This document shows, one piece after another, positions 1 through 64,000 of a stretch of DNA of 64,000 nt; positions within the stretch are counted from its first letter, which is position 1; each line of letters starts with the position of its first letter. Below the pieces are notes generated by a model. The model ran no database searches. It was not told where the DNA came from and worked only from the letters and a program-made list of their open reading frames with translations. The stretch comes from Acidobacteriota bacterium (GTDB lineage Bacteria; Acidobacteriota; Thermoanaerobaculia; UBA5066). The stretch covers positions 56,246-120,245 of the forward strand of contig DAIOUV010000005.1 in assembly GCA_036759345.1 (NCBI GenBank). The letters are read 5' to 3'. The position numbers and the translations under genes were made by a program.

Positions 1-61
1 CCGTCACGAACGCTCCCGCGCGCGCCGCCCAGCGGATAAGTCGCAGGGACAGGAGAGACAC

Positions 62-1033
62 ATGTTGTGGAAGGGTTTTCAACGTCCGAACCGTCTCGAG
101 GTCGATGAAGAGAAGGGCAACTACGGCCGCTTCACGGCGCAGCCGCTCGAGCGCGGCTGGGGCACGACGGTCGGCAACGCGCTCCGGCGCGTTCTTCTCT
201 CGTCGATCGAGGGCGCCGCGGTCACCGGGGTGAAGATCGAGGGCGTGGAGCACGAGTTCACGGCCGTCCCGGGCGTCGTCGAAGACGTCACGGACATCAT
301 CCTCAATCTCAAGGGCCTCGCGATCCGCCTGCACGAAGACGGCCCGCGGGCGCTCACGCTCGACGTCAAGACGAAGGGTGCCGTGACCGCCGACGCCTTC
401 GAGGACGATGCGCAGCTCGAGATTCTCAATCCCGACGCCCCCGTCGCGACGCTGGCCGACGGAGGCCGGCTGCGTCTCGAGGCAACGGTCAGCAAGGGCC
501 GCGGCTACGTGCCGGCCGACCGCAACTTCGATCCGGAAGCTCCGATCGGCACGATTCCCCTCGATTCGGCCCACTCGCCCGTCCGCCGCGTGAACTATCA
601 CGTCGAGGCGGCCCGCGTCGGCCAGGCGACGGACTATGACAAGCTGGTCATCGAAGTCTGGACGAACGGCACGATCTCCCCGCGCGACGCCGTCGGCGTG
701 GCCGCGGTCCTGATCCGCGACCATCTCGCGATCTTCGTGAACGTCGAGACGGACGAGGCGGCCCAGGCGGCCGGAGCCGAGATGCCGCAGAGCGAGCTCG
801 ACGCCCTTCTCGACACGAACGTCGAGGAGCTCGAGCTTTCCGTACGCAGCGCGAATTGCCTGAAGAACGCCGGCATCCGCACGCTTCGCGAGCTGGTCCA
901 GAAGACCGAGAAGGACATGCTCGAAACAAAGAACTTCGGGCGGAAGAGCCTGAACGAAATCAAGGACATCCTGCGCGACAAGGGCCTCGCCTTCGGCATG
1001 AAGCTCGAGTCTCCGGCCGGCGCGGGTCGCTGA
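62..1033 (+). CDS. rpoA: DNA-directed RNA polymerase subunit alpha
   Basis: 323-aa ORF with typical alpha NTD and CTD (…[15 protein letters not shown]…); directly followed by rplQ as in the conserved ribosomal cluster end. Confidence 0.95.
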
Positions 1034-1040
1034 GGAATCC

Positions 1041-1694
1041 ATGCAGCACAATCGAGCGGGTCGCAAGCTCGGCCGGACGACGGCGCATCGCAAGTCGCTC
1101 TTTAGGAACCAGCTTTCGTCCCTCATCACCCACGAGCGGATCCAAACGACGCTGCCGAAGGCGAAAGACCTCCGGCCGCTCATCGAGAAGATGGTCACCC
1201 TCGGAAAGCGGGGCGGTCTCCACGCGCGCCGTCTCGCCCTGAAGACCATTCCCGAGGCGACGACCGTCAAGAAGCTCTTCGAGGAGATCGCGCCGCGCTT
1301 CAAGGAGCGCGCCGGCGGCTACACCCGAATCATGAAGCTCGGACGGCGTCAGGGTGACGGCGCCGAGATGGCGATCCTCGAGTTCATCGACTTCGACTGG
1401 GCGCACCGCCAGGCGGAGAAGAAGGTCGCGGCGAAGGCCGCCGAGGAGAAGAAGCAGTCGCTCCTCGAAAGGGCCAAGAAGCTCGTCTCGGGCAAGAGTG
1501 AAGGCAAGAGTGACGCCGATAAGGCCGAGAAGAAGGGCGAGGGCGCCGAAGCCGAAGGCGAGACGGAGAAGGCCGAAAAGAAAGCCAAGGCCCCCGTCGA
1601 GAAGAAGAAGGGTTACACCGCTCCGAAGGGGCCGAAGGGCTCCGGACCGAGGGGCGGCGGCTCTCACGGCGGCAGCAAACGCAAGACAGGATAG
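1041..1694 (+). CDS. rplQ: 50S ribosomal protein L17 with Lys/Ala/Glu-rich C-terminal extension
   Basis: N-terminus [24 protein letters not shown]… is canonical L17; C-terminal ~90 aa low-complexity KAEK-rich tail. Confidence 0.9.
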
Positions 1695-1882
1695 GAATTA
1701 CCCGAGCGCGTTCTCGATTTCGGTCCAAAGCGTACGGGGCACGTACGTCCTCTCCAACATCCGCTTGGCCGACGGCGAAACGTTCGTCTCCTACTCGGCT
1801 CACCGCGATGCACAATCACCGTGGCTGACATCCTCATCGCGCAGGTGAAGAGCCGCTTTCGAGGGATCTGTGAGGAAACGAG

Positions 1883-3325
1883 ATGAGTTGGTCCGACGGC
1901 GAGCTGCGTGCGTTGGCCGAGGCCCATTTTCGTGGGGAACTTCCGAGATGCCCCCGGGACGGAACGCCGGTCCGTGCCGAAGAGATCACGACGTTAGGTA
2001 GAAGGACGGCCGATCTCTATCTTCGGTGTCCTCGGTGTGGGAACTCAGCGACCTTCGAGAACGACGAGCCGACGGGCAGCAGCCCATCGTGGACCGCACC
2101 GCAGCGACAGACAATCGTCGACGACTATTGGCGGAATGGAGCGGCACGGTGCCCGGTGGACGAGACCATCCTACACATTCAGGAGTCGGCTGAGCTCGGT
2201 CACGAGGTCACCGCGATTTTGGTGCACTGCCTTAGGTGTGGGCGTTACTTTTCTAGTGACGAGGAGCAGCAGGACGAGCCGGCCGGCGAGTCGTTTGAAG
2301 GTCGGTACGAAGTCCTTCGGCAGATAGGCAGAGGCGGAATGGGAACCGTCGACCTCGTCAAGGATCGACGGACGGGCGGCCTCTTCGCTGCGAAGACGAT
2401 TCGACCGGATCGAGTCGACGACGCTGATTCTCTACGAAGATTTCAACGTGAAGTGAGACTTCTACGGGGCGTCTCGCATCCGCATGTCGTGAGGATCGTC
2501 GACGACTTCATCGCTGGTGGTACCGCGGTCTACGTCATGGAGTATCTGCCCGGTGGGGACCTGGCCAATGCACTTTCCGATCCCAACCGAGGTCGGCCTG
2601 CCTTGGCGACGCTCTTCAGCGACGCAGCGGAGGCGGTGGAGCACCTGCACGGGGCAGGCGTAATTCATCGCGACCTCAAGCCTCAAAACATCCTTGTCGA
2701 TGCGGAGGGGCGAGGCCGAGTGTCAGACTTCGGCCTTGCTGTCGCGAGCGCGCGCGATACGACGCCCCTCACCGGTACGGACGTGTTTGTCGGAACGAGA
2801 CGTTACGCGGCCCCCGAGCAGCACCGTGGGGCGCGCGATGTCACTTCGCGGGCGGACATCTTTTCGTTGGGGTTGATAGCGATCGAGGTGGTGACGCGCC
2901 TGCCATACCCAGACGACTTCCTCACGATGTGCCGTGGTACGGGCCAGCTCGCAGACGCGCTGAGCAGAGCGTTGGATCTGGACCCGACGAGGCGCACCAT
3001 CCGGCCGCTCGAATTAGCTGAGGCCGTCCGGGCGCACATCGAGCGAGAAATGGGAACGACCGTGACGCAAAAGGCGAGAATTGAGGTCCCGCAGAACGGC
3101 TTCACCTTGTTGAACCGGGTGACGGATGACGATGCAGTCGATACCCACCTCAAAGAGCTCGGCTTCCGCCGAACCGGGAAACGCGGATGGCCGAAGAAGG
3201 GGCAACTCTATTTAGGGCGAGGAAAGCCTTTCGGTCCGTTTCGCGGGATCTATCGCAAAGAGGTCGACCCGCCGGCTGGTGGGTTATCGACGGCTGACCT
3301 TTTCGAACTGCTTGAGGAAATCTGA
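1883..3325 (+). CDS. Ser/Thr protein kinase (Hanks-type) with N-terminal tandem zinc-ribbon modules and uncharacterised C-terminal domain
   Basis: Kinase motifs GRGGMGTV…AAKTI, HRDLKPQNILVD, DFGLA, APE. N-term has two repeated CPxDxT…x18…C(P/L)RCG units. Gene sits in a lower-GC segment. Confidence 0.85.
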   Translation: MSWSDGELRALAEAHFRGELPRCPRDGTPVRAEEITTLGRRTADLYLRCPRCGNSATFENDEPTGSSPSWTAPQRQTIVDDYWRNGAARCPVDETILHIQESAELGHEVTAILVHCLRCGRYFSSDEEQQDEPAGESFEGRYEVLRQIGRGGMGTVDLVKDRRTGGLFAAKTIRPDRVDDADSLRRFQREVRLLRGVSHPHVVRIVDDFIAGGTAVYVMEYLPGGDLANALSDPNRGRPALATLFSDAAEAVEHLHGAGVIHRDLKPQNILVDAEGRGRVSDFGLAVASARDTTPLTGTDVFVGTRRYAAPEQHRGARDVTSRADIFSLGLIAIEVVTRLPYPDDFLTMCRGTGQLADALSRALDLDPTRRTIRPLELAEAVRAHIEREMGTTVTQKARIEVPQNGFTLLNRVTDDDAVDTHLKELGFRRTGKRGWPKKGQLYLGRGKPFGPFRGIYRKEVDPPAGGLSTADLFELLEEI

Positions 3326-3347
3326 CGTCGAGTGCGTCCCTCCGCAC

Positions 3348-3409
3348 GGCGCGATGCGTGCGAGACGGCCATGTGTGACGAGTGCGCCTGGCCGGGCGCG
3401 CATCGCGCC
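3348..3409. terminator. GC-rich inverted repeat between convergent genes (possible bidirectional terminator)
   Basis: Arms GGCGCGATGCG (3348-3358) and CGCATCGCGCC (3399-3409), located between the stop of the kinase gene and the stop of the DUF3800 gene; no clear U-tract. Confidence 0.35.
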
Positions 3410-3443
3410 TCGGTGGAGCTTCTTCCTTTAGTGGTCGTGCGCC

Positions 3444-4187
3444 CTATGCCTCGTCGAACTGCTCGACGAGGGCGCGAAGGGCAGCGTAATTGAAGTACCT
3501 TGGGTTTATCAGCCTTCGCCGGAGCCGCGCCATCGATTTTCTCTCTCCGCGGGTTGGGTCGAAGAGCTTGTGGTCGAGGGCCTTCCGGAGCTCGTAAGCC
3601 ATGAGGTCCGCCGCCTGAAGAGGGATCGCGTCGTGCTTCGAGGCAAAGCGAAGCGAGCCCAGGCGAAATGCTCGCGGCCACTTTCCGCCGGAAGTCAGTT
3701 CGTCGTAGACCTTCTCGGCCCTTGCGTGGAACTCGCCCTGTTGATCGAAGACGAATGCGATTTTCTCGCGCGGATGAACGTCTTCAGCCTGGATGCAGGT
3801 CTCGATGAGGCAGTGCTGAAAGGCCAGGAGGTAGGGATGGCGATACCAGTGCGGTGTCACCTTGCCACGCGCGATGAACTCAGCAGAGATGCGCTCATAG
3901 TCGGCCTTGACGACTCCACAGCCTATGCCCCAGACGTCCGTCGAATTAATGAGCGCCAGCAGGTCCTTGATGAGGCCGATTCGTTTCGCGTTACTCCAGC
4001 CCTCGAACTCGCCGTGCCGAGTCTCGAACTCGGCCATGTGGAAGCAGCTGACGCCAGCCTCGGCGAGGAGTTGCTGCCAAGCCCTCGTCAGCTCGAACCA
4101 GTCCTTGGAATCGGCGACGTAGCCGCCGATGCAGAAGGTCTGGGACTTCTCGTCCAGGCCGCTCTCGTCGAAATAGCCCGCGAGCAC
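3444..4187 (-). CDS. DUF3800 family protein
   Basis: Probable GTG start giving VLAGYFDESG… (the YxDESG N-terminal signature of DUF3800) and C-terminal IPLQAADLMAYEL motif. The ORF-track N-terminal 90 aa (MGGHGRAP…) is Arg/Pro-rich read-through and is ignored. Overlaps the stop of the upstream Mrr gene by a few nt. Confidence 0.7.
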   Translation of the reverse strand: MLAGYFDESGLDEKSQTFCIGGYVADSKDWFELTRAWQQLLAEAGVSCFHMAEFETRHGEFEGWSNAKRIGLIKDLLALINSTDVWGIGCGVVKADYERISAEFIARGKVTPHWYRHPYLLAFQHCLIETCIQAEDVHPREKIAFVFDQQGEFHARAEKVYDELTSGGKWPRAFRLGSLRFASKHDAIPLQAADLMAYELRKALDHKLFDPTRGERKSMARLRRRLINPRYFNYAALRALVEQFDEA

Positions 4188-4195
4188 GCCGGGCG

Positions 4196-5113
4196 CTACT
4201 CCTCGCCGAAGTAGTCGGAGTCGCTGCGCTTGACCTGGTAGGAGGCGACGGGGGCGACGCCGAGGTCGAAGTCGATCATCAGCTCGGCGAGCTGGCGGCC
4301 GTCGATGAGAACGACCTTGGGGTCGATGTGCGAGACGTAGTCCTTGGCATCTGAGGAGAACGTGCCGGTCGTCAGGAAGACGCCCTTCTTGGCCCTCTTG
4401 CCGTGCAGCGCGCCGACAAACTTCTGGATCTCCGGGCGCCCGACCGTGCCCGCCCACTTCTTGGCCTGGATGTAGATCACGTCGAGGCCGAGGCGGTCCT
4501 CATTGATGACGCCATCGATCCCTTCGTCTCCGGACTGTCCGATGGCCTTGCCGGCCTCCTTCCGCGATCCCCCGTAACCCATCTTCACCAGCAGCTCGAC
4601 GACGAGGGTTTCGAAGAAGGCGGGGGAAGTCTTCTTTACCCTTTCGAGGAGATCGGCGGCCAGGTCCGTGCGGATGCGGCTGTAGGAGGCTTCGAGCGCT
4701 TCCTCGGGCGTCTCGTGGTCGGTCGAGGTGGTTTCTGTCCCGGTCTGCTCGTGGTCTGAGGTGTCCTTCTTCGTCCTGAACTCCACGAACTCCGGGAACT
4801 GGTCGAGGAGCTTGATGTCGACCCGCTGGGGCTTCGTCGCGAGCACCTCAAGGCCGCGCGGCGCGATCTGGAAGTGGCCTCTCTTGGGGGAGGCCAAGAG
4901 GCCGGCCCGCTGCAAATACACCTTGGCCCAGGCCACGCGGTTATTGAAGACGGCCTGCCGGCCGCTCGGGAGGAGAAGCGCGCGCTCTTCTTCCGTGACA
5001 TGGAGCTTTTCGGCCAGCCAGTCGCGGGCCTCCTGAAGCGAATGCTCTTTCTGGTCCGCTGCGGCCATCTGCAGCAGGGGGAGCATCAGACTCTGGAAGT
5101 CGGGAACCGCCAC
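4196..5113 (-). CDS. mrr: Mrr-family type IV restriction endonuclease (Mrr_N winged helix + Mrr_cat)
   Basis: N-terminus VAVPDFQSLMLPLLQ… resembles E. coli Mrr N-terminal domain; C-terminal catalytic region …DGVINEDRLGLDVIYIQAKKW… (D…QxK). GTG start chosen at 5113 with GGGAAGAGG RBS; an ATG alternative lies ~27 nt downstream. Confidence 0.75.
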   Translation of the reverse strand: MAVPDFQSLMLPLLQMAAADQKEHSLQEARDWLAEKLHVTEEERALLLPSGRQAVFNNRVAWAKVYLQRAGLLASPKRGHFQIAPRGLEVLATKPQRVDIKLLDQFPEFVEFRTKKDTSDHEQTGTETTSTDHETPEEALEASYSRIRTDLAADLLERVKKTSPAFFETLVVELLVKMGYGGSRKEAGKAIGQSGDEGIDGVINEDRLGLDVIYIQAKKWAGTVGRPEIQKFVGALHGKRAKKGVFLTTGTFSSDAKDYVSHIDPKVVLIDGRQLAELMIDFDLGVAPVASYQVKRSDSDYFGEE

Positions 5114-5349
5114 TACGAGGCCTCTTCCCGTCTGAGCTGATTTCTCTCGACGAGTGCCTCGATGAGCTGGACGACCTGGCACAGCTCGATGGGGGAGAGC
5201 TTCTCGACCTGCCTGAGCTTTCTCTTGCGGATCTTGCCGATCGGCGCCGAGGTTTGGCAGTGATGGAACGAGGCATCCTTCATCATCACGTCGATCCTAC
5301 GTGCTGCGCGCGCAGGGCCGCAATGAAAATTGCCCTGCCGCCCTCCGCC

Positions 5350-5742
5350 CTAGCTCAGCGCTTTCTCGATCTCCTGGATGAGCACCTTCGTCGAGAAGGG
5401 TTTCGTGAGATAGCTCGACGCCCCGAGCCGGATGCCGAGGTCGCGCTCCGACGGCAGCGTGCGCGCCGTGAGCATCACGATTGGCAGGCGCGACGTCGCC
5501 GGATTTTCCTTCAGGATGCGGCAGACGTCGAAGCCGGTGAGGCCGGGCGTGAGGGACACATCGAGGAGGACGAGGTCGGGTGCTTCCTCGCGCACCATGC
5601 GGAGCGCCTCCTCGCCGCCGGTCGCCTCCACCGGCTGGAGCCCCGTCAGGCGCAGCTTGAAGGAGAGGATCTTCAGGATCGTGGGTTCGTCGTCCACGAC
5701 CAGGATCTTTCGACCCGCGAGGCCCGGGGGAAGACTGCTCAT
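5350..5742 (-). CDS. Single-domain response regulator (CheY-like receiver)
   Basis: KILVVDDEP…DLVLLDVSL…MLTAR…KPF receiver motifs, 130 aa, no output domain. Confidence 0.85.
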   Translation of the reverse strand: MSSLPPGLAGRKILVVDDEPTILKILSFKLRLTGLQPVEATGGEEALRMVREEAPDLVLLDVSLTPGLTGFDVCRILKENPATSRLPIVMLTARTLPSERDLGIRLGASSYLTKPFSTKVLIQEIEKALS

Positions 5743-5749
5743 CGGGCTT

Positions 5750-6187
5750 TCATTCTAGCGAGAGCGGCGCGCCGGTCAGCACGACGACGGCGGCGGCCAT
5801 CTCCCGCGTATGGGTGATCGTGACGTGCGCTCCCGTGACGCCGAGGCGCGCCCCGTGGAGGCGCGCCCGCCCGAAGAGGGCGAGCCGGGGCGGCCCTCCC
5901 GGGCTGCGGACGATAGCGAGCTCGCGAAACGCGACGCCGCGCATTCCCGTTCCGAGCGCCTTCATCGCCGCCTCCTTCGCCGCGAAGAGTCCCGCGACGT
6001 GCTCCGCATACGCCGGCGACCCGGGGAGCCGGCGGACCTCGCCCGGCCGGAAAAGCCTCTCGGCGAAACGCGCTCCGTGGCGTTCGATCGCGCGCGCCAC
6101 GCGCGGAATCTCGCAGAGATCGACGCCGAGTCCGACCACTCCCGATCCCGGAGGAAGACCGTCCTCCGGCCCGACGCGGTCGCTCAT
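5750..6187 (-). CDS. acpS: Holo-[acyl-carrier-protein] synthase
   Basis: VVGLGVDLCEIPRV…AAKEAAMKALGTG… matches AcpS 4'-phosphopantetheinyl transferase. Start placed at MSDRV (ATG), overlapping the upstream small ORF stop. Confidence 0.8.
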   Translation of the reverse strand: MSDRVGPEDGLPPGSGVVGLGVDLCEIPRVARAIERHGARFAERLFRPGEVRRLPGSPAYAEHVAGLFAAKEAAMKALGTGMRGVAFRELAIVRSPGGPPRLALFGRARLHGARLGVTGAHVTITHTREMAAAVVVLTGAPLSLE

Positions 6188-6474
6188 GCGGGTTCCCGCG
6201 GGGCCGGCGAAGGAGCATCGCTCCGCGGCTCGCGCGACTCGCGTCTCCATGCCTCGATCTCGGAAGCCGCGGCCCAGAGGTGCAGGAGCCCGAGGCCGAG
6301 AAGGAAGCTCCGGAAATAAGGCGATTCGAGGAAGGGACGCGTTCGTTCGGGGGACCGCCCGACGACGCGCACCATCCAGTACCGGCCCCAGGGTGCGAGT
6401 GTCAGGAAGGCGCCGGCCTCGAGGGCATAGATGACGAAGAGGGCCCTGAGAAGCCGGCTGCCGGTTCGTGCCAC
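6184..6474 (-). CDS. Small hydrophobic protein, unknown function
   Basis: 96-aa ORF with two predicted TM segments (LLRALFVIYALEAGAFLTLAPW…, FLLGLGLLHLWAAA), translationally coupled to acpS. Confidence 0.5.
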   Translation of the reverse strand: MARTGSRLLRALFVIYALEAGAFLTLAPWGRYWMVRVVGRSPERTRPFLESPYFRSFLLGLGLLHLWAAASEIEAWRRESREPRSDAPSPAPREPA

Positions 6475-6505
6475 CCCCGGATTGTAGAGGGAGGTCGCCG
6501 GTGGG

Positions 6506-8407
6506 TCAGGCGCGGCGGTAGGCGGCGCTCTGAGTCGTGCCGTCCAATGTCCGAAGGGCGCCTTCGCGCCGCGCCGGGGGAGCGGCGGGCGCCGCCGGCT
6601 GAGGTGCGGGGGCCGGTGCGGATTGAGGCGCCTCGCGGGGAGCGGGCGCGGATTCCCGGGCCTGGGGCGCCTCGCGCGAGCGCTCGATCACGCGGGGCTG
6701 CGGTGCGCGCCATCCCGAGTCGTCGTGGCGGGCCGGCCGGTCCCCCTCGGCGCGCCGCGGGATCGGTGCGGGGGCCGGCGAGGAAGGGGAGCGCCAGCCT
6801 TCGTCGCGAAGACTCGGCGACGTGCCCGAATTGCGGGAAGAAGACGCCTTTTCGCGGCGCACCGGTGTCTCGGCCTGAGTCGTGCCGCGCGCGAATCCCC
6901 GGTCGGTCGCCTGGCGCCAGGAGTCCGCGGGCGCCGAGCGGTCCGCGCGGCGCGGAACCTCCGCAGGCTTCTGGCGGTAGGCGGGATCCTGGCCGACGCG
7001 CACGACGGTCCTCTTCAGCTCCTCTTCGGCGGCGGGCGAAAGCGTGCGTTCGCGGCGCAGGACCGCCGTCAGGCCCTCGCTCACGGGAGCCTGGCGAACG
7101 CTCTCGGCCCCGGGCCCGCGACGAATCGCGTCCTGGATCGACGCGGCCGGGTTGCTGCCGCGCTCGAAGTGGAGGGGAGTCGTCGCGATCACCCCGATCT
7201 CGCCCGGCCGGAAGTTCACGCGGTCCCCGCGCACGATGTCCCGCGCCGGATCCAGCCGCACGGCGATCCGCCCGGACGGCACGTAGTTCCAGCCACGCGG
7301 ATCGATCTGCGAGACCGCGACGCGCCCGCGAAGGTGGGGGTAGACGGGAACGCGTCCGCCGCCGACGTTTATGCGGGCATGCCGGGAACGGGAATAGGGT
7401 TCCCATGAGCTGTAGTACCCGATCGGGCACCAGCCGACCCAGCCCGGCGTGTAATCCCAATAGACCCACGCGGGTGAGTACTCGTTGCCCGGGCACCACA
7501 TCCAGCCCAGCAGCGCATCGAAGACCCACGTCCCATAGTGATACGGGAGCCATCCCCATGGCTCCGAAGAGACCCACGTGAGACCCGACGGCGTCCACCG
7601 CCAGTAGCCGAGCGCATACGGCGTCCAGCCGGCGGCCACGCGCGGCCGCCAGCAGGTGCAGCCGCACGTCGTGGAGTACGTCCAGCCGCCCCAGTCGTCG
7701 AACGAGGCGTTGTCGTAGTCGTAGGCGAAGTCCGAGGAGACGTAACGGGTCGTGTTGCGGCTGTCGGTCCTCTCGCGCCGCTCCTCGACGAAGCGCGCGA
7801 AGCGGTCGCGCGGCGAAGCGGACACGTCCACCTCGACGTCGCTGTCGCCGCTCACGAACGCGTATTCGCCCGCGCGGACGAGGGCGCGCCCGCCCCGGCC
7901 CGCGACCTCGACCTTACCCGACAGGACGTAGATCTCCGTGCCGCGCCTGCCGGCGTCCACGCGGAACAGGGTGCGGGAAGGCGCGAGGATCGTCACGTCG
8001 TTCGTGTCGAGACGCAAGGCGCGCTCGCGCGTCGTGACGTCGCGCACCTCGACCGCCACCGTGCCGCGCGCGAGGAACAGGAGGTCCCGGTCGTCGTCGG
8101 ATTCGTACGTGTGCGCCATCCGCTCGAAGCGGAAATCCGTGTACCCGTCCACGCGCACGACGTTGCCGTCCGCGAGCACGGCTTCCGCGCGCGACCCCAC
8201 TCCCGTCACGAGGCTGTCGCCGGAAAGAACCGGCATGTTGATCCGGGCCGCCGAGTCGTCTTCGGCCTTCGAGATCAGGGAGACGTCGGGCTGCACATAC
8301 GAGAGATACGTGTAGCCCTCCCGCTGGGCGTCCGCTCGGCCCGGCGCCATGGCCGCGACGAGAAGAGCGGCTGCGAGAGCGGACGGGGTGATCCTGCGGG
8401 CGTTCAT
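6506..8407 (-). CDS. Secreted FecR-domain protein with Trp/Tyr-rich repeat region and Pro/Ala/Arg-rich C-terminal tail
   Basis: True start MNARRITPSALAAALLVAAMAPGRADA (signal peptide) at 8407. FecR-like beta-rich segment (…LVTGVGSRAEAVLADGNVVRVDGYTDFRFER…GTVAVEV…). Then a dense W/Y-rich block (GYWRWTPSGLTWV…WGWLPYHYGTWVFD…GWMWCPG…AWVYWDYTPGWVGWCP). C-terminal ~200 aa is low-complexity. Confidence 0.7.
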   Translation of the reverse strand: MNARRITPSALAAALLVAAMAPGRADAQREGYTYLSYVQPDVSLISKAEDDSAARINMPVLSGDSLVTGVGSRAEAVLADGNVVRVDGYTDFRFERMAHTYESDDDRDLLFLARGTVAVEVRDVTTRERALRLDTNDVTILAPSRTLFRVDAGRRGTEIYVLSGKVEVAGRGGRALVRAGEYAFVSGDSDVEVDVSASPRDRFARFVEERRERTDSRNTTRYVSSDFAYDYDNASFDDWGGWTYSTTCGCTCWRPRVAAGWTPYALGYWRWTPSGLTWVSSEPWGWLPYHYGTWVFDALLGWMWCPGNEYSPAWVYWDYTPGWVGWCPIGYYSSWEPYSRSRHARINVGGGRVPVYPHLRGRVAVSQIDPRGWNYVPSGRIAVRLDPARDIVRGDRVNFRPGEIGVIATTPLHFERGSNPAASIQDAIRRGPGAESVRQAPVSEGLTAVLRRERTLSPAAEEELKRTVVRVGQDPAYRQKPAEVPRRADRSAPADSWRQATDRGFARGTTQAETPVRREKASSSRNSGTSPSLRDEGWRSPSSPAPAPIPRRAEGDRPARHDDSGWRAPQPRVIERSREAPQARESAPAPREAPQSAPAPAPQPAAPAAPPARREGALRTLDGTTQSAAYRRA

Positions 8408-8573
8408 GGCGAGCCTCCGGGCCATCCTATGCGACCTCCGTACCACGCATCGCAGCGCCTCTCTCGTCCCCCCGCGGGGACGCTTGACCGCGCCCGGGAA
8501 GCCATGCAATCTCGACGCGCTGGCCGATGCTCCTGAAAAGGGGAGAGGGGCCATCCCGTCCGCTGGAGTGCAC

Positions 8574-9089
8574 GTGGCCATTCGAGAGATCGTCAAGTAT
8601 GGGGATCCACGCCTCGTCGCGAAGAACCAACCCGTCGACCTGTTCGATGATCCCGCCCTCGCCGCCCTCCTCCAGGACCTGAAGGAGACGTGCTGGGCGG
8701 CGCCCGGCGTCGGTCTCGCCGCCCCCCAGGTTGGCGTGAACCTGCGTGTCGCGATCGTGGATCTCTCGGTCGGGAAGGACCCGTCCCAGGTCCTCGTTCT
8801 CGTGAATCCGGTCGTCGTGGACGCGCAGGGTCTCATCCGGGACGAGGAGGGCTGCCTTTCCTTTCCCGACATGGTGGAGACGGTCGAGCGGCCCGAGAAG
8901 GTGACCGTGGAAGCCCTCGACGAGCGCGGGAAGAAGCGGACGCTCGACGGGCGCGACCTTCTCGCGCGGGCTTTTTGTCACGAAATAGACCACCTCGACC
9001 AGCGGCTCTTCGTCGACCGGCTCTCGTCCTTGAAGAAGGGGCTTCTCCTGCGTCAGGTCATCAAGCGCCAGAAAAAAGGCACCTGGTAG
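8574..9089 (+). CDS. def: Peptide deformylase
   Basis: VAIREIVKYGDPRL…, GVGLAAPQVG, EGCLSFP, HEIDHL motifs. GTG start at 8574 (alternative GTG at 8568); the long upstream ORF-track extension is not coding. Confidence 0.85.
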   Translation: MAIREIVKYGDPRLVAKNQPVDLFDDPALAALLQDLKETCWAAPGVGLAAPQVGVNLRVAIVDLSVGKDPSQVLVLVNPVVVDAQGLIRDEEGCLSFPDMVETVERPEKVTVEALDERGKKRTLDGRDLLARAFCHEIDHLDQRLFVDRLSSLKKGLLLRQVIKRQKKGTW

Positions 9090-9126
9090 ACAGCGCCGCT
9101 ACGCCGCTACGCCGCTACGCCAGCCA

Positions 9127-10029
9127 CTACGCTCCGGCCTTCGCCCGCAGTTCGTCGATGAGGTTCAGCCGGTGCAGCGTCCGGCCGAGGTGCGCCGCGA
9201 AGGCTATGAGGTGCTCGAGCTCGGACGATTCGCCGGGCGGAGGAAGCGGTCCGCGCCGATAGAGGCGCAGGGTACCGAGGAGCTCGCGGCCTCCGAAAAC
9301 CGGGGCGGCGGTGATGGTCCAGTCGGGGCTGACGTCGCCGGCGAGCCGCGGGGCGCGCCCCGTGCGCGGATCCTCCTCAAGGCCGAGCGTCGCGACGAAC
9401 TCCGGAAGGCTCCCGCCCGGCCAGGCGCTGGAGGCCCCGACGAACAGCTCGACGTGGCCCGTGCGCCGAACGTGCAGCGTGACGCCGTCGGCGCCGAACA
9501 CGGACGAGATCCGGTCGAGGATGGGGACGAGCAGGCGCGCCCGAAAGTCCTCGGCCGTGACGCCGTCCTCCTCGACCTTCGCGAAGATCTCCTGCTGCAG
9601 CTCGAGGATCTGGGTGCGGGCCGTGAGGGCGTCCAGGAGCTCCTTGATGCGGAGCGCGTTCTTCACGCGCGCCTTCAATTCGCGGGCGGAGAAAGGCTTC
9701 GTGACGTAGTCGTTCGCGAGCGCCTCGAAGCCCTGCAGGAGATCTTCCTCCTCGGTGCGCGCCGTCACGAAGATAACCTGCGTGCCCGCGGTCGCGGCCA
9801 CGGTCTTGATCCGGCGGCAGACCTCGTACCCGGAGAGATCGGGCATGCGAACGTCCAGGAGGACGACGTCGGGCCGACGGGCGTCCACCTTTTCGAGGGC
9901 CTCGGTGCCGGACAGGGCGCTTTCGAAGTCGCAGCCGAGCTCGTAAGCGATGTACGACGCCACTTCGGCCTGGTACGGGTCGTCGTCCACGAGGAGGAGC
10001 AATGGGGGCGCGGCCGGCGATCGAAACAT
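9127..10029 (-). CDS. Response regulator with N-terminal receiver and C-terminal GAF-like domain
   Basis: LLLVDDDP…DVVLLDVRMPD…VTAR…KPF receiver, followed by ~150-aa domain with GAF-like features. Confidence 0.7.
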   Translation of the reverse strand: MFRSPAAPPLLLLVDDDPYQAEVASYIAYELGCDFESALSGTEALEKVDARRPDVVLLDVRMPDLSGYEVCRRIKTVAATAGTQVIFVTARTEEEDLLQGFEALANDYVTKPFSARELKARVKNALRIKELLDALTARTQILELQQEIFAKVEEDGVTAEDFRARLLVPILDRISSVFGADGVTLHVRRTGHVELFVGASSAWPGGSLPEFVATLGLEEDPRTGRAPRLAGDVSPDWTITAAPVFGGRELLGTLRLYRRGPLPPPGESSELEHLIAFAAHLGRTLHRLNLIDELRAKAGA

Positions 10030-10130
10030 GGAGTTCGAGGATATCGCACTGGGGTCGAGGGGCCCTCGCTGGCGAAATCCCGGGCGGTCGTCGAGAATCG
10101 CCCGTCGTGAGCCTTCGCCTCTACAACACC

Positions 10131-11555
10131 ATGAGCCGCTCCCTCGAGGAGTTCCGCCCCGTCCGCCCGGGAAAGATCGGCCTCTACACGTGCGGTCCCA
10201 CCGTCTACAACCGGGTGCACATCGGCAACCTCAGGACGTTCGTCTGGGAAGACGTGATGTGCCGCGTCTTCCGCGCCCTCGGCTACGAGACGACGCAGGT
10301 GATGAACCTCACGGACATCGACGACAAGACGATCCGGGGCGCCGTGGCCGCCTCTCTGCCGCTTCGCGCGTTCACGGACCCGCACATCGCGACGTTCTTC
10401 GAGGACCTCGGGACGCTCGGCGTCGTGCCGGCGGCGCTCTATCCGCGCGCCACCGAGCACATCCCCGAGATGGTCACGCTCGTCAAGCAGCTCGCCGCCC
10501 GCGGGCACACGTACGAGAGCGACGGTTCGGTCTGGTTCCGGATCTCGACGTTTCCGGGCTACGGGAAGCTCTCGAAGATCGACCTCACGGCCGTGAAGCG
10601 CGGCGCGCGCGTGGCCGACGACGAGTATGAGAAGGAAGACGTGCGCGACTTCGCGGTCTGGAAGGAAGCGAAGGAGGGCGAGCCCGAGTCCGCGACATGG
10701 ACCACACCGCTTGGCCGCGGGCGGCCCGGCTGGCACCTCGAATGCAGCGCCATGGCGATGAAGTACCTCGGCGAAACGCTCGACATCCACACGGGCGCCG
10801 TCGACAACATGTTCCCGCACCACGAGAACGAGATCGCGCAGAGCGAAGGCGCGACCGGAAAGACGTTCGTCAACTTCTGGCTCCACGCCGAGCACCTCCT
10901 TGTCGACGGCGAGAAGATGTCGAAGAGCAAAGGGAACTTCTACACGCTTCCCGACCTCCTCGAGAAGGGCTTCTTTCCGCGCGCGATCCGGTACCTCCTC
11001 ATTTCGGTCCCGTATCGGATGAAGCTCAACTTCACCTTCGACGGACTCAAGGCCGCGACGTCGGCTGTGGAGAGGCTGGAGTCGCTCGACCTGCGCCTTC
11101 GGGAGAATATTTCTTTGAAGGTGAACACGCCCGAGGCAGCGGGCGGGGGCTTCGCGGAGCGAGTGTCGGCGGCGCGCCGGGCGACGTTCGATGCCCTCGA
11201 AGACGACCTGAACACCGCCGGTGCCCTGGGCGCCCTCTTCTCGTTCGTGAAGGCGACGAACGTCGATCTCGAGGCGGGGCATCTCTCCGCGTCGGACGCG
11301 ACGGCCGCGCGAGGTTTACTACGAGAGATCGCCGGCGACATCTTCGGCATCATTCAGGGCACCGCCGCTGCCGAGGCGGTGGACCTCTCCCCCGATGTCG
11401 ACGAGACGTGGATCGACGCGCGCATCGTCGCCCGCAAGGCAGCCAAGAAGGCCCGGGATTTCGGGGCCGCCGATGCGATCCGCGACGAGCTCCTGGGCAA
11501 GGGAATCGTCCTCGAGGACACACCCCAGGGCGTACGCTGGAAGAGGAAGCCTTGA
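10131..11555 (+). CDS. cysS: Cysteine--tRNA ligase
   Basis: MSRSLEEFRPV…LYTCGPTVYNRVHIGNLRT (HIGH), KMSKS present, Cys-binding region. ATG at 10131; the ORF-track upstream extension is ignored. Confidence 0.9.
   Translation: MSRSLEEFRPVRPGKIGLYTCGPTVYNRVHIGNLRTFVWEDVMCRVFRALGYETTQVMNLTDIDDKTIRGAVAASLPLRAFTDPHIATFFEDLGTLGVVPAALYPRATEHIPEMVTLVKQLAARGHTYESDGSVWFRISTFPGYGKLSKIDLTAVKRGARVADDEYEKEDVRDFAVWKEAKEGEPESATWTTPLGRGRPGWHLECSAMAMKYLGETLDIHTGAVDNMFPHHENEIAQSEGATGKTFVNFWLHAEHLLVDGEKMSKSKGNFYTLPDLLEKGFFPRAIRYLLISVPYRMKLNFTFDGLKAATSAVERLESLDLRLRENISLKVNTPEAAGGGFAERVSAARRATFDALEDDLNTAGALGALFSFVKATNVDLEAGHLSASDATAARGLLREIAGDIFGIIQGTAAAEAVDLSPDVDETWIDARIVARKAAKKARDFGAADAIRDELLGKGIVLEDTPQGVRWKRKP
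11102..11125 (+). repeat. AT-rich dispersed motif copy A (forward) inside cysS
   Basis: GGAGAATATTTCTTTGAAGGTGAA; matches the consensus GGAAGATTTCTTWGAAGG…. Confidence 0.6.
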
Positions 11556-11703
11556 CACGGGCGCGCGACTTCGGGTCTACTCCAGCCGTTATGATTTTCG
11601 TTGCGCGCCACTGGCACGTGCATCACAGCTGAGCCGGCCGCGCTTCGCGCCGCCGGCCCATTGAGGTCCGGAGGCGCGCGGGTTTTCCAACGAGTACCCC
11701 CAA

Positions 11704-11733
11704 CCCCCTCCGGCCCGGAGGGGGTTTCGTTTT
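11704..11733 (+). terminator. Rho-independent terminator-like hairpin downstream of cysS
   Basis: CCCCCTCC-GGCCC-GGAGGGGG stem-loop followed by TTTCGTTTT; the U-tract overlaps the TTG start assigned to aroDE. Confidence 0.6.
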
Positions 11734-13258
11734 GGTCCTGACCGCTGGGAAAACGCTTCTCGTCGCGTCCTTCGCGCCGGCTTCGAACGCCGAGGCGCTA
11801 GGGGAGCGCGCGGCTCTCGCCGATCTGCCTCCTTCGGCCGCGGTGGAGCTGCGCCTGGACGCGATGACCGAAGAGCCCGCGTTCGGCGCGCTGCGCGCGT
11901 GCTTCGAGGGTCGGACGCTGATTGCCACCGTCCGATCCGCTGCTGAAGGAGGAGCCTTCCGGGGCAGCGAGGAAGAGGAAAAGCGCCTCCTCGGAGCCGC
12001 ACTGGCGGCGGGTTTCGATCTCGCCGACGTGGAATACCGCGGCGGGGTGCGTGCCACGCTGCTCGGTCTTCCGCCTTCAAAAGCAATTCTCTCTCTGCAT
12101 GACACGGAAGGCATCCCTGCCGACGTGAACGCAGTCGTGGCCCGGATGCTCGCGACACCGGCGCGCTTCGTGAAGGTCGTGGCGACGGCGAACGATTCCG
12201 GCGATGCCCGCCGCCTTCTCGAGCTTCAGGCCGCGAACCCCGGGGGACGCCTCGCGACGTTCGGCATGGGCGAGGCCGGGATCGCCACGCGCGTCCTCGC
12301 GCCGTATCTCGGCGCGGCGCTCGCGTACGGCGCGCTCGTCCGCGGGCGCGCCACGGCACCCGGGCAGCTTCTCGCACGCGACCTCGCCGAAATCTACGGC
12401 GTCGGCCGCGCGCGAGAGGTTTCGCGGCTCTTCGCGCTTGTGGGCGGCGTCGTCTCCCACTCCCTCTCTCCGGCGCTCCACAACGCGAATTTCGAAGCTC
12501 TCGGCCAGGACGCGCTCTACGTTCCGTTCGCGATGCGGATGCTCGGGAGGGAGCTCGAGCCGCTCGTCGCCTCGCTCGATGCGCTCGGTCTTCCCCTCGC
12601 GGGCGCCTCGGTGACGATTCCGTTCAAGGAGGAGGCCGCGCTTCTTTCGGGCTCGGCCGAGGACGGCGAGAGGGCGGTCAACACGCTACTGAGGTCGAGC
12701 GCCCCGGGCCTGCCGCTCCGGCTGCGCGCGGAAAACACCGATCGTGCGGCATTCGAGGCCGTGATTGAAGATGGTGGCGTCGCTCTCGTCCTCGGGGCGG
12801 GCGGCACGGCGAGGATCGCCATGGATGTTCTTGGAAAGAAGAAATATGAAGTCTTTCTGATGAACCGAGGCGACGAGCGCGGCGCGGCGCTTGCGAAAGC
12901 CAAGGGCGCCCATTACCTTTCTCAGAAATCCCCAAGGGCCTTTCCTCAGCCGGATGTCCTCATCAATGCGACCCCGCTTGGTCTGAAAGAGGGCGATCCT
13001 CTTCCGTGCGAGCAGAGTCTTCTTCGCCCCGGGATGCTCGTCATCGACGCACCCTATCGGGCCGGCGGAACGGAGCTCGTCCGGGCGGCGCGCGCCGTGG
13101 GGGCCCGCGTCGTGGACGGCCAGACCCTGCTCCTGCTTCAGGCCGCGGGCCAGGCGACGCTCTTCACCGGGCGGGACACGAGCCCGCGAGAGCTGCTCTT
13201 GCGTCTCGCGCCGCGCCTTCGTTCCCTGTTTTCTTCCGTCGAGGAATTTCTCCCGTGA
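11732..13258 (+). CDS. aroDE: Bifunctional 3-dehydroquinate dehydratase (type I) / shikimate dehydrogenase
   Basis: N-terminal …VELRLDAM…, FVKVV (type I DHQase, Schiff-base Lys region). C-terminal shikimate DH (…GVVSHSLSPALHNANF…, GAGGTARIA Rossmann). TTG start is the only in-frame start. Confidence 0.75.
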   Translation: MVLTAGKTLLVASFAPASNAEALGERAALADLPPSAAVELRLDAMTEEPAFGALRACFEGRTLIATVRSAAEGGAFRGSEEEEKRLLGAALAAGFDLADVEYRGGVRATLLGLPPSKAILSLHDTEGIPADVNAVVARMLATPARFVKVVATANDSGDARRLLELQAANPGGRLATFGMGEAGIATRVLAPYLGAALAYGALVRGRATAPGQLLARDLAEIYGVGRAREVSRLFALVGGVVSHSLSPALHNANFEALGQDALYVPFAMRMLGRELEPLVASLDALGLPLAGASVTIPFKEEAALLSGSAEDGERAVNTLLRSSAPGLPLRLRAENTDRAAFEAVIEDGGVALVLGAGGTARIAMDVLGKKKYEVFLMNRGDERGAALAKAKGAHYLSQKSPRAFPQPDVLINATPLGLKEGDPLPCEQSLLRPGMLVIDAPYRAGGTELVRAARAVGARVVDGQTLLLLQAAGQATLFTGRDTSPRELLLRLAPRLRSLFSSVEEFLP

Positions 13259-14889
13259 AGATCGAGCGGCCCGACCCGAATCTGCCGCGCGGCGTGCAGG
13301 CTTTTCTCTTCGACGCGGCCGAGCGCCGCCGTAAGGCGGAGGATTCCGTCGTGCGCAGGCTTCAGGACGCCGGTCTCCGCGAGGTGATCCTTCCCGTTCT
13401 CGATTTCGCGGCCCCCTATGCGGGCGTGACGGCCGAGGGAGACGAGCGCGTCTACCGGTTTCTCGACCGGCAGGGGAATACCCTCGCGCTCCGGGCGGAC
13501 TTCACGCCGATGGCCGCCCGGGTCGTCGCGCCGCGGCTCGGCGCTCTCTCCGGAGCCGTCTCCCTTTTCTATCGCGGGGACGTCGTGCGCGACGAGGAGA
13601 CCGGCGTCGGTCGCCGCCGCGAGTTCGCGCAGGTCGGCGCCGAGCGTTACGGCGACGGCCGCCCGGAGGCCGACCGCGAGATGCTCGCGTTGGCCCTCTC
13701 GTGCCTCGGCGACCTTCCGGCCACGCGCCTCAGGCTCACGCTCGGCTGGGCGGGCCTTCTCGAACGTCTGCTCACGACGCTCGCGCCGGGGTTCCGAGAG
13801 GACCGAGCGGACGGCGCGGCCGGACTCGCCGGGGCCGTGTCGGCCGCACGTGCCCGGCACGTCACGGAGCTGGAGACGCGGCTCTCTGCTGCGGGCGCCG
13901 CGCCGGTCGCCGCGGCCGAAGCCGCCCGGGCCCTCCTCGTCGGCTTCGAGCCCGCTTCGGATCTCTTCCGCCCGCCGGAGCTCGCGGGCGCGGCCGCGGA
14001 GCTCGCGCGCGCGGTCGCGATCGCGAAAGGCGCCCGGCCCGGCCTGTTGGTCGTCGTCGACCTCGCGGACGCGCCCCAGGCGCCGTATTACACGGGGCTC
14101 ACGTTCAGCGTGGACGCCGCGAACGGAGGCGGCACGATTGCCGGAGGCGGACGGTACGACGGCCTCCTCGGGCGCTTCAGCGCGGCGGCTCCCGCACTCG
14201 GCTTCTGCATCGGCCTCGAGACTCTCGGTGCCGCCACGGAGGCCGGCGACACGGGCACGCGCCCTCTGCGGATCGCGGTGGGGAAGGGCCGGCTCCTGCC
14301 GAAGGCGCTCGAAGCGCTCCGTGCCGGAGGCGCCTCGTTCGGCGAGCCCGACGGCCGGCGCCTCCTCGTGCCCTCTGCGGACGGCGCGTTCGAGCTGCTT
14401 CTCCTCAAGGACGACGACGTCCCGACCTATGTGGCCCACGGCGGAGCCGACCTGGGGATCGTGGGCAGCGACCGGGTCGCGGAAAGCGGCGAGGACGTGA
14501 CCTCTCCCGTGGAGCTTCCCTTCGGCGCCTGCCGCCTTTCCCTCATCGGCCGGGCGGGGGAGGCATTCCGCCCGAACGGCGCGCCCGTGCGTGTGGGCAC
14601 GAAGTACCGCCGCCTCGCGGCCCGTTATTTCGACGAGCGGAAGATCGCCCACGAGATCGTCCCTCTCGCGGGTTCGGTCGAGCTCGCGGCCGCCCTGAAG
14701 CTCACGGACGTCGTCGTGGATCTCATCGAATCCGGGTCCACGATGGCCGCGAACGGCCTCGCCGAGATCGAAACCATCCTCACGAGCTGCGCGACGCTCA
14801 TCCTTGGACGGGCTTCGCTCGTGGCCCGCCGGGCCGAGATCGCGGAGTTTGTCGAGCGCCTCAGGGTTCACGCGGAGGGGCGGGCATGA
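13255..14889 (+). CDS. hisZG: Fused ATP phosphoribosyltransferase regulatory subunit HisZ / catalytic subunit HisG (short form)
   Basis: N-terminal HisRS-paralogue (HisZ) region, then from ~aa 330 a HisG-S domain (…LRIAVGKGRL…, …GGADLGIVGSDRV…, …DLIESGSTMAANGL…). GTG start overlaps aroDE stop. Confidence 0.75.
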   Translation: MKIERPDPNLPRGVQAFLFDAAERRRKAEDSVVRRLQDAGLREVILPVLDFAAPYAGVTAEGDERVYRFLDRQGNTLALRADFTPMAARVVAPRLGALSGAVSLFYRGDVVRDEETGVGRRREFAQVGAERYGDGRPEADREMLALALSCLGDLPATRLRLTLGWAGLLERLLTTLAPGFREDRADGAAGLAGAVSAARARHVTELETRLSAAGAAPVAAAEAARALLVGFEPASDLFRPPELAGAAAELARAVAIAKGARPGLLVVVDLADAPQAPYYTGLTFSVDAANGGGTIAGGGRYDGLLGRFSAAAPALGFCIGLETLGAATEAGDTGTRPLRIAVGKGRLLPKALEALRAGGASFGEPDGRRLLVPSADGAFELLLLKDDDVPTYVAHGGADLGIVGSDRVAESGEDVTSPVELPFGACRLSLIGRAGEAFRPNGAPVRVGTKYRRLAARYFDERKIAHEIVPLAGSVELAAALKLTDVVVDLIESGSTMAANGLAEIETILTSCATLILGRASLVARRAEIAEFVERLRVHAEGRA

Positions 14890-16151
14890 TCAGGATCGAC
14901 GACGCGGAGGCGCGCGCGGGAAAGAAGGAGCTGGAGATTCTGCTCGCGGGCCGCCGAGGAGCCGCTCCCGACTTCGCCACGCTGAAGCAGGTATTGCCGA
15001 TCGTCGAGGACGTTTTGCGAAGAGGGAAACCCGCGCTTAGGAAATACGTGACGCGCTTCGACCCGCCGGCCGTCCGTCGCAACGCCCGTGTCGACGAGGA
15101 GTTCGCGCGCGCGTTCCGCGTCGCGCGGCGGCGCATCGAGGCCTATCACCGCAAGCAACTCGTCTCCATCTCCTCCGAGTTCTCGTTTCGGGATTCTCTC
15201 GGCGTCTCGTTCGTCGAGAAATCCGCGCCGTTCGACTCCGTGGGCGTATACGTGCCCGGAGGCCGCGCGTTCTATCCGTCCTCGCTCCTCATGGGGGTCG
15301 TACCCGCGCGCGTCGCGGGCGTGCGGCGAGTCGTTGTCGCGACGCCGCGCGGGGCGTGGGCGTCCAGCCCCGAGCTCCGCTGGGCGGCGGTCGAGCTGGG
15401 AGTCGACGAGGTGCTGCGCGCGGGAGGGGCTCACGGCATCGCCGGCCTCGTCTCCGTCTCCGGCGTCGCGAAGATCGTCGGTCCCGGAAACCGGTTCGTC
15501 GCGGCGGCGAAGCACCTCGTCTCGGGCCTCGTGGCGGTCGACATGCCGGCGGGCCCGTCGGAGGTCTTGATCGTGGTGTCAGCCGACGCCGACCCGGCTC
15601 TCGTGGCGGCGGATCTTCTCGCACAAGCCGAGCACGACCCCGACGCGAAGTGCCTGCTGTTTACGGACTCTCGGCGACTCGCAACCGCCGTGCAGGATGC
15701 AATCGCCTTGCAATTGGAGACGTTCGAAGAGACCGGTTCTTCGAAGGTGATGAGAGCGGCCCTGCGCCGCGGCGGGCGGGTCTTCCTATTCAAGGAAATC
15801 TCACGCGCCGTGTCCTTCGGTTCTGCATTTGCCGCCGAGCACGTCCAGGTGTTCGGAAAGGCCGCCGAACGCCTCTCGCCGCGGCTCCTTCCGACGGCCG
15901 GCGCCCTCTTCATCGGCGCGTCGACGCCGACCGCGCTCGGAGACTACGTTCTCGGCCCGAACCACGTGCTGCCCACCGGCGGCGCCGCGCGCAGCTTCTC
16001 GGGCCTTTCGGTGCGCGACTTCCTGCGCTGGGGCCGTTCGGTGAGCGCGCCCCCGAAAGCGGCGCGCCGCCTCGCGCCCAAGGCAGCGGTTCTGGCGCGA
16101 TTCGAGGGCCTCGTGGCCCACGCGAGCGCGCTCGACCGGAGGGCCCGGTGA
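14886..16151 (+). CDS. hisD: Histidinol dehydrogenase
   Basis: ATG overlapping hisZG stop (ATGA). …VYVPGGRAFYPSSLLM…, …QAEHDPDA…, …PNHVLPTGGAARSFSGLSV… motifs. Confidence 0.9.
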   Translation: MIRIDDAEARAGKKELEILLAGRRGAAPDFATLKQVLPIVEDVLRRGKPALRKYVTRFDPPAVRRNARVDEEFARAFRVARRRIEAYHRKQLVSISSEFSFRDSLGVSFVEKSAPFDSVGVYVPGGRAFYPSSLLMGVVPARVAGVRRVVVATPRGAWASSPELRWAAVELGVDEVLRAGGAHGIAGLVSVSGVAKIVGPGNRFVAAAKHLVSGLVAVDMPAGPSEVLIVVSADADPALVAADLLAQAEHDPDAKCLLFTDSRRLATAVQDAIALQLETFEETGSSKVMRAALRRGGRVFLFKEISRAVSFGSAFAAEHVQVFGKAAERLSPRLLPTAGALFIGASTPTALGDYVLGPNHVLPTGGAARSFSGLSVRDFLRWGRSVSAPPKAARRLAPKAAVLARFEGLVAHASALDRRAR

Positions 16152-17215
16152 CCGGCCGGCCCATTCCGGTCCGCGAGGAGATCCGGGCGCTGCGCGCGTA
16201 TCGGCTCCGACTCGAGGACGCTCCGCCTCTCCGCGCGAAGCTGGACTTCAACGAGTCGCCGTTCGACGTGCCGGAGGAGATCCGCGCGGAGGTCCTCGGA
16301 CGCATCGCCGCGAAGAGATGGGGCCGCTACCCGGAGTTCGGCGCCCCGCGCCTGAAAAAGGCGATCGCCGAGGCGATCGACCGGCAGCCCGAAGAGATCG
16401 TGGTCGGGAACGGGTCGGGTGAGGTGATTCTCGCGGCGGTCTCCGTCTTCGCGGGGGGCGGCTCTCTCGTCCTTCCGACGCCCACCTTCTCGCTCTACGG
16501 ACAGATCGCGGCGATCGCGGCGGCTCGGATCGTGGAAGTGCCGCGCACGGGGCCGGACTTCGACGTCGCCCTGGAGGCGTTCCTCGCGGCGGCGGCGCAG
16601 CCGGGCGCCGTTCCCCTCGTCTGCTCGCCGAACAACCCGACGGGCGGCGTCGTGCGGCGGGAATTCCTGGAGCGGCTGCTGGAGGCCGCCCCCGTCGTGC
16701 TCCTCGATCAGGCCTACGTGGACTTCGCCGGGCCCGGCGACGACGCCCTTTCGCTCCTCGACTCCCGCCCGAACCTCGTCGTCTTCCGGACGCTTTCGAA
16801 GGCGTACGCGGCCGCAGGATTCCGGATCGGATACGCGGTCGCGCCGCCGGAGCTCGCCCGGGAGATCGAGAAGGCCGTCCTGCCGTTCAGCGTCGACCTC
16901 GCGGCCGAGGAGCTGGCGGTCGCCGTCCTTGCGCGTCCCGACGTCGCGCGTGCCCATGTGGGCGAGATCGTGGCCGAACGGGGGCGCGTGGCCGAGGCGC
17001 TCACGGCGGCCGGCTGCCTCGTGGCCTCGTCCTCCGCGAATTTCCTCTTCGTGCGGCCGCCGGGCGACCATGCGGGGCGCGTGCGCCGGGCGCTACTCGA
17101 CAGGGGAATCCTCGTGCGCGACATGACGTCGGCGGCGCCCGGGCGCCTCCGGGTTTCGATCGGGTCCCGGGCGGAGAACGATCTCTTCCTCGAGGCGCTT
17201 GCGGAGGTTTTATGA
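16148..17215 (+). CDS. hisC: Histidinol-phosphate aminotransferase
   Basis: GTG overlapping hisD stop; class II aminotransferase, …LDFNESP…, PLP-Lys region …FRTLSKAYAAAGFRIGY…. Confidence 0.85.
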   Translation: MTGRPIPVREEIRALRAYRLRLEDAPPLRAKLDFNESPFDVPEEIRAEVLGRIAAKRWGRYPEFGAPRLKKAIAEAIDRQPEEIVVGNGSGEVILAAVSVFAGGGSLVLPTPTFSLYGQIAAIAAARIVEVPRTGPDFDVALEAFLAAAAQPGAVPLVCSPNNPTGGVVRREFLERLLEAAPVVLLDQAYVDFAGPGDDALSLLDSRPNLVVFRTLSKAYAAAGFRIGYAVAPPELAREIEKAVLPFSVDLAAEELAVAVLARPDVARAHVGEIVAERGRVAEALTAAGCLVASSSANFLFVRPPGDHAGRVRRALLDRGILVRDMTSAAPGRLRVSIGSRAENDLFLEALAEVL

Positions 17216-17808
17216 GCCGGACCGGAACGGTCGAGCGGAAGACGAAGGAGACGTCGGTGTCCCTGTCGCTGACGCTCGATGGAACGGGGCGAACGGACGT
17301 GGAGACGTCCGTCGGGTTTCTCTCCCACATGCTCGAGACGATCGCGAAGCACGCGCGCGTCGATCTCACGGTCCGGGCGTCCGGCGACGTGCACATCGAC
17401 GCCCATCACACCGTCGAGGACGTCGGCCTCGCCTTCGGCGAGGCGCTGGATCAGGCCCTCGGATCGCGCGCGGGAATCGAACGCTTCGGCGCGAGCCTCG
17501 TGCCGCTCGACGAGGCTCTCGCGCGGTCGGTCGTCGACCTCTCCGGCCGGCCGTACATCGTTTTCGAGTCGGTGGTCGACAAGGAGCTCCTCCTCGTCAC
17601 GAGCGACTTTCCGTTCGCGCTCGTCGAGGAATTCTGGAAGTCCGCCGCGTTCCGGGGCAAGTTCAACCTCCACGTGGACGTGATCCGCGCCCGGAACGGC
17701 CATCACGCTGCCGAGGCGGTCTTCAAATCGGCCGCTCGGGCGCTGCGCCAGGCCATGGCGATCACGGGTTCCGAGGTCCTCTCGACGAAGGGGACGCTGA
17801 CGGCATGA
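17212..17808 (+). CDS. hisB: Imidazoleglycerol-phosphate dehydratase
   Basis: ERKTKETSVSLSL…DAHHTVEDVGLAFGEAL…AAEAVFKSAARAL canonical IGPD motifs. Confidence 0.92.
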   Translation: MSRTGTVERKTKETSVSLSLTLDGTGRTDVETSVGFLSHMLETIAKHARVDLTVRASGDVHIDAHHTVEDVGLAFGEALDQALGSRAGIERFGASLVPLDEALARSVVDLSGRPYIVFESVVDKELLLVTSDFPFALVEEFWKSAAFRGKFNLHVDVIRARNGHHAAEAVFKSAARALRQAMAITGSEVLSTKGTLTA

Positions 17809-18434
17809 GCGAAGCTTCGGCGCCGGCGGTCACGCTCGTGGACTATGGGGTCGGTAACACGGCCTCCGTCGTTCGCGCGTTCCGCCGGCTCGGCGCCGAG
17901 GTGGACTTCACGGCTGATCTCGACCGGGTGGCGTCCGCCCGCCGCCTCGTTCTGCCCGGCGTCGCCGCGTTCGCCCCGGCGATGAACCGGTTGCTCGAGA
18001 CCGGCCTCGAATCGGCCGTGCGGGCCGCGGTGAAGCGGGGCGGACGCCTCCTCGGGCTGTGCCTGGGGTTCCAGCTCCTCTTCGAGGAGAGCGAGGAACA
18101 CGGCGTTCACAGAGGACTCGGCCTCGTGCCGGGCCGGGTCGGCCCTTTTCCCGGTGGCGTGCGAACGCCTCACGTGGGCTGGAACCAGCTCCTCGCGCGC
18201 CGTTCGGACGGTTTCGTCGAGGGGCTGGCGGAAGGGAGCTTCGTCTACTTCGTGCACTCCTACCGTCCCGAGGGCACCGAAGCCGCCGACGTGGCCGCGG
18301 CCTGCGACCACGGCGGAGAGTTCCCGGCGATCGTGCAGCGCGGGAACGTCTGGGGCTGCCAGTTCCACCCGGAGAAGTCGTCGGAGAACGGCCGGCTCCT
18401 GCTCTCGAATTTCCTCCGGGAGGACGCGGCGTGA
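17805..18434 (+). CDS. hisH: Imidazole glycerol phosphate synthase, glutamine amidotransferase subunit
   Basis: [10 protein letters not shown]…[11 protein letters not shown]…HVGWN…CQFHPEKS class I GATase triad. Confidence 0.9.
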
Positions 18435-19219
18435 GCGGCGGCCGGCTCGCGCTATGGCCCGCGATCGACCTCATGGGTGGACGCGTGGTCCGGCTGCTCC
18501 AGGGCAAGCGCGAGGCCGTTACGTTCTACGACGAGCCGCCGGCCGAGGCCGCGAAGCGATTTGCGGCGGAAGGCGCCGACGGCATTCACGTCGTGGACCT
18601 CGATGCCGCTTTCGGAGCGGAAAACAACCGGAACAACCGGAAAGAGATCGACGAAATTCTTTCTGTTTCGGAGGCTTTCGGGATGGCAGTGCAGGTTGGG
18701 GGAGGTTTCCGGTCGCAGGAGGCAGTGGAAGATTTCTTAGAAGGGGTGAGTACCGCTCGGGCTGTTGTCGGCAGCTTGCCATTCCTCGACCGCCCCGCCT
18801 TCATTCACCTTCTAAGAAAATCTTCCTTTCCTTCTCTGGCGTCCCGCATCGTCGTTGCCCTCGACTGCAAGGATGGCCGCCCGACGGTGCGCGGGTGGAC
18901 CGAGGACGCGGGAGCGGGCGACGCCGTGTCGGTGGCCCGTTCGTTCGCCGCTCTCGGCGTCGGTACGTTGCTCGTCACGGACGTCGCGTGCGACGGAGCG
19001 ATGACGGGCCCGAACCTCGGACTTCTCTCCGCCGTGCGCGCCGTGTTCGCGGGCGAGATTCTGGCGTCAGGCGGCATGCGCGGCGAAGAAGATCTCGCCG
19101 CCGTCGACCGCGCGCTCGCGGGCGGGCCCCGCGGCGCCATCTTCGGCCGCGCGTTGCACGGCGGAGCCACGACCGTGGCGAAGCTCAAGGCGGCGCGGGA
19201 TCTCGGGAGGTCTTCATGA
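18431..19219 (+). CDS. hisA: ProFAR isomerase (1-(5-phosphoribosyl)-5-[(5-phosphoribosylamino)methylideneamino]imidazole-4-carboxamide isomerase)
   Basis: [15 protein letters not shown]…QVGGGFRS…[15 protein letters not shown]…; contains an internal 22-bp inverted repeat pair and a TTA codon (see findings). Confidence 0.88.
18727..18750 (+). repeat. AT-rich dispersed motif copy B (forward) inside hisA
   Basis: GGAAGATTTCTTAGAAGGGGTGAG; contains TTA codon; inverted partner at 18806-18827. Confidence 0.75.
18806..18827 (-). repeat. AT-rich dispersed motif copy C (reverse) inside hisA
   Basis: TCACCTTCTAAGAAAATCTTCC = reverse complement GGAAGATTTTCTTAGAAGGTGA; ~21/22 match to copy B. Confidence 0.75.
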
Positions 19220-20658
19220 CCCTCGCCGTGCGCGTTATTCCGTGCCTGGACGTCGCGGACGGCCGCGTCGTGAAGGGCGTCTCGTTCGAGCACCTCCGCG
19301 ACGCGGGGGATCCGGTCGAGGCGGCCGCGCGCTACGAGGCCGAGGGGGCCGACGAGGTGGCCTTCCTCGACATCGCGGCCGCGCAGGAGAAGCGGGGGAC
19401 GCTCGTGGAGCTCGTGGGGCGCGTGGCCGAGGCGCTGTCGATTCCCTTCACCGTGGGCGGCGGCGTGCGCTCCGTGGAGGACGCGGACGCACTCCTGAGA
19501 GCCGGCGCCGACCGGGTCACGGTGAACACGGCCGCGGTCGAGGACCCCTCCCTTATCACGCGCCTCGCCGAGCGCTTCGGGGCGCAGTGTGTCGTCGTCG
19601 CGATCGACGGAAAGCGGCTGCGCGATCCGAACGGGCTCGCGGTGATGCGCGTGACGACCCATGGCGGGAGGCGTCCGGTCGACCGCACGGTGACGTCCTG
19701 GGCGGCCGCGGCGGCCGCGGCGGGTGCCGGAGAGATCCTGCTCACGTCCGTCGACGCGGATGGCACCTTGGCGGGGTTCGATCTCGAAATGCTGCGCGCC
19801 GTGCGCTCCGTCGTCGACGTGCCGGTCGTGGCCTCGGGAGGCGCGGGCCGGCTCGATGATTTCGCGAAGGCGGTTCTCATCGGGGGCGCCGACGCCGTGC
19901 TCGCGGCATCCGTCTTCCACGACCGTCTCTTCACGGTCGGCGCGGTCAAAGAGGCGATGCGGCGGGCCGGCCTCCCGGTGCGTCCCGCGCCGGCCCACGC
20001 GCGCACGCTGCTTCCCCGCTACGACCAGAACGGGCTCGTTCCAGTGATCACGCGGGACGTTGCGACCGGCAAAGTCCTCACGCTCGCGTGGGCGAACGCG
20101 GACGCGATCGCGAAGACGCGCGAGACTGGCCTCGCGCATTTTTACAGCCGGTCCCGGAAGGCGCTGTGGCGGAAGGGGGAGACCTCGGGGAACATCCAGC
20201 GCGTCGCGGGAATTTCCATCGACTGCGATGCCGACGCCGTGCTGTACGACGTGCGCCCGTCTGGTCCCGCCTGCCACACGGGAGCGGAATCGTGCTTTAC
20301 GCGCGTGGAGAGCTTCGACGCGGTCGACCTTCCGGAGGCGACCTCTTTGGACGCCGATGGGCTCGACCTCACCGAGCTCTTCGCCGTCGTGAGGGACCGG
20401 AAGGAGTCGCCCGTCGCGGGCTCCTATACGAACAGGCTCCTCGACGACGGGGTCGCGCGCATCGCCCAGAAAGTGGGGGAGGAAGCCGTCGAGACGGCGC
20501 TCGCGTCGGTGACGGGCGACGGCAACGCCCTCGCGGGAGAGGCGGCGGATCTTCTCTATCATCTCGTGGTCCTTCTCACGGCGCGCGGGGTCGCGCCGGG
20601 CGATGTCGCCGCGAGACTCGCCGAGCGCCGAGGCGCCGCCAGGCGCGAGAAGCCGTGA
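19216..20658 (+). CDS. hisF-hisIE: Trifunctional fusion: imidazole glycerol phosphate synthase cyclase subunit HisF / phosphoribosyl-AMP cyclohydrolase HisI / phosphoribosyl-ATP pyrophosphatase HisE
   Basis: HisF (…[16 protein letters not shown]…VGGGVRS…) ~255 aa, in-frame continuation into HisI (…[21 protein letters not shown]…GETSGNIQ…CHTG…) and HisE (…LYHLVVLL…) with no intervening stop in the 480-aa ORF. Confidence 0.75.
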
Positions 20659-22031
20659 AGCGCCTCCATCGCCTCGTCGTGGTCGAGCGGCCGGCGGACC
20701 TCACGACTCCGGTGGCCCTCATGCGCGGCCTTCTCGCGGGAGACGGGCCGTGCTTCCTTCTCGAATCGGTCGAGGGCGGCGACCGCGTGGCGCGGTGGTC
20801 CTTTCTCGGGGCGTCGCCCTCGGGAGAGATCTCCGGCCGGGATACGGACCCGTTCGCCGCCCTCAGGGCGCTGCCTCGCGACGAGGCCGCGAGCGGGGAA
20901 GACGACCTTCCGCCCTTCACCGGAGGAGCGGTCGGGTACGCGGGCTACGACGCCGTGCGGCGCCTCGAGCGTCTCCCGGCGACGAACCCCGACCCGATCG
21001 GACTGCCGGACGCGTGGTTCGGGATCTTCGACGCGGTCATCGCCTTCGACCACGTGCGGCACCGCCTCCTCTTCGTGACGCACGCTGCGAATGGCGACGA
21101 AGCCTCCGCGCGCTCCCGTCTGAAAGCGCTCGAGAAGCGGGCGCTCACCCGGAGCGGCAAAACGCGCTCAAAGCCTCTGTCTCCTCTTACTTTCGAAGAA
21201 TCTTCTCCCCGTGCTTTCTACCTCGCCGCGGTCGAGCGAGCGAAAGAGCACATCCGCGCGGGCGACGTCTTCCAGGTCGTCCTCTCGCGCCGCTGGTCCG
21301 CGCCCTTTGACGGCGACCCGTTCGCGGTCTACCGGGCGCTGCGGTCTATCAGCCCGTCGCCGTACCAGTACTTCCTGAGGACGCCGGACGGCACGATCTT
21401 CGGGGCCTCGCCCGAGCGTCTCGTGCGCGTCGCGGCGGCCCCCGGCGGCGCAATCGTGGAGACGATCCCTCTCGCGGGCACCCGCCCGCGCGGCGCGACG
21501 CGTGAAGAAGACCTCGCGCTTGAGAAGGAGCTCCTCGCCGATCCGAAGGAGCGCGCGGAGCACGTGATGCTCGTGGATCTCGGGAGAAACGACCTCGGCC
21601 GCGTCGCGAAGGCCGGGAGCGTGCGCGTGAAAGACTTCTTCCGCGTCGAGCGCTATTCCCATGTCATGCACATCGCCTCGCGCGTGACCGGCGTTCTCGC
21701 CGAGGGGAAGGACGCCGTCGACGCCCTAGTGGCGACGTTTCCGGCCGGGACGCTGACGGGAGCGCCCAAAATACGCGCGATGGAGATCATCGAGGACCTC
21801 GAGCCGGTGAGGCGCGGAGCCTACGGCGGCACAGTGGGCTACCTCGACTTCGCAGGAAACCTCGACGTGGCCATCGCGATCCGGACGGCCGTCGTCGCGA
21901 ACGGCACTCTCCACGTGCAGGCCGGCGCCGGCATCGTCGCCGACTCGGACCCGGAGGCCGAAGCCACCGAGTGCGAGAACAAGGCGCGCGCTCTCATGCG
22001 TGCGGTGGAAGAGGCGGGGACGTACCGATGA
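20655..22031 (+). CDS. trpE: Anthranilate synthase component I
   Basis: GTG overlapping hisF-IE stop; …LLESVEGG…, …SPERLVRV…, …[12 protein letters not shown]… chorismate-binding signature. Confidence 0.88.
21183..21208 (-). repeat. Degenerate reverse-orientation motif copy J inside trpE
   Basis: CCTCTTACTTTCGAAGAATCTTCTCC; weaker match (CCTCTT tail + TTCGAAGAATCTTC core). Confidence 0.35.
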
Positions 22032-22597
22032 TCCTCGTCGTCGACAACTACGACTCCTTCACCTACAACCTCGTCCAGATCCTCTCCATGTTCGACGGCG
22101 ACGTGCGCGTCGTACGAAACGACGCGCTCACCGTGGACGCGGTCCTTGCCGCGAAGCCGGATCGGCTCGTCGTGTCTCCGGGGCCGGGCCGGCCGGAAGA
22201 CGCGGGAATCTCGTGCGAACTGATCCGCCGGAACGACCGCATCCCGCTGCTCGGCGTCTGTCTCGGCCATCAGGCCCTCGGGGCCGTGTTCGGCGGAACG
22301 GTTTCCCGCGCGCCGGTCCTCATGCACGGCAAGACCTCGGAAATCGCGCACGAGGGGACGGGGATCTTCGCGGGGCTCCCGAACCCTTTCACGGCCACGC
22401 GATACCACTCCCTCATCGTGGAGCGGGATTCGGTTCCGGCGGCGCTCAGGATCACCGCCACGACCGAAGACGGGCTCGTGATGGGCCTCGCCCATCGGAC
22501 TCTCCCTCTCGTGGGCGTGCAGTTCCATCCCGAGTCGATTCTCACGAAGGAGGGGGAGCGGCTCCTGAAGAACTTCGTGGACGGGCGGCTCGCATGA
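22028..22597 (+). CDS. trpG: Anthranilate synthase component II (glutamine amidotransferase)
   Basis: [17 protein letters not shown]…GVCLGHQALG…QFHPESI; ATG overlaps trpE stop. Confidence 0.9.
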   Translation: MILVVDNYDSFTYNLVQILSMFDGDVRVVRNDALTVDAVLAAKPDRLVVSPGPGRPEDAGISCELIRRNDRIPLLGVCLGHQALGAVFGGTVSRAPVLMHGKTSEIAHEGTGIFAGLPNPFTATRYHSLIVERDSVPAALRITATTEDGLVMGLAHRTLPLVGVQFHPESILTKEGERLLKNFVDGRLA

Positions 22598-23631
22598 CGA
22601 CGGCCGTCCACAGTGCGCTCCGGACGGTGGCGCGCGGCGCGCGGCTGACGCGAGCGGAAATGCGCGCCGCCGTGTCGGCGCTTCTCGACGAGGACGTCCC
22701 CGGGGCGATCGTGGGCGGCCTCCTCGCGGCGCTCGCGGCCCGAGGCGAAACAATCGAGGCCGTGGCGGGCGCCGTGGACGTCCTCCGGGCGCGAGCGATG
22801 CGGCCGCCCGTGGATGAGGCGCTGGCCGCCCGCTCCATCGACGTCTGCGGAACAGGGGGCGACGGGCTCGGCACCTTCAACGTCTCGACCGCCGCCGCCT
22901 TCGTCGTCGCGGGCGCGGGGACGCCCGTCGCCAAGCATGGGAACCGCGCCGTCTCCTCGGCCTGCGGCTCGGCCGACGTCCTCGTCGCGCTCGGCGTGGA
23001 CATCGAGATGCCTCCGGGCCGCGCCGCCGAGGCGCTCGCGCGCGCGAACGTCACGTTCTTCTTCGCGCCGCTCTACCACCCCGCGATGAAGAAGGTCGGC
23101 CCGATCCGGCGCGAGCTGGGAGTCCGCACGGTATTCAACCTCGCCGGACCCCTTTCGAATCCCCTCGGCGTCACCCGGCAGATCGTCGGGGTGGATCACC
23201 CCGAGCGGGTCCCCGTGATCGCGGGGGCCCTCGCGGAGCTCGGCACCGAGCGCGCGCTGGTTTTCTCTCACGAGACCGGCGGCGACGAGCTGCTGCCCTT
23301 CGGGCGCACGTTCGCGGCGGACGTGCGCGGTCCCCATGTCCAGCTCCTCGAGCTCTCCGCCCTGGACTTCGGCCTCGAGGAGGGGAGCCCCGATCCCCTG
23401 AAGGGCGGGGATGCCGGCACGAACGCGGAGATCCTGCGCGCGATCCTCGGCGGCTTCCGGCGCGACGCGCGGGACGTCGTCCTGATGAATGCCGCCGCCG
23501 CGCTCGTCGTCTCGGGGCTGGCCGCGGACTACCGGGAAGGCGTCGCGCGGGCGGCGCGATCGATCGACGAGGGGAAGGCCCGGGAAGCGCTCGATGCGCT
23601 CGTCCGGATCTCGAAAGGGGGCGCCTCGTGA
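22594..23631 (+). CDS. trpD: Anthranilate phosphoribosyltransferase
   Basis: …DVCGTGGDGLGTFNVSTAAAFV…KHGNRAVSS… canonical TrpD motifs; ATG overlaps trpG stop. Confidence 0.9.
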   Translation: MTTAVHSALRTVARGARLTRAEMRAAVSALLDEDVPGAIVGGLLAALAARGETIEAVAGAVDVLRARAMRPPVDEALAARSIDVCGTGGDGLGTFNVSTAAAFVVAGAGTPVAKHGNRAVSSACGSADVLVALGVDIEMPPGRAAEALARANVTFFFAPLYHPAMKKVGPIRRELGVRTVFNLAGPLSNPLGVTRQIVGVDHPERVPVIAGALAELGTERALVFSHETGGDELLPFGRTFAADVRGPHVQLLELSALDFGLEEGSPDPLKGGDAGTNAEILRAILGGFRRDARDVVLMNAAAALVVSGLAADYREGVARAARSIDEGKAREALDALVRISKGGAS

Positions 23632-23643
23632 ACGCGCCCGAGA

Positions 23644-23670
23644 GGAAGATTTCTTTGAAAGGGAAGAGGG
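23644..23670 (+). repeat. AT-rich dispersed motif copy D (forward) overlapping trpCF RBS
   Basis: GGAAGATTTCTTTGAAAGGGAAGAGGG immediately upstream of the GTG start of trpCF. Confidence 0.7.
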
Positions 23671-23671
23671 C

Positions 23672-25117
23672 GTGAGCGGCTCGATTCTGGGGGAGATTCT
23701 CGCCGCCAAGAGGCGCCGCATCGCGGCGGGCGAGTTCACGGCCGAGACCGCGCGCGCGCGATCTCGCGCCGGGGCAGGCCTGTTCGCCGCTTCGCCGGAT
23801 GGCGCATCCTTCACTGCGGCCCTCTCTTCCTCTTCGAATTCCTTTTCTAAGCAGAATCTTCTGCTTTCTTTTCTTTCTGAAATAAAGCACCGCTCTCCGA
23901 GCGCGGGGCTGATCCTTCCCGACGCGTCCTCGCGAATCGAATCCGTCGCGTGCGCCTATCGCCGCGGCGGGGCGTCGGCCCTCTCCGTCGTCATCGAGCA
24001 GGACTTCTTCGGCGGCGATCCGTCGTGGCTGCCCCGTGCGAAGGCGGCGTCGGGGCTGCCCGTTCTGATGAAGGACTTCGTCGTGGACGAGGTCCAGCTG
24101 GACTTCGCCGCGGCCCTCGGCGCTGACGCGGTGCTGCTCATCGTGTCCGCTCTCGACGGCGAGACGCTCTCGCGGCTGCATGGGGCCGCGCGCTTCCGCG
24201 GGCTCGCGGTCCTCGTGGAGGCGCACGACGAGACCGAGATCCGGCGGGCGCTGGCCGTGGGCGCGGAGGTCGTCGCGGTGAATGCGCGCGACCTCGGGAC
24301 GTTTGCCGTCGACCTGCCCGGAATGGCCCGTCTCGGTGCGCTTCTGCCTCCGTCGGTCGTCCGCGTGGCCGAGAGCGGCATCAAGACCCGAGCGGACGTG
24401 GAGACCCTCTCCGCGGCGGGCTACGGAGCCTTCCTCGTCGGCGAAACGCTCCTCCGTGCTGCGGATCCGGCGCGCGCTCTGCGCGAGCTGCGCGGCGAGA
24501 ACGCGACCGAGATCAAGATTTGCGGCGTCACGCGCGAAGAGGACGTCGACACGTGCATGGAGCTCGGCGTGGACTGGATCGGGCTCATCTTCGCGGCGCG
24601 ATCGACGCGTCGGTTGACGCCGGAAAGAGGGATTTCTTTGAAGGAAAGAGCGCGGGCGGCCAAGGGTGTCGTGGCGGTTTTCGACGAGGAGACGTCCGAG
24701 GACGACGTCTTGAGCATCGTCAAACGTGTCTGCCCCGACGCCATTCAAATGCCGAACCCCCCTCTTCCCCTTCAAGAGAAATTCTCTTCGGTCCTTTCTT
24801 TCTGGAACACCATCCGCGTCGGACGCGATGACCTCGCGTATGTGGGAAATCGCACGGGCGCTGCACTCCACTTCGACACCTCCGTCGCCGGACTCTCCGG
24901 AGGGACGGGCAAGACCTTCGACTGGACTCTTCTATCCGCTGTCGATCGATCGCGCCCGGTGATTCTCGCGGGCGGCCTTAAACCCGAAAACGTGGCGGAC
25001 GCCGTAAGGATGGTGAAGCCCGACGTCGTGGACGTGGCGTCGGGAGTGGAGTCCGCGCCGGGAATCAAGGATCGGGCGAAAATCGCCGCGTTCGTGAGGG
25101 AGGTCCGTGGTGTCTGA
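23672..25117 (+). CDS. trpCF: Bifunctional indole-3-glycerol-phosphate synthase / phosphoribosylanthranilate isomerase
   Basis: GTG start after GGGAAGAGGG RBS; TrpC (…[13 protein letters not shown]…, …NARDL…) fused in frame to TrpF (…IKICGVT…, …FDWTLL…, …[11 protein letters not shown]…). Confidence 0.82.
23829..23861 (-). repeat. AT-rich dispersed motif copy K (reverse) inside trpC
   Basis: CCTCTTCGAATTCCTTTTCTAAGCAGAATCTTC; reverse-orientation copy with a 2-nt insertion, ~185 bp downstream of copy D. Confidence 0.55.
24622..24652 (+). repeat. AT-rich dispersed motif copy E (forward) inside trpF part of trpCF
   Basis: GGAAAGAGGGATTTCTTTGAAGGAAAGAGCG; encodes …[10 protein letters not shown]… (same ISLK reading as copy A in cysS). 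Confidence 0.7.
24761..24791 (-). repeat. AT-rich dispersed motif copy F (reverse) inside trpF
   Basis: CCTCTTCCCCTTCAAGAGAAATTCTCTTCGG; similar to copy G; ~140 bp downstream of copy E. Confidence 0.55.
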
Positions 25118-26330
25118 AGCGACTGGATCCAAATTTCGCCCGCCCGAGGCGGACGCTCAGGGGCGCTTCGGGGCGTTCGGGGGGCGCTTCGTCCCGGAGA
25201 CGCTCATGGCGCCCCTCGAGGAGCTGACGCGCGCCTACAAGGACGCTCGCCGCGATCCCGCTTTCCGGCGCGAGCTGGATGGACTCCTGAAGACATACGC
25301 GGGCCGGCCGACGCCCCTCACGTATGCGAAGCGCCTGTCCGAGAGTCTGGGCGGCGCGAGGATCTTTCTGAAGCGCGAGGACCTCCTCCACACGGGAGCG
25401 CACAAGATCAACAACGCGCTCGGGCAGGCCCTCCTCACGAAGAGGATGGGTAAGACGCGCGTCATCGCGGAGACCGGCGCCGGACAGCACGGCGTGGCCG
25501 CGGCGACGGCGTGCGCCCTCCTCGGCCTCGAGTGCGTCGTCTACATGGGAGCCGTCGACATGGAGCGGCAGGCGCTGAACGTCTACCGGATGAAGCTGCT
25601 CGGCGCGACGGTCGTGCCCGTGACGGGCGGCACGCGCACGCTCAAGGACGCGATCAACGAGGCCATGCGCGACTGGGTCGCGACGACCGCGACGACGCAC
25701 TACATTCTCGGGTCGGTTCTCGGGCCGCATCCGTTTCCGACCATGGTGCGCGATTTCCATTCCGTGATCGGGCGGGAGGCCCTCGCGCAGAGCCGCAAAG
25801 CCCTCGGAAAGCTACCCGACCTCCTCGTCGCGTGCGTGGGGGGGGGCTCGAACGCGATCGGCCTCTTCCGGGAATTCCTGCCGTTCCCGGGCGTCGAGAT
25901 GGTCGGCGTCGAGGCCGGGGGGCGCAGCCTCGCGCCCGGCGAGCACGCGGCCCGTTTCGGGCCGGGTTCCGTCGGCGTCCTCCATGGCACGCGCACTCTC
26001 ATCCTGCAGGACGCGGACGGACAGGTGCTCCCGACGCATTCCGTGTCCGCGGGTCTCGACTATCCGGCCGTGGGACCCGAGCATGCGCGCCTCGCCGAGC
26101 TCGGACGGACCCACTACGTCTCCGTGAGCGACGAGGCGGCGCTCGCGGCGTTCCACCGCCTCGCCGAGACGGAAGGGATCATCCCGGCCCTCGAGACGGC
26201 GCACGCCGTGGCCTGGGCCATCGAGGAGGCGCGCCGCCGCCCGAAGAGCGCCACGATTCTCGTGAATCTCTCCGGCCGCGGCGACAAGGACGTCGTCTCG
26301 GTGGCGCGGCGCGAGGGCGTGGAACTTTGA
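25107..26330 (+). CDS. trpB: Tryptophan synthase beta chain
   Basis: …[10 protein letters not shown]…, …[19 protein letters not shown]…, …GGGSNAIG… PLP enzyme signature. Confidence 0.92.
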
Positions 26331-27145
26331 ATCCTGTGAATCGAATTGGGCGGGCCTTCGCGAAGGCTCGGGCCTCCGGACGGGCGGCGCTGATCGTCTT
26401 CGTCGAGGCGGGCGATCCCGATCTCGGCACGACCCGCCGGCTTCTTCCGGAGCTCGCGGAGGCGGGGGCCGACGTGATCGAGCTCGGGATCCCGTTCAGC
26501 GATCCGCTCGCGGACGGGCCCGTGATCCAGCGCGCGAGCGAACGCGCGCTCGCCGCGGGAACGACGCTTGGAGGCGCGCTCGGCGTCCTCGCCGAGCTGC
26601 GCGCCGCGCGCTTCGCGACGCCCGTCGTGATCTTCAGCTATGCGAATCCGATCCTCGCGATGGGGGAGGCCGAGTTCGCGAACCGGGCGGCGGAGGCGGG
26701 CGCGGACGGCGTTCTCGTGACCGACCTCCCGCCGGAAGAGGGCCGCCCCTTCGCGTCGGTTCTGAAGAGCGCGAAGCTCGATCCCGTCTACCTCGTCGCG
26801 CCCACGTCGCCGGACGAGCGCATCCGCAGGGCCGGGTCGCTCTCGCGCGGCTTTCTCTACGTCGTATCGCGGGCGGGCATAACGGGCGCGCGCGCGGCCC
26901 TGCCCGAGGGGCTCCTTGCTCTCGTGTCTCGCGTGCGGCAGCAGGTGCCGCGTCTCCCGGTCGCGGTGGGCTTCGGCGTCTCGACGCCGGAGCAGGTCGG
27001 AGAGGTCGCCTCACTTGCGGACGGCGTCGTCGTGGGGAGCGCGGTCGTGGCCGCGATGGAAGCGGCCCGCGCGGCCGGCCGGGATCCCGTCGAAGCGGCG
27101 GCCGCCTTCGTCCGCGCCCTCGCGGCGGCCACGCCGAAAGGCTGA
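26327..27145 (+). CDS. trpA: Tryptophan synthase alpha chain
   Basis: …[13 protein letters not shown]…[21 protein letters not shown]… ; TTG at 26327 overlapping trpB stop or GTG at 26336. Confidence 0.85.
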
Positions 27146-27146
27146 C

Positions 27147-27734
27147 GTGTCCGGGGACGACCCGGGGCGGTCTTCCCGGATCTCGAGGGCCGGCCGCAAG
27201 GCCCTCGCGGCGCACCCCCTCACGCCGCGGCATGCGGCGCTGCGATGCCTCGAGGATCTCCTGTGGCGCGACCTGCTGGACGTCGGCCGCGAGGCGCGCA
27301 CGCCTCCGCCCGTGCGGGCCGCGGCGAACCGCAAGCTCGAAGAGGCGCTCCGGTTTCTCGCCATCGGCGAGAAGATCGCGGTGGCCCGGTTCACGTCGTC
27401 CGCGCTCTTTCCGGCTCTCCTCGACGAGCCGGACATCCGCGTTCTCGAGGCGGTCCTCGCGAACTCGAGGCTCACGACCGAGGACCTTCAGCGCTGGCTC
27501 GCCACGGGGCATCCTCGACCGGAAGCGCTCGCTTTTCTCGCGCGCGACCCGCGCTGGGCGAGCCGGCCCGCGATCCGGATCGCGCTTCTGACGCATCGCG
27601 CGACGCCCCGCTCAGCGGCGCTTTCGCTCCTGACGTCGGCCTCGCGCGGCGAGTGGCGGCGGCTCGCGGAAGACCCGAACGTCGACGCTCTGCTCTCCGC
27701 CTGTGCGCGAGATTTGCTCGAAAACGGCCCCTAG
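27147..27734 (+). CDS. Hypothetical alpha-helical protein (last gene of trp operon)
   Basis: GTG overlapping trpA stop; 195 aa, Arg/Leu/Ala-rich helical repeats; no recognisable catalytic motif. Confidence 0.45.
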   Translation: MSGDDPGRSSRISRAGRKALAAHPLTPRHAALRCLEDLLWRDLLDVGREARTPPPVRAAANRKLEEALRFLAIGEKIAVARFTSSALFPALLDEPDIRVLEAVLANSRLTTEDLQRWLATGHPRPEALAFLARDPRWASRPAIRIALLTHRATPRSAALSLLTSASRGEWRRLAEDPNVDALLSACARDLLENGP

Positions 27735-27738
27735 TCCG

Positions 27739-27767
27739 TTGACAGGAGCGGTAAGTCATCTTAAGCT
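27739..27767 (+). promoter_or_regulatory. Sigma-70-like promoter upstream of rodZ-like gene
   Basis: TTGACA (27739-27744), 17-bp spacer, TAAGCT (27762-27767); GGGGA RBS then GTG start at 27788. Confidence 0.5.
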
Positions 27768-27787
27768 AACACGTTACGGGGATTCGG

Positions 27788-28615
27788 GTGACTGCGGAGA
27801 CTGCTCAGGAATTCGGCGAAGAACTTCGCCGCGAACGCGAGCTTCGAGACGTGAGCCGGGAACAACTCTCGGCCGCAACGAAGGTTTCGATGCGGCACAT
27901 CGCCGCGCTCGAGTCCGGCCGTTACGAGCAGCTTCCGGCCGGCGTCTTCTCGAAAGGCTTCGTGAAGGTGATCGCGCTGCATCTCGGTCTCGATGCCGAG
28001 CGCGCCGTCGCCGCCTTCCGGCACGTGCACGCGGGCTGGGAAGAGGACTGGGCGAAGCGTCAGCGCCAGGCGCCGACGAGCACGGCCGGTCTTCGCCTCT
28101 CGACGCCCCGGCGGGCAGTGTCGTCCTCGACGACGCTCCGCGGGATCGCCATCGCGCTGGTCCTCGCCGCCGTGACGGGCGCCGCGGCGTTCCTCAGGTC
28201 GCGCGGCGTTGAGCGCCGCGGTCCTGCCGCCTCGGCGGCCCCGGTCGCGCGCACCGAGAGCGGCCCGGCATCCCTGGCGCTTCCGCCCATGGTTGCGGCC
28301 GCGACGGTGGCCCTGCCGGCGGGCACCTCTCTGCCGAGCGCCTTCTCCTCCGCGGCCCCGTCGCCTGGGAGAACGCTTTCCCTCACCTTTCGTGACGAGT
28401 GCTGGGCCGAAGTCCTCGTGGACGGAAAGCTCGTCGTGCGCGGGCTCTTCCCGAAGGGTTCGCGCCGCGAGTTCTCGAATGGCGGTACGTTCACGCTCAC
28501 GCTCGGAAACGCCGGCGCGGTCGACGTCGTCGTGGACGGTCGTTCCCTCGGCGTGCTGGGCGGCGACCACGAGATCGTCAAGAACTACGTCATCGACGCG
28601 GCCCGGAAGGGTTGA
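27788..28615 (+). CDS. rodZ: RodZ-like cytoskeleton protein (XRE-type HTH + TM + DUF4115)
   Basis: N-terminal HTH (…LSAATKVSMRHIAALESGRYEQLP…), central TM helix (IAIALVLAAVTGAAAFL), C-terminal DUF4115-like beta domain (…EVLVDGKLVVRGLF…TLTLGNAGAVDVVVDG…). Confidence 0.7.
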   Translation: MTAETAQEFGEELRRERELRDVSREQLSAATKVSMRHIAALESGRYEQLPAGVFSKGFVKVIALHLGLDAERAVAAFRHVHAGWEEDWAKRQRQAPTSTAGLRLSTPRRAVSSSTTLRGIAIALVLAAVTGAAAFLRSRGVERRGPAASAAPVARTESGPASLALPPMVAAATVALPAGTSLPSAFSSAAPSPGRTLSLTFRDECWAEVLVDGKLVVRGLFPKGSRREFSNGGTFTLTLGNAGAVDVVVDGRSLGVLGGDHEIVKNYVIDAARKG

Positions 28616-28655
28616 CCCGGGCGGAGCGCCGAAGGACCGGGCGTAAGCTCGACCC

Positions 28656-29681
28656 GTGACCGACGCCGCCCCCGAAAGTGACCTCCTCGACCAGATCGAG
28701 CGGGGCGAAGCCGCGGCGCAAATTCTCGATTTCGCGGCGCGGGGGATGGTCCCCCTGCCCCCCGAAGAGCTGGTCCGCGCGATCGCCAGCATCATGGCGT
28801 CGGGCGACGTCCGCCTGGCCGCCATCGCGGCGGAGTCCTTCAAAAAATTCGACGCAGGGTCGCTGAAGAGCGCTGTTCTGAGCCCGGGGGTTCGGGCCGA
28901 GCAGCTCGCCGCCGTGGCGCAGCACACGGAGGACGCGTCTGTGTTGGAACCCCTCATACGGCACAAAGCCGTTTCGAACGAGACTCTGGCCTGGCTCGCC
29001 GAACGCGTGGACGCTCCGCTCCAGGACATCATCGTCACGAACCAGACGCGGCTGCTCGCGGCTCCGGTCATCGTCGAACGACTCTTCGAGAACCCGAAGC
29101 TCTCGCCCGAGATCCGGCGCCGGGCGGACGAGTTTCTCGAGGAGTTCTTCCTCAAGCAGGAGCGCGAGCGGGACGCCGCCGGGGAAACGGAGGAAGCGGT
29201 CGAGGCGGAAGGCCCGGCGGCGCCGGGCCCGGCAGCGGAAGTGGACGAGGCGGGGCTCACCGAGGCCGCCAAGCGGAGCCTCTTCGCGCGGGTCGCGACG
29301 ATGACCGTCGTCCAGAGGATTCACCTCGCCTACCGCGGCAACAAGGAGGAGCGGATGTTCCTCGTGCAGGACCGCAACCGGCTCGTCTCGGCCGCGGTCC
29401 TGAAGTCTCCGAGGACCCGGGATGGCGACGCCGAAACCGTCGCGAACATGAAAAGCGTCTCGGAGGACGTTCTCCGGGGCATCACGTTCCGGCGCGACTG
29501 GATGCGCCACTACGGGATCATGCGGAACATCGTGAAGAACCCGAGATCGCCGATCGACGTCACGCTTGCGCTCGTCATTCGCCTCAATGCGAAGGACCAG
29601 AAGACTCTCGCGGGCGACCGAAACGTCCCCGAGGCCGTCCGGGCCTTCGCGCGCCGCGAGGTCTCCCGCCGGGAGACGTGA
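28656..29681 (+). CDS. Hypothetical protein
   Basis: 341-aa ORF with good GC3 bias, acidic helical protein; stop overlaps start of next gene (ATGA). Confidence 0.5.
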   Translation: MTDAAPESDLLDQIERGEAAAQILDFAARGMVPLPPEELVRAIASIMASGDVRLAAIAAESFKKFDAGSLKSAVLSPGVRAEQLAAVAQHTEDASVLEPLIRHKAVSNETLAWLAERVDAPLQDIIVTNQTRLLAAPVIVERLFENPKLSPEIRRRADEFLEEFFLKQERERDAAGETEEAVEAEGPAAPGPAAEVDEAGLTEAAKRSLFARVATMTVVQRIHLAYRGNKEERMFLVQDRNRLVSAAVLKSPRTRDGDAETVANMKSVSEDVLRGITFRRDWMRHYGIMRNIVKNPRSPIDVTLALVIRLNAKDQKTLAGDRNVPEAVRAFARREVSRRET

Positions 29682-30433
29682 TCCGGCTCACGGATTGTTT
29701 GAAATGGGGCCCCCGGTGTGAGAATCTGAAGCGTGCCGATAATGATCGTGCGGGCGGGGCGCCCCTCGAGGTTTCGTTGACGAGTTACTACGACGTGCTC
29801 GGGATTCCTCGCGACTCTTCCGAGTCGGAAGTCCGCGTGAAGTTTCGGCTCCTGGCCCGCGAGGGCCACCCCGACCGTTTCCGGGACATTGCCGAAAAGA
29901 AGGCCGCCGAGGAGCGCTTCCAGCTTCTGACGGAGGCGATGAACGTCCTCACGAATCCGGCGCGGCGCAAGGCCCACGACCTCGAGCTCGAGAAGAACCG
30001 CCCCCTGTCCCAGGATCCGGCGGCGCTCGCGCGCCTCTATCTCGCGAAGGGGGTCAAGGCCTATCGCGAGGGCAATTTTCCGAATGCCATCACGCAGTTC
30101 GACCTCGCCGTCAAGCATTACGACAAGGACGCAAAGGCGTTCCACTATCTCGCGCTCGCCTGTATGAAGGTCGTCGGACAGGTGCGCCGGGGCGTCGATG
30201 CCATCGAGGCGGCGATCAGGCTCGACGGCAACAACGCCCTCTTCCATCGCGACGCCGGCAAGCTCTTCATCCTGGCCGGACTGAATTCGAAAGCCGAGCG
30301 TCACCTCGAGCAGGCCCTCTCGTGGCTTCCCGAGGACGCCGAGACCCTGAAGCTTCTTCAGGACGTGCGCCCGAAAAAGGGGCCTAGTGGGGAACGCAAG
30401 ACTCCGAGCGGCATCTTCGGGCGGAAGGGATAA
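29678..30433 (+). CDS. J-domain protein with TPR repeats
   Basis: YYDVLGIPRDSSESEVRVKFRLLAREGHPDRF (J-domain HPD motif) followed by TPR-like helices (…LARLYLAKGVKAYREGNFPNAITQFDLAVK…). Confidence 0.7.
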   Translation: MIRLTDCLKWGPRCENLKRADNDRAGGAPLEVSLTSYYDVLGIPRDSSESEVRVKFRLLAREGHPDRFRDIAEKKAAEERFQLLTEAMNVLTNPARRKAHDLELEKNRPLSQDPAALARLYLAKGVKAYREGNFPNAITQFDLAVKHYDKDAKAFHYLALACMKVVGQVRRGVDAIEAAIRLDGNNALFHRDAGKLFILAGLNSKAERHLEQALSWLPEDAETLKLLQDVRPKKGPSGERKTPSGIFGRKG

Positions 30434-30440
30434 TCGCGGC

Positions 30441-31340
30441 GTGAGCGTCTCTGCATTCGGACTCACCGACGTCGGCCATAAGAGGCGACACAACGAGGAT
30501 GCGTACCTCCTCGACGCCGAGCGCGGCCTTTTCGTCGTCGCCGACGGCATGGGGGGCCACGCGGCCGGCGAGGTCGCCTCGCGGATCACCGTCGAGGCGA
30601 TCCAGGAGTACATCGCCGCCACCGAGGAGGAGCACGAGAGCTCGTGGCCCTTCGGCTTCAACAGCCGGGTGTCCGTCGAGGGAAACCGGCTGACGACGGC
30701 GGTCGAAAAGGCGAACGAGAAGGTCATGCGCGCCGTGCAGAACAAGCCCGAGCTGAAGGGTATGGGCACGACGGTCGTGGCGGCGCTCTTCGACGCCGAT
30801 CGCGCCACGCTCGTCCACGTCGGCGACAGCCGCGCCTATCTTTTTCGCGACGGGGAGCTGCGGCGCCTGACGGACGATCATTCCTGGGTTCAGGAGCAGG
30901 TCAACGCCGGCATCCTCAGCGAGGACGAGGCGAAGAGCCACCCGCTCAAGAACGTCGTGACGCGCGCGCTCGGCGGCGCGGCACACGTCTCGATCGATCT
31001 CATCGAGGTTCCCGTGCGTCCGGGCGACCGGTTCCTGCTCTGCTCCGACGGCCTGACGGGCATGGTTCCCGACGAGGATCTCTTCGCCCACTTCCGCTCC
31101 GACGGGCTCATCGAGAAGACGGTGCGTCAACTGATCGACACGGCGAACGACCGCGGGGGCGTGGACAACATCACGGCGATCGTCGTCGAGGTCCTGGGCG
31201 ACGCCGCGGGCAAGGACGAAGGCTCCGCCGGCACCGAGTCGATCCGGCGGCCCACCCCCACGTCCGGGGAGAGCACGGCCGTCAATCTCGAGCCGCCGGG
31301 AATGCCGCCCCACGATTTCGGCTCCGAGCCGAAGAGCTGA
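30441..31340 (+). CDS. PP2C-family Ser/Thr protein phosphatase
   Basis: GTG start after GGAAGGGA RBS: VSVSAFGLTDVGHKRRHNEDAY…VADGMGGHAAGEVAS…DGLTGMV… PP2C metal-binding Asp motifs. Confidence 0.8.
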   Translation: MSVSAFGLTDVGHKRRHNEDAYLLDAERGLFVVADGMGGHAAGEVASRITVEAIQEYIAATEEEHESSWPFGFNSRVSVEGNRLTTAVEKANEKVMRAVQNKPELKGMGTTVVAALFDADRATLVHVGDSRAYLFRDGELRRLTDDHSWVQEQVNAGILSEDEAKSHPLKNVVTRALGGAAHVSIDLIEVPVRPGDRFLLCSDGLTGMVPDEDLFAHFRSDGLIEKTVRQLIDTANDRGGVDNITAIVVEVLGDAAGKDEGSAGTESIRRPTPTSGESTAVNLEPPGMPPHDFGSEPKS

Positions 31341-33828
31341 TGCCCGTCTCCGGGCGCTGATCGCTCGCGTCGTCGCCGTTCCGCACGGGAAGCTCGCCGG
31401 TCTTCACACGAGCGAAGAATTCCTTCGTGGCCTGGCCGATCTCGATGCAGGCGAGCTCGCTGGGGTCGTCGAGGTACCAGTCGGCCGGCAGGTAGCGGCT
31501 GTAGGGCTCCTGGAGGAAACGGCGGCAGGCCAGGACGACGACGCCGGTATCGGTCCCGGACCGGATGAGGCGTCCCGCGCTCTGGACGACGCGCGTCATG
31601 CCGGGAATGACGTAGGCGTACTCGAACCCGCGCTCGAACCGTTCCTCGAAGTAGCGGCGCATGCGCTCCTGCTCGAAACGGACCATCGGCAGGGCGGGCG
31701 AGACCACGACGACGGCCTGGAGCATTTCGCCGGGATAGTCCACGCCCTCGGCGAAGGCTCCTCCGGAGACGGCGAAGACGAGCACGGGGGCGCCGCCGTC
31801 GCGCATGGCCGCGAGAACCGAATTCCGCTCCAGCTCGGTCGAGCGGTCGGAGGGACGAAGCACGCGGCGGCCCGGGAGCGCGGGCAGGTGGGCGCGCACC
31901 TCGTCGAGAAACCGGTACGACGGAAACAGGGCGAGCACGTTGCCTGGGCACGCCCGCGCCACGTCCGCGACGAGCGCCGCGAGGCGCGGGGCGCCGCGCC
32001 CGCGCGCCGCGTACGTCGTATCGATGTCCGGGGCGATGAAGACGGAACGGTTCTCCCGCGGGAAGGGCGAGGGCAGGCGGAGCACCGTCGTGCGGTCGGG
32101 ATCCAGCCCGAGGAGGTCGCGGTAGAACTCCGGCGGGGAGAGCGTCGCCGACATCGAGACCGTCGCGGCGGCCGCGTTCAGCGTCTCGCCGAGGAGCTTC
32201 GACGGGTCCTTGCAGAGGATCGCGAGGCGCGCGCCGCTCCTTCCGCGCGCCGCGAGGACGTCGAAGGCGGGATCGGGCCGCCCCTCCGCGGGCTGCGCCC
32301 GCTTGCTCACGTCGTGGAAGCGCGCGAACGTGAAGTAGAGGTCGAGGACGGGATCGTCGGGCACCCGTTCGCCTCCGGCGCGCAGGTCCGCGAGGTGGCG
32401 CACGAGAAGCGACTCGAAGTCGAGCCGCAGGTCGTCGAGGCGTGCCTCGTCCAGCGTCACGAGGTCCACGGGCTCACTCTCCTCGTCCGAGAGGCCGGCG
32501 GCGGCGTCGGCGACGAGCCTGCGCAGGCGGCGCGCGGCCTCGCCCGCGTCCCACGCGGTCTTCGCGTTCGAGACGCCGATCCGCTTCTCGAGCGCCTGAA
32601 GCGCGGCGTCGGAAAGTTCGGGCGAGTAGTACCCGCGTCCGCGTTCCACGAGGTTGTGCGCCTCGTCCACGAGGAGGAACGATTGCGAAAGAACCGACGG
32701 GTCGCGCGCCCCCGCGAGCGCGACGACCGGGTCGAAAACGTAGTTGTAGTCGCCGATGACTACGTCCGCCTCTTCCGCGAGCTCGAGTGAGACCTCGAAG
32801 GGGCAGACGACTTCGTTGCGCGCCTCTTCGAAGATCGTGTCCGGGTCGAGGTGACGGTGGCTCTCGAGGAGCCGCTCGCGGAGGCCCGAGGCCTCCATCT
32901 TGGCGCCATAGTCCTTCGCGTACGCGCAGTGGTTCTCGTGGCAGAGGACGACGTCGTTCGCGCACATGCGCTCTTTCGCGCGGAGGCGCACGGAGCGGAA
33001 CGACTCGCCGTCGATGGCCGCGAGCGTCTTCATGTAGATGTCCTGCTGCGTCGTCTTGGCCGTCAGGACGAAGAGGCGACGGTGGGATTCGAGAGCGCCG
33101 ACGAGGAGGGGAAAGAGGGCGGCGGCGGTCTTTCCGATCCCGGTCGGGGCCTGGGCGAGAAGGTGTTCGCCCTGCGCGGCCGCGCGGGCGGCGGCAGCGG
33201 CCATCTCCCGCTGCCCAGGCCGGAACTGCGCGTGCGGGAAGACGAGCGTCGCGGCCTCGGCGGCCTTCGCCTCGGCGAGAGCTTGCTCTTCGAGGAACGC
33301 CTCGAGGAGGATCCGCGTGCGTCGCACGAGGTCGTCGAGCGTCTTCTCGGGCTCGTGAGGCACGTCGAGGAGCTTCGTCGCGCCCGTCTCGATGTCCGCC
33401 AGAACGAGGCGGCCGTGCACGGGGCGGCCCTCGGCCGCCGCGACCGCCTGCATGTACCAGCGGAGCTGGAGGTGGAAGCGTTCGAGGCGCGGGGATCCCG
33501 GCAGCTTCGCGAGGTCCTCGGCGAAATGCAGCGACTTGACCTCGTCCACGACGACGCGCCCGTCCTCCTCGAAGCGGCCGTCGAGGCGGCCCTCGAGCAC
33601 GGCCGTGAAGTCGTCCACGGCGTACGTCAGGCGAATGGATTTCTCCACCGCGTAACCAGGGACATTCGCGAGGTGCTCGCCGAGCACGCGGCGGTGCACC
33701 GCCTGTCCGATCCAGAGCCGCTCGAATCCCTCGCCCCGGTCGAAGCCGGCCCGCCGCGCGACGCCGCCGAGGAGCGCCCCGGGAGAAAGTGCGATCGTTT
33801 TCTTTTCGAGATCAACCGTGAGCGCCAC
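31282..33828 (-). CDS. DinG/XPD-family Fe-S DNA helicase fused to N-terminal RecB-family (PD-(D/E)XK) nuclease domain
   Basis: N-terminal ~200 aa has GRLDG…x14…VVVDEVKS and QLRWYMQAV (QxxxY), typical of Cas4/RecB/AddB nuclease motifs II, III and Q. Then Walker A AQAPTGIGKTAA, four-Cys cluster (ERMCANDVVLCHENHCAY…VVCPFE), DEAH box LVDEAHNL and C-terminal helicase motifs. Confidence 0.7.
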   Translation of the reverse strand: MALTVDLEKKTIALSPGALLGGVARRAGFDRGEGFERLWIGQAVHRRVLGEHLANVPGYAVEKSIRLTYAVDDFTAVLEGRLDGRFEEDGRVVVDEVKSLHFAEDLAKLPGSPRLERFHLQLRWYMQAVAAAEGRPVHGRLVLADIETGATKLLDVPHEPEKTLDDLVRRTRILLEAFLEEQALAEAKAAEAATLVFPHAQFRPGQREMAAAAARAAAQGEHLLAQAPTGIGKTAAALFPLLVGALESHRRLFVLTAKTTQQDIYMKTLAAIDGESFRSVRLRAKERMCANDVVLCHENHCAYAKDYGAKMEASGLRERLLESHRHLDPDTIFEEARNEVVCPFEVSLELAEEADVVIGDYNYVFDPVVALAGARDPSVLSQSFLLVDEAHNLVERGRGYYSPELSDAALQALEKRIGVSNAKTAWDAGEAARRLRRLVADAAAGLSDEESEPVDLVTLDEARLDDLRLDFESLLVRHLADLRAGGERVPDDPVLDLYFTFARFHDVSKRAQPAEGRPDPAFDVLAARGRSGARLAILCKDPSKLLGETLNAAAATVSMSATLSPPEFYRDLLGLDPDRTTVLRLPSPFPRENRSVFIAPDIDTTYAARGRGAPRLAALVADVARACPGNVLALFPSYRFLDEVRAHLPALPGRRVLRPSDRSTELERNSVLAAMRDGGAPVLVFAVSGGAFAEGVDYPGEMLQAVVVVSPALPMVRFEQERMRRYFEERFERGFEYAYVIPGMTRVVQSAGRLIRSGTDTGVVVLACRRFLQEPYSRYLPADWYLDDPSELACIEIGQATKEFFARVKTGELPVRNGDDASDQRPETGISSSARSRNRGAAFPAARD

Positions 33829-33887
33829 AACCGATTGTAGGGTCGCCCCCGGTATCCAAGAACGCGTTGTTCAGCTAAAATGCACCG

Positions 33888-35390
33888 ATGTCACGGGTTC
33901 CTCGGCTTCTGGGTGGCGCGGCCGTCGCCTTCGTCCTCTCATGCGCGATGGCCGCTCAAGTCGCGCATGCGGCGAAGAAGTCCGCGAAGCCTGCGCCGCC
34001 CCAGACCCTCGAGCAGCGTCTGAACGCCTTGCTGCGCAAGGGCCCCGTCCGGCGCTCCGAGATCGGCGTCGTCGTCACCCGGATCGGCGAGGCGACGCCC
34101 CTCGTCTCCTTGAACCCCGCCCGGCCGCTCATCCTCGCCTCCACGACGAAGCTCTTCACGACCGCCGCCGCGCTCGATCGTCTCGGGCCCGACTACAAAT
34201 TCAGGACGCGCCTCTATCGCGACGCGAACATCGGGGAGAACGGCGTCCTGCCCGGGCATCTCGTTGTCATGGGAGGCGGTGACCCGGGAATCTCCGGCCG
34301 CTGGTACGACGACGATCCGCTCGCCGTCTTCCGGCCGTGGGCGGCCTCACTCGCGAAAAAGGGCCTCCGCAGTGTCCGGGACGGGCTGCTTCTGGACGTG
34401 TCGTTTTTCGACGACGTCCAGTCTCATCCCGATTGGCCCAGCGAGCAGGAGCAGCGGTGGTACCAGGCGCCCGTTTCGGCGCTGTCCTACAACGACAACA
34501 TCGTGCTCGTGCGCGCCTCGGGAGGCCTTCGGCCCGGAAGCCCGGCGCTGCTCGGCTTCGACCCGCTCGGGCCGCCCCTCCTGAACCTCATCTCGAACGT
34601 CGTCACCGCCGCGCAAAGGACGTGGGTCGGAGTGCGCCGCGAGGCCGGCAGCCACACGGTCGTGGCGGCGGGACGCGTGGGCCGGAACCGGACGTGGGTC
34701 GGCGACGTGACCGTGCCCGACCCGCCCCTTTATTTCGCGGCGGCCCTTTCGCAGGTCCTGCGCGAAGGCGGCATTCGCGTCGATGCCCCGCCGACCGTGA
34801 AGACCGAGCCCGCGGCCGTGCCTCCTGCGTTTTCGGGGCGCGTGCTCCTGCACACACACGAGACGCCCCTCCTGTCCGCGCTCACCGTGTGCAACAAGCG
34901 CTCGCAGTCCTTCTTCGCCGAGGAGATCCTGAAGACGCTCGGCGCCGAGAAGCGCGGCCGCGGCACGTGGGAGAACGGGAGGGCCGAGGTCGCCGCGTTC
35001 CTCTCCTCGCTCGGGCTCGACGCCTCGCGCTATCAGCTCGTTGACGGATCGGGGCGCGCCCGCACGAATCGCGCCTCCGCGGCGGCATACGTGGATTTCC
35101 TCACGGCGCTCGCCACGCGCTGGAAGCACTTCGAGGCCTTCAAGGGGACGCTCGCCGTTGCCGCGGAACCCGACGGAACGCTTCGCCACCGCCTGCAGGG
35201 GGACGCCACGGCCGGGAAGGTATGGGCGAAGACGGGCTACGTCGACGGCGTCGTGACCCTGTGCGGGTACGTGCAGGCGCAGAGCGGGCAAACCTATGCC
35301 TTCAGCATCCTCCTGAACGGCGGCTGCGAGGATTCGCGCGGCCATGCCTTCCAGGACCGCTTCGTGAACGAACTGGCGAGGTTCGGTTAA
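33888..35390 (+). CDS. dacB: D-alanyl-D-alanine carboxypeptidase/endopeptidase (PBP4, peptidase S13)
   Basis: Signal peptide, ASTTKLFTTAAAL (SxxK), …SYNDN…, KTG-like motif (AKTGYVDGV). Confidence 0.8.
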   Translation: MSRVPRLLGGAAVAFVLSCAMAAQVAHAAKKSAKPAPPQTLEQRLNALLRKGPVRRSEIGVVVTRIGEATPLVSLNPARPLILASTTKLFTTAAALDRLGPDYKFRTRLYRDANIGENGVLPGHLVVMGGGDPGISGRWYDDDPLAVFRPWAASLAKKGLRSVRDGLLLDVSFFDDVQSHPDWPSEQEQRWYQAPVSALSYNDNIVLVRASGGLRPGSPALLGFDPLGPPLLNLISNVVTAAQRTWVGVRREAGSHTVVAAGRVGRNRTWVGDVTVPDPPLYFAAALSQVLREGGIRVDAPPTVKTEPAAVPPAFSGRVLLHTHETPLLSALTVCNKRSQSFFAEEILKTLGAEKRGRGTWENGRAEVAAFLSSLGLDASRYQLVDGSGRARTNRASAAAYVDFLTALATRWKHFEAFKGTLAVAAEPDGTLRHRLQGDATAGKVWAKTGYVDGVVTLCGYVQAQSGQTYAFSILLNGGCEDSRGHAFQDRFVNELARFG

Positions 35391-35418
35391 CCGGGATTCA
35401 GCCGGTTACACTGGGCCG

Positions 35419-36684
35419 ATGGACTATCGCCTCCTCCTGAAGAACGTCGAGAAGACCCTCGAAGCCATCGAGGGTGGCGAGGACGTGCTCGTCACGATCG
35501 TGAGCGTGGGAGAGGCGATCGTCCGGAACTTCCGGAGCGAGCTCGGGATCCTGGGCGGGCGGCTCTATGTGCGGCGGGAGAACCAGTACGTCCTCGAGCG
35601 GGGCTTCGGCCGTTCGCGCCGCGTCCAGACCGGCATCTCCGTTTCCGCCGAGTACGGCCCCATCCGGCGGGCGGAAGAGGACGGGATGGCGCTCGCCGAT
35701 CTCGACGATCCGTCCGTGGACCGGGAGCTCGAGAAGAGCCTCGGCGTTTCGCGCTTCGCCGCGGTCTCCTTCGGCGAGGAACGCTATCTCCTCTCCTTCG
35801 ACGTCCATCCGAAGGCCCGTGAAGAGGACCTCCTCCTCGCGCTCGGCATCATCCGGACCGTCGTCGACTCGAAGGTGCGCACGGAGCGCCTCGAGGGCCT
35901 TCTGCAGGACGCCCGGCGCATCCAGCAGTCGATCCTTCCGCGCGCGATTCCGCAGGTGGGCGACTTCGAGCTCTACGGGCTGTCGGTTCCGGCCGAGGCG
36001 GTCGGCGGGGACTTCTACGATTTCATCCCGCTCGGCGACCTCAGCTTTGGCGCGGCCATTGCGGATGCGTCGGGCCACGGACTTCTCGCGGCGCTCCTCG
36101 TGCGCGATATCTACGTCGGCCTCCGGATGGGGATCGGAAACGACTTCAAGATCGCCCGCACGATCGAGCGGCTGAACCGCATCCTGAACAAGAGCCGCCT
36201 CACGACGAAGTTCGTCTCCCTCTTCTATGGCGAGTTCGAGACGAACGGCGACGTCGTCTACGTGAACGCCGGGCACCCGTCACCGCTTCACCTGCATGCC
36301 GCGACGGGCGCGTTCAGCGAGCTCGCGTCGACGGGAATGGTCCTCGGCCCCGCGCCCGACGCCGTCTACAGCCGGCGGGCGGCGCACATGGAGCCGGGCG
36401 ACCTGATGCTCCTCTACACGGACGGCGTCGTCGAGGCGCACGATTCGAAGGACCGCGAGTTCGGGATGCCGCGGCTGAAGCGTTTGCTCGTCGAGGCGCG
36501 GCGCGAATCGGCGCGCGAGGTCGTGCAGCGCGTGGTCAACGCGGCGCGCTCCTGGTCGCACGGAGCCCCCGTGGAGGACGACATGACGGCCGTCGCGATC
36601 CGGCGCGTGCCGCAGCGCGCCGGCGCACCTTCGCGCGTCAGGCCCGAGACGATGCCTCACGGAACCAAGCCGCGGTCCGGCTGA
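35419..36684 (+). CDS. SpoIIE/RsbU-type PP2C phosphatase with N-terminal GAF-like sensor
   Basis: …GDFYDFIPLGDLSFGAAIADASGHGLLAALLVRD…YTDGVVEA… SpoIIE phosphatase signature. Confidence 0.75.
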   Translation: MDYRLLLKNVEKTLEAIEGGEDVLVTIVSVGEAIVRNFRSELGILGGRLYVRRENQYVLERGFGRSRRVQTGISVSAEYGPIRRAEEDGMALADLDDPSVDRELEKSLGVSRFAAVSFGEERYLLSFDVHPKAREEDLLLALGIIRTVVDSKVRTERLEGLLQDARRIQQSILPRAIPQVGDFELYGLSVPAEAVGGDFYDFIPLGDLSFGAAIADASGHGLLAALLVRDIYVGLRMGIGNDFKIARTIERLNRILNKSRLTTKFVSLFYGEFETNGDVVYVNAGHPSPLHLHAATGAFSELASTGMVLGPAPDAVYSRRAAHMEPGDLMLLYTDGVVEAHDSKDREFGMPRLKRLLVEARRESAREVVQRVVNAARSWSHGAPVEDDMTAVAIRRVPQRAGAPSRVRPETMPHGTKPRSG

Positions 36685-37582
36685 GGCCGTCCGGAAGCGG
36701 TACGAGGCCGGTCAGGCCGAGGACGGTGCGGCTCTTCGTCACGTCGAGAACGCTTCGCCTCTGCTCGCCGGGCTTCGCCGGCCCGCGCACCGCGGGCTGG
36801 GACGCCCCGCACGCGGCGGCGACGAGCTCGTAGAGACGGTTCACGGACGTCTCGACGCCGTTCCCGATGTTGACGACGCCGCCCAACCGGCGCGACACGG
36901 CGGCGAGATTGGCGCGCACGACGTCGCCCACGAAGACGAAGTCACGGGACTGCGTGCCGTCGCCGTTGATGAGGCATTCCTCGCCCGCGAGAAGCTTCTT
37001 CATCCAGATGCCGATGACGCCGGCCTCGCCCCGCCCGTCCTGGCGCGGGCCGTAGACATTCGCGTAGCGGAGGGCCGTCACGAGAAGGGGGGTGCCGTGC
37101 GCGAGACCGAAGAGGTACTTCTCGCCGGCCAGCTTCGCGACGCCATAGGGGGACACCGGATTCGTCGCGTGGCTCTCGTCGGCGGCGAAGCCCTCGGGGT
37201 CGCCGTAAATCGCACCGCCGCTGGACGCGAAGACGATCTGCCTCACACCCGCCTCGAGCGCGGCCTTTGCGATGCGGATCGTGCCGAGGACGTTTACCTC
37301 CGCGTCGAAGACGGGATTCTCGACCGACTTGCGCACGTCGATCTGCGCGGCATGGTGGACGATCGTGTCGATTTTCTCGGCCTTGAGGAGTGCCGCGACG
37401 TCGAAGTTCCGGATGTCGCCTTCCACGAATCGGGCACGGCCGGGGAGACGCGACGCGTGGCCCGTCGAGAGGTCGTCGAGGATGACGACCCGTTTGCCGT
37501 CGGCCAGGAAGGCGTCGGCGAGATGGGAGCCGATGAAACCGGCCCCGCCGGTGACGAGAACGGAACGCGTCTCGGGCATCAT
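36638..37582 (-). CDS. NAD-dependent epimerase/dehydratase (UDP-glucose 4-epimerase family)
   Basis: VLVTGGAGFIGSHL Rossmann motif, YxxxK region; start codon overlaps the divergent mpg start (CATG). Confidence 0.8.
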   Translation of the reverse strand: MMPETRSVLVTGGAGFIGSHLADAFLADGKRVVILDDLSTGHASRLPGRARFVEGDIRNFDVAALLKAEKIDTIVHHAAQIDVRKSVENPVFDAEVNVLGTIRIAKAALEAGVRQIVFASSGGAIYGDPEGFAADESHATNPVSPYGVAKLAGEKYLFGLAHGTPLLVTALRYANVYGPRQDGRGEAGVIGIWMKKLLAGEECLINGDGTQSRDFVFVGDVVRANLAAVSRRLGGVVNIGNGVETSVNRLYELVAAACGASQPAVRGPAKPGEQRRSVLDVTKSRTVLGLTGLVPLPDGLSRTAAWFREASSRA

Positions 37583-38237
37583 GCCTCGAGAGGATAGCGT
37601 GCCCTGCCGCCGACCGCTCCCCGCCTCCTTCTATCGCCGCGACACCGAAGTCGTCGCGCGCGATTTGCTGGGCTGCCGGCTCACCCGGCGGCTGCCGGAC
37701 GGGAGCACGCGGTCCGTGATCCTGGTCGAGACGGAGGCCTACCTCGGCGTGAAGGACCGCGCGGCGCACACGTGGAACGGCCGCCGCACCGCCCGCGTCG
37801 AGCCCATGTGGGGGGAAGGCGGCTACGCCTACGTCTACTTCGTCTACGGGATGCACTTCTGCCTGAACGTCGTGACACGGCGGGCGGGCGTGCCGGAGGC
37901 CGTGCTGCTCAGGGCGGGGGTTCCCGAGGAGCTGTGGAGCGAATCGCGCCGGGCCCCCTCTTTACCTTCTAAGAAAATTCCCGGTTTTCTCCTCGCTGCC
38001 GGCCCCGCGAAGCTCTGCGAGTACCTTCATGTCACGAAGGAGCTGACCGGAATTTCTCTTTCCGGCCCGGAGCTCATTCTGTCCCGCGGTCCGCGCGCGC
38101 GATTCGACGTGCTTACCGGGTCGCGCGTCGGCGTGGACTACGCGGGAGAGACCGCGGCCTGGCCGCTGCGCTTTGCGGTGGCGGACTGTCCGGCGGTGAC
38201 GTGGCGCCGCCGGTTGCTTATTCCTACAGCGTCTTGA
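37581..38237 (+). CDS. mpg: DNA-3-methyladenine glycosylase (AAG/Mpg family)
   Basis: …LPASFYRRDTEVVARDLLGCRL…VILVETEAYLG…DRAAHTWNGRRTAR…GGYAYVYFVYGMHFCLNVV…. Confidence 0.75.
   Translation: MPREDSVPCRRPLPASFYRRDTEVVARDLLGCRLTRRLPDGSTRSVILVETEAYLGVKDRAAHTWNGRRTARVEPMWGEGGYAYVYFVYGMHFCLNVVTRRAGVPEAVLLRAGVPEELWSESRRAPSLPSKKIPGFLLAAGPAKLCEYLHVTKELTGISLSGPELILSRGPRARFDVLTGSRVGVDYAGETAAWPLRFAVADCPAVTWRRRLLIPTAS
37956..37984 (-). repeat. AT-rich dispersed motif copy G (reverse) inside mpg
   Basis: CCCTCTTTACCTTCTAAGAAAATTCCCGG; shares CCTTCTAAGAAAAT core with copy C and CCTCTT tail with copy F. Confidence 0.65.
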
Positions 38238-39939
38238 GGTCGGCGATCGCGGACGCGGTCACGAGGCAGTTCTTGCCGCTGCGTTTCGCCTGGTAAAGGG
38301 CCTGGTCGGCGCGCTCGATGAGGAGGCGCTTCGTGCCCGCATCTTCCGGGAAGCACGAAAGACCGACTGAAATCGTCACGCCGAGAGCGTGATCGAGGTC
38401 CGGAGTGACGAAGAGACGCCCGGCCACGCGATTGCGAAGGCGGTCGGCGACGACCCAGGCCTTCGCGGGCGTCGTTTCGGGAAAGATGAGCGCGAATTCC
38501 TCTCCGCCGTACCGGGCGACCGTGTCCATCTCACGGACGCCCTTCGTCAGCTCCTCGACGAGGCCGCGCAGCACGAGGTCTCCGACCGGGTGTCCCCAGC
38601 GGTCGTTGATCTTCTTGAAGTCGTCGATGTCGAGCATGACGAGGGCGAGCGGCTGCCCGCTGCGCTCGTGGCGGGCGAGCTCGCGCGAGAGCGTCTCCTG
38701 GAAATAGCGGTGGTTGAACGCCTCGGTCAGGGAGTCGCGCACCGACATCTGCCGGGTCGTCTCGTAGGCGCGCGCCGACTGGATCGCCGTCACGGCCTGG
38801 TTCGAGAAGATCTCGAGGGCCTGGACGTCCTCGAGGCGTGGGACGAGTCCGCTCCGAGGCTGGTCGACCTGAAGGGCTCCGACGAGCTGGTCGCCGGCCG
38901 TGAGCGGAACGAAGAGAAGGTCGTCCGGGTGCCAGGCGCCCGCAGCCGTACTGCGCCGGCGGCGTTCGATGCGGCCGGAGTCGTCGACCGCGCTCACGTC
39001 CTTGCGGTCGAGGTAGCTCACGAAGTACGACTTCGAGATCCGGTAGCGCTCGCCGAACCACCGCGCGATTTCCTCGCGCGCGACCTTCCGCGGCGGGACG
39101 CCCGGAGACGTGTCGTCGAGCCCCACCTGCGCGCGGCGCTCGAAGACGTTCTCGGCGGGATCGAAGAGAGAGAGTACGACCACGCGGTAGCCGAGGCTGT
39201 GATGGACGGCCTGCACGATGCTCTGCACGAGGTGCTCGAGGGTCAGGTGCGTCTTCAGCTCGTTGGAGACTTCGAGGATGCGCTGGAGCATCTCGGCGCG
39301 CCCCTGGAGACGCTCGTTCACGGTCTGCATCTGCCGCCTCAGGTTGCGGTCCTGCAGGGCGAGGGCCACGTGATCCGACACGACCGAGAGCTCCTGCAGC
39401 GTCTGCGGCGTTACGAGCGACGGGTCGTCGGATTCGGCGATCAGGACGCCCGCGATCAGGGCGGGAGTCTGGAGCGGCAGGAACACCTGATGGGAGAAAC
39501 GCGGATTGAGGACGAGATCGCGGTCGGGACCGCTTGCGACGCGCGGAGTGGGCGAGGCCGGAAGGAACGGTGACTCGAGGTCTTTCTGCGCGGCGAGCCA
39601 GTCGAGGAAGGGCCGCCGTTCGAGAGTCACGTCGCCGCCGAACGACACGAGCGCCTGCCCGTCCGGGTCCTCCTCGTACGACACGGCGGCCAGCGCGCGG
39701 ATAGGCAGCGCCTGACGCAGCGCCTCGAAGAGTCGCGCGAAGATCTCTTCTCCGGCCGCGACGCTCGAGACGATCGCGGTGAGCTCGCGGAGCGTCGCGA
39801 GCTCGCGGTTCTTCCGCGAGAGCTCGGCGGCGCGGGATCGGGCTTGCCCGAGTTTTCGCGTCACGACGATGACGGTGACGAGGAGGCCGATCGCGACAAA
39901 CGCGACCAGGGCGGGCCGGAGATCGAGGCTCCACATCAC
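38224..39939 (-). CDS. Membrane-anchored GAF-GGDEF diguanylate cyclase
   Basis: N-terminal TM, two GAF-like regions, C-terminal …NHRYFQE…LVMLDIDDFKKINDRWGHPVGD…RYGGEEFALIF (GGEEF). Confidence 0.8.
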   Translation of the reverse strand: MMWSLDLRPALVAFVAIGLLVTVIVVTRKLGQARSRAAELSRKNRELATLRELTAIVSSVAAGEEIFARLFEALRQALPIRALAAVSYEEDPDGQALVSFGGDVTLERRPFLDWLAAQKDLESPFLPASPTPRVASGPDRDLVLNPRFSHQVFLPLQTPALIAGVLIAESDDPSLVTPQTLQELSVVSDHVALALQDRNLRRQMQTVNERLQGRAEMLQRILEVSNELKTHLTLEHLVQSIVQAVHHSLGYRVVVLSLFDPAENVFERRAQVGLDDTSPGVPPRKVAREEIARWFGERYRISKSYFVSYLDRKDVSAVDDSGRIERRRRSTAAGAWHPDDLLFVPLTAGDQLVGALQVDQPRSGLVPRLEDVQALEIFSNQAVTAIQSARAYETTRQMSVRDSLTEAFNHRYFQETLSRELARHERSGQPLALVMLDIDDFKKINDRWGHPVGDLVLRGLVEELTKGVREMDTVARYGGEEFALIFPETTPAKAWVVADRLRNRVAGRLFVTPDLDHALGVTISVGLSCFPEDAGTKRLLIERADQALYQAKRSGKNCLVTASAIADLKTL

Positions 39940-41252
39940 TTGAAGGTAATGACGCCGCTCTTGTGGAGCTTGTGGAAGATGCGGGTCACCTCGGCCTCGG
40001 GGAAGGGCGAGATGCGGCCGATCGAACGCACGTCCCAGGTCCCGTTGATACGCGACACGATGAAGGCCTCGGAGGGCGTGAACGGGAAGTCCATGAGCTG
40101 TTCCATGGGCTTGCCGAGGACGGGGATCGACCCGGGAGGGATTCGGGGCAGGGGCTCGGAAAGGGGTGCCTGGGAAAAAGCCGCTTCGACGGTTTCAGCG
40201 GCCTGAGCCGCGGGCGGCGCCTTGACGGCGGGCCCCGGCGCGGGAGGCGCCTCGGTCCGAACGGCCTTCTCGGTCTTGTCGGTTTTCACGTTGGGCAGCG
40301 TGTTCGCGCTGTCGGCGAGCCGCGGAGCCGGACGCCTCGACAGGGTGGCCCCGGAATCGCGTTTGAGGAACTGGTTGAAGTCGGTCGGGACGAGCGTGCG
40401 CGACCCGGGAGGAGCGAGCCGGAACTCTTCCCCCTGCGCGGCGAAAAGGGCGCTCTCGGGGATCGTGTGCAGATCGCCCGACATCAACGGGTCGAACGAG
40501 GACGAATCTTCCTCGATCGGCTCGACCTCGGCGAACACGGGCTCGGCGGTCGTCTCCTCCCGTTCGCCCACGAGCATCACGTGGCCCGTGAGCATGAGGT
40601 CGTAGATCAGCTTGGCGACGTGGAAGTCCGGATTGTGGGTCTCGAGGGCGATCTGGTCGATCGCGCGCCGGCCGTTCGTCGCGCCGAGGATCATCTTGTC
40701 GCGCTCGGGCAGCTCTTCCTCGACGGGCATGACCACCGCGGGAATGGCCCGCATGGTGGGGATGCGCGTCTTGATGCGTTGCCACTCGTCGTAGCGGCGC
40801 AGGCCCTCCATCACGATGCCCGTGACTTCGGAGGAGATCGGGACCATCGGAAGGCTCGGGATCTCGCCGTCGATGAACGCGAAGGAGCCTTCGGTCCACA
40901 GGAACATGTCGTAGATCGTCTCGGCGGCCTTCACCCGGACGAGGTTCGCGAGCTCCTCTTCCTTGATGGCGCCGATCATCACGAGAATCTTGCCGAGGAG
41001 GATGCGGGACTCCTGCTGGACTTCCAGCGCGCGGATGAGCTCTTCCTCGGTGATGAACCCGAAACCCACGAGAAAACGGCCGAGGTGCTCGCGCTCGAGA
41101 GTGGACGAGGACGACGTGACTCGGCCGTTGTCGAAGTAGATTCGCTTCTCGCCGGGTGCGCCACGCACGACGAGCGTGCCGGTCTTGAGGCCCGCCGAGA
41201 GCCACTGGAGCAGCTCCGACAACTGCATCGTGCGCAGATTTCCTGCGATGGC
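39936..41252 (-). CDS. DUF4388 domain protein with Pro-rich linker and C-terminal domain of unknown function
   Basis: MAIAGNLRTMQLSELLQWL… DUF4388 N-terminus; translationally coupled to the GGDEF gene downstream. Confidence 0.55.
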   Translation of the reverse strand, partial: AIAGNLRTMQLSELLQWLSAGLKTGTLVVRGAPGEKRIYFDNGRVTSSSSTLEREHLGRFLVGFGFITEEELIRALEVQQESRILLGKILVMIGAIKEEELANLVRVKAAETIYDMFLWTEGSFAFIDGEIPSLPMVPISSEVTGIVMEGLRRYDEWQRIKTRIPTMRAIPAVVMPVEEELPERDKMILGATNGRRAIDQIALETHNPDFHVAKLIYDLMLTGHVMLVGEREETTAEPVFAEVEPIEEDSSSFDPLMSGDLHTIPESALFAAQGEEFRLAPPGSRTLVPTDFNQFLKRDSGATLSRRPAPRLADSANTLPNVKTDKTEKAVRTEAPPAPGPAVKAPPAAQAAETVEAAFSQAPLSEPLPRIPPGSIPVLGKPMEQLMDFPFTPSEAFIVSRINGTWDVRSIGRISPFPEAEVTRIFHKLHKSGVITFK

Positions 41253-41296
41253 CATGCAATGCAATTGTAACTCGTAAGAGCCTGACGGGAGCGGAT

Positions 41297-42484
41297 TTAC
41301 TCCATTGGCGGGTTGTAGGAGGGAATCCCCGTTACGGCCTGGCCGAGCACGAGCGTGTGGATGTCGTGCGTGCCTTCATACGTGAAGACCGACTCGATGT
41401 TCGCGAGATGCCGGAAGACGGGATACTCGCCGACGATCCCGTTCGCGCCGAGGATCTCGCGGGCCAGCTTCGCGCACTCGCGCGCGACCCACACGTTGTT
41501 TCGCTTCACCATCGAGACGTGCTCGGGCTTCATCGTGCCGGCGTCCTTCATCCGGCCCAGGCGCAGGGCGAGGAGCTGACCCTTCGTGATCTCGGTGATC
41601 ATGAACGCAAACTTCGCCTGCACCAGCTGGTGCGACGCAATTGGCCGGTCCTTGAACTGCTTGCGGCTCTTCGCGTAGTCGAGCGCGCACGTGTACGTGG
41701 CCATCGCCGAGCCCAGGGCGCCCCAGGAGATGCCGTACCGCGCCTGCGTCAGGCACGAGAGGGGGCCCTTGAGGCCCAGGGCGCCCGGCAGGACGCTGGC
41801 GGCCGGCACGCGAACGTCCTCGAAGGCGAGTTGCGACGTGACCGAGGCTCGGAGGGACATCTTCATCCGGTGCTCGGGCGCGAAGAAACCCTTCATGCCC
41901 TTTTCGACGAGGAAGCCGCGCACGGGGCCGTTCACGTCGCCGACCTTCGCCCAGACGACGGCCACGTCGGCGATCGAGCCGTTCGTGATCCATGCCTTGG
42001 CGCCGTTCAGTATCCAGTCGCTCCCGTCCTTCTTCGCGACGGTGCGCATGCCCCCGGGGTTCGAGCCGAAGTCCGGCTCCGTCAGGCCGAAGCAGCCGAT
42101 CTTCTCGCCCTTCGCGAGGGCCGGAATCCAGCGGTCCTTCTGCTCCTTCGAGCCGTACGTGAAGATCGGGTACATCACGAGCGACGACTGGACGGACACG
42201 AACGAACGCAGGCCGGAATCGCCGCGCTCGAGCTCTTCCGTGATGAGCCCGTAGGCGACGTTGTTCAGTCCGGGCAGGCCGTACTCCGAGATCGTGGACC
42301 CGAAGAGGTTCATCGCGGCCATCTTCGGGATGAGCTCCTTCGGGAACCGCCCCTCGTAGGCGCACTGTTCGATGATGGGAAGGACGTCTTCGTCCACGAA
42401 GCCGCGGACGAGGTCGCGCACGGCCCGTTCGTCCTCGGACAGCATGTCTTCTATCCCCAGAAAATCGACTCCGGAAAAGCCCAC
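41297..42484 (-). CDS. gcdH: Glutaryl-CoA dehydrogenase (acyl-CoA dehydrogenase family)
   Basis: High similarity to GCDH along the whole length (…SVQSSLVMYPIFTYGSKEQKDRWIPALAKGEKIGCFGLTEP…YEGTHDIHTLVLGQAVTG…). GTG at 42484 or ATG at 42445. Confidence 0.85.
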   Translation of the reverse strand: MGFSGVDFLGIEDMLSEDERAVRDLVRGFVDEDVLPIIEQCAYEGRFPKELIPKMAAMNLFGSTISEYGLPGLNNVAYGLITEELERGDSGLRSFVSVQSSLVMYPIFTYGSKEQKDRWIPALAKGEKIGCFGLTEPDFGSNPGGMRTVAKKDGSDWILNGAKAWITNGSIADVAVVWAKVGDVNGPVRGFLVEKGMKGFFAPEHRMKMSLRASVTSQLAFEDVRVPAASVLPGALGLKGPLSCLTQARYGISWGALGSAMATYTCALDYAKSRKQFKDRPIASHQLVQAKFAFMITEITKGQLLALRLGRMKDAGTMKPEHVSMVKRNNVWVARECAKLAREILGANGIVGEYPVFRHLANIESVFTYEGTHDIHTLVLGQAVTGIPSYNPPME

Positions 42485-42534
42485 AAGTCCTCCCGCGGCC
42501 GAAGAGTACCGTCTCCCGGTGCTAATGTCTCCGC

Positions 42535-42792
42535 ATGGCAAATCCCGCATGGAAGGTGGCGGCGGACGTGGCGGACGGTTACGTCTCGCTCAACCCGGTG
42601 GTCCTCAAGAAGTACGAGAAGCACGAGGTGGACGCGCTTCTCAAGGAGCTCGAGAAGCTCACGCGGGACACGCGCTCACAGGTCGTTCCGCAGGACGACT
42701 CCGAGGCGAGCGCGACCCGGAGCCGCAGGCTCCTCCGCCTCTCGCAGGCGAACGTCGTCCTGCAGAGCTGGAGAATGAGGATGCTGAGGTGA
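42535..42792 (+). CDS. Small coiled-coil hypothetical protein (possible leader ORF of asnS)
   Basis: 85-aa ORF with high GC3 and stop overlapping the asnS ATG (ATGA); no homolog recognised. Confidence 0.35.
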   Translation: MANPAWKVAADVADGYVSLNPVVLKKYEKHEVDALLKELEKLTRDTRSQVVPQDDSEASATRSRRLLRLSQANVVLQSWRMRMLR

Positions 42793-44078
42793 TGATTTCC
42801 GAGCTGCCCGGCCACGTGGGCGCGACCGTCAGTCTCAAGGGATGGCTCTACCACTGGAGAAAGGGCGGGAAGATCTGGTTCCTCGTGCTGCGCGACGGCA
42901 CCGGGTATCTCCAGGCCGTCGTCTCGAAGGCCGACGTGCCCGAGGCCGTGTGGGAGGCGGCGACGGGCGCGACGCAAGAGTCCACGCTCGAGGTGACCGG
43001 TCTCGTGAAGGCCGACCCGCGCTCGCCGGGCGGCGTCGAGCTCGGCGTCACGGACGTGAAGATCCTCGACCTCTGCCACGACTGGCCCATCACGCCGAAG
43101 GAGCACGGCGTCGACTTCCTCATGTCGCAACGCCACCTCTGGCTGCGCTCGTCCAGGCAGGTCGCCGTCCTCAAGGTGCGGAGCGAAGTCGAGAGCGCGA
43201 TCCACGATTTCTTTTACACCCGCGACTACACCCGCCTCGATTCCCCCATCCTGACGCCGGCGGCGTGCGAGGGCACGTCGAGTCTTTTCGAGACACAGTA
43301 CACCGAGGACGAGAAGGCCTACCTCTCGCAGTCCGGCCAGCTCTATCTCGAGCCCGCGGCCGCGGCGCTCGGCAAAGTCTACTGCTTCGGCCCCACGTTT
43401 CGCGCCGAGAAATCCAAGACGCGGCGGCACCTGCGCGAGTTCTGGATGGTCGAGCCGGAGGTCGCGTTCCTCGAGATCGACGGCCTGATGGACCTCGCCG
43501 AGGAGTTCGTGAAGGAGCTCACCGCCCGGGTTCTCGACCGCCGCAAGGAGGACCTCAAGCGGCTCGAGCGCGACGTCGCGAAGCTCGACCCCGTCGCTTC
43601 CAAGCCGTTCCCGCGCATCTCCTACCGCGAGGCCGTCGAAATCCTCCAGAAGAAAGGCTTCCCGGTGAAGTTCGGCGACGACCTCGGTGGAGACGAGGAG
43701 ACCGCGCTCACGGAGGGCTTCGACACGCCCGTCATGGTCACGCGCTACCCGTCGTCGATCAAGGCGTTCTACATGCAGCCCGACCCGCAGAACCCGGACG
43801 TCGCCCTCTGCCTCGACATGCTCGCGCCCGAAGGCTATGGCGAGATCATCGGCGGGTCGCAGCGCATCCACGACCACGACCTCCTGCTCTCGCGCATCCA
43901 GCAGCACAACCTGCCGCTCGAGGCCTTCCAGTGGTACCTCGACGTGAGGAAATACGGCACATTCCCGCACTCGGGCTTCGGCATGGGCCTCGAGCGCTTC
44001 GTCGCCTGGATGTGCGGCGTGCCGCACCTGCGCGAGTGCATCCCGTATCCGCGGATGCTCTATCGGATTTATCCCTAG
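42792..44078 (+). CDS. asnS: Asparagine--tRNA ligase (class IIb; could alternatively be archaeal-type AspRS)
   Basis: N-terminal OB-fold anticodon-binding domain, motif 2 …FRAEKSKTRRHLREFWMVEPEVAF…, motif 3 …GFGMGLERFV…; ~429 aa. Confidence 0.8.
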   Translation: MISELPGHVGATVSLKGWLYHWRKGGKIWFLVLRDGTGYLQAVVSKADVPEAVWEAATGATQESTLEVTGLVKADPRSPGGVELGVTDVKILDLCHDWPITPKEHGVDFLMSQRHLWLRSSRQVAVLKVRSEVESAIHDFFYTRDYTRLDSPILTPAACEGTSSLFETQYTEDEKAYLSQSGQLYLEPAAAALGKVYCFGPTFRAEKSKTRRHLREFWMVEPEVAFLEIDGLMDLAEEFVKELTARVLDRRKEDLKRLERDVAKLDPVASKPFPRISYREAVEILQKKGFPVKFGDDLGGDEETALTEGFDTPVMVTRYPSSIKAFYMQPDPQNPDVALCLDMLAPEGYGEIIGGSQRIHDHDLLLSRIQQHNLPLEAFQWYLDVRKYGTFPHSGFGMGLERFVAWMCGVPHLRECIPYPRMLYRIYP

Positions 44079-44092
44079 TCTGGGCGTAACAT

Positions 44093-44308
44093 TTGGACGT
44101 GGGCGAAAAGGCACCAAGTCCCGACACGGTCCCGCTGACGGCAGTCGGGCGTGCGCGCGCTTTTGGCGTCGACATCGGCCTTCTCGTGGAAAACCTCCGC
44201 TTGACGCCGAAAGAGCGCCTGGAAAGGGCTCAAGAGGCAGCCCGCTCCCTGGCAGCGCTTCAAACCGAAGCCGAGAAGAGTCGGAAGGGGACTCTGAAGG
44301 CTGAATGA
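44093..44308 (+). CDS. Small protein, putative antitoxin-like partner of the nucleotidyltransferase
   Basis: 71-aa ORF overlapping next gene by 4 nt; lower-GC than surroundings. Confidence 0.4.
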   Translation: MDVGEKAPSPDTVPLTAVGRARAFGVDIGLLVENLRLTPKERLERAQEAARSLAALQTEAEKSRKGTLKAE

Positions 44309-44793
44309 TCGCGGCCAACTTCGAGGCGATCCTCGAGAGGCTTGCGAAGAACGAAGTGGACTTCATCGTGATCGGAGGGCTGGCGGCGGCGCTTCACGGC
44401 TCGGCGTACGTGACGAAGGACATCGACGTCTGCTACAGCCGATCCCAATCGAGCATCGAGCATCTCTGTCGAGCGCTCGCCGACCTCCATCCGACACTTA
44501 GAGGGGCGCCGGAAGGCCTCCCGTTCCGCTTCGATCCCGCCACTGTGAAGGCCGGCCTGAACTTCACACTCTCGACGGATCTCGGTCCCTTGGACGTCCT
44601 CGGCGAGGTCACTCCATTTGGTGAGTTCGAGAAGTTGAAACCTCACGCGGTCGCGATGAGTCTGGGCGGTCATTCCGTGCTCGTTCTCTCGCTCCCGGCC
44701 CTCATCCGCTCGAAGCGATCCGCGGGGCGTCCGAAAGACATGCTCGTCGTGCCGGAGCTGGAAGCTCTCCTGGAGATGTCGAAGAAGCGTTGA
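44305..44793 (+). CDS. Minimal nucleotidyltransferase-fold protein (toxin-antitoxin / Abi-type NTase)
   Basis: …VDFIVIGGLAAALHGSAYVTKDIDVCY… = hG[GS]…D[IV]D NTase signature; lower-GC two-gene islet between asnS and the amidase. Confidence 0.55.
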   Translation: MIAANFEAILERLAKNEVDFIVIGGLAAALHGSAYVTKDIDVCYSRSQSSIEHLCRALADLHPTLRGAPEGLPFRFDPATVKAGLNFTLSTDLGPLDVLGEVTPFGEFEKLKPHAVAMSLGGHSVLVLSLPALIRSKRSAGRPKDMLVVPELEALLEMSKKR

Positions 44794-44806
44794 TTTCGAA
44801 CCGGAC

Positions 44807-46201
44807 TCAGGCCGCGAAAGAAACCGGCCTGCGCCGGTGCCAGTCCGTCTCCTTCTGATACGCCTTCGCGGCGGCGAGGCAGAGCGACTCGTTTCCGGCG
44901 GCCGCCATGAACGTGATGCCCAGCGGGAGCCCGGTCGCGTCGAAGCCGCAGGGCACGCTCACCGCGGGCAGGCCGCACAGGTTGCCCGGCGCGCCGAGCG
45001 GATCCGTGGGGAGCGCGTACCACGTCTCGAGGTTCGCTTCGATCGGGCTCGCGGAGCTTGGAAAGCTCGGTCCCGCGACGACATCGACCTTCGTGAAAAG
45101 CTCTGCCATCGCGCGGATCGCGAGCGAACGGCGCCGAAGCGCGTTCACGTAGTCGGCAGCGGGAATGGTGGTCCCTGCGAGAAGGCCAATTTTCGAGAGC
45201 GGGTCGACGAGCTCGAGATGGCGTCCGCTCGAGATGAGCGGCTCGAAGGTCGCCGACGCCTCCGACGCGAGGATCGTGCCGAGCACCGCGTCGAAGGGAA
45301 AGTTCGGGAGTGTGACAGGCACGAGCCGGTGTCCCTTTGCCTCGAGCGTCTTCAAGGCTGCCGCCCCGAGCGTCACAGCTTCTTTCTGAGATCCGTCCCA
45401 GGTCTTGTCTGGAAGGATTCCGATCCGAAGCCTTTCGGGAGCGGGAGAGCCCTTCCACGCGCCGCGCAGCGTCGAGGGATCGGCTGGATCCTCGCCGGCG
45501 ATCGCGTCGAGCACGGTTTCAAGGTCTTCGGCCGTGCGCGCGAGAGGGCCGATCTTGTCGAGCGTGAAGCAGAGCGGCATCGCGCCGTGCCGGCTGACGC
45601 GCCCGTACGTGGGCCGGAGCCCCGAGATGCCGCAGTAGCTGGACGGGCACGCGATCGAGCCCCACGTCTCCGAGCCGAGCGCGAAGGGCACGAGGCCGGC
45701 CCCCACGGCGGCACCCGAGCCGCTGGAAGAGCCGCCCGTCCAGTGTTTCGGGTTCCAGGGGTTTTTCCCGGGCCCCTGCGCCGAGGCGGACGCGAACCGG
45801 TAGCCCGCGCCCCCGGCCAGCTCGACCATCGCGAGCTTGCCGACGAGGATGGCGCCGGCCTCGGCGAGCCGGGAGATCGCGGTCGCGTCGGCCGACGGAA
45901 CGCGGTCTTTGAAGAGCGGAGAGCCCCACGTCGTCGGCACGCCCTTTGTGTCGAGGAGGTCCTTGGCGGCATACGGGATCCCGTGCAGCGGCTGGCGCGG
46001 GATGCCCGACTTCCGCTCCGCGTCCGCGCGCCGCGCGGCGGCGAGCGCGCCGTCTCGCATGAGCGTCGCGACGGCGTTCAGTTTCCGGCCCGGCCCGTCG
46101 AGGCGCGCGAGGCATTCTTCCGTGAGTGCGACGGACGTCGTCTTGCCCGAGGCGAGGGCCGCGGCCAACTCGGGGATCGTGGCGAAGGCGAAGTCGCTCA
46201 C
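44807..46201 (-). CDS. Amidase signature-family amidase
   Basis: …GGSSSGSGAAVGAGLVPFALGSETWGSIACPSSYCGISGLRPTYGRVSRHG… (GGSS[GS]G AS signature, Ser-cisSer-Lys triad region); no signal peptide. Confidence 0.85.
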   Translation of the reverse strand: MSDFAFATIPELAAALASGKTTSVALTEECLARLDGPGRKLNAVATLMRDGALAAARRADAERKSGIPRQPLHGIPYAAKDLLDTKGVPTTWGSPLFKDRVPSADATAISRLAEAGAILVGKLAMVELAGGAGYRFASASAQGPGKNPWNPKHWTGGSSSGSGAAVGAGLVPFALGSETWGSIACPSSYCGISGLRPTYGRVSRHGAMPLCFTLDKIGPLARTAEDLETVLDAIAGEDPADPSTLRGAWKGSPAPERLRIGILPDKTWDGSQKEAVTLGAAALKTLEAKGHRLVPVTLPNFPFDAVLGTILASEASATFEPLISSGRHLELVDPLSKIGLLAGTTIPAADYVNALRRRSLAIRAMAELFTKVDVVAGPSFPSSASPIEANLETWYALPTDPLGAPGNLCGLPAVSVPCGFDATGLPLGITFMAAAGNESLCLAAAKAYQKETDWHRRRPVSFAA

Positions 46202-46524
46202 GGCTTCGCCTGAAAGACGGTCGCAGGATCGACGCCGTAGCCGAGGCCGACCTTCCGGACGTCGAAAAGCGCCTTCTGCGTGTCGCGCACGGCGTGCCTC
46301 ACCTCGAGGCGCTGCTCGGGGGTGAGGCGGGCGGGCGTCGCGGAGAGCGCCGCTTCGATGAGCGCTTCGGTACGAGCATCCGCGATTTCCCGGGAGGACG
46401 CCGCGGACGGGTCAGCGGCGTCGGTACGCCTTGGGAGCCAAACCGCGGCTGCGGCGCCTCCGAGGGTCTTCGCGAGCGCGCGGCGGGAGATTCCGGTGGG
46501 CTTCGAGGTGCCGGATTCGTTCAT
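46198..46524 (-). CDS. Small Tat-signal protein, translationally coupled to the amidase
   Basis: MNESGTSKPTGISRRALAKTLGGAAAAVWLP… twin-arginine motif SRRxLAK + hydrophobic stretch; an upstream in-frame ATG at 46554 is the alternative start; stop overlaps amidase start. Confidence 0.55.
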   Translation of the reverse strand: MNESGTSKPTGISRRALAKTLGGAAAAVWLPRRTDAADPSAASSREIADARTEALIEAALSATPARLTPEQRLEVRHAVRDTQKALFDVRKVGLGYGVDPATVFQAKP

Positions 46525-46611
46525 GGAGGGAATCCTATTCGATATAGAATCCATTGTTCGCCGCCGCGCATGGGCCGCCCGCGCGCGAGGTTGGACCCCT
46601 CTTCACTTTCA

Positions 46612-47985
46612 ATGAAACACCCTCTTCCTCTTTCCCTTCCCTCCGTGGGCATCGTGTCGCTCGGATGCCCCAAGAACCTCGTAGACACCGAGGTGATGCT
46701 GGGGCATCTGCAGCGCGAAGGATTGACCCTGACGGATCCGGAGAGATCGCGCGTCGTCATCGTGAACACCTGCGGCTTCATCGACTCGGCGAAGGAGGAG
46801 TCCGTCAGCGCGATTCTCCGCGAGGTCGCGCGCAAGGAGGCGGGGGAGATCGATCGCGTGATCGTGGCGGGCTGCATGGTGCAGAAGTACGGGAGAGAGC
46901 TCGCCGCCGAGATCCCCGAGGTCGATCACTTCATCGGCCTCGACGAGCTGGAGAAGGCGCCGGCCGCCGCGCTCGGCCTCCCGTCGCTGCCGCGCTTCAG
47001 CGACAAGCCGCTTGCGACCCGGCTCTACGACGACCTCGCGCCGCGCGTCCTCACGCACCGCAAGGGCTACGCGTATCTGAAGGTGGCCGAGGGCTGCAAC
47101 AACCCGTGCACGTTCTGCACGATTCCCCAGATGCGCGGCCTCATGCGCTCGCGCACGATTGCGTCGCTCGTGAAAGAAGCGCAGAGCCTCGAGGAGAGGG
47201 GCGTGAAGGAGCTCGTCCTCATTTCGCAGGACACGACCCGCTACGGCGAGGACCTCGGGCTTGGCCGGACCGGGCTCACGGCGCTCGTGACGGCCCTCCT
47301 CGCCGAGACGTCGTTCCCGTGGGTCCGCTTCCTCTACGCGTACCCGAAGACGCTTCACGCCTCGGTGTTCGAGCTGATGTCGAAGTCGCCCCGATTCGTC
47401 CCCTACGTCGACATGCCGCTCCAGCACGTCTCGAAGAAGATCCTCACGGCGATGAAGCGCGGCGGCGACCCGGCGAGCTACCTCAAGCAGTTCGCCCGGA
47501 TCCGTGAGGTCGTCCCGGACATCGCTCTTCGCTCGACGTTCATCGTGGGCTTCCCCGGGGAGAAAGACGAAGATTTCTTGGAAGTGAAAGAGTTCCTCGA
47601 GGCCGTGCGCTTCGACAACGCGGGCGTCTTCACATACTCACCGGAACCGGGCTCGGGAGCCGAGCCGCTCGGGGACCCAGTTCCTTTCGAAGAAAAATCT
47701 TCGCGCCGCGTGGCCCTCATGGAGCTCCAGCAGAAGATTTCCCTTTCGAAGAATCGCGCGAAGCGCGGCAAATCGTTCGACGCCCTCCTCGAAGGGCCCT
47801 GTGAGGAGACCGAGATGCTCCTCGAGGCCCGCCTCGGGAGCCAGGCCCCGGAGATCGACGGGCGCGTCCTCATCAACGAAGTGCCCGAGGGCTGGACGCC
47901 GCGCGTCGGGGAGATCGTGCGCGTGAAGATCACCGAGGCGCACGCCTACGATCTCGTTGGACGGGTCATCGCCCCGGTCGCTTAA
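46612..47985 (+). CDS. rimO: Ribosomal protein S12 methylthiotransferase
   Basis: …VGIVSLGCPKNLVDTEVM…, radical-SAM …VAEGCNNPCTFCTIP…, …FPGEKDEDF…, C-terminal TRAM domain. Confidence 0.88.
   Translation: MKHPLPLSLPSVGIVSLGCPKNLVDTEVMLGHLQREGLTLTDPERSRVVIVNTCGFIDSAKEESVSAILREVARKEAGEIDRVIVAGCMVQKYGRELAAEIPEVDHFIGLDELEKAPAAALGLPSLPRFSDKPLATRLYDDLAPRVLTHRKGYAYLKVAEGCNNPCTFCTIPQMRGLMRSRTIASLVKEAQSLEERGVKELVLISQDTTRYGEDLGLGRTGLTALVTALLAETSFPWVRFLYAYPKTLHASVFELMSKSPRFVPYVDMPLQHVSKKILTAMKRGGDPASYLKQFARIREVVPDIALRSTFIVGFPGEKDEDFLEVKEFLEAVRFDNAGVFTYSPEPGSGAEPLGDPVPFEEKSSRRVALMELQQKISLSKNRAKRGKSFDALLEGPCEETEMLLEARLGSQAPEIDGRVLINEVPEGWTPRVGEIVRVKITEAHAYDLVGRVIAPVA
47566..47592 (+). repeat. AT-rich dispersed motif copy H (forward) inside rimO
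   Basis: GACGAAGATTTCTTGGAAGTGAAAGAG; encodes the conserved DEDFLE of the MTTase. Confidence 0.6.
47683..47703 (-). repeat. AT-rich dispersed motif copy I (reverse) inside rimO
   Basis: CCTTTCGAAGAAAAATCTTCG = reverse complement CGAAGATTTTTCTTCGAAAGG; ~90 bp downstream of copy H. Confidence 0.55.
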
Positions 47986-47996
47986 GATCCGTCCGC

Positions 47997-48941
47997 TTGC
48001 AGGTCGTCAAGGATCCCTTTCGCCCCGTCGACCTTCCGCGAGGTGGCGTCGTCACCGTCGGTAACTTCGACGGCGTGCATCGTGGTCATCAGGCGATGCT
48101 GAAGGCCGTCTCGACCCGTGCCCGGGAGCTCGGCGCGCCGAGCGTCGTCGTGAGCTTCGATCCGCATCCTCTCAAGGTCCTGCACCCCGAGCGCGCCCCG
48201 AAGATGATCCAGACGCTCCGCCAGCGCGAGGAGGCGATCGAGGCCTCGGGCATCGATGCTCTCGTCCTCGTGCCTTTCACGCGGGACTTCTCGCTCACGC
48301 CGGCCGAAGTCTTCATCAAGGAGCTTCTCGTGAAGCGGCTCGCGGTGCGGGAAGTGCTCGTGGGTGCACGTTTCATTTTCGGAAGAGACCGTCTCGGAAC
48401 GCTGGACCTCCTCCGCGCGGCCGGTGAGGCCGCGGGATTTCGCGTGAGTGGTCTCGGGGACGTGAGTGACGCCGGCGGTGCCATTTCGTCGACGCGCATC
48501 CGAAACGCCCTCCACGATGGAGACGCCGTCACGGCGCGGGAGCTGCTGGGGCGACCTTACGCGATGGACGGGATCATCGCGAAGGGCGACCGGATGGGGC
48601 GCAAGATCGGATTCCCGACGATGAACCTCATGGCCGACAACGAGCTGTTTCCGAAGGATGGCGTCTACTTCACGTCCGTTCGGATCGACTCGTTCGAGCG
48701 TACCTTCCCCTGCGTGACGAACATAGGGTGCCGGCCCACCGTGTACGAGGAGTACGCGACGACCATCGAGTCGTACATCCTCGATTTTTCGTCGGACGTT
48801 TACGGCGAGCGCGTGCGCCTGTCGTTCTACGGCCGGGTGCGCGACGAGCAGACCTTCCCGTCCATGCTGGACCTCACGGCCCAGATCCGACGGGACGTGG
48901 AGGCGACGCGCCTCTATTTCCTCAGGAATCCGTTGCCATGA
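47997..48941 (+). CDS. ribF: Bifunctional riboflavin kinase / FMN adenylyltransferase
   Basis: …VVTVGNFDGVHRGHQAML… adenylyltransferase N-term; C-terminal riboflavin kinase (…GFPTMNL…, …YGERVRLSFYGRVRDE…). Confidence 0.88.
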   Translation: MQVVKDPFRPVDLPRGGVVTVGNFDGVHRGHQAMLKAVSTRARELGAPSVVVSFDPHPLKVLHPERAPKMIQTLRQREEAIEASGIDALVLVPFTRDFSLTPAEVFIKELLVKRLAVREVLVGARFIFGRDRLGTLDLLRAAGEAAGFRVSGLGDVSDAGGAISSTRIRNALHDGDAVTARELLGRPYAMDGIIAKGDRMGRKIGFPTMNLMADNELFPKDGVYFTSVRIDSFERTFPCVTNIGCRPTVYEEYATTIESYILDFSSDVYGERVRLSFYGRVRDEQTFPSMLDLTAQIRRDVEATRLYFLRNPLP

Positions 48942-49840
48942 CCGCGGAGGTCGTCCTTCGGGCCACGGCCGTCGTGCTCGCTCTCCTTTTCGCGAGAGGG
49001 ACGGGGAATCGGGCCGCGGCCTTCGCCATGGGCGTCCTTGTGGGATTCGCGGTCTTCGGAGCGCGTGTCGCGTCGATGCCTCTCGCCGGCGAGACGGCGT
49101 TCCTCGCGGCGTGCCTCGTGGCTCTCATCGCGATCGGCGCCGCGCGCGCCTGGCCCCCCATCACCGGCGACGGCCTGTCGGCGGGCACGCTGGCCGCGAC
49201 GGGCGCCGCCTGCGCCGCGGCCGTTTCGGGGCGCCACCTGCCGGGCTGGCAGGAGCCCGCGCTCGTCGCGATCGTTCTGGTCGCCGTTTCGGCCTTCGCC
49301 GCGGAGGCCACGCGCGCGAGCGCGGAGGCCGGCTGGCGCGAGTGGATCGCCTGGACCTCCGCCCTACTCTTGCCTGTCTTACTTGCCGCCGCCCTCGCGG
49401 GACTCTTTTCCGGCATGCCCCGCCGGTTCCAGCCCCTCGCCGTCGCGGGGATGCTCGTCGTCGCCGTGCTCGTCTGGGCGCCCGCGGTGCTCGCCGAGCG
49501 CGCGCGGGCCTCGCGCGAGCTCGCCGAGGAAGTGACGCTCGGGCTCCTTCCGGAGGAGGACGCCGTTGCGCTGCGCCTCCCCTGGACGCGCGGCTTCGAG
49601 AAGAGATTCGGCCGGCCGGACGAGCGCCGTGAATACGTGAGGAGCGCGCTTCTCCTCGCGGTCGCGCGTCACCAGCAACGGCACCGCACGGGAGAGGCCG
49701 AGCGGCTGAGGCAACTCGAGGTCCTGACGTTTCGGACGCGGCTTCGAAGGATGCAGGATGCGCGGGCCTCCCGGTTCGACAGGCGGGAGCCGGGCGAATT
49801 CGCGGAGGCGCCGGCGCCGGAGAGCCCGGGTTCGCTTTAA
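48938..49840 (+). CDS. Integral membrane protein, unknown function
   Basis: ATG overlapping ribF stop; ~6 predicted TM helices in N-terminal 200 aa, Arg/Glu-rich cytoplasmic tail. Confidence 0.5.
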   Translation: MTAEVVLRATAVVLALLFARGTGNRAAAFAMGVLVGFAVFGARVASMPLAGETAFLAACLVALIAIGAARAWPPITGDGLSAGTLAATGAACAAAVSGRHLPGWQEPALVAIVLVAVSAFAAEATRASAEAGWREWIAWTSALLLPVLLAAALAGLFSGMPRRFQPLAVAGMLVVAVLVWAPAVLAERARASRELAEEVTLGLLPEEDAVALRLPWTRGFEKRFGRPDERREYVRSALLLAVARHQQRHRTGEAERLRQLEVLTFRTRLRRMQDARASRFDRREPGEFAEAPAPESPGSL

Positions 49841-49862
49841 GGCGGGAGGGGCGCCGCGCCCG

Positions 49863-51224
49863 TCACGATCGCGGGCCGTCCGCATCCCAGAGCGTCGTTT
49901 CCCCGAACGACTCCAGGACGGGCCGGATCAGTTTCGCGTCGCCGACGGCGGCCAGTATCCCGGTCGCCGGGTCGAAGAATTCCTGGGCGGTCAGGAACGC
50001 CTCTTCTCGCGACACGTCGTTGACGCGGTCCCGCCACGTGGCCCACTCGTCTTCGGGCAGTCCGTGGAGGAGCCTCGTGATCTCGTCCTGGGCAACGCCG
50101 CCCGGGGTCTCGCGCGGAATGGGAAAGCTGCCCAGAAGATATTTCCGCGAGCGGTCGTGTTCCTCGGCCGTCGGCCCCTCCGAGGCATAGGCGCGGATCA
50201 GGTCGAAGAGTCCGGCACAAGCCTCGCGCGTCACCTCGGTCCGGCAGTCGATCGAGGCCCCGAACTGCCCTCCCGCGACGCGCGCCGAAACGGAAGAGTA
50301 GGCGCCGTAGGTGAGGCTGCGCTCTTCCCGAAGGACGTGGAAGAGGCGCGAGGACGCGCCCCCTCCGAGCGATTGGTTAGCGACGAGAGCCGTCGTGAAG
50401 CGCGGGTGCCGGCGGGCGAGCGCGGGCCTCGCGAAGAGCAGATTCGTCTGCACCGAGCCGGGCCGGTTCACGAGGTGAATCGAGAAACCGGGGATGGCCG
50501 GCGGGGGAGGAACGGCGGCGGGCGGCGAGAGGATCCCGGCGGGAAGGCCCCCGAAGGCGCGCTCGGCCGCGTAGAGGAGCGCGTCGGGATCCGCGGCGCC
50601 CGCGAGGATCAGCGTGGCGTTCGCGAGGGAGAAGCGCGAGGCCGCGAAGGCGGCGATGTCGCCCTGGCTGAGCGACGCGAGGCCTTTTTCCGTCGACGTG
50701 AGGCGCCCGTACGGGTGGCCGGGGTAGAGCCGGTCGAGGAGGCGCTCGCGCGCGAGGAAGTCGGGCTCGGAGCGCTGCTCGGCCAGCACGTCGATCTGGC
50801 GCCGGCGGTTCTTCTCGAATTCGTCCTCGGGGAACGTGGATTCCGTGAGGACCTCGGCCAGGAGGGCGAGCCCTTCGTCGAGATCCTTCTCGAGCACGAA
50901 GAGGCGCGCGACGGACGAATCGCTCCCGGTGGAGACCTCGAGGATCGCGGCGAGGTCGTCGAGCGCTTCCCCGAGCTCGCGCGCGTTGCGCCGGCGCGTT
51001 CCGCCGAGAAACGTGTCGCCGGTGATCTCGGCCATGCCCTCGCGCGCGGGCGGATCGGCCGCGCTGCCCGCTCCGGGAAAGAGCACGGCGACGGCCACCG
51101 TGGGACGGCGGCCCCAGCGGGCCGCACGCACGGCGACGCCGTTCGCCAATCGCGTGCCGGTGAACGTGGGCAGAGAGAAGGGGAGCGGGGCCCTAGGCGG
51201 CGGGGGCAGGCGCCTCGCGCTCAT
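49863..51224 (-). CDS. M16-family peptidase, non-catalytic (M16B-type) subunit
   Basis: Insulinase-like fold without HxxEH; start overlaps stop of upstream M16A gene. Confidence 0.7.
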   Translation of the reverse strand: MSARRLPPPPRAPLPFSLPTFTGTRLANGVAVRAARWGRRPTVAVAVLFPGAGSAADPPAREGMAEITGDTFLGGTRRRNARELGEALDDLAAILEVSTGSDSSVARLFVLEKDLDEGLALLAEVLTESTFPEDEFEKNRRRQIDVLAEQRSEPDFLARERLLDRLYPGHPYGRLTSTEKGLASLSQGDIAAFAASRFSLANATLILAGAADPDALLYAAERAFGGLPAGILSPPAAVPPPPAIPGFSIHLVNRPGSVQTNLLFARPALARRHPRFTTALVANQSLGGGASSRLFHVLREERSLTYGAYSSVSARVAGGQFGASIDCRTEVTREACAGLFDLIRAYASEGPTAEEHDRSRKYLLGSFPIPRETPGGVAQDEITRLLHGLPEDEWATWRDRVNDVSREEAFLTAQEFFDPATGILAAVGDAKLIRPVLESFGETTLWDADGPRS

Positions 51225-52510
51225 GCGGCCTCCCGGGACTCTTGCGGCACGACGGTGACGACCGACCGGCGGGCGGCCACGAGGAGGCGCGCCGCGGCTT
51301 CCCGGACGGTGGCCGCATCCAGCGCGAGGACGGCTTCAACGTCGCGGGGAAACAGGCCGGGATCCCCGTCGTAGAGGCCGTACTCGGACAGCAGGAAGGC
51401 GATGGCATGCGTCGTCTGCGTGGCGCGCACGGCACTCGCGAGGATCATGCGCCGGATCCGCTCCATTTCGCGCGGCGTGGGGCCGTCGGCGGCGAAGCGT
51501 TCGAGGTCGAGAAGGATTTCCGCCTCGAGGCGCTCGAGCGTGACGCCGGGCCGCGCGAGCGCGAAGACGCGGAAGAGCGAGGGACCGCGGCGCTCGTCGA
51601 GTGACACCGACAGCGACAGGGCGAGCGATTCGTCCTTCACGAGACGGCGCCAGAGCCGGCCCGATTCGCCCGCTCCAAGGATGCGCTCCACGACCGCGAG
51701 CGCGAAGAAGTCGGGGTGGCGGCGCTCTTTCACCTTGAAGTTGACGTGCAGGGCCGGCATCGCCGCATGCTTGTCCGTAACCTCCAGGCGCCTCTCACCG
51801 GTGGGGGCCGGCTCTTCGAACGCGAAGTGCGGCGGTGTCTCCCGCGCGGGAACCTCCTCGAACGCGATCTTCACGCGGCGGAAAGCGTCGCCGGGGTCGA
51901 CGTCGCCGACCACGGCGAGAAGCGCGTTTCCGGGAGCGTAGTAGCGGCGGTAGAAGTCCCGCGCGTCGTCGAGAGAGGCCGCGCCGAGGTCGTCCATCGA
52001 CCCGATGACGGGGTGCTTGTATGGAAACGCGTCGTACGCGAGGTCGTCCGCGGCCTCGAACGACGCGGCATAGGGCTGGTTGTCCACGCGCATCCGCTTC
52101 TCTTCCTTCACGGCCTCCCTTTGGTTGTCGAGCTTCTCCTGCGTGAGGACGAGAGCCCGCATCCGGTCGGATTCGAGGAAGAGCCCGAGGTCGAGACATT
52201 CGGCCGGAAGCGTCTCGAAATAGTTCGTCCGGTCCTCGGACGTCGTTCCGTTCATCGAGCCGCCCGCCTCGGCCACGAGCCGGAAGTGCTCGCCCTTGCC
52301 GATGTTCTCCGAGCCCTCGAACATGAGGTGCTCGAAGAGGTGCGCGAATCCAGTCTTTCCGGCCGGTTCGACCCGGCTTCCGACGTCGTAGGTCACGTCC
52401 ACCGTCACGAGAGGGATTCCACGCTGCGGAGACACGACGACCGTGAGCCCGTTCGCGAGGCGCTCGACGTGAAACGGAATTTCGAGATCGAGGGAAGAAC
52501 TGATGGGAAC
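51221..52510 (-). CDS. M16-family zinc peptidase (HxxEH)
   Basis: …FAHLFEHLMFEGSENIG… inverted zincin motif, …NGTTSEDRTNYF… Start not resolved: conserved N-terminus begins near …LDLEIPFHVERLANG… but no ATG/GTG/TTG is in frame between ORF residues 84 and 131, so the 5' end given is approximate. Confidence 0.6.
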   Translation of the reverse strand, partial: VPISSSLDLEIPFHVERLANGLTVVVSPQRGIPLVTVDVTYDVGSRVEPAGKTGFAHLFEHLMFEGSENIGKGEHFRLVAEAGGSMNGTTSEDRTNYFETLPAECLDLGLFLESDRMRALVLTQEKLDNQREAVKEEKRMRVDNQPYAASFEAADDLAYDAFPYKHPVIGSMDDLGAASLDDARDFYRRYYAPGNALLAVVGDVDPGDAFRRVKIAFEEVPARETPPHFAFEEPAPTGERRLEVTDKHAAMPALHVNFKVKERRHPDFFALAVVERILGAGESGRLWRRLVKDESLALSLSVSLDERRGPSLFRVFALARPGVTLERLEAEILLDLERFAADGPTPREMERIRRMILASAVRATQTTHAIAFLLSEYGLYDGDPGLFPRDVEAVLALDAATVREAAARLLVAARRSVVTVVPQESREAA

Positions 52511-52518
52511 CCCCTGCG

Positions 52519-53601
52519 GTGAAACCCCTCGCGGGACTCGTTCGTAATATAACGATTGTGTTGAGGTGCCGTGCTCTCGCGCTTTCCGCGCTCCTCGCCG
52601 TGAGCATCTTCCCCGCCGCGCGGGGACAGGAAGCGAGCGTGAAAACGGATTCGGACCTCCCGAAATTCCGCGTCGAAGCGGTCCTCCTCGATTACGAACC
52701 GGTCCTGGAAAGGCACGAAAGATTCGCGGAGTTCTTCTATGGCGCACTTTCGGCGGAATGGGCCCGCGGCGATTTCGCCGCGAAGGCCGAGGTGCGCGGC
52801 CATGGGGGGCGATTCCGCCCGTTTTACGACGGGTCCGTGTGGCTGGAAGAGGGTTGGGCTTCTCTCGCGACACCGATCGGCGCCGTGAGGGTCGGAAAGC
52901 TCGAGCGGGACTTCGGACTCCAGGACGAGTCCTTCCTCGGCACCCTCTTCACCGTGAACGGCGTCACGCGCAACCCCGACTGGGGCGCGGGTCTCGCGGG
53001 CGAGAAGCGGCTCGGGTTCGACACGCTCGGGTGGAGCGCCCGCTACTACGGCCAGAACGACCACGTCTCGTGGGAAGACGACGGCCGCGGCGTGGAGTCG
53101 GACCCGCTGCGCGTCCTCAGGGACGGCCTGGAGGCACGGGTCTTCTATCTCGTGAACAAGGGCCTCTGGTCGCTCAAGCCGGCGGTCTCCGTCGCGTCCG
53201 CCGCGCTCGATCAGAGGGACGGCCCGGCCTCCTTCCGAAGGACGGACGGCGCCCTCGACGTCACCGCGACCTTCGGGCCGATCGCACTCCTCCTGGAGGG
53301 CTTCACGAGGTCGGGAGAACGCTGCGTCGCGGGAGCGCCCTGTCGCCTAAGCTACGACGACGCGACGGCCGGCCTCGTCGGGTTTCGCGCCGAGTTCCCG
53401 ACCGTCACCTATCGCTATCTCTATTCGGTCTGGCGCTATCGCGGAGCCGAAGCCACTGAGCAGCTTCATCTGCCGGGTGTCGTCTGGACGCCGCGGAAGG
53501 GTCTGGCGGCCACGATCGAGTACAGTGCCCGGTCGATGAAGACGCTTTCGGGCACGGCGGTCGTGAAGGCCTTCCAGCTCGGCCTGTCGGTGGTTTTTTG
53601 A
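52519..53601 (+). CDS. Outer-membrane beta-barrel protein (porin-like)
   Basis: Signal peptide (…ALALSALLAVSIFPAARGQEA), alternating amphipathic strands, C-terminal …LGLSVVF ending in Phe; alternative GTG start at 52558. Confidence 0.6.
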   Translation: MKPLAGLVRNITIVLRCRALALSALLAVSIFPAARGQEASVKTDSDLPKFRVEAVLLDYEPVLERHERFAEFFYGALSAEWARGDFAAKAEVRGHGGRFRPFYDGSVWLEEGWASLATPIGAVRVGKLERDFGLQDESFLGTLFTVNGVTRNPDWGAGLAGEKRLGFDTLGWSARYYGQNDHVSWEDDGRGVESDPLRVLRDGLEARVFYLVNKGLWSLKPAVSVASAALDQRDGPASFRRTDGALDVTATFGPIALLLEGFTRSGERCVAGAPCRLSYDDATAGLVGFRAEFPTVTYRYLYSVWRYRGAEATEQLHLPGVVWTPRKGLAATIEYSARSMKTLSGTAVVKAFQLGLSVVF

Positions 53602-53635
53602 GGATTTCTGCGTCTCACGCACTCTCGAGGAGCTC

Positions 53636-54958
53636 ATGAAGAAAAGGGTCCTGATCATCGGAATCGTCGTGGCGGTCGCCGCTCTCGTCGGCGCTTTCTT
53701 TTACACGCGCCGCGGTTCGGCCGAGCCGAAGTTCCGCAAGGGGAAGATCGACAAGGGCGACGTGGTCGCGACGGTGACCGCCACGGGGACGCTGTCGGCG
53801 GTCACGACGGTCAAAGTGGGCAGTCAGGTCTCGGGCATCATCGCGAAGCTCTACGTCGACTTCAATGCAGTCGTGAAGAAGGGGCAGCTCCTCACCGAGC
53901 TCGATCCGACGCCGTTCCAGCAGACGGTCGACCAGCGTCGCGCGGATCTCGAAAAGGCGAAGGTCGAGCTTCGCAACGCCGAGATCTCACTCACCCGCTC
54001 GAAGAATCTCGCGAAGCAGCAGCTGCTCGCCCAGTCCGATCTGGACGGCGCGCAGACGGCGCGGGATTCGGCCGCGGCCGCCGTCGCGCAGTCGCAGGCG
54101 GCGCTCAAGCAAGCCGAAACGAACCTCTCCTACACGCGGATCACGTCCCCCATCGACGGCGTCGTCGTCGACCGGCAGTACGACGTCGGCCAGACCGTGG
54201 CGGCGTCCTTCCAGGCGCCCGTCATCTTCACGATCGCGCAGGACCTCACGAAGATGCAGGTCCTCACGAACATCGACGAGGCAGACGTCGGCCGCGTCAA
54301 GGTCGGTCAGGAAGCGTCCTTTTCGGTCGACGCCTTTTCCGACCAGCCTTTCAAGGGAGCCGTCTCGCAGATTCGCCTCTCGCCGCAGACCGTGCAGAAC
54401 GTCGTGACCTATCCCGTCGTGCTCGACGTCGCGAACCTCGACCTCAAGCTGAAGCCCGGCATGACCGCGAACGTGCAGGTTCCCGTCGACGTGCGCAAGG
54501 ACGCCCTGCGCGTCGCGAATTCGGCGCTGCGTTTCCGGCCGGACAACTCGGATCTCGTGGCCGAGGTCCGCAAGGTCAAGTCGACAGACGCGGGGAAGGG
54601 CGGGACGGCCTCGTCCGCGCCGCCGGCGCCCGGATCTGCGGCGGGCGCGCCGGCGACTTCCGAGCGAACCGGTCCTCCCAGATCGGGCGCGCCCGGCGCG
54701 ACGGGCGGACGGCCCGGCGCCGGCGGCGCACGCCCCTCGGGCGGGACGGGCACCCTCTATGTCGAGGTCCCGAATACGGGCGGCAAGCTGAAGCCCGTCA
54801 CGGTGCGGACGCTGATCACCGACGGAAACCTTACGGCCATCCGCACGGACGAGCTGAAGGAGGGCGACGAGGTCATCGTGGGTCTCGCAACGGCCCGGGC
54901 CGGCGCGCCGAGCAGCGGCGGCCAGGCCGCTCCCGGCGGCGGACGCCGCCCGTTCTGA
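53636..54958 (+). CDS. macA: Efflux pump periplasmic adaptor (MacA/HlyD family)
   Basis: N-terminal TM anchor, …VTATGTLSAVTTVKVGSQVSGII… lipoyl/hairpin region, C-terminal Pro/Gly-rich tail. Confidence 0.8.
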   Translation: MKKRVLIIGIVVAVAALVGAFFYTRRGSAEPKFRKGKIDKGDVVATVTATGTLSAVTTVKVGSQVSGIIAKLYVDFNAVVKKGQLLTELDPTPFQQTVDQRRADLEKAKVELRNAEISLTRSKNLAKQQLLAQSDLDGAQTARDSAAAAVAQSQAALKQAETNLSYTRITSPIDGVVVDRQYDVGQTVAASFQAPVIFTIAQDLTKMQVLTNIDEADVGRVKVGQEASFSVDAFSDQPFKGAVSQIRLSPQTVQNVVTYPVVLDVANLDLKLKPGMTANVQVPVDVRKDALRVANSALRFRPDNSDLVAEVRKVKSTDAGKGGTASSAPPAPGSAAGAPATSERTGPPRSGAPGATGGRPGAGGARPSGGTGTLYVEVPNTGGKLKPVTVRTLITDGNLTAIRTDELKEGDEVIVGLATARAGAPSSGGQAAPGGGRRPF

Positions 54959-54969
54959 AGGCCGAACAC

Positions 54970-55713
54970 GTGACACGCCCCGTCATCGAGATCGAGAACC
55001 TCACGCGTGTCTACCAGATGGGCGAGACGGAGGTGCGCGCGCTCGACGGCATTTCACTCACCGTCGAACCGGGCGAATTCCTCGCGGTCATGGGCCCGTC
55101 CGGATCGGGCAAGTCCACGTTCATGAACATCGTCGGATGCCTCGACCGCCCGACCGCGGGACGCTACGTGCTCGAAGGCGTCGACGTGTCGGGTCTCGAC
55201 CGCGACCAACGCGCGAGCATCCGGAACGACAAGATCGGTTTCGTCTTCCAGAGCTTCAATCTGCTCTCACGGACGAACGCGCTCGAGAACGTCGAGCTGC
55301 CGCTCCTCTATTCCACGAAGTCGAAGATCACCGAAGAGCAGGTCCGCGCGCAGGCGATGAAATGCCTGGAGCGCGTGGGTCTCGGCCCCCGATGGGACCA
55401 CACGTCCGCCCAGCTCTCGGGCGGGCAGCAGCAGCGCGTCGCCATCGCGCGGAGCCTCGTGAACGACCCCGCGATCGTCCTCGCCGACGAGCCGACGGGC
55501 AACCTCGACTCGAAGACTTCCGTGGAAGTCATGGCAATCTTCCAGGAGCTGAACGACGGGGGAAAGACCGTCGTGCTCATCACGCACGAGCCCGACATCT
55601 CCGAGCACGCCAAACGCGTCGTGATGTTTCGTGACGGGAAAATCCTCTCGGACGTTCCCGTGACGAAGAGGCGCGTCGCCGCGCGGGCGGTGGGCACGGG
55701 TGGCGCTCCATGA
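54970..55713 (+). CDS. macB: ABC transporter ATP-binding protein (MacB-type)
   Basis: Walker [10 protein letters not shown], signature [13 protein letters not shown], Walker [12 protein letters not shown]. Confidence 0.9.
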
Positions 55714-56936
55714 CGAAGACCGGCAACATCCTGAAGGTCGCGTTTCGCGCGCTCTCGCGCAACAAGCTGCGCTCGCTCCTGACGGCTCTCGGCATCATCA
55801 TCGGCGTCGCGTGCGTCGTCGCGACGATCGGGATCGGGGAAGGGGCGCGCCTGCAGGCGGAGAACCAGCTCAAGTCGCTCGGGACGAACTTCCTCATGAT
55901 CTTCCCGGGCACGACGACGTCCTCCGGCGCGAGGACGGGCTGGGGCGGCAGCTCGCGCCTCTCGGGCGATGACGTCGAGGCGCTCAAGCGCGAGGTCTCG
56001 ACGGTCGCGTACGTCTCCGCGACGATCCGCACGGTCGCGCAGGTCATCTACGGCAACCAGAACTGGTCGACGTCCATTCAGGGCGGCGAGGTCGACTGGC
56101 CGCTCATCCGGTCGTGGAACCTCTCGGGCGGCCAGTTCTTCACGGATCAGGACAATCGCTCGGCGAGCAAGGTGTGCGTACTCGGGCAGACGGTGAAAAC
56201 GAACCTGTTCGGCGACGAGGACCCGATCGGCAAGACGATCCGCATCAAGAACATCCCGTTCAAGGTCGTGGGTGTCCTCGAGTCCAAGGGCGGCTCCACG
56301 ATGGGGCAGGACCAGGACGACATCGTCATCGCCCCCTACGAGACCGTGCGCAAGAAGATCATGGGGACGACGGCGGTGGGCGCGATCCTCGCGTCGGCGT
56401 CCTCGAACGAGCTCGTCGGACGCGCCCAGGAGGAAATTACGGCCCTCCTCCGCCAGCGGCACCGCATCAACAAGGCGACCGGCCAGGACGACGACTTCAT
56501 GATCCGCTCGCAGACCGAGATGCTGGAGCAAGCCAAAGAGCAGAGCCGCACGATGAGCGCGCTCCTCTGGTCGATCGCGGGCGTGTCGCTGCTCGTGGGC
56601 GGCATTGGAATCATGAACATCATGCTCGTCTCGGTGACCGAGAGGACGCGTGAGATCGGCGTTCGCATGGCGATCGGCGCCAAGGGCGGAGACATCCGCG
56701 CGCAGTTCCTCGTCGAGGCCGTCGTCCTCGCGGTCACGGGCGGCGCCGTGGGGATCGGGCTCGGGATCGGGATCCAGCGCACCGTGGCCCGCTTCGCGGG
56801 ATGGCCCGTCTCCGTGCAGCCGAGCGCCATCTGGCTCGCGTTCGTGTTCTCGGCTCTCGTCGGAATCGCTTTCGGCTTTTATCCGGCCCTGAAGGCCAGC
56901 CGGCTCGATCCCATCGAGGCCCTGCGATACGAGTGA
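55710..56936 (+). CDS. ABC transporter permease (MacB/FtsX family)
   Basis: N-terminal TM, large periplasmic domain, C-terminal 3 TM FtsX-like region; ATG overlaps ATPase stop. Confidence 0.85.
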
Positions 56937-56961
56937 GCCCAAACCGCGCTAACCTTTCCGG

Positions 56962-59598
56962 GTGAATCCGGACATCTCGGACATCTCGGACCCGAGCGCC
57001 GCCGTCTCCGGCCTAATCCGCTCGGGCGAGACGCAGGCCGTTCGGGATGCCGGAGCGTGGAACCCCCGCCGGTCTCTCGTGGCGCGGCTTCTCTGGTACG
57101 TCGTTCCGGTCGCGCTCGTTCCGGCAGCCGTCTACTGGCTTTCCGTGGACCGGATCGGCCGCGAGCAGCAGCAGAGCATTCGTGCCACGCTCCTCCGCGA
57201 AGCGAGCCAACACGAGGAGCAGGCGCTTTCCGAGGAGGCGGCCGATCGGATCCGGCAGATCGCCGACGCCACGCGCGACATCGTCGCGATCACTCACCGC
57301 GCGGCCGAGCACGCGCGGAGCGCGCTCGAGGACGGTCCGGACCCGAAGCTTCCGGCGGAGCCGCTCGTGGAAGACGCGGGCGGGTTGCTCCACACGACGG
57401 GGCACGGGGTCAGTGCCGCGATCGTGAGCCGGGCGACGGGACTGGGGACTCAGGCGCGCCGCGACCTCGCCGCGACCCGGCGCCTCGAGGCGCCGTTCGT
57501 CGTCCTCGGTCTCGGCCCGATTGATCTGTCCGCGCTCTCGATCCGGACGGCCTCGGGCATCCTCAGGGTCGTACCCGGCCTCGACCTGAGTCCGGGCGGG
57601 AAGCCCGTCGTCGATCCGGCCTTCCGTTTTCCGAGCGCCTCGGCGCGGCCGCTCGTGGACGGGACCGGGGTGGTGGACCGGTCAGACGTCATCTGGTCCG
57701 ACGTCTATGACGACTCCTATGCCGGAAACGGCAACATCGTTTCGGCTGTCGCCCTCGTGAAGGGGAAAGACGGCCGGCTTCTCGGCGAGGTCGCCGCCGA
57801 CTGGGTTTTTCCGCGGTTGTTCCAGGGGTCGGAGGATCCCAAGCTGCCGGACGACGTCGAGTTCGTGTTCACGGCGGACGGCAAGGCGGTCGTCTCGGCG
57901 CCCGCGAGGCGGACGACCCCCGAACAGGTCCACGAGGTCGGCGCGGTCGTGGCGAAGCGGGGCGACGGCGTTCTCGCGACGGAGATCGGGGGCCGGGCGT
58001 TTCTTCTCGTCGTGCGCCGCGTGCCGGATCTCCGGTGGACGTACGTGAGGATGACGCCGAGAGCGGCGCTCGAAAAGAAGATCGCCGCCCAGATCGATCC
58101 CATTTTCGCAGTGGCCGAGCGCAAACGAAACGAATTGCGACTGCTCTATCTCGCCCTCGTCGGGGTCTTCGCCGCCGCCGTCGTCGTCGCCATGCGCCGG
58201 GCCCTCATGCCCCTGCGCCGCGTCGCCCGCGTCGCCGACGCCATCGCGTTCGGGCGGCCGACGCCGCGCCTCCCCGAGGGGGATCGTCTCGACGAGGTGG
58301 GCCGGCTCTATCGCGCCATGACGAACCTCGACCGGCGCGTGCGGTGGCGCATCGCCTCGATGGAGGGAGTCCACCGGCTCGCGCAGACGGCCGCCCTCAT
58401 GACGCGCCCGGAGGAGACCTTCGCGCAGATCACGCGCCAGATCGCGGCTCTCGTCGGCGCCACGAAGGCCTGGATCTGCCTCTGGGAGCCCGAGACCCGT
58501 TCTCTCGTGCTGACGCCTCCCGGGTTCGGCGTGTCCGACGACGCGCTTCGCGGCCGCCGCCTCGGGCTGAACGATGAGAGCCTGGCGATTTTCTGTTACC
58601 GGACGGGGGAGACGTGCCTCAGGAACGACGTGCCTTTGGACCCAAGGCTGTCGGAGGCCCTCGTGGGCGCACTCGGCATCGAGAAGAACGTCGTCTTCGC
58701 GCCGCTCAAGGCGGAGGTCGGGATCCTTGGAGTCCTCGCGGTGGCCGACAAGCCCGGCGGCTTCGACGCCGAGGATCAGTCCGCGATCGACGGATACGCC
58801 GGCGAAGCGGCCCTTCTGCTCCGGAACGCGCGCCTCTACGAGGAGCTGCAGCGCAGCTACGAGAGGCTGCGGGACGCGCAGCGGAACCGCAATTACTTTC
58901 TCCAGAACATCAACCACGAGCTGCGCACGCCGCTCACGGCCATCCTCGGATGGAGCGAGGTTCTCGCGGAGGACCGGCCCGACAAGGAGACGGTGAAGAT
59001 CGCGGTCGACCAGATCAACCGCTCCGCGCAGTTTCTCCTCGCCCTCATCGGCGACCTTCTCGACCTGTCCCGGTTCGAGGAGGGGCGCACGCGTCTCGAA
59101 CCCGAAGTCGTGGATCTCGGCCTCCTCGTCTCGGACTCCGTCGAGCCCGTCTTTGTCATGGCCGAGGCCAAGGGAATCCGGATGTCGCTCGTGGTTCCGA
59201 CCCAAAAGACGCCAGTCCGGCTCGATCCGCTGCGCATCCGGCAGGTCCTCTGGAACCTCGTTCACAACGCGGTGAAATTCACCCAGAAGGGGGGCGAGAT
59301 CCGCGTGGAGGCCGAAGCCGACGATCGCGAGATCTCCTTCTCGATCGCCGACAACGGCGTCGGCATCGACGCGAAGGACCTTCCTCTGATTTTCGAGCGC
59401 TTCCGCCAGATCGACGGGTCGGCGACGCGCGCCTATCGCGGCATGGGGATCGGCCTCGCGCTCGCGAAGGCGTTTGTCGAGCTCCACGGCGGCACGATCC
59501 AGGTCGACAGCCAACCGGGTCGGGGCACCACGTTCCGCGTCCGGCTGCCGCGCATCGCGTCCGGCCCCGAGGCGCCGCCGGAGAAATCAGGAACGTGA
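56962..59598 (+). CDS. Sensor histidine kinase (TM, GAF, HisKA, HATPase_c)
   Basis: …LQNINHELRTPLTAILGW… H-box, …HNAVKFTQKGGEIRV… N-box, …DNGVGIDAKDLPLIFERF…, G2 box GMGIGLALAK. Confidence 0.85.
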   Translation: MNPDISDISDPSAAVSGLIRSGETQAVRDAGAWNPRRSLVARLLWYVVPVALVPAAVYWLSVDRIGREQQQSIRATLLREASQHEEQALSEEAADRIRQIADATRDIVAITHRAAEHARSALEDGPDPKLPAEPLVEDAGGLLHTTGHGVSAAIVSRATGLGTQARRDLAATRRLEAPFVVLGLGPIDLSALSIRTASGILRVVPGLDLSPGGKPVVDPAFRFPSASARPLVDGTGVVDRSDVIWSDVYDDSYAGNGNIVSAVALVKGKDGRLLGEVAADWVFPRLFQGSEDPKLPDDVEFVFTADGKAVVSAPARRTTPEQVHEVGAVVAKRGDGVLATEIGGRAFLLVVRRVPDLRWTYVRMTPRAALEKKIAAQIDPIFAVAERKRNELRLLYLALVGVFAAAVVVAMRRALMPLRRVARVADAIAFGRPTPRLPEGDRLDEVGRLYRAMTNLDRRVRWRIASMEGVHRLAQTAALMTRPEETFAQITRQIAALVGATKAWICLWEPETRSLVLTPPGFGVSDDALRGRRLGLNDESLAIFCYRTGETCLRNDVPLDPRLSEALVGALGIEKNVVFAPLKAEVGILGVLAVADKPGGFDAEDQSAIDGYAGEAALLLRNARLYEELQRSYERLRDAQRNRNYFLQNINHELRTPLTAILGWSEVLAEDRPDKETVKIAVDQINRSAQFLLALIGDLLDLSRFEEGRTRLEPEVVDLGLLVSDSVEPVFVMAEAKGIRMSLVVPTQKTPVRLDPLRIRQVLWNLVHNAVKFTQKGGEIRVEAEADDREISFSIADNGVGIDAKDLPLIFERFRQIDGSATRAYRGMGIGLALAKAFVELHGGTIQVDSQPGRGTTFRVRLPRIASGPEAPPEKSGT

Positions 59599-60458
59599 TC
59601 GCGCTCTTGTGCTTCGGCGCCGTGTTTCTCGCGCTCTGGGGGACGACGCACGCGTTCTTTCCACCACTGATGCGGAGCGTCCGATCCGGTGTCGGCCGGC
59701 TCGCCCGATGGCTTCGCGGCCACTCCCGGCTCGGACCGCTGTTCGGGCGTCTCGAGACGTGGCGCTCGTATCTCCCGCTCGTCATCGCTCTCGCGATCGG
59801 AACGCTCATCATCGTGTGGACGGCCGATGCGTTTACCGATATCGCGGCCGCGCTCAAGGAGAAGAGCCCGACCGTCCAGCGAATCGACGCGGCTGTCTAT
59901 GAATGGTTCGGTTCCCGGAGGACGCCCTTCACGAGCGCGCTCTTCGTGGCCATCACGACGGTGGGGGGAACCGTGGGAATGGGAGCGCTCGTCGCCACCG
60001 TGCTCGCCGTCCTGATGGCGCGCCGCCGATTTCGCTGGGCGGCATATCTCGCGATCACGTCGGTGGGCGGCGCTCTTCTCAATCAATTGCTGAAGTTTCA
60101 TTACCTGAGGCAGCGTCCCGACCTGAAGGCGGCCGTTCTCGGCGCGATGGGTTATTCGTTCCCCAGCGGACACGCCATGAGCGGCACGATCATCCTCGGC
60201 GCGCTCGCCTATCTCGCGGCCCGTTCGATACGGGAGTGGAAGAACAAGTCCGCCGCGCTCGCCGCCCTCGCGACCTTTGCCCTCGCCATCGGGATCTCCC
60301 GTGTTTACCTCGGAGTCCACTGGACCTCCGACGTCGGCGCCGGCTTTGCGGCCGGATTGCTCTGGGTGACGGCGACGACGACGGGTTACGAGCTCTTCCG
60401 GCAGTACCGCCTCGGCCAGGCGGACATGGCGCAGCGTCGGGCGGCGGCCACGGCGTGA
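59595..60458 (+). CDS. PAP2-family membrane phosphatase
   Basis: GTG overlapping HK stop; KxxxxxxRP (…LRQRPD…), PSGH (…FPSGHAMSG…), SRxxxxxHxxxD (…SRVYLGVHWTSD…) motifs. Confidence 0.8.
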   Translation: MIALLCFGAVFLALWGTTHAFFPPLMRSVRSGVGRLARWLRGHSRLGPLFGRLETWRSYLPLVIALAIGTLIIVWTADAFTDIAAALKEKSPTVQRIDAAVYEWFGSRRTPFTSALFVAITTVGGTVGMGALVATVLAVLMARRRFRWAAYLAITSVGGALLNQLLKFHYLRQRPDLKAAVLGAMGYSFPSGHAMSGTIILGALAYLAARSIREWKNKSAALAALATFALAIGISRVYLGVHWTSDVGAGFAAGLLWVTATTTGYELFRQYRLGQADMAQRRAAATA

Positions 60459-60534
60459 GCGGAGGGGTGGGGTGCGCTCCGCCTGACGTAGAATCCCGGC
60501 CCGTGACGTTTTTCACAAGTGTCAGGGGTGCGCA

Positions 60535-61224
60535 ATGAAGACTCCTCCGCCTCAGCCCCCGCTTGGTCCCGGAATGCCTTCGACGTCGGGCGCGGACTTC
60601 CTGACCACGAAACTCGACGTCGCCGTCCAGTGGGCGCAGTCGAATTCGCTCTGGCCGATGCCCTTCGGAACGGCCTGCTGCGCGATCGAGTTCATGTCCG
60701 TCGTCTCGTCCCACTACGACCTGGCGCGTTTCGGCGCCGAGGTCGTGCGGTTCTCGCCGCGCCAGGCGGACCTCCTGATCGTGGCCGGCACCGTGGTCGA
60801 CAAGCTCGCGCCGGTCCTCAAGAAGATCTACGACCAGATGTCCGAGCCGAAGTGGGTCATTTCCATGGGTGTCTGTGCCTCGACCGGCGGCTTCTACCGC
60901 GCGTACCACGTCGTGCAGGGGATCGACGAGATCGTCCCCGTCGACGTCTACGTCGCGGGCTGCCCGCCGACGCCCGAGAACCTCATCCACGGAATCATGG
61001 AGCTCCAGAAGAAGATCCAGTCCGGCGAGCTGGCCCGCCACCGCGCGTCGAAGACATTCGTCCCGATCCGCGTCGGCACGGACCCGGACCTCTCGATCCC
61101 CGCCTACTCCGACGCCGTCATGGCGCATATGACGGGAAAGAAAGAGCTGCCCCAGATCGGTGAAACGGCCGAGTCCGAGCTCAGCGCGAAGGCCAGGGGC
61201 CAGGCGGGAGAGGGGCACCGATGA
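60535..61224 (+). CDS. nuoB: NADH-quinone oxidoreductase subunit B
   Basis: …[11 protein letters not shown]…, …[11 protein letters not shown]…, …[13 protein letters not shown]… (N2 cluster ligands). Confidence 0.92.
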
Positions 61225-62954
61225 GCGCGACCCTGACGCGCCCTTCCCTCTCGTTCGGACCCTTGCTCGAGCAGAAGCTCGAGGGCCGCGTCACCGTCGA
61301 AGAGCGCCCGGCATCCGACATCGCGACGCTCGTCACGGACGCCGCGACGCTGAAAGAGGCGGCCCTCTTCCTGCGCGACGACCCGGCCGCCGCGTTCGAC
61401 CTCTTCCTCGACCTCGTATCCGTCGACCGGTCGAAACTGCCGGGCAACCTCGCGCCCGGGAAAGACGGCCGCTTCCAGGCGAACTACATCCTGTACTCCA
61501 CGAAACGGAACGAGCACCTGAGGCTCCGCGTCAACCTGCCCGAGGAGGCCCCGGCCGTCCCGTCGCTCACCGGCGTCTGGCCGGCGGCGAACTGGTTCGA
61601 GCGCGAGGCATGGGACCTCATGGGGATCCGTTTCGAAGGCCACCCGAACCTCCAGCGGCTGCTCACGCACAACGGCTTCGTCGGCCATGCGCTGCGCAAG
61701 GACTACGACAAGGGCCAGCGCTGGCTGTGCACCGAGGAAGACCTGCTCCAGACCGAGCTCGCCGCGAAGACGGACGACCCTGCGGACATGTTCGAGACGA
61801 TGACGCTGAACTTCGGCCCCTCCCATCCCACGACGCACGGCACGCTGCGCGTCGTGATGCGCGTGGACGGGGAGAGGATCGTCGCGGCCGAGTCCGAGTG
61901 CGGCTACCTCCATCGGTGCTTCGAGAAGATGTCCGAGAGCCACACGTGGGTGCAGGTCATCCCGTACACGGACCGGCTGAACTACTGCTCGCCCATGATC
62001 AACGGCAACGGTTACGCCCTGGCGGTCGAAAAGATGCTCGGCATCGACGTGCCGCCGCGCGCGAAAGCCGCGCGCACCGTCCTGAACGAGTTCAGCCGCA
62101 TCATGGATCACCTCGTGTGCATCGCGGCGAACCTCGTCGACATCGGGGCGCTCACGAACTTCTGGTACGCGTTCCAGCCTCGCGAGGAGATTTACGGCCT
62201 CCTCGAAGCCTGCTGTGGCGCGCGCCTCACGTCTTCATACGCGCGCATCGGCGGTCTCGCGAAGGACGTCCCGGACAACTTCGTGGAGTGGTCCCGGTCG
62301 CTTCTCCCGGGAATCCGCGACCGGGTCGCCGACGTCGACGGCCTCATCACGAAGAACAAGATCGCCTGGAACCGCCTGCGCGGAACCGGCGTCGTAACGA
62401 AGGAGCAGGCCTTGGCCTGGGGCTTCACGGGCCCGTGCCTACGTGCCTCCGGCGTCCCTTACGACGTTCGCAAGGACAAGCCCTACGAGATGTACGGCGA
62501 GGTCGACTTCGACGTCCCCATCGCGACCGACGGCGACAATTTCGCGCGGTACATCGTGCGCGTCGAAGAGATCCGCCAGTCGATGAGGATCATCGAGCAG
62601 ATCCTCGCGCGGTTCCCGAAGGGGCCCGTCAACACGGACGACTATCGGGTCATCCTGCCCCCGAAGGAGATGGTCTACAACGAGATGGAAGGGCTCATCT
62701 ACCACTTCAAGCTCGTATTCGAGGGCGTGAAGGTGCCGGCGGGGGAGATCTACTCCTTCACCGAAGGCGCGAACGGAGAGCTCGGTTACTCGCTCGTGTC
62801 GGACGGCAGCGGTTTCCCATATCGCGTCAAGGTGCGGCCCCCGTGCTTCCCGCTCTTCGCCGCGTACGAAAACATCATCAAGGGCGGCATGGTGTCCGAC
62901 GCCGTCGCCACGCTCGGCTTGCTGAACATCATCGCCGGCGAGCTGGACCGTTAG
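61221..62954 (+). CDS. nuoCD: NADH-quinone oxidoreductase subunit C/D fusion
   Basis: NuoC N-terminal ~170 aa fused to NuoD (…[16 protein letters not shown]…, C-terminal …[11 protein letters not shown]); no NiFe CxxC motifs. Confidence 0.9.
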
Positions 62955-62968
62955 GCAGGAAAAGGAAA

Positions 62969-63649
62969 ATGGCCGCACGCGTCGTCACGCTCACGAGACC
63001 CGAACCCACGATTCTCGAGCGCCTGTATCTTCCCGAGATCTTCAAGGGCCTCGCGCGGACGTTCGGCCACCTGATGAAGAACCTCGGGAACATGAAGGGT
63101 CTTCCGACCATCCAGTTTCCCGAGATGCGCAGGAAATACTCGGAACGGTTCCGCGGGCGCCACATCCTCAAGACCCGCGAGGACGGCTCGCTCCGGTGCG
63201 TCGCCTGCTACATGTGCGAGACCGCCTGTCCGGCCGACTGCATCAAGATCGAGGCGGGGGAGCACCCCGTCCTCGCCTACGAGAAGTATCCGACCCTCTT
63301 CGAGATCGACCTGCTTCGCTGCGTGATGTGCGGCTACTGCGTCGACGCGTGCCCGAAGGACGCAATCTGGATGACGAAAGACTATGAAATGGCGTTCTTC
63401 GACAGGAAGAGCGCGATCCTCGGCATCCCCGAGCTCACCGAGAAGCCCTCCGACACGGACGCGTCGGGCCCCGGCTACGGTTACCGGCCGTACGAGGGCG
63501 AGAGCCCGATGAGGAAGGCCGGGCAGTTCGAGCCCTCGGGCATTCCGCTGCTTCCGGCGCTCCTGGCGCGCGGGCTCGCGATCAACCGCATGCCGCCCCC
63601 TCCTCCGCCGAAGCCGGCGGCAACGCCTCCGGCGGCGAAGGCGGGCTGA
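62969..63649 (+). CDS. nuoI: NADH-quinone oxidoreductase subunit I with Pro-rich C-terminal extension
   Basis: AGGAAAAGGAAA RBS then ATG; two CxxCxxCxxxCP ferredoxin motifs (CVACYMCETACP, CVMCGYCVDACP); ~70-aa extra C-terminal tail ending PPPPPPKPAATPPAAKAG. Confidence 0.85.
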   Translation: MAARVVTLTRPEPTILERLYLPEIFKGLARTFGHLMKNLGNMKGLPTIQFPEMRRKYSERFRGRHILKTREDGSLRCVACYMCETACPADCIKIEAGEHPVLAYEKYPTLFEIDLLRCVMCGYCVDACPKDAIWMTKDYEMAFFDRKSAILGIPELTEKPSDTDASGPGYGYRPYEGESPMRKAGQFEPSGIPLLPALLARGLAINRMPPPPPPKPAATPPAAKAG

Positions 63650-63783
63650 GGGATGGAATTTTCGGGCAGGGATACCCACGCGGATTCGGTCATCCCTGCT
63701 CGATTGCGTGGAAAATCGAATAGAGATGACCGATTTCGATGACGTCTAATACTAGTTAGGTGCGCCTTGGGAGGTGGTCGTTG

Positions 63784-64000
63784 ATGAAAGAGCCCACTAC
63801 TGCCAGCCGGCTTCAGACGTCGCGGATCGTGCTTGCCTTCCTGCTCGGCCTCGCAATCGCCGGGCCGCTTCTGTTAAGCAATGCCAGTTCTGCAGGCGTG
63901 CCTGAATGGGTAGGCGGCGTCATCGGTGTCGCCGCATTGCTAGGCGCGCTATCAGTGTTTTGGCGCGAGGGCGCGCTCCGAGGCAGCTTCGTGGTGCTCT
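63784..64000 (+). CDS. Partial ORF (5' part) for a hydrophobic protein in a low-GC stretch
   Basis: MKEPTTASRLQTSRIVLAFLLGLAIAGPLLL…; runs off the window end; local GC clearly lower than genome average. Confidence 0.35.
   Translation, partial: MKEPTTASRLQTSRIVLAFLLGLAIAGPLLLSNASSAGVPEWVGGVIGVAALLGALSVFWREGALRGSFVVL

Follow-up and report, generated by a model that had tools for sequence, protein, structure and literature searches.

The name EndoDinG was introduced by Cheng (2025; PMC11981726), and the structure of the prototype, FmaDinG of Finegoldia magna (PDB 9KQH), was reported by Li et al. (2026; PMC13650095). FmaDinG is an endonuclease with a preference for Mn2+ and a 5'-3' helicase, and its digestion into duplex DNA is ATP-dependent (PMC13650095). 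Alanine at H40, E54, R73, D75, E88 or K90 nearly abolishes nuclease activity, and D378 is the residue changed in an ATPase-dead mutant (PMC13650095). R10, located in alpha1, is implicated in substrate binding, and alpha1/loop 18-28 has been proposed to open and so admit DNA (PMC13650095). F478, an aromatic residue of the Arch domain that stacks on DNA, is reported to be specific to EndoDinG (PMC13650095). Two further relatives have been described in which the Fe-S module is degenerate: ExoDinG, which carries a DnaQ/DEDD 3'-5' exonuclease, and CasDinG, which has a pseudo-FeS module (PMC13650095). The EndoDinG lineages given in the literature include the acidobacterial order Acanthopleuribacterales (PMC13650095). 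The host of the locus analyzed here belongs to the acidobacterial class Thermoanaerobaculia, which is not among the lineages named in the EndoDinG papers. The original prediction for this locus treated DnaQ-like domains as the known N-terminal fusions of DinG, a view outdated by the naming of EndoDinG in 2025 (PMC11981726) and its structure and assays in 2026 (PMC13650095).

The product of the acidobacterial gene is very probably an EndoDinG, in which one chain carries a PD-(D/E)XK endonuclease N-terminal to an Fe-S XPD/DinG-type SF2 helicase, as judged from sequence comparison and structure models. The gene lies in a 64-kb stretch of DNA, referred to as the window. The complete coding sequence spans 31282..33828 on the minus strand, stop codon included, and specifies 848 amino acids from a GTG start. 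The open reading frame and the motifs first read in it are all present: GRLDG (residues 80-84), VVVDEVKS (92-99), QLRWY (121-125), APTGIGKT, four cysteines and DEAH. Database searches identified 4771 homologues, the closest 99% identical, and the protein matches Pfam Helicase_C_2 (3.3e-32), DEAD_2 (7e-12) and HBB (8e-9). By these similarities 31282-33828 is a genuine gene and not a chance open reading frame of high-GC DNA. The GTG start is correct, since homologues align from residue 1.

Long spurious reading frames are a general risk in DNA of ~69% G+C, and the fusion could be an artefact: a wrong start codon, or an error of assembly or a frameshift that joined two adjacent genes, one for a nuclease and one for a helicase. 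This explanation has almost no chance of being correct. The crystal structure 9KQH has the same single-ORF architecture, and N-termini match across the 25 aligned homologues, whose identity extends down to 43%. The N-terminal domain has the helicase directly downstream in all 83 of the independent related loci, which come from many phyla. In the AF2 model the two parts are joined and packed together by a continuous linker helix (residues 160-192). When the N-terminal domain alone was used to query 1.84 billion representative sequences, most full-length matches were 780-870 amino acids long with the domain at residues 1-200. Relatives are ~820 amino acids long, and the surplus length of the 848-residue protein is a non-conserved C-terminal tail. 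The tail comprises residues 785-848 (31282..31476, minus strand; alignment columns 830-925). Conservation extends to approximately residue 808 and is variable beyond, and residues 820-848 are predicted to be disordered (pLDDT <50 in the AF2 model). The last 59 nt of the gene overlap the 3' end of a convergent PP2C gene (30387-31340, plus strand).

The nuclease domain occupies residues 1 to ~195, including the linker helix (33244..33828, minus strand), as delimited with AF2 and Foldseek. Modelled alone, it reached a pLDDT of 89.6, with strands at residues 3-6, 11-14, 60-71, 74-88, 91-100, 137-145 and 151-156 in addition to helices; the PD-(D/E)XK fold of EndoDinG comprises six strands and five helices. 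The Foldseek search with this model placed 9KQH_A first (1.6e-9), followed only by PD-(D/E)XK nucleases (Cas4 SSO0001, RecE, AddA/AddAB, AdnAB, EXO5, MGME1 and RecB), the outcome expected of the structural check suggested with the original prediction. BLASTP with the FmaDinG N-terminal domain gave E=4e-7. Alignment to FmaDinG located the catalytic core (33454..33696, minus strand) at H45, E62, G80-R81-L-D83-G84, D95-E96-V-K98-S99 and Q121-x3-Y125. H45, E62, R81, D83, E96 and K98 are identical to FmaDinG H40, E54, R73, D75, E88 and K90, respectively. In the EndoDinG catalytic set the histidine belongs to alpha2, the first glutamate to beta2, the aspartate and the substrate-binding arginine to beta3, and the second glutamate and the lysine to beta4. 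These six residues and Q121 are invariant in the 25 homologues, and Y125 is kept in at least 90%. Catalytic geometry was judged from the fold matches and residue conservation; the fold matched is that of a nuclease and the D/E/K residues are conserved. The proposed fusion of a RecB/Cas4-like PD-(D/E)XK nuclease to an Fe-S XPD/DinG helicase is thus borne out by similarity, conservation, the model and a solved homologue.

It was considered whether the domain is a degenerate pseudo-nuclease that serves only in DNA binding or helicase regulation, as proposed for pExoDinG; the protein would then be no more than a helicase. A Pfam search of the N-terminal domain itself returned no match, even at E<=10, and FmaDinG R10 falls on a glycine, in an unreliable part of the alignment. 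However, the invariant residues are the ones whose mutation nearly abolished the nuclease activity of FmaDinG (PMC13650095), and Pfam PDDEXK_1 matches three close homologues (P0097, P0106 and P0116) above its gathering score. Loss of catalysis is therefore highly improbable. The HMM search suggested at the outset gave the anticipated DEAD_2 and Helicase_C_2 matches on the protein, and PDDEXK_1 on close homologues but not on the protein itself. Pfam and NCBIfam miss the nuclease domain in the acidobacterial clade and label these proteins only "ATP-dependent DNA helicase" or "ERCC-2". EndoDinG genes of the clade are consequently systematically under-annotated.

A putative mobile loop within the nuclease domain, residues 23-39 (RRAGFDRGEG...; 33712..33762, minus strand), was recognized from the alignment and from model confidence. 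It has a pLDDT below 50 in both the full-length and the N-terminal AF2 models, yet R25, R26, G28 and R37 do not vary among the homologues, and R31 and G32 hardly do. The loop matches the position of FmaDinG alpha1/loop 18-28. It differs from FmaDinG in its invariant Arg/Gly-rich sequence, RRxGFDRGxG. In the HMMER alignment, which is unreliable here, FmaDinG R10 falls on G17, next to the loop with its invariant R25 and R26. By analogy with the proposal made from the FmaDinG structure, this invariant yet predicted-disordered segment is a candidate DNA gate.

A complete XPD/DinG SF2 helicase occupies residues ~200-785, where Walker A, the four Fe-S cysteines, DEAH, the Arch domain and Helicase_C_2 are all found. 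The two RecA-like motor domains are supported by Pfam DEAD, DEAD_2 and Helicase_C_2, by sequence matches in the PDB to XPD, DinG and 9KQH, and by Foldseek. Motif I (Walker A, APTGIGKT, residues 226-234; 33127..33153, minus strand) was read in the sequence within the Pfam DEAD match and is invariant in the homologue alignment, with GKT at 232-234. The Fe-S cluster domain is inserted in motor domain 1 (32803..32964, minus strand; Pfam DEAD_2 at 283-409). Its canonical CCCC motif, C289, C296, C301 and C342, is invariant across the 25 homologues, and the four cysteines are predicted ligands of the cluster. C296 and C301 correspond to FmaDinG C289 and C294, and the flanking K285 and R287 to the DNA-contacting K278 and K280. 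Motif II (DEAH, residues 388-391; 32656..32667, minus strand) was likewise read in the sequence and is invariant in the alignment; its D388 aligns with FmaDinG D378. The Arch domain has approximate boundaries at residues ~405-545 (32194..32616, minus strand; Pfam HBB at 529-606) and in the AF2 model consists of a helical insertion (407-511) followed by a beta hairpin (522-539). F499 of the Arch, invariant in the 25 homologues, is the counterpart of FmaDinG F478, while D496 and R503 correspond to D475 and K482. Motor domain 2, the Helicase_C_2 match at residues 622-784 (31477..31965, minus strand), contains the P-motif proline P714 and the ratchet F735, with R609 and R770 nearby. P714, F735, R609 and R770 were mapped onto FmaDinG P677, F698, R578 and R733. 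The helicase and DNA-contact residues K258, K285, R287, C296, C301, D388, F499, R609, P714, F735 and R770 are all identical or conservative with respect to FmaDinG, including the counterparts of the DNA-contact residues mutated in the FmaDinG work (PMC13650095).

The whole protein agrees with the prototype. The full-length sequence matched 9KQH_A with E=1.1e-81 (query 12-784 to chain 5-747), whereas the second-best PDB match, an archaeal XPD without the N-terminal domain, reached 2e-35. The full-length AF2 model (pLDDT 83.3, pTM 0.78) also had 9KQH_A as its top Foldseek match (E=1.8e-52, TMt 0.80, 798 aligned columns). The two proteins share the same order of parts: a PD-(D/E)XK nuclease, motor domain 1 with Fe-S and Arch insertions, and motor domain 2. 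The catalytic H/E/R/D/E/K, the four cysteines, Walker A, DEAH, the P-motif proline, the ratchet phenylalanine and the Arch phenylalanine are all identical. They differ in sequence, with an identity of ~28% overall and ~20-27% in the N-terminal domain. The acidobacterial protein is also ~100 amino acids longer, most of which is accounted for by the C-terminal tail, variable and disordered, and by a slight extension of the Arch region. With the nuclease-XPD/DinG fusion already named, solved and characterized, the acidobacterial gene is an ordinary further EndoDinG. Its relatives indicate that EndoDinG is common in Acidobacteriota and stably inherited there by vertical descent (Thermoanaerobaculia, Holophagales and Terriglobia), is present in many other phyla, and is spread more widely than the handful of orders given in the literature.

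Other known systems resemble the acidobacterial protein in part. ExoDinG, the DinG of Staphylococcus aureus (PDB 8ZEF and 9II8), also couples an N-terminal nuclease of a DinG-type helicase to 5'-3' translocation, but the acidobacterial nuclease is of the PD-(D/E)XK type and the Fe-S cysteines are intact. An assignment to ExoDinG was rejected, as TIGR01407, PRK08074 and PRK07246 match helicase residues only and far below their cutoffs. XPD and E. coli DinG/YoaA have the same four-domain core (motor domain 1, Fe-S, Arch and motor domain 2), but archaeal and eukaryotic XPD and E. coli DinG/YoaA are without the nuclease domain. The helicase core resembles Thermoplasma XPD (2e-35) more than it does E. 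coli DinG (4e-12), and none of the NCBIfam models for YoaA, rad3 and DinG comes close to its curated cutoff.

The closest stand-alone nuclease fold to the N-terminal domain is that of Cas4 (SSO0001, PDB 4IC1; Geobacter sulfurreducens, PDB 7MI4), with a Foldseek value of 5e-7, a TM-score of ~0.55 and a sequence identity of ~15%. Both have RecB-type motifs and QxxxY. Unlike Cas4, whose nuclease holds a four-cysteine Fe-S cluster, residues 1-200 contain no cysteine, so that the domain is without the Fe-S staple of Cas4/AddB-type nucleases. Cas4 also has no metal ligand equivalent to FmaDinG E54, which is E62 here (PMC13650095). Cas4 was rejected as an assignment given the cysteine-free domain, neighbours without cas genes, and the lack of a CRISPR array in the 64-kb window.

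AddAB, AdnAB, RecBCD and eukaryotic Dna2 likewise feed a PD-(D/E)XK nuclease of related fold with an ATP-driven helicase for DNA-end processing. Their motors belong to SF1 and most are multi-subunit, whereas EndoDinG is a single chain of the SF2 XPD type. The nuclease is C-terminal in AddAB and RecB; in Dna2 it is N-terminal with its own Fe-S cluster, whereas in EndoDinG the Fe-S cluster is in the helicase. Membership in the AddAB, RecBCD or Dna2 group was rejected since the motor is not SF1 (UvrD/Pif1-like) and the resemblance is limited to the nuclease fold. The acidobacterial EndoDinG shows no evident Chi-recognition apparatus.

The neighbourhood and the defence models bear on whether this EndoDinG is an anti-phage or anti-plasmid effector that degrades invading DNA, like CasDinG, Hna and DdmD. 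The PADLOC model PDLC01439 ("typeIV_DinG, CAS-IV-A associated") matches residues 193-784 (4e-104), structures of CasDinG, Hna and DdmD are among the lower-ranked Foldseek matches, and the FmaDinG authors count defence against mobile elements among the possibilities (PMC13650095). However, the PDLC01439 match is confined to the generic XPD/DinG helicase core. CasDinG (type IV Csf4) was itself rejected: TIGR03117 scored 25 bits where its cutoff is 400, the four cysteines are intact, unlike the degenerate pseudo-FeS module of CasDinG, and the surroundings contain no cas genes. A scan of the 64 kb revealed no CRISPR-like array, tRNA or Rfam element, and no cas genes or repeat arrays were found there. 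The nine neighbours (trpA, RodZ-like, DnaJ/TPR, PP2C, S13 peptidase, SpoIIE, epimerase, MPG glycosylase and GGDEF) were compared with defence families, and only a generic match of PP2C to the candidate PDC-M21C (3e-10) was obtained. Core-genome synteny with trpA, rodZ and the PBP4-type peptidase is stable across relatives. A role as a defence effector is quite improbable.

A mechanism for the acidobacterial EndoDinG can be proposed by homology to FmaDinG. The domain architecture, fold and conserved functional residues are seen in the protein itself; its activities, metal preference and gating are inferred from the prototype. Both RecA-like motor domains would bind a 5' single-stranded tail and move 5'->3' on ATP, with the Fe-S and Arch domains splitting the duplex. 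Through the gated entrance, the displaced or 3'-ended strand may then be threaded into the nuclease site. There, H45, E62, D83 and E96 would bind metal, K98 would contact the scissile phosphate and R81 would bind substrate. Cleavage of the threaded strand would be endonucleolytic and probably use Mn2+, and unwinding driven by ATP would thereby allow EndoDinG to digest into duplex DNA.

The cellular role is the weakest step. A chromosomal housekeeping function in DNA repair or replication-fork processing is the most likely one for the protein. A more specific proposal is that EndoDinG of Thermoanaerobaculia and Holophagae is the main single-chain enzyme of end resection or fork processing, in place of AddAB, RecBCD or AdnAB, and is possibly also co-regulated with a PBP4-type peptidase. 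Both parts of this proposal derive from synteny in one lineage and from analogy, and it seems unlikely to hold. If the conserved intergenic region of ~20-70 bp between the two divergent genes did co-regulate them, DNA-damage and cell-envelope responses would be linked.

The signalling genes noted near the EndoDinG gene are real, with coordinates and plus-strand orientation confirmed for PP2C, SpoIIE (35419-36684) and the RodZ-like gene (27788-28615), but the functional meaning attached to them did not stand. The synteny is limited to the close orthologue subclade (14 of the 83 loci) and is absent at other EndoDinG loci. The neighbourhood is a lineage synteny of housekeeping genes and carries no functional weight. 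The S13 D-Ala-D-Ala carboxypeptidase (PBP4-type) gene (33888-35390, plus strand) is divergent from the EndoDinG gene. A sigma-70 consensus was sought and not found in the 59-bp intergenic region between them (33829..33887), which is presumed to contain the promoter. The divergent pairing of EndoDinG and the S13 peptidase is conserved in 14 related loci.

The minus-strand gene at 31282-33828 is an 848-codon open reading frame with a GTG start and no interruption. The G+C content of the window is approximately 69%, and spurious long ORFs are common at such a composition. Despite this, the ORF is, by its sequence, a real gene, since residues 201-784 match the Pfam families Helicase_C_2 (3e-32), DEAD_2 (7e-12), HBB (8e-9) and DEAD (1.5e-8), and 4771 homologues were retrieved in a protein search, with Acidobacteriota/Thermoanaerobaculia MAGs supplying the closest (99-90% identity). 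The motifs on which the original prediction relied are present where claimed. The N-terminal 200 residues hold GRLDG (80-84), VVVDEVKS (92-99) and QLRWY (121-125), and the helicase has a Walker A motif (APTGIGKT, 226-234), C289, C296, C301 and C342, and DEAH (388-391). The protein is longer than its relatives (848 versus typically ~820 residues). In an alignment of 25 sequences, with identity to the query down to 43%, the N-termini of the homologues start together at residue 1 of the query, indicating that the GTG start is correct, and the surplus lies in a C-terminal tail that is not conserved; a wrong start codon was therefore rejected as the cause of the difference. The gene and a convergent PP2C phosphatase gene (plus strand, stop at 31340) overlap at their 3' ends by 59 nt (31282-31340), and this overlap encodes residues 820-848, the non-conserved tail, which is predicted to be disordered. 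The two genes are ~40 bp apart, without overlap, in a 75%-identical relative (locus L001).

The N-terminal domain is predicted to have a PD-(D/E)XK nuclease fold, a conclusion in which homologues, a solved relative and structural models agree. A profile search gave a divided answer. The isolated domain (residues 1-201) had no Pfam match at E<=10, whereas PDDEXK_1 scores of 25-28 bits, above the gathering cutoff of 22, were obtained over the equivalent residues of three close homologues, P0097 (65-67% identity to the query), P0106 (57%) and P0116 (47%). Since Pfam is silent on the domain of the query itself, homology is shown instead by these homologues, by a PDB match and by structure prediction. 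Chain A of PDB 9KQH aligns with residues 12 to 784, N-terminal domain included (E=1.1e-81); the second-best PDB matches, archaeal XPD proteins (~2e-35), begin only at residue ~220. BLASTP of the domain against that of the 9KQH protein gave E=4e-7, spanning the catalytic core. In Foldseek, an AlphaFold2 model of the full-length protein (pLDDT 83.3, pTM 0.78) aligned best with 9KQH_A, over 798 columns (E=1.8e-52, target TM 0.80). A model of the N-terminal domain only (pLDDT 89.6) again matched 9KQH best (1.6e-9), followed by Cas4 SSO0001, RecE, AddA/AddB, AdnAB, EXO5, MGME1 and RecB nuclease domains. Thus, the models matched PD-(D/E)XK nucleases rather than a non-nuclease fold. Together with the conserved catalytic residues, the full-length match and the models bear out the proposal of a RecB/Cas4-type nuclease fused to a helicase. 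Catalytic geometry was assessed indirectly, through fold similarity and residue conservation. Unlike Cas4, AddB, Dna2 and EXO5, the domain lacks an Fe-S staple of its own, as residues 1-200 contain no cysteine.

The fusion is not the novelty that the original prediction implied. EndoDinG takes its name from a 2025 review on DinG-like proteins (PMC11981726). The first member of the subgroup to be characterized is the DinG of Finegoldia magna (FmaDinG), the protein in 9KQH, described in a July 2026 paper in Cell Mol Life Sci (PMC13650095). The protein described here is an uncharacterized acidobacterial EndoDinG, approximately 28% identical to FmaDinG. The family is not represented by any NCBIfam model; the best NCBIfam matches, the YoaA, rad3 and DinG equivalogs, were rejected as partial and far below their cutoffs. 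The nuclease domain is overlooked by both Pfam and NCBIfam in this clade.

FmaDinG is an endonuclease that acts on ssDNA, prefers Mn2+ and cuts DNA much better than RNA, and its helicase is 5'->3' and requires a 5' tail (PMC13650095). It digests into duplex regions in an ATP-dependent manner, which is abolished by the ATPase-dead D378A substitution (PMC13650095). Nuclease activity is nearly abolished by H40A, E54A, R73A, D75A, E88A or K90A, and mutations of DNA contacts in motor domains 1 and 2 (MD1, MD2), the Fe-S domain and the Arch domain lower processing (PMC13650095). Residue correspondence was read position by position from a HMMER alignment. All six nuclease residues are identical in the query (H45, E62, R81, D83, E96 and K98, in the same order) and invariant among the 25 aligned sequences. 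All 15 mapped helicase and DNA-contact residues are identical or conservatively replaced: K249->K258, K278->K285, K280->R287, C289->C296, C294->C301, D378->D388, D475->D496, F478->F499, K482->R503, F575->Y606, R578->R609, P677->P714, I679->V716, F698->F735 and R733->R770. The single mismatch places FmaDinG R10 opposite G17, where the alignment is weak and the adjacent loop carries invariant R25/R26. In FmaDinG, residues 18-28 are proposed to form a helix-to-loop gate at the nuclease entrance (PMC13650095). The query loop at 23-39 (RRAGFDRGEG...) is conserved in the 25-sequence alignment, and its pLDDT is below 50 in both models. It fits a mobile gate, making this conserved but disordered Arg/Gly loop a candidate gate element.

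Alignment and modeling show that the architecture, the predicted fold and the functionally proven residues of FmaDinG are all present in the acidobacterial protein. By analogy with FmaDinG, the motor domains would engage a 5' single-stranded tail and, powered by ATP, move 5'->3', and the Fe-S and Arch domains would split the duplex. The opposite strand, with the 3' end, would be directed to the gated PD-(D/E)XK site for endonucleolytic cleavage, probably with Mn2+. Unwinding would thereby license the progressive digestion of duplex DNA.

The cellular role is the weakest step of this explanation, and EndoDinGs as a whole have no established in vivo function (PMC13650095). A role in defence was suggested by a strong PADLOC match to typeIV_DinG, which is confined to the generic helicase core; under the curated Csf4 model, which has a cutoff of 400, the protein scores 25 bits. 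The 64-kb window holds no cas genes, and scans of all of it for Rfam families, tRNAs and tandem repeats turned up nothing relevant, including no CRISPR-like array. A defence-family search of the neighbours gave nothing apart from a generic match of the PP2C protein to a candidate family. With only the generic core matched and no cas or defence context, the PADLOC lead was dropped. DNA repair or fork processing is favoured over defence, based on the core-genome, single-locus, housekeeping synteny of the gene.

The neighbourhood contains the signaling genes originally reported, but their link to EndoDinG is lineage synteny only. Convergent with EndoDinG is the 3' end of a plus-strand operon encoding a RodZ-like HTH protein, an uncharacterized 341-aa protein (28656-29681, plus strand), a DnaJ/TPR protein and the PP2C phosphatase. 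The 341-aa ORF has no Pfam or PADLOC match, and is kept at the same position in L001, L003, L025 and L027 with identity down to ~33%. Divergent from EndoDinG, 59 bp upstream (intergenic region 33829-33887), lies an S13 D-Ala-D-Ala carboxypeptidase (PBP4-like). A SpoIIE-type phosphatase (35419-36684, plus strand) and a GAF-GGDEF diguanylate cyclase (38224-39939, minus strand) flank the region and, with the PP2C gene, account for the signaling character originally noted; trpA and an NAD-dependent epimerase are also among the surrounding genes. Relatives at 75% identity keep this gene order, and those at 54% and 47% keep part of it. The EndoDinG-S13 pairing occurs in 14 of 83 loci, all in the orthologue subclade, and is missing from every Bacillota locus and from other acidobacterial EndoDinG loci that are about as diverged. 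This restriction identifies the neighbourhood as lineage synteny. Functional linkage with the PP2C, SpoIIE and RodZ neighbours was rejected, as the synteny is found only in close orthologues and is absent from ~69 other EndoDinG loci. Divergent pairs are seen in L001-L008, L025, L027 and L028 (intergenic ~20-70 bp in L001-L003), and pairing persists to 41% peptidase identity only inside one acidobacterial subclade; in L030 and L036 the peptidase lies several kb away, without adjacency. A methylpurine DNA glycosylase (Pur_DNA_glyco, 9e-53; ~37626-38237, plus strand), 3.8 kb from EndoDinG with three unrelated genes between, is a second nearby DNA-repair gene, and its position is kept in L001, L005, L007 and L008. 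L003, a relative from Thermoanaerobaculia with 47% identity, has a NUDIX hydrolase gene (4689-5135) immediately downstream of EndoDinG in the same orientation. A consensus scan of 31000-34100, uninformative for Acidobacteriota, found no promoter or terminator.

The fusion is constant among the loci examined. A search of 1.84 billion cluster representatives with the N-terminal domain only gave 180 matches at E<=1e-3, and most full-length matches have a length of 780-870 aa and carry the domain in residues 1-200. In GTDB species genomes, 132 loci were confirmed with the domain. The 80 listed include Thermoanaerobaculia, Holophagales, Terriglobia and other Acidobacteriota, many Bacillota (Lachnospiraceae, Clostridia, Anaerococcus), and single MAGs labelled Entotheonella, Verrucomicrobiota, Fibrobacterota, LCP-89 and others; the nearest of those listed is Thermoanaerobaculia MAG L004 (N-terminal domain 96% identical). 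By tblastn, the domain is followed downstream by a match to the helicase part, on the same strand, in all 83 loci examined. Published EndoDinG lineage lists contain one acidobacterial order, Acanthopleuribacterales, and Thermoanaerobaculia are absent (PMC13650095, PMC11981726). The occurrence in Thermoanaerobaculia thus widens the known range slightly. Two acidobacterial sets diverge similarly from the query (helicase part 41-48%), with S13/PP2C synteny present in one (L003, L025, L027, L028) and absent from the other (L010-L024), which suggests two EndoDinG lineages in Acidobacteriota, possibly paralogues.
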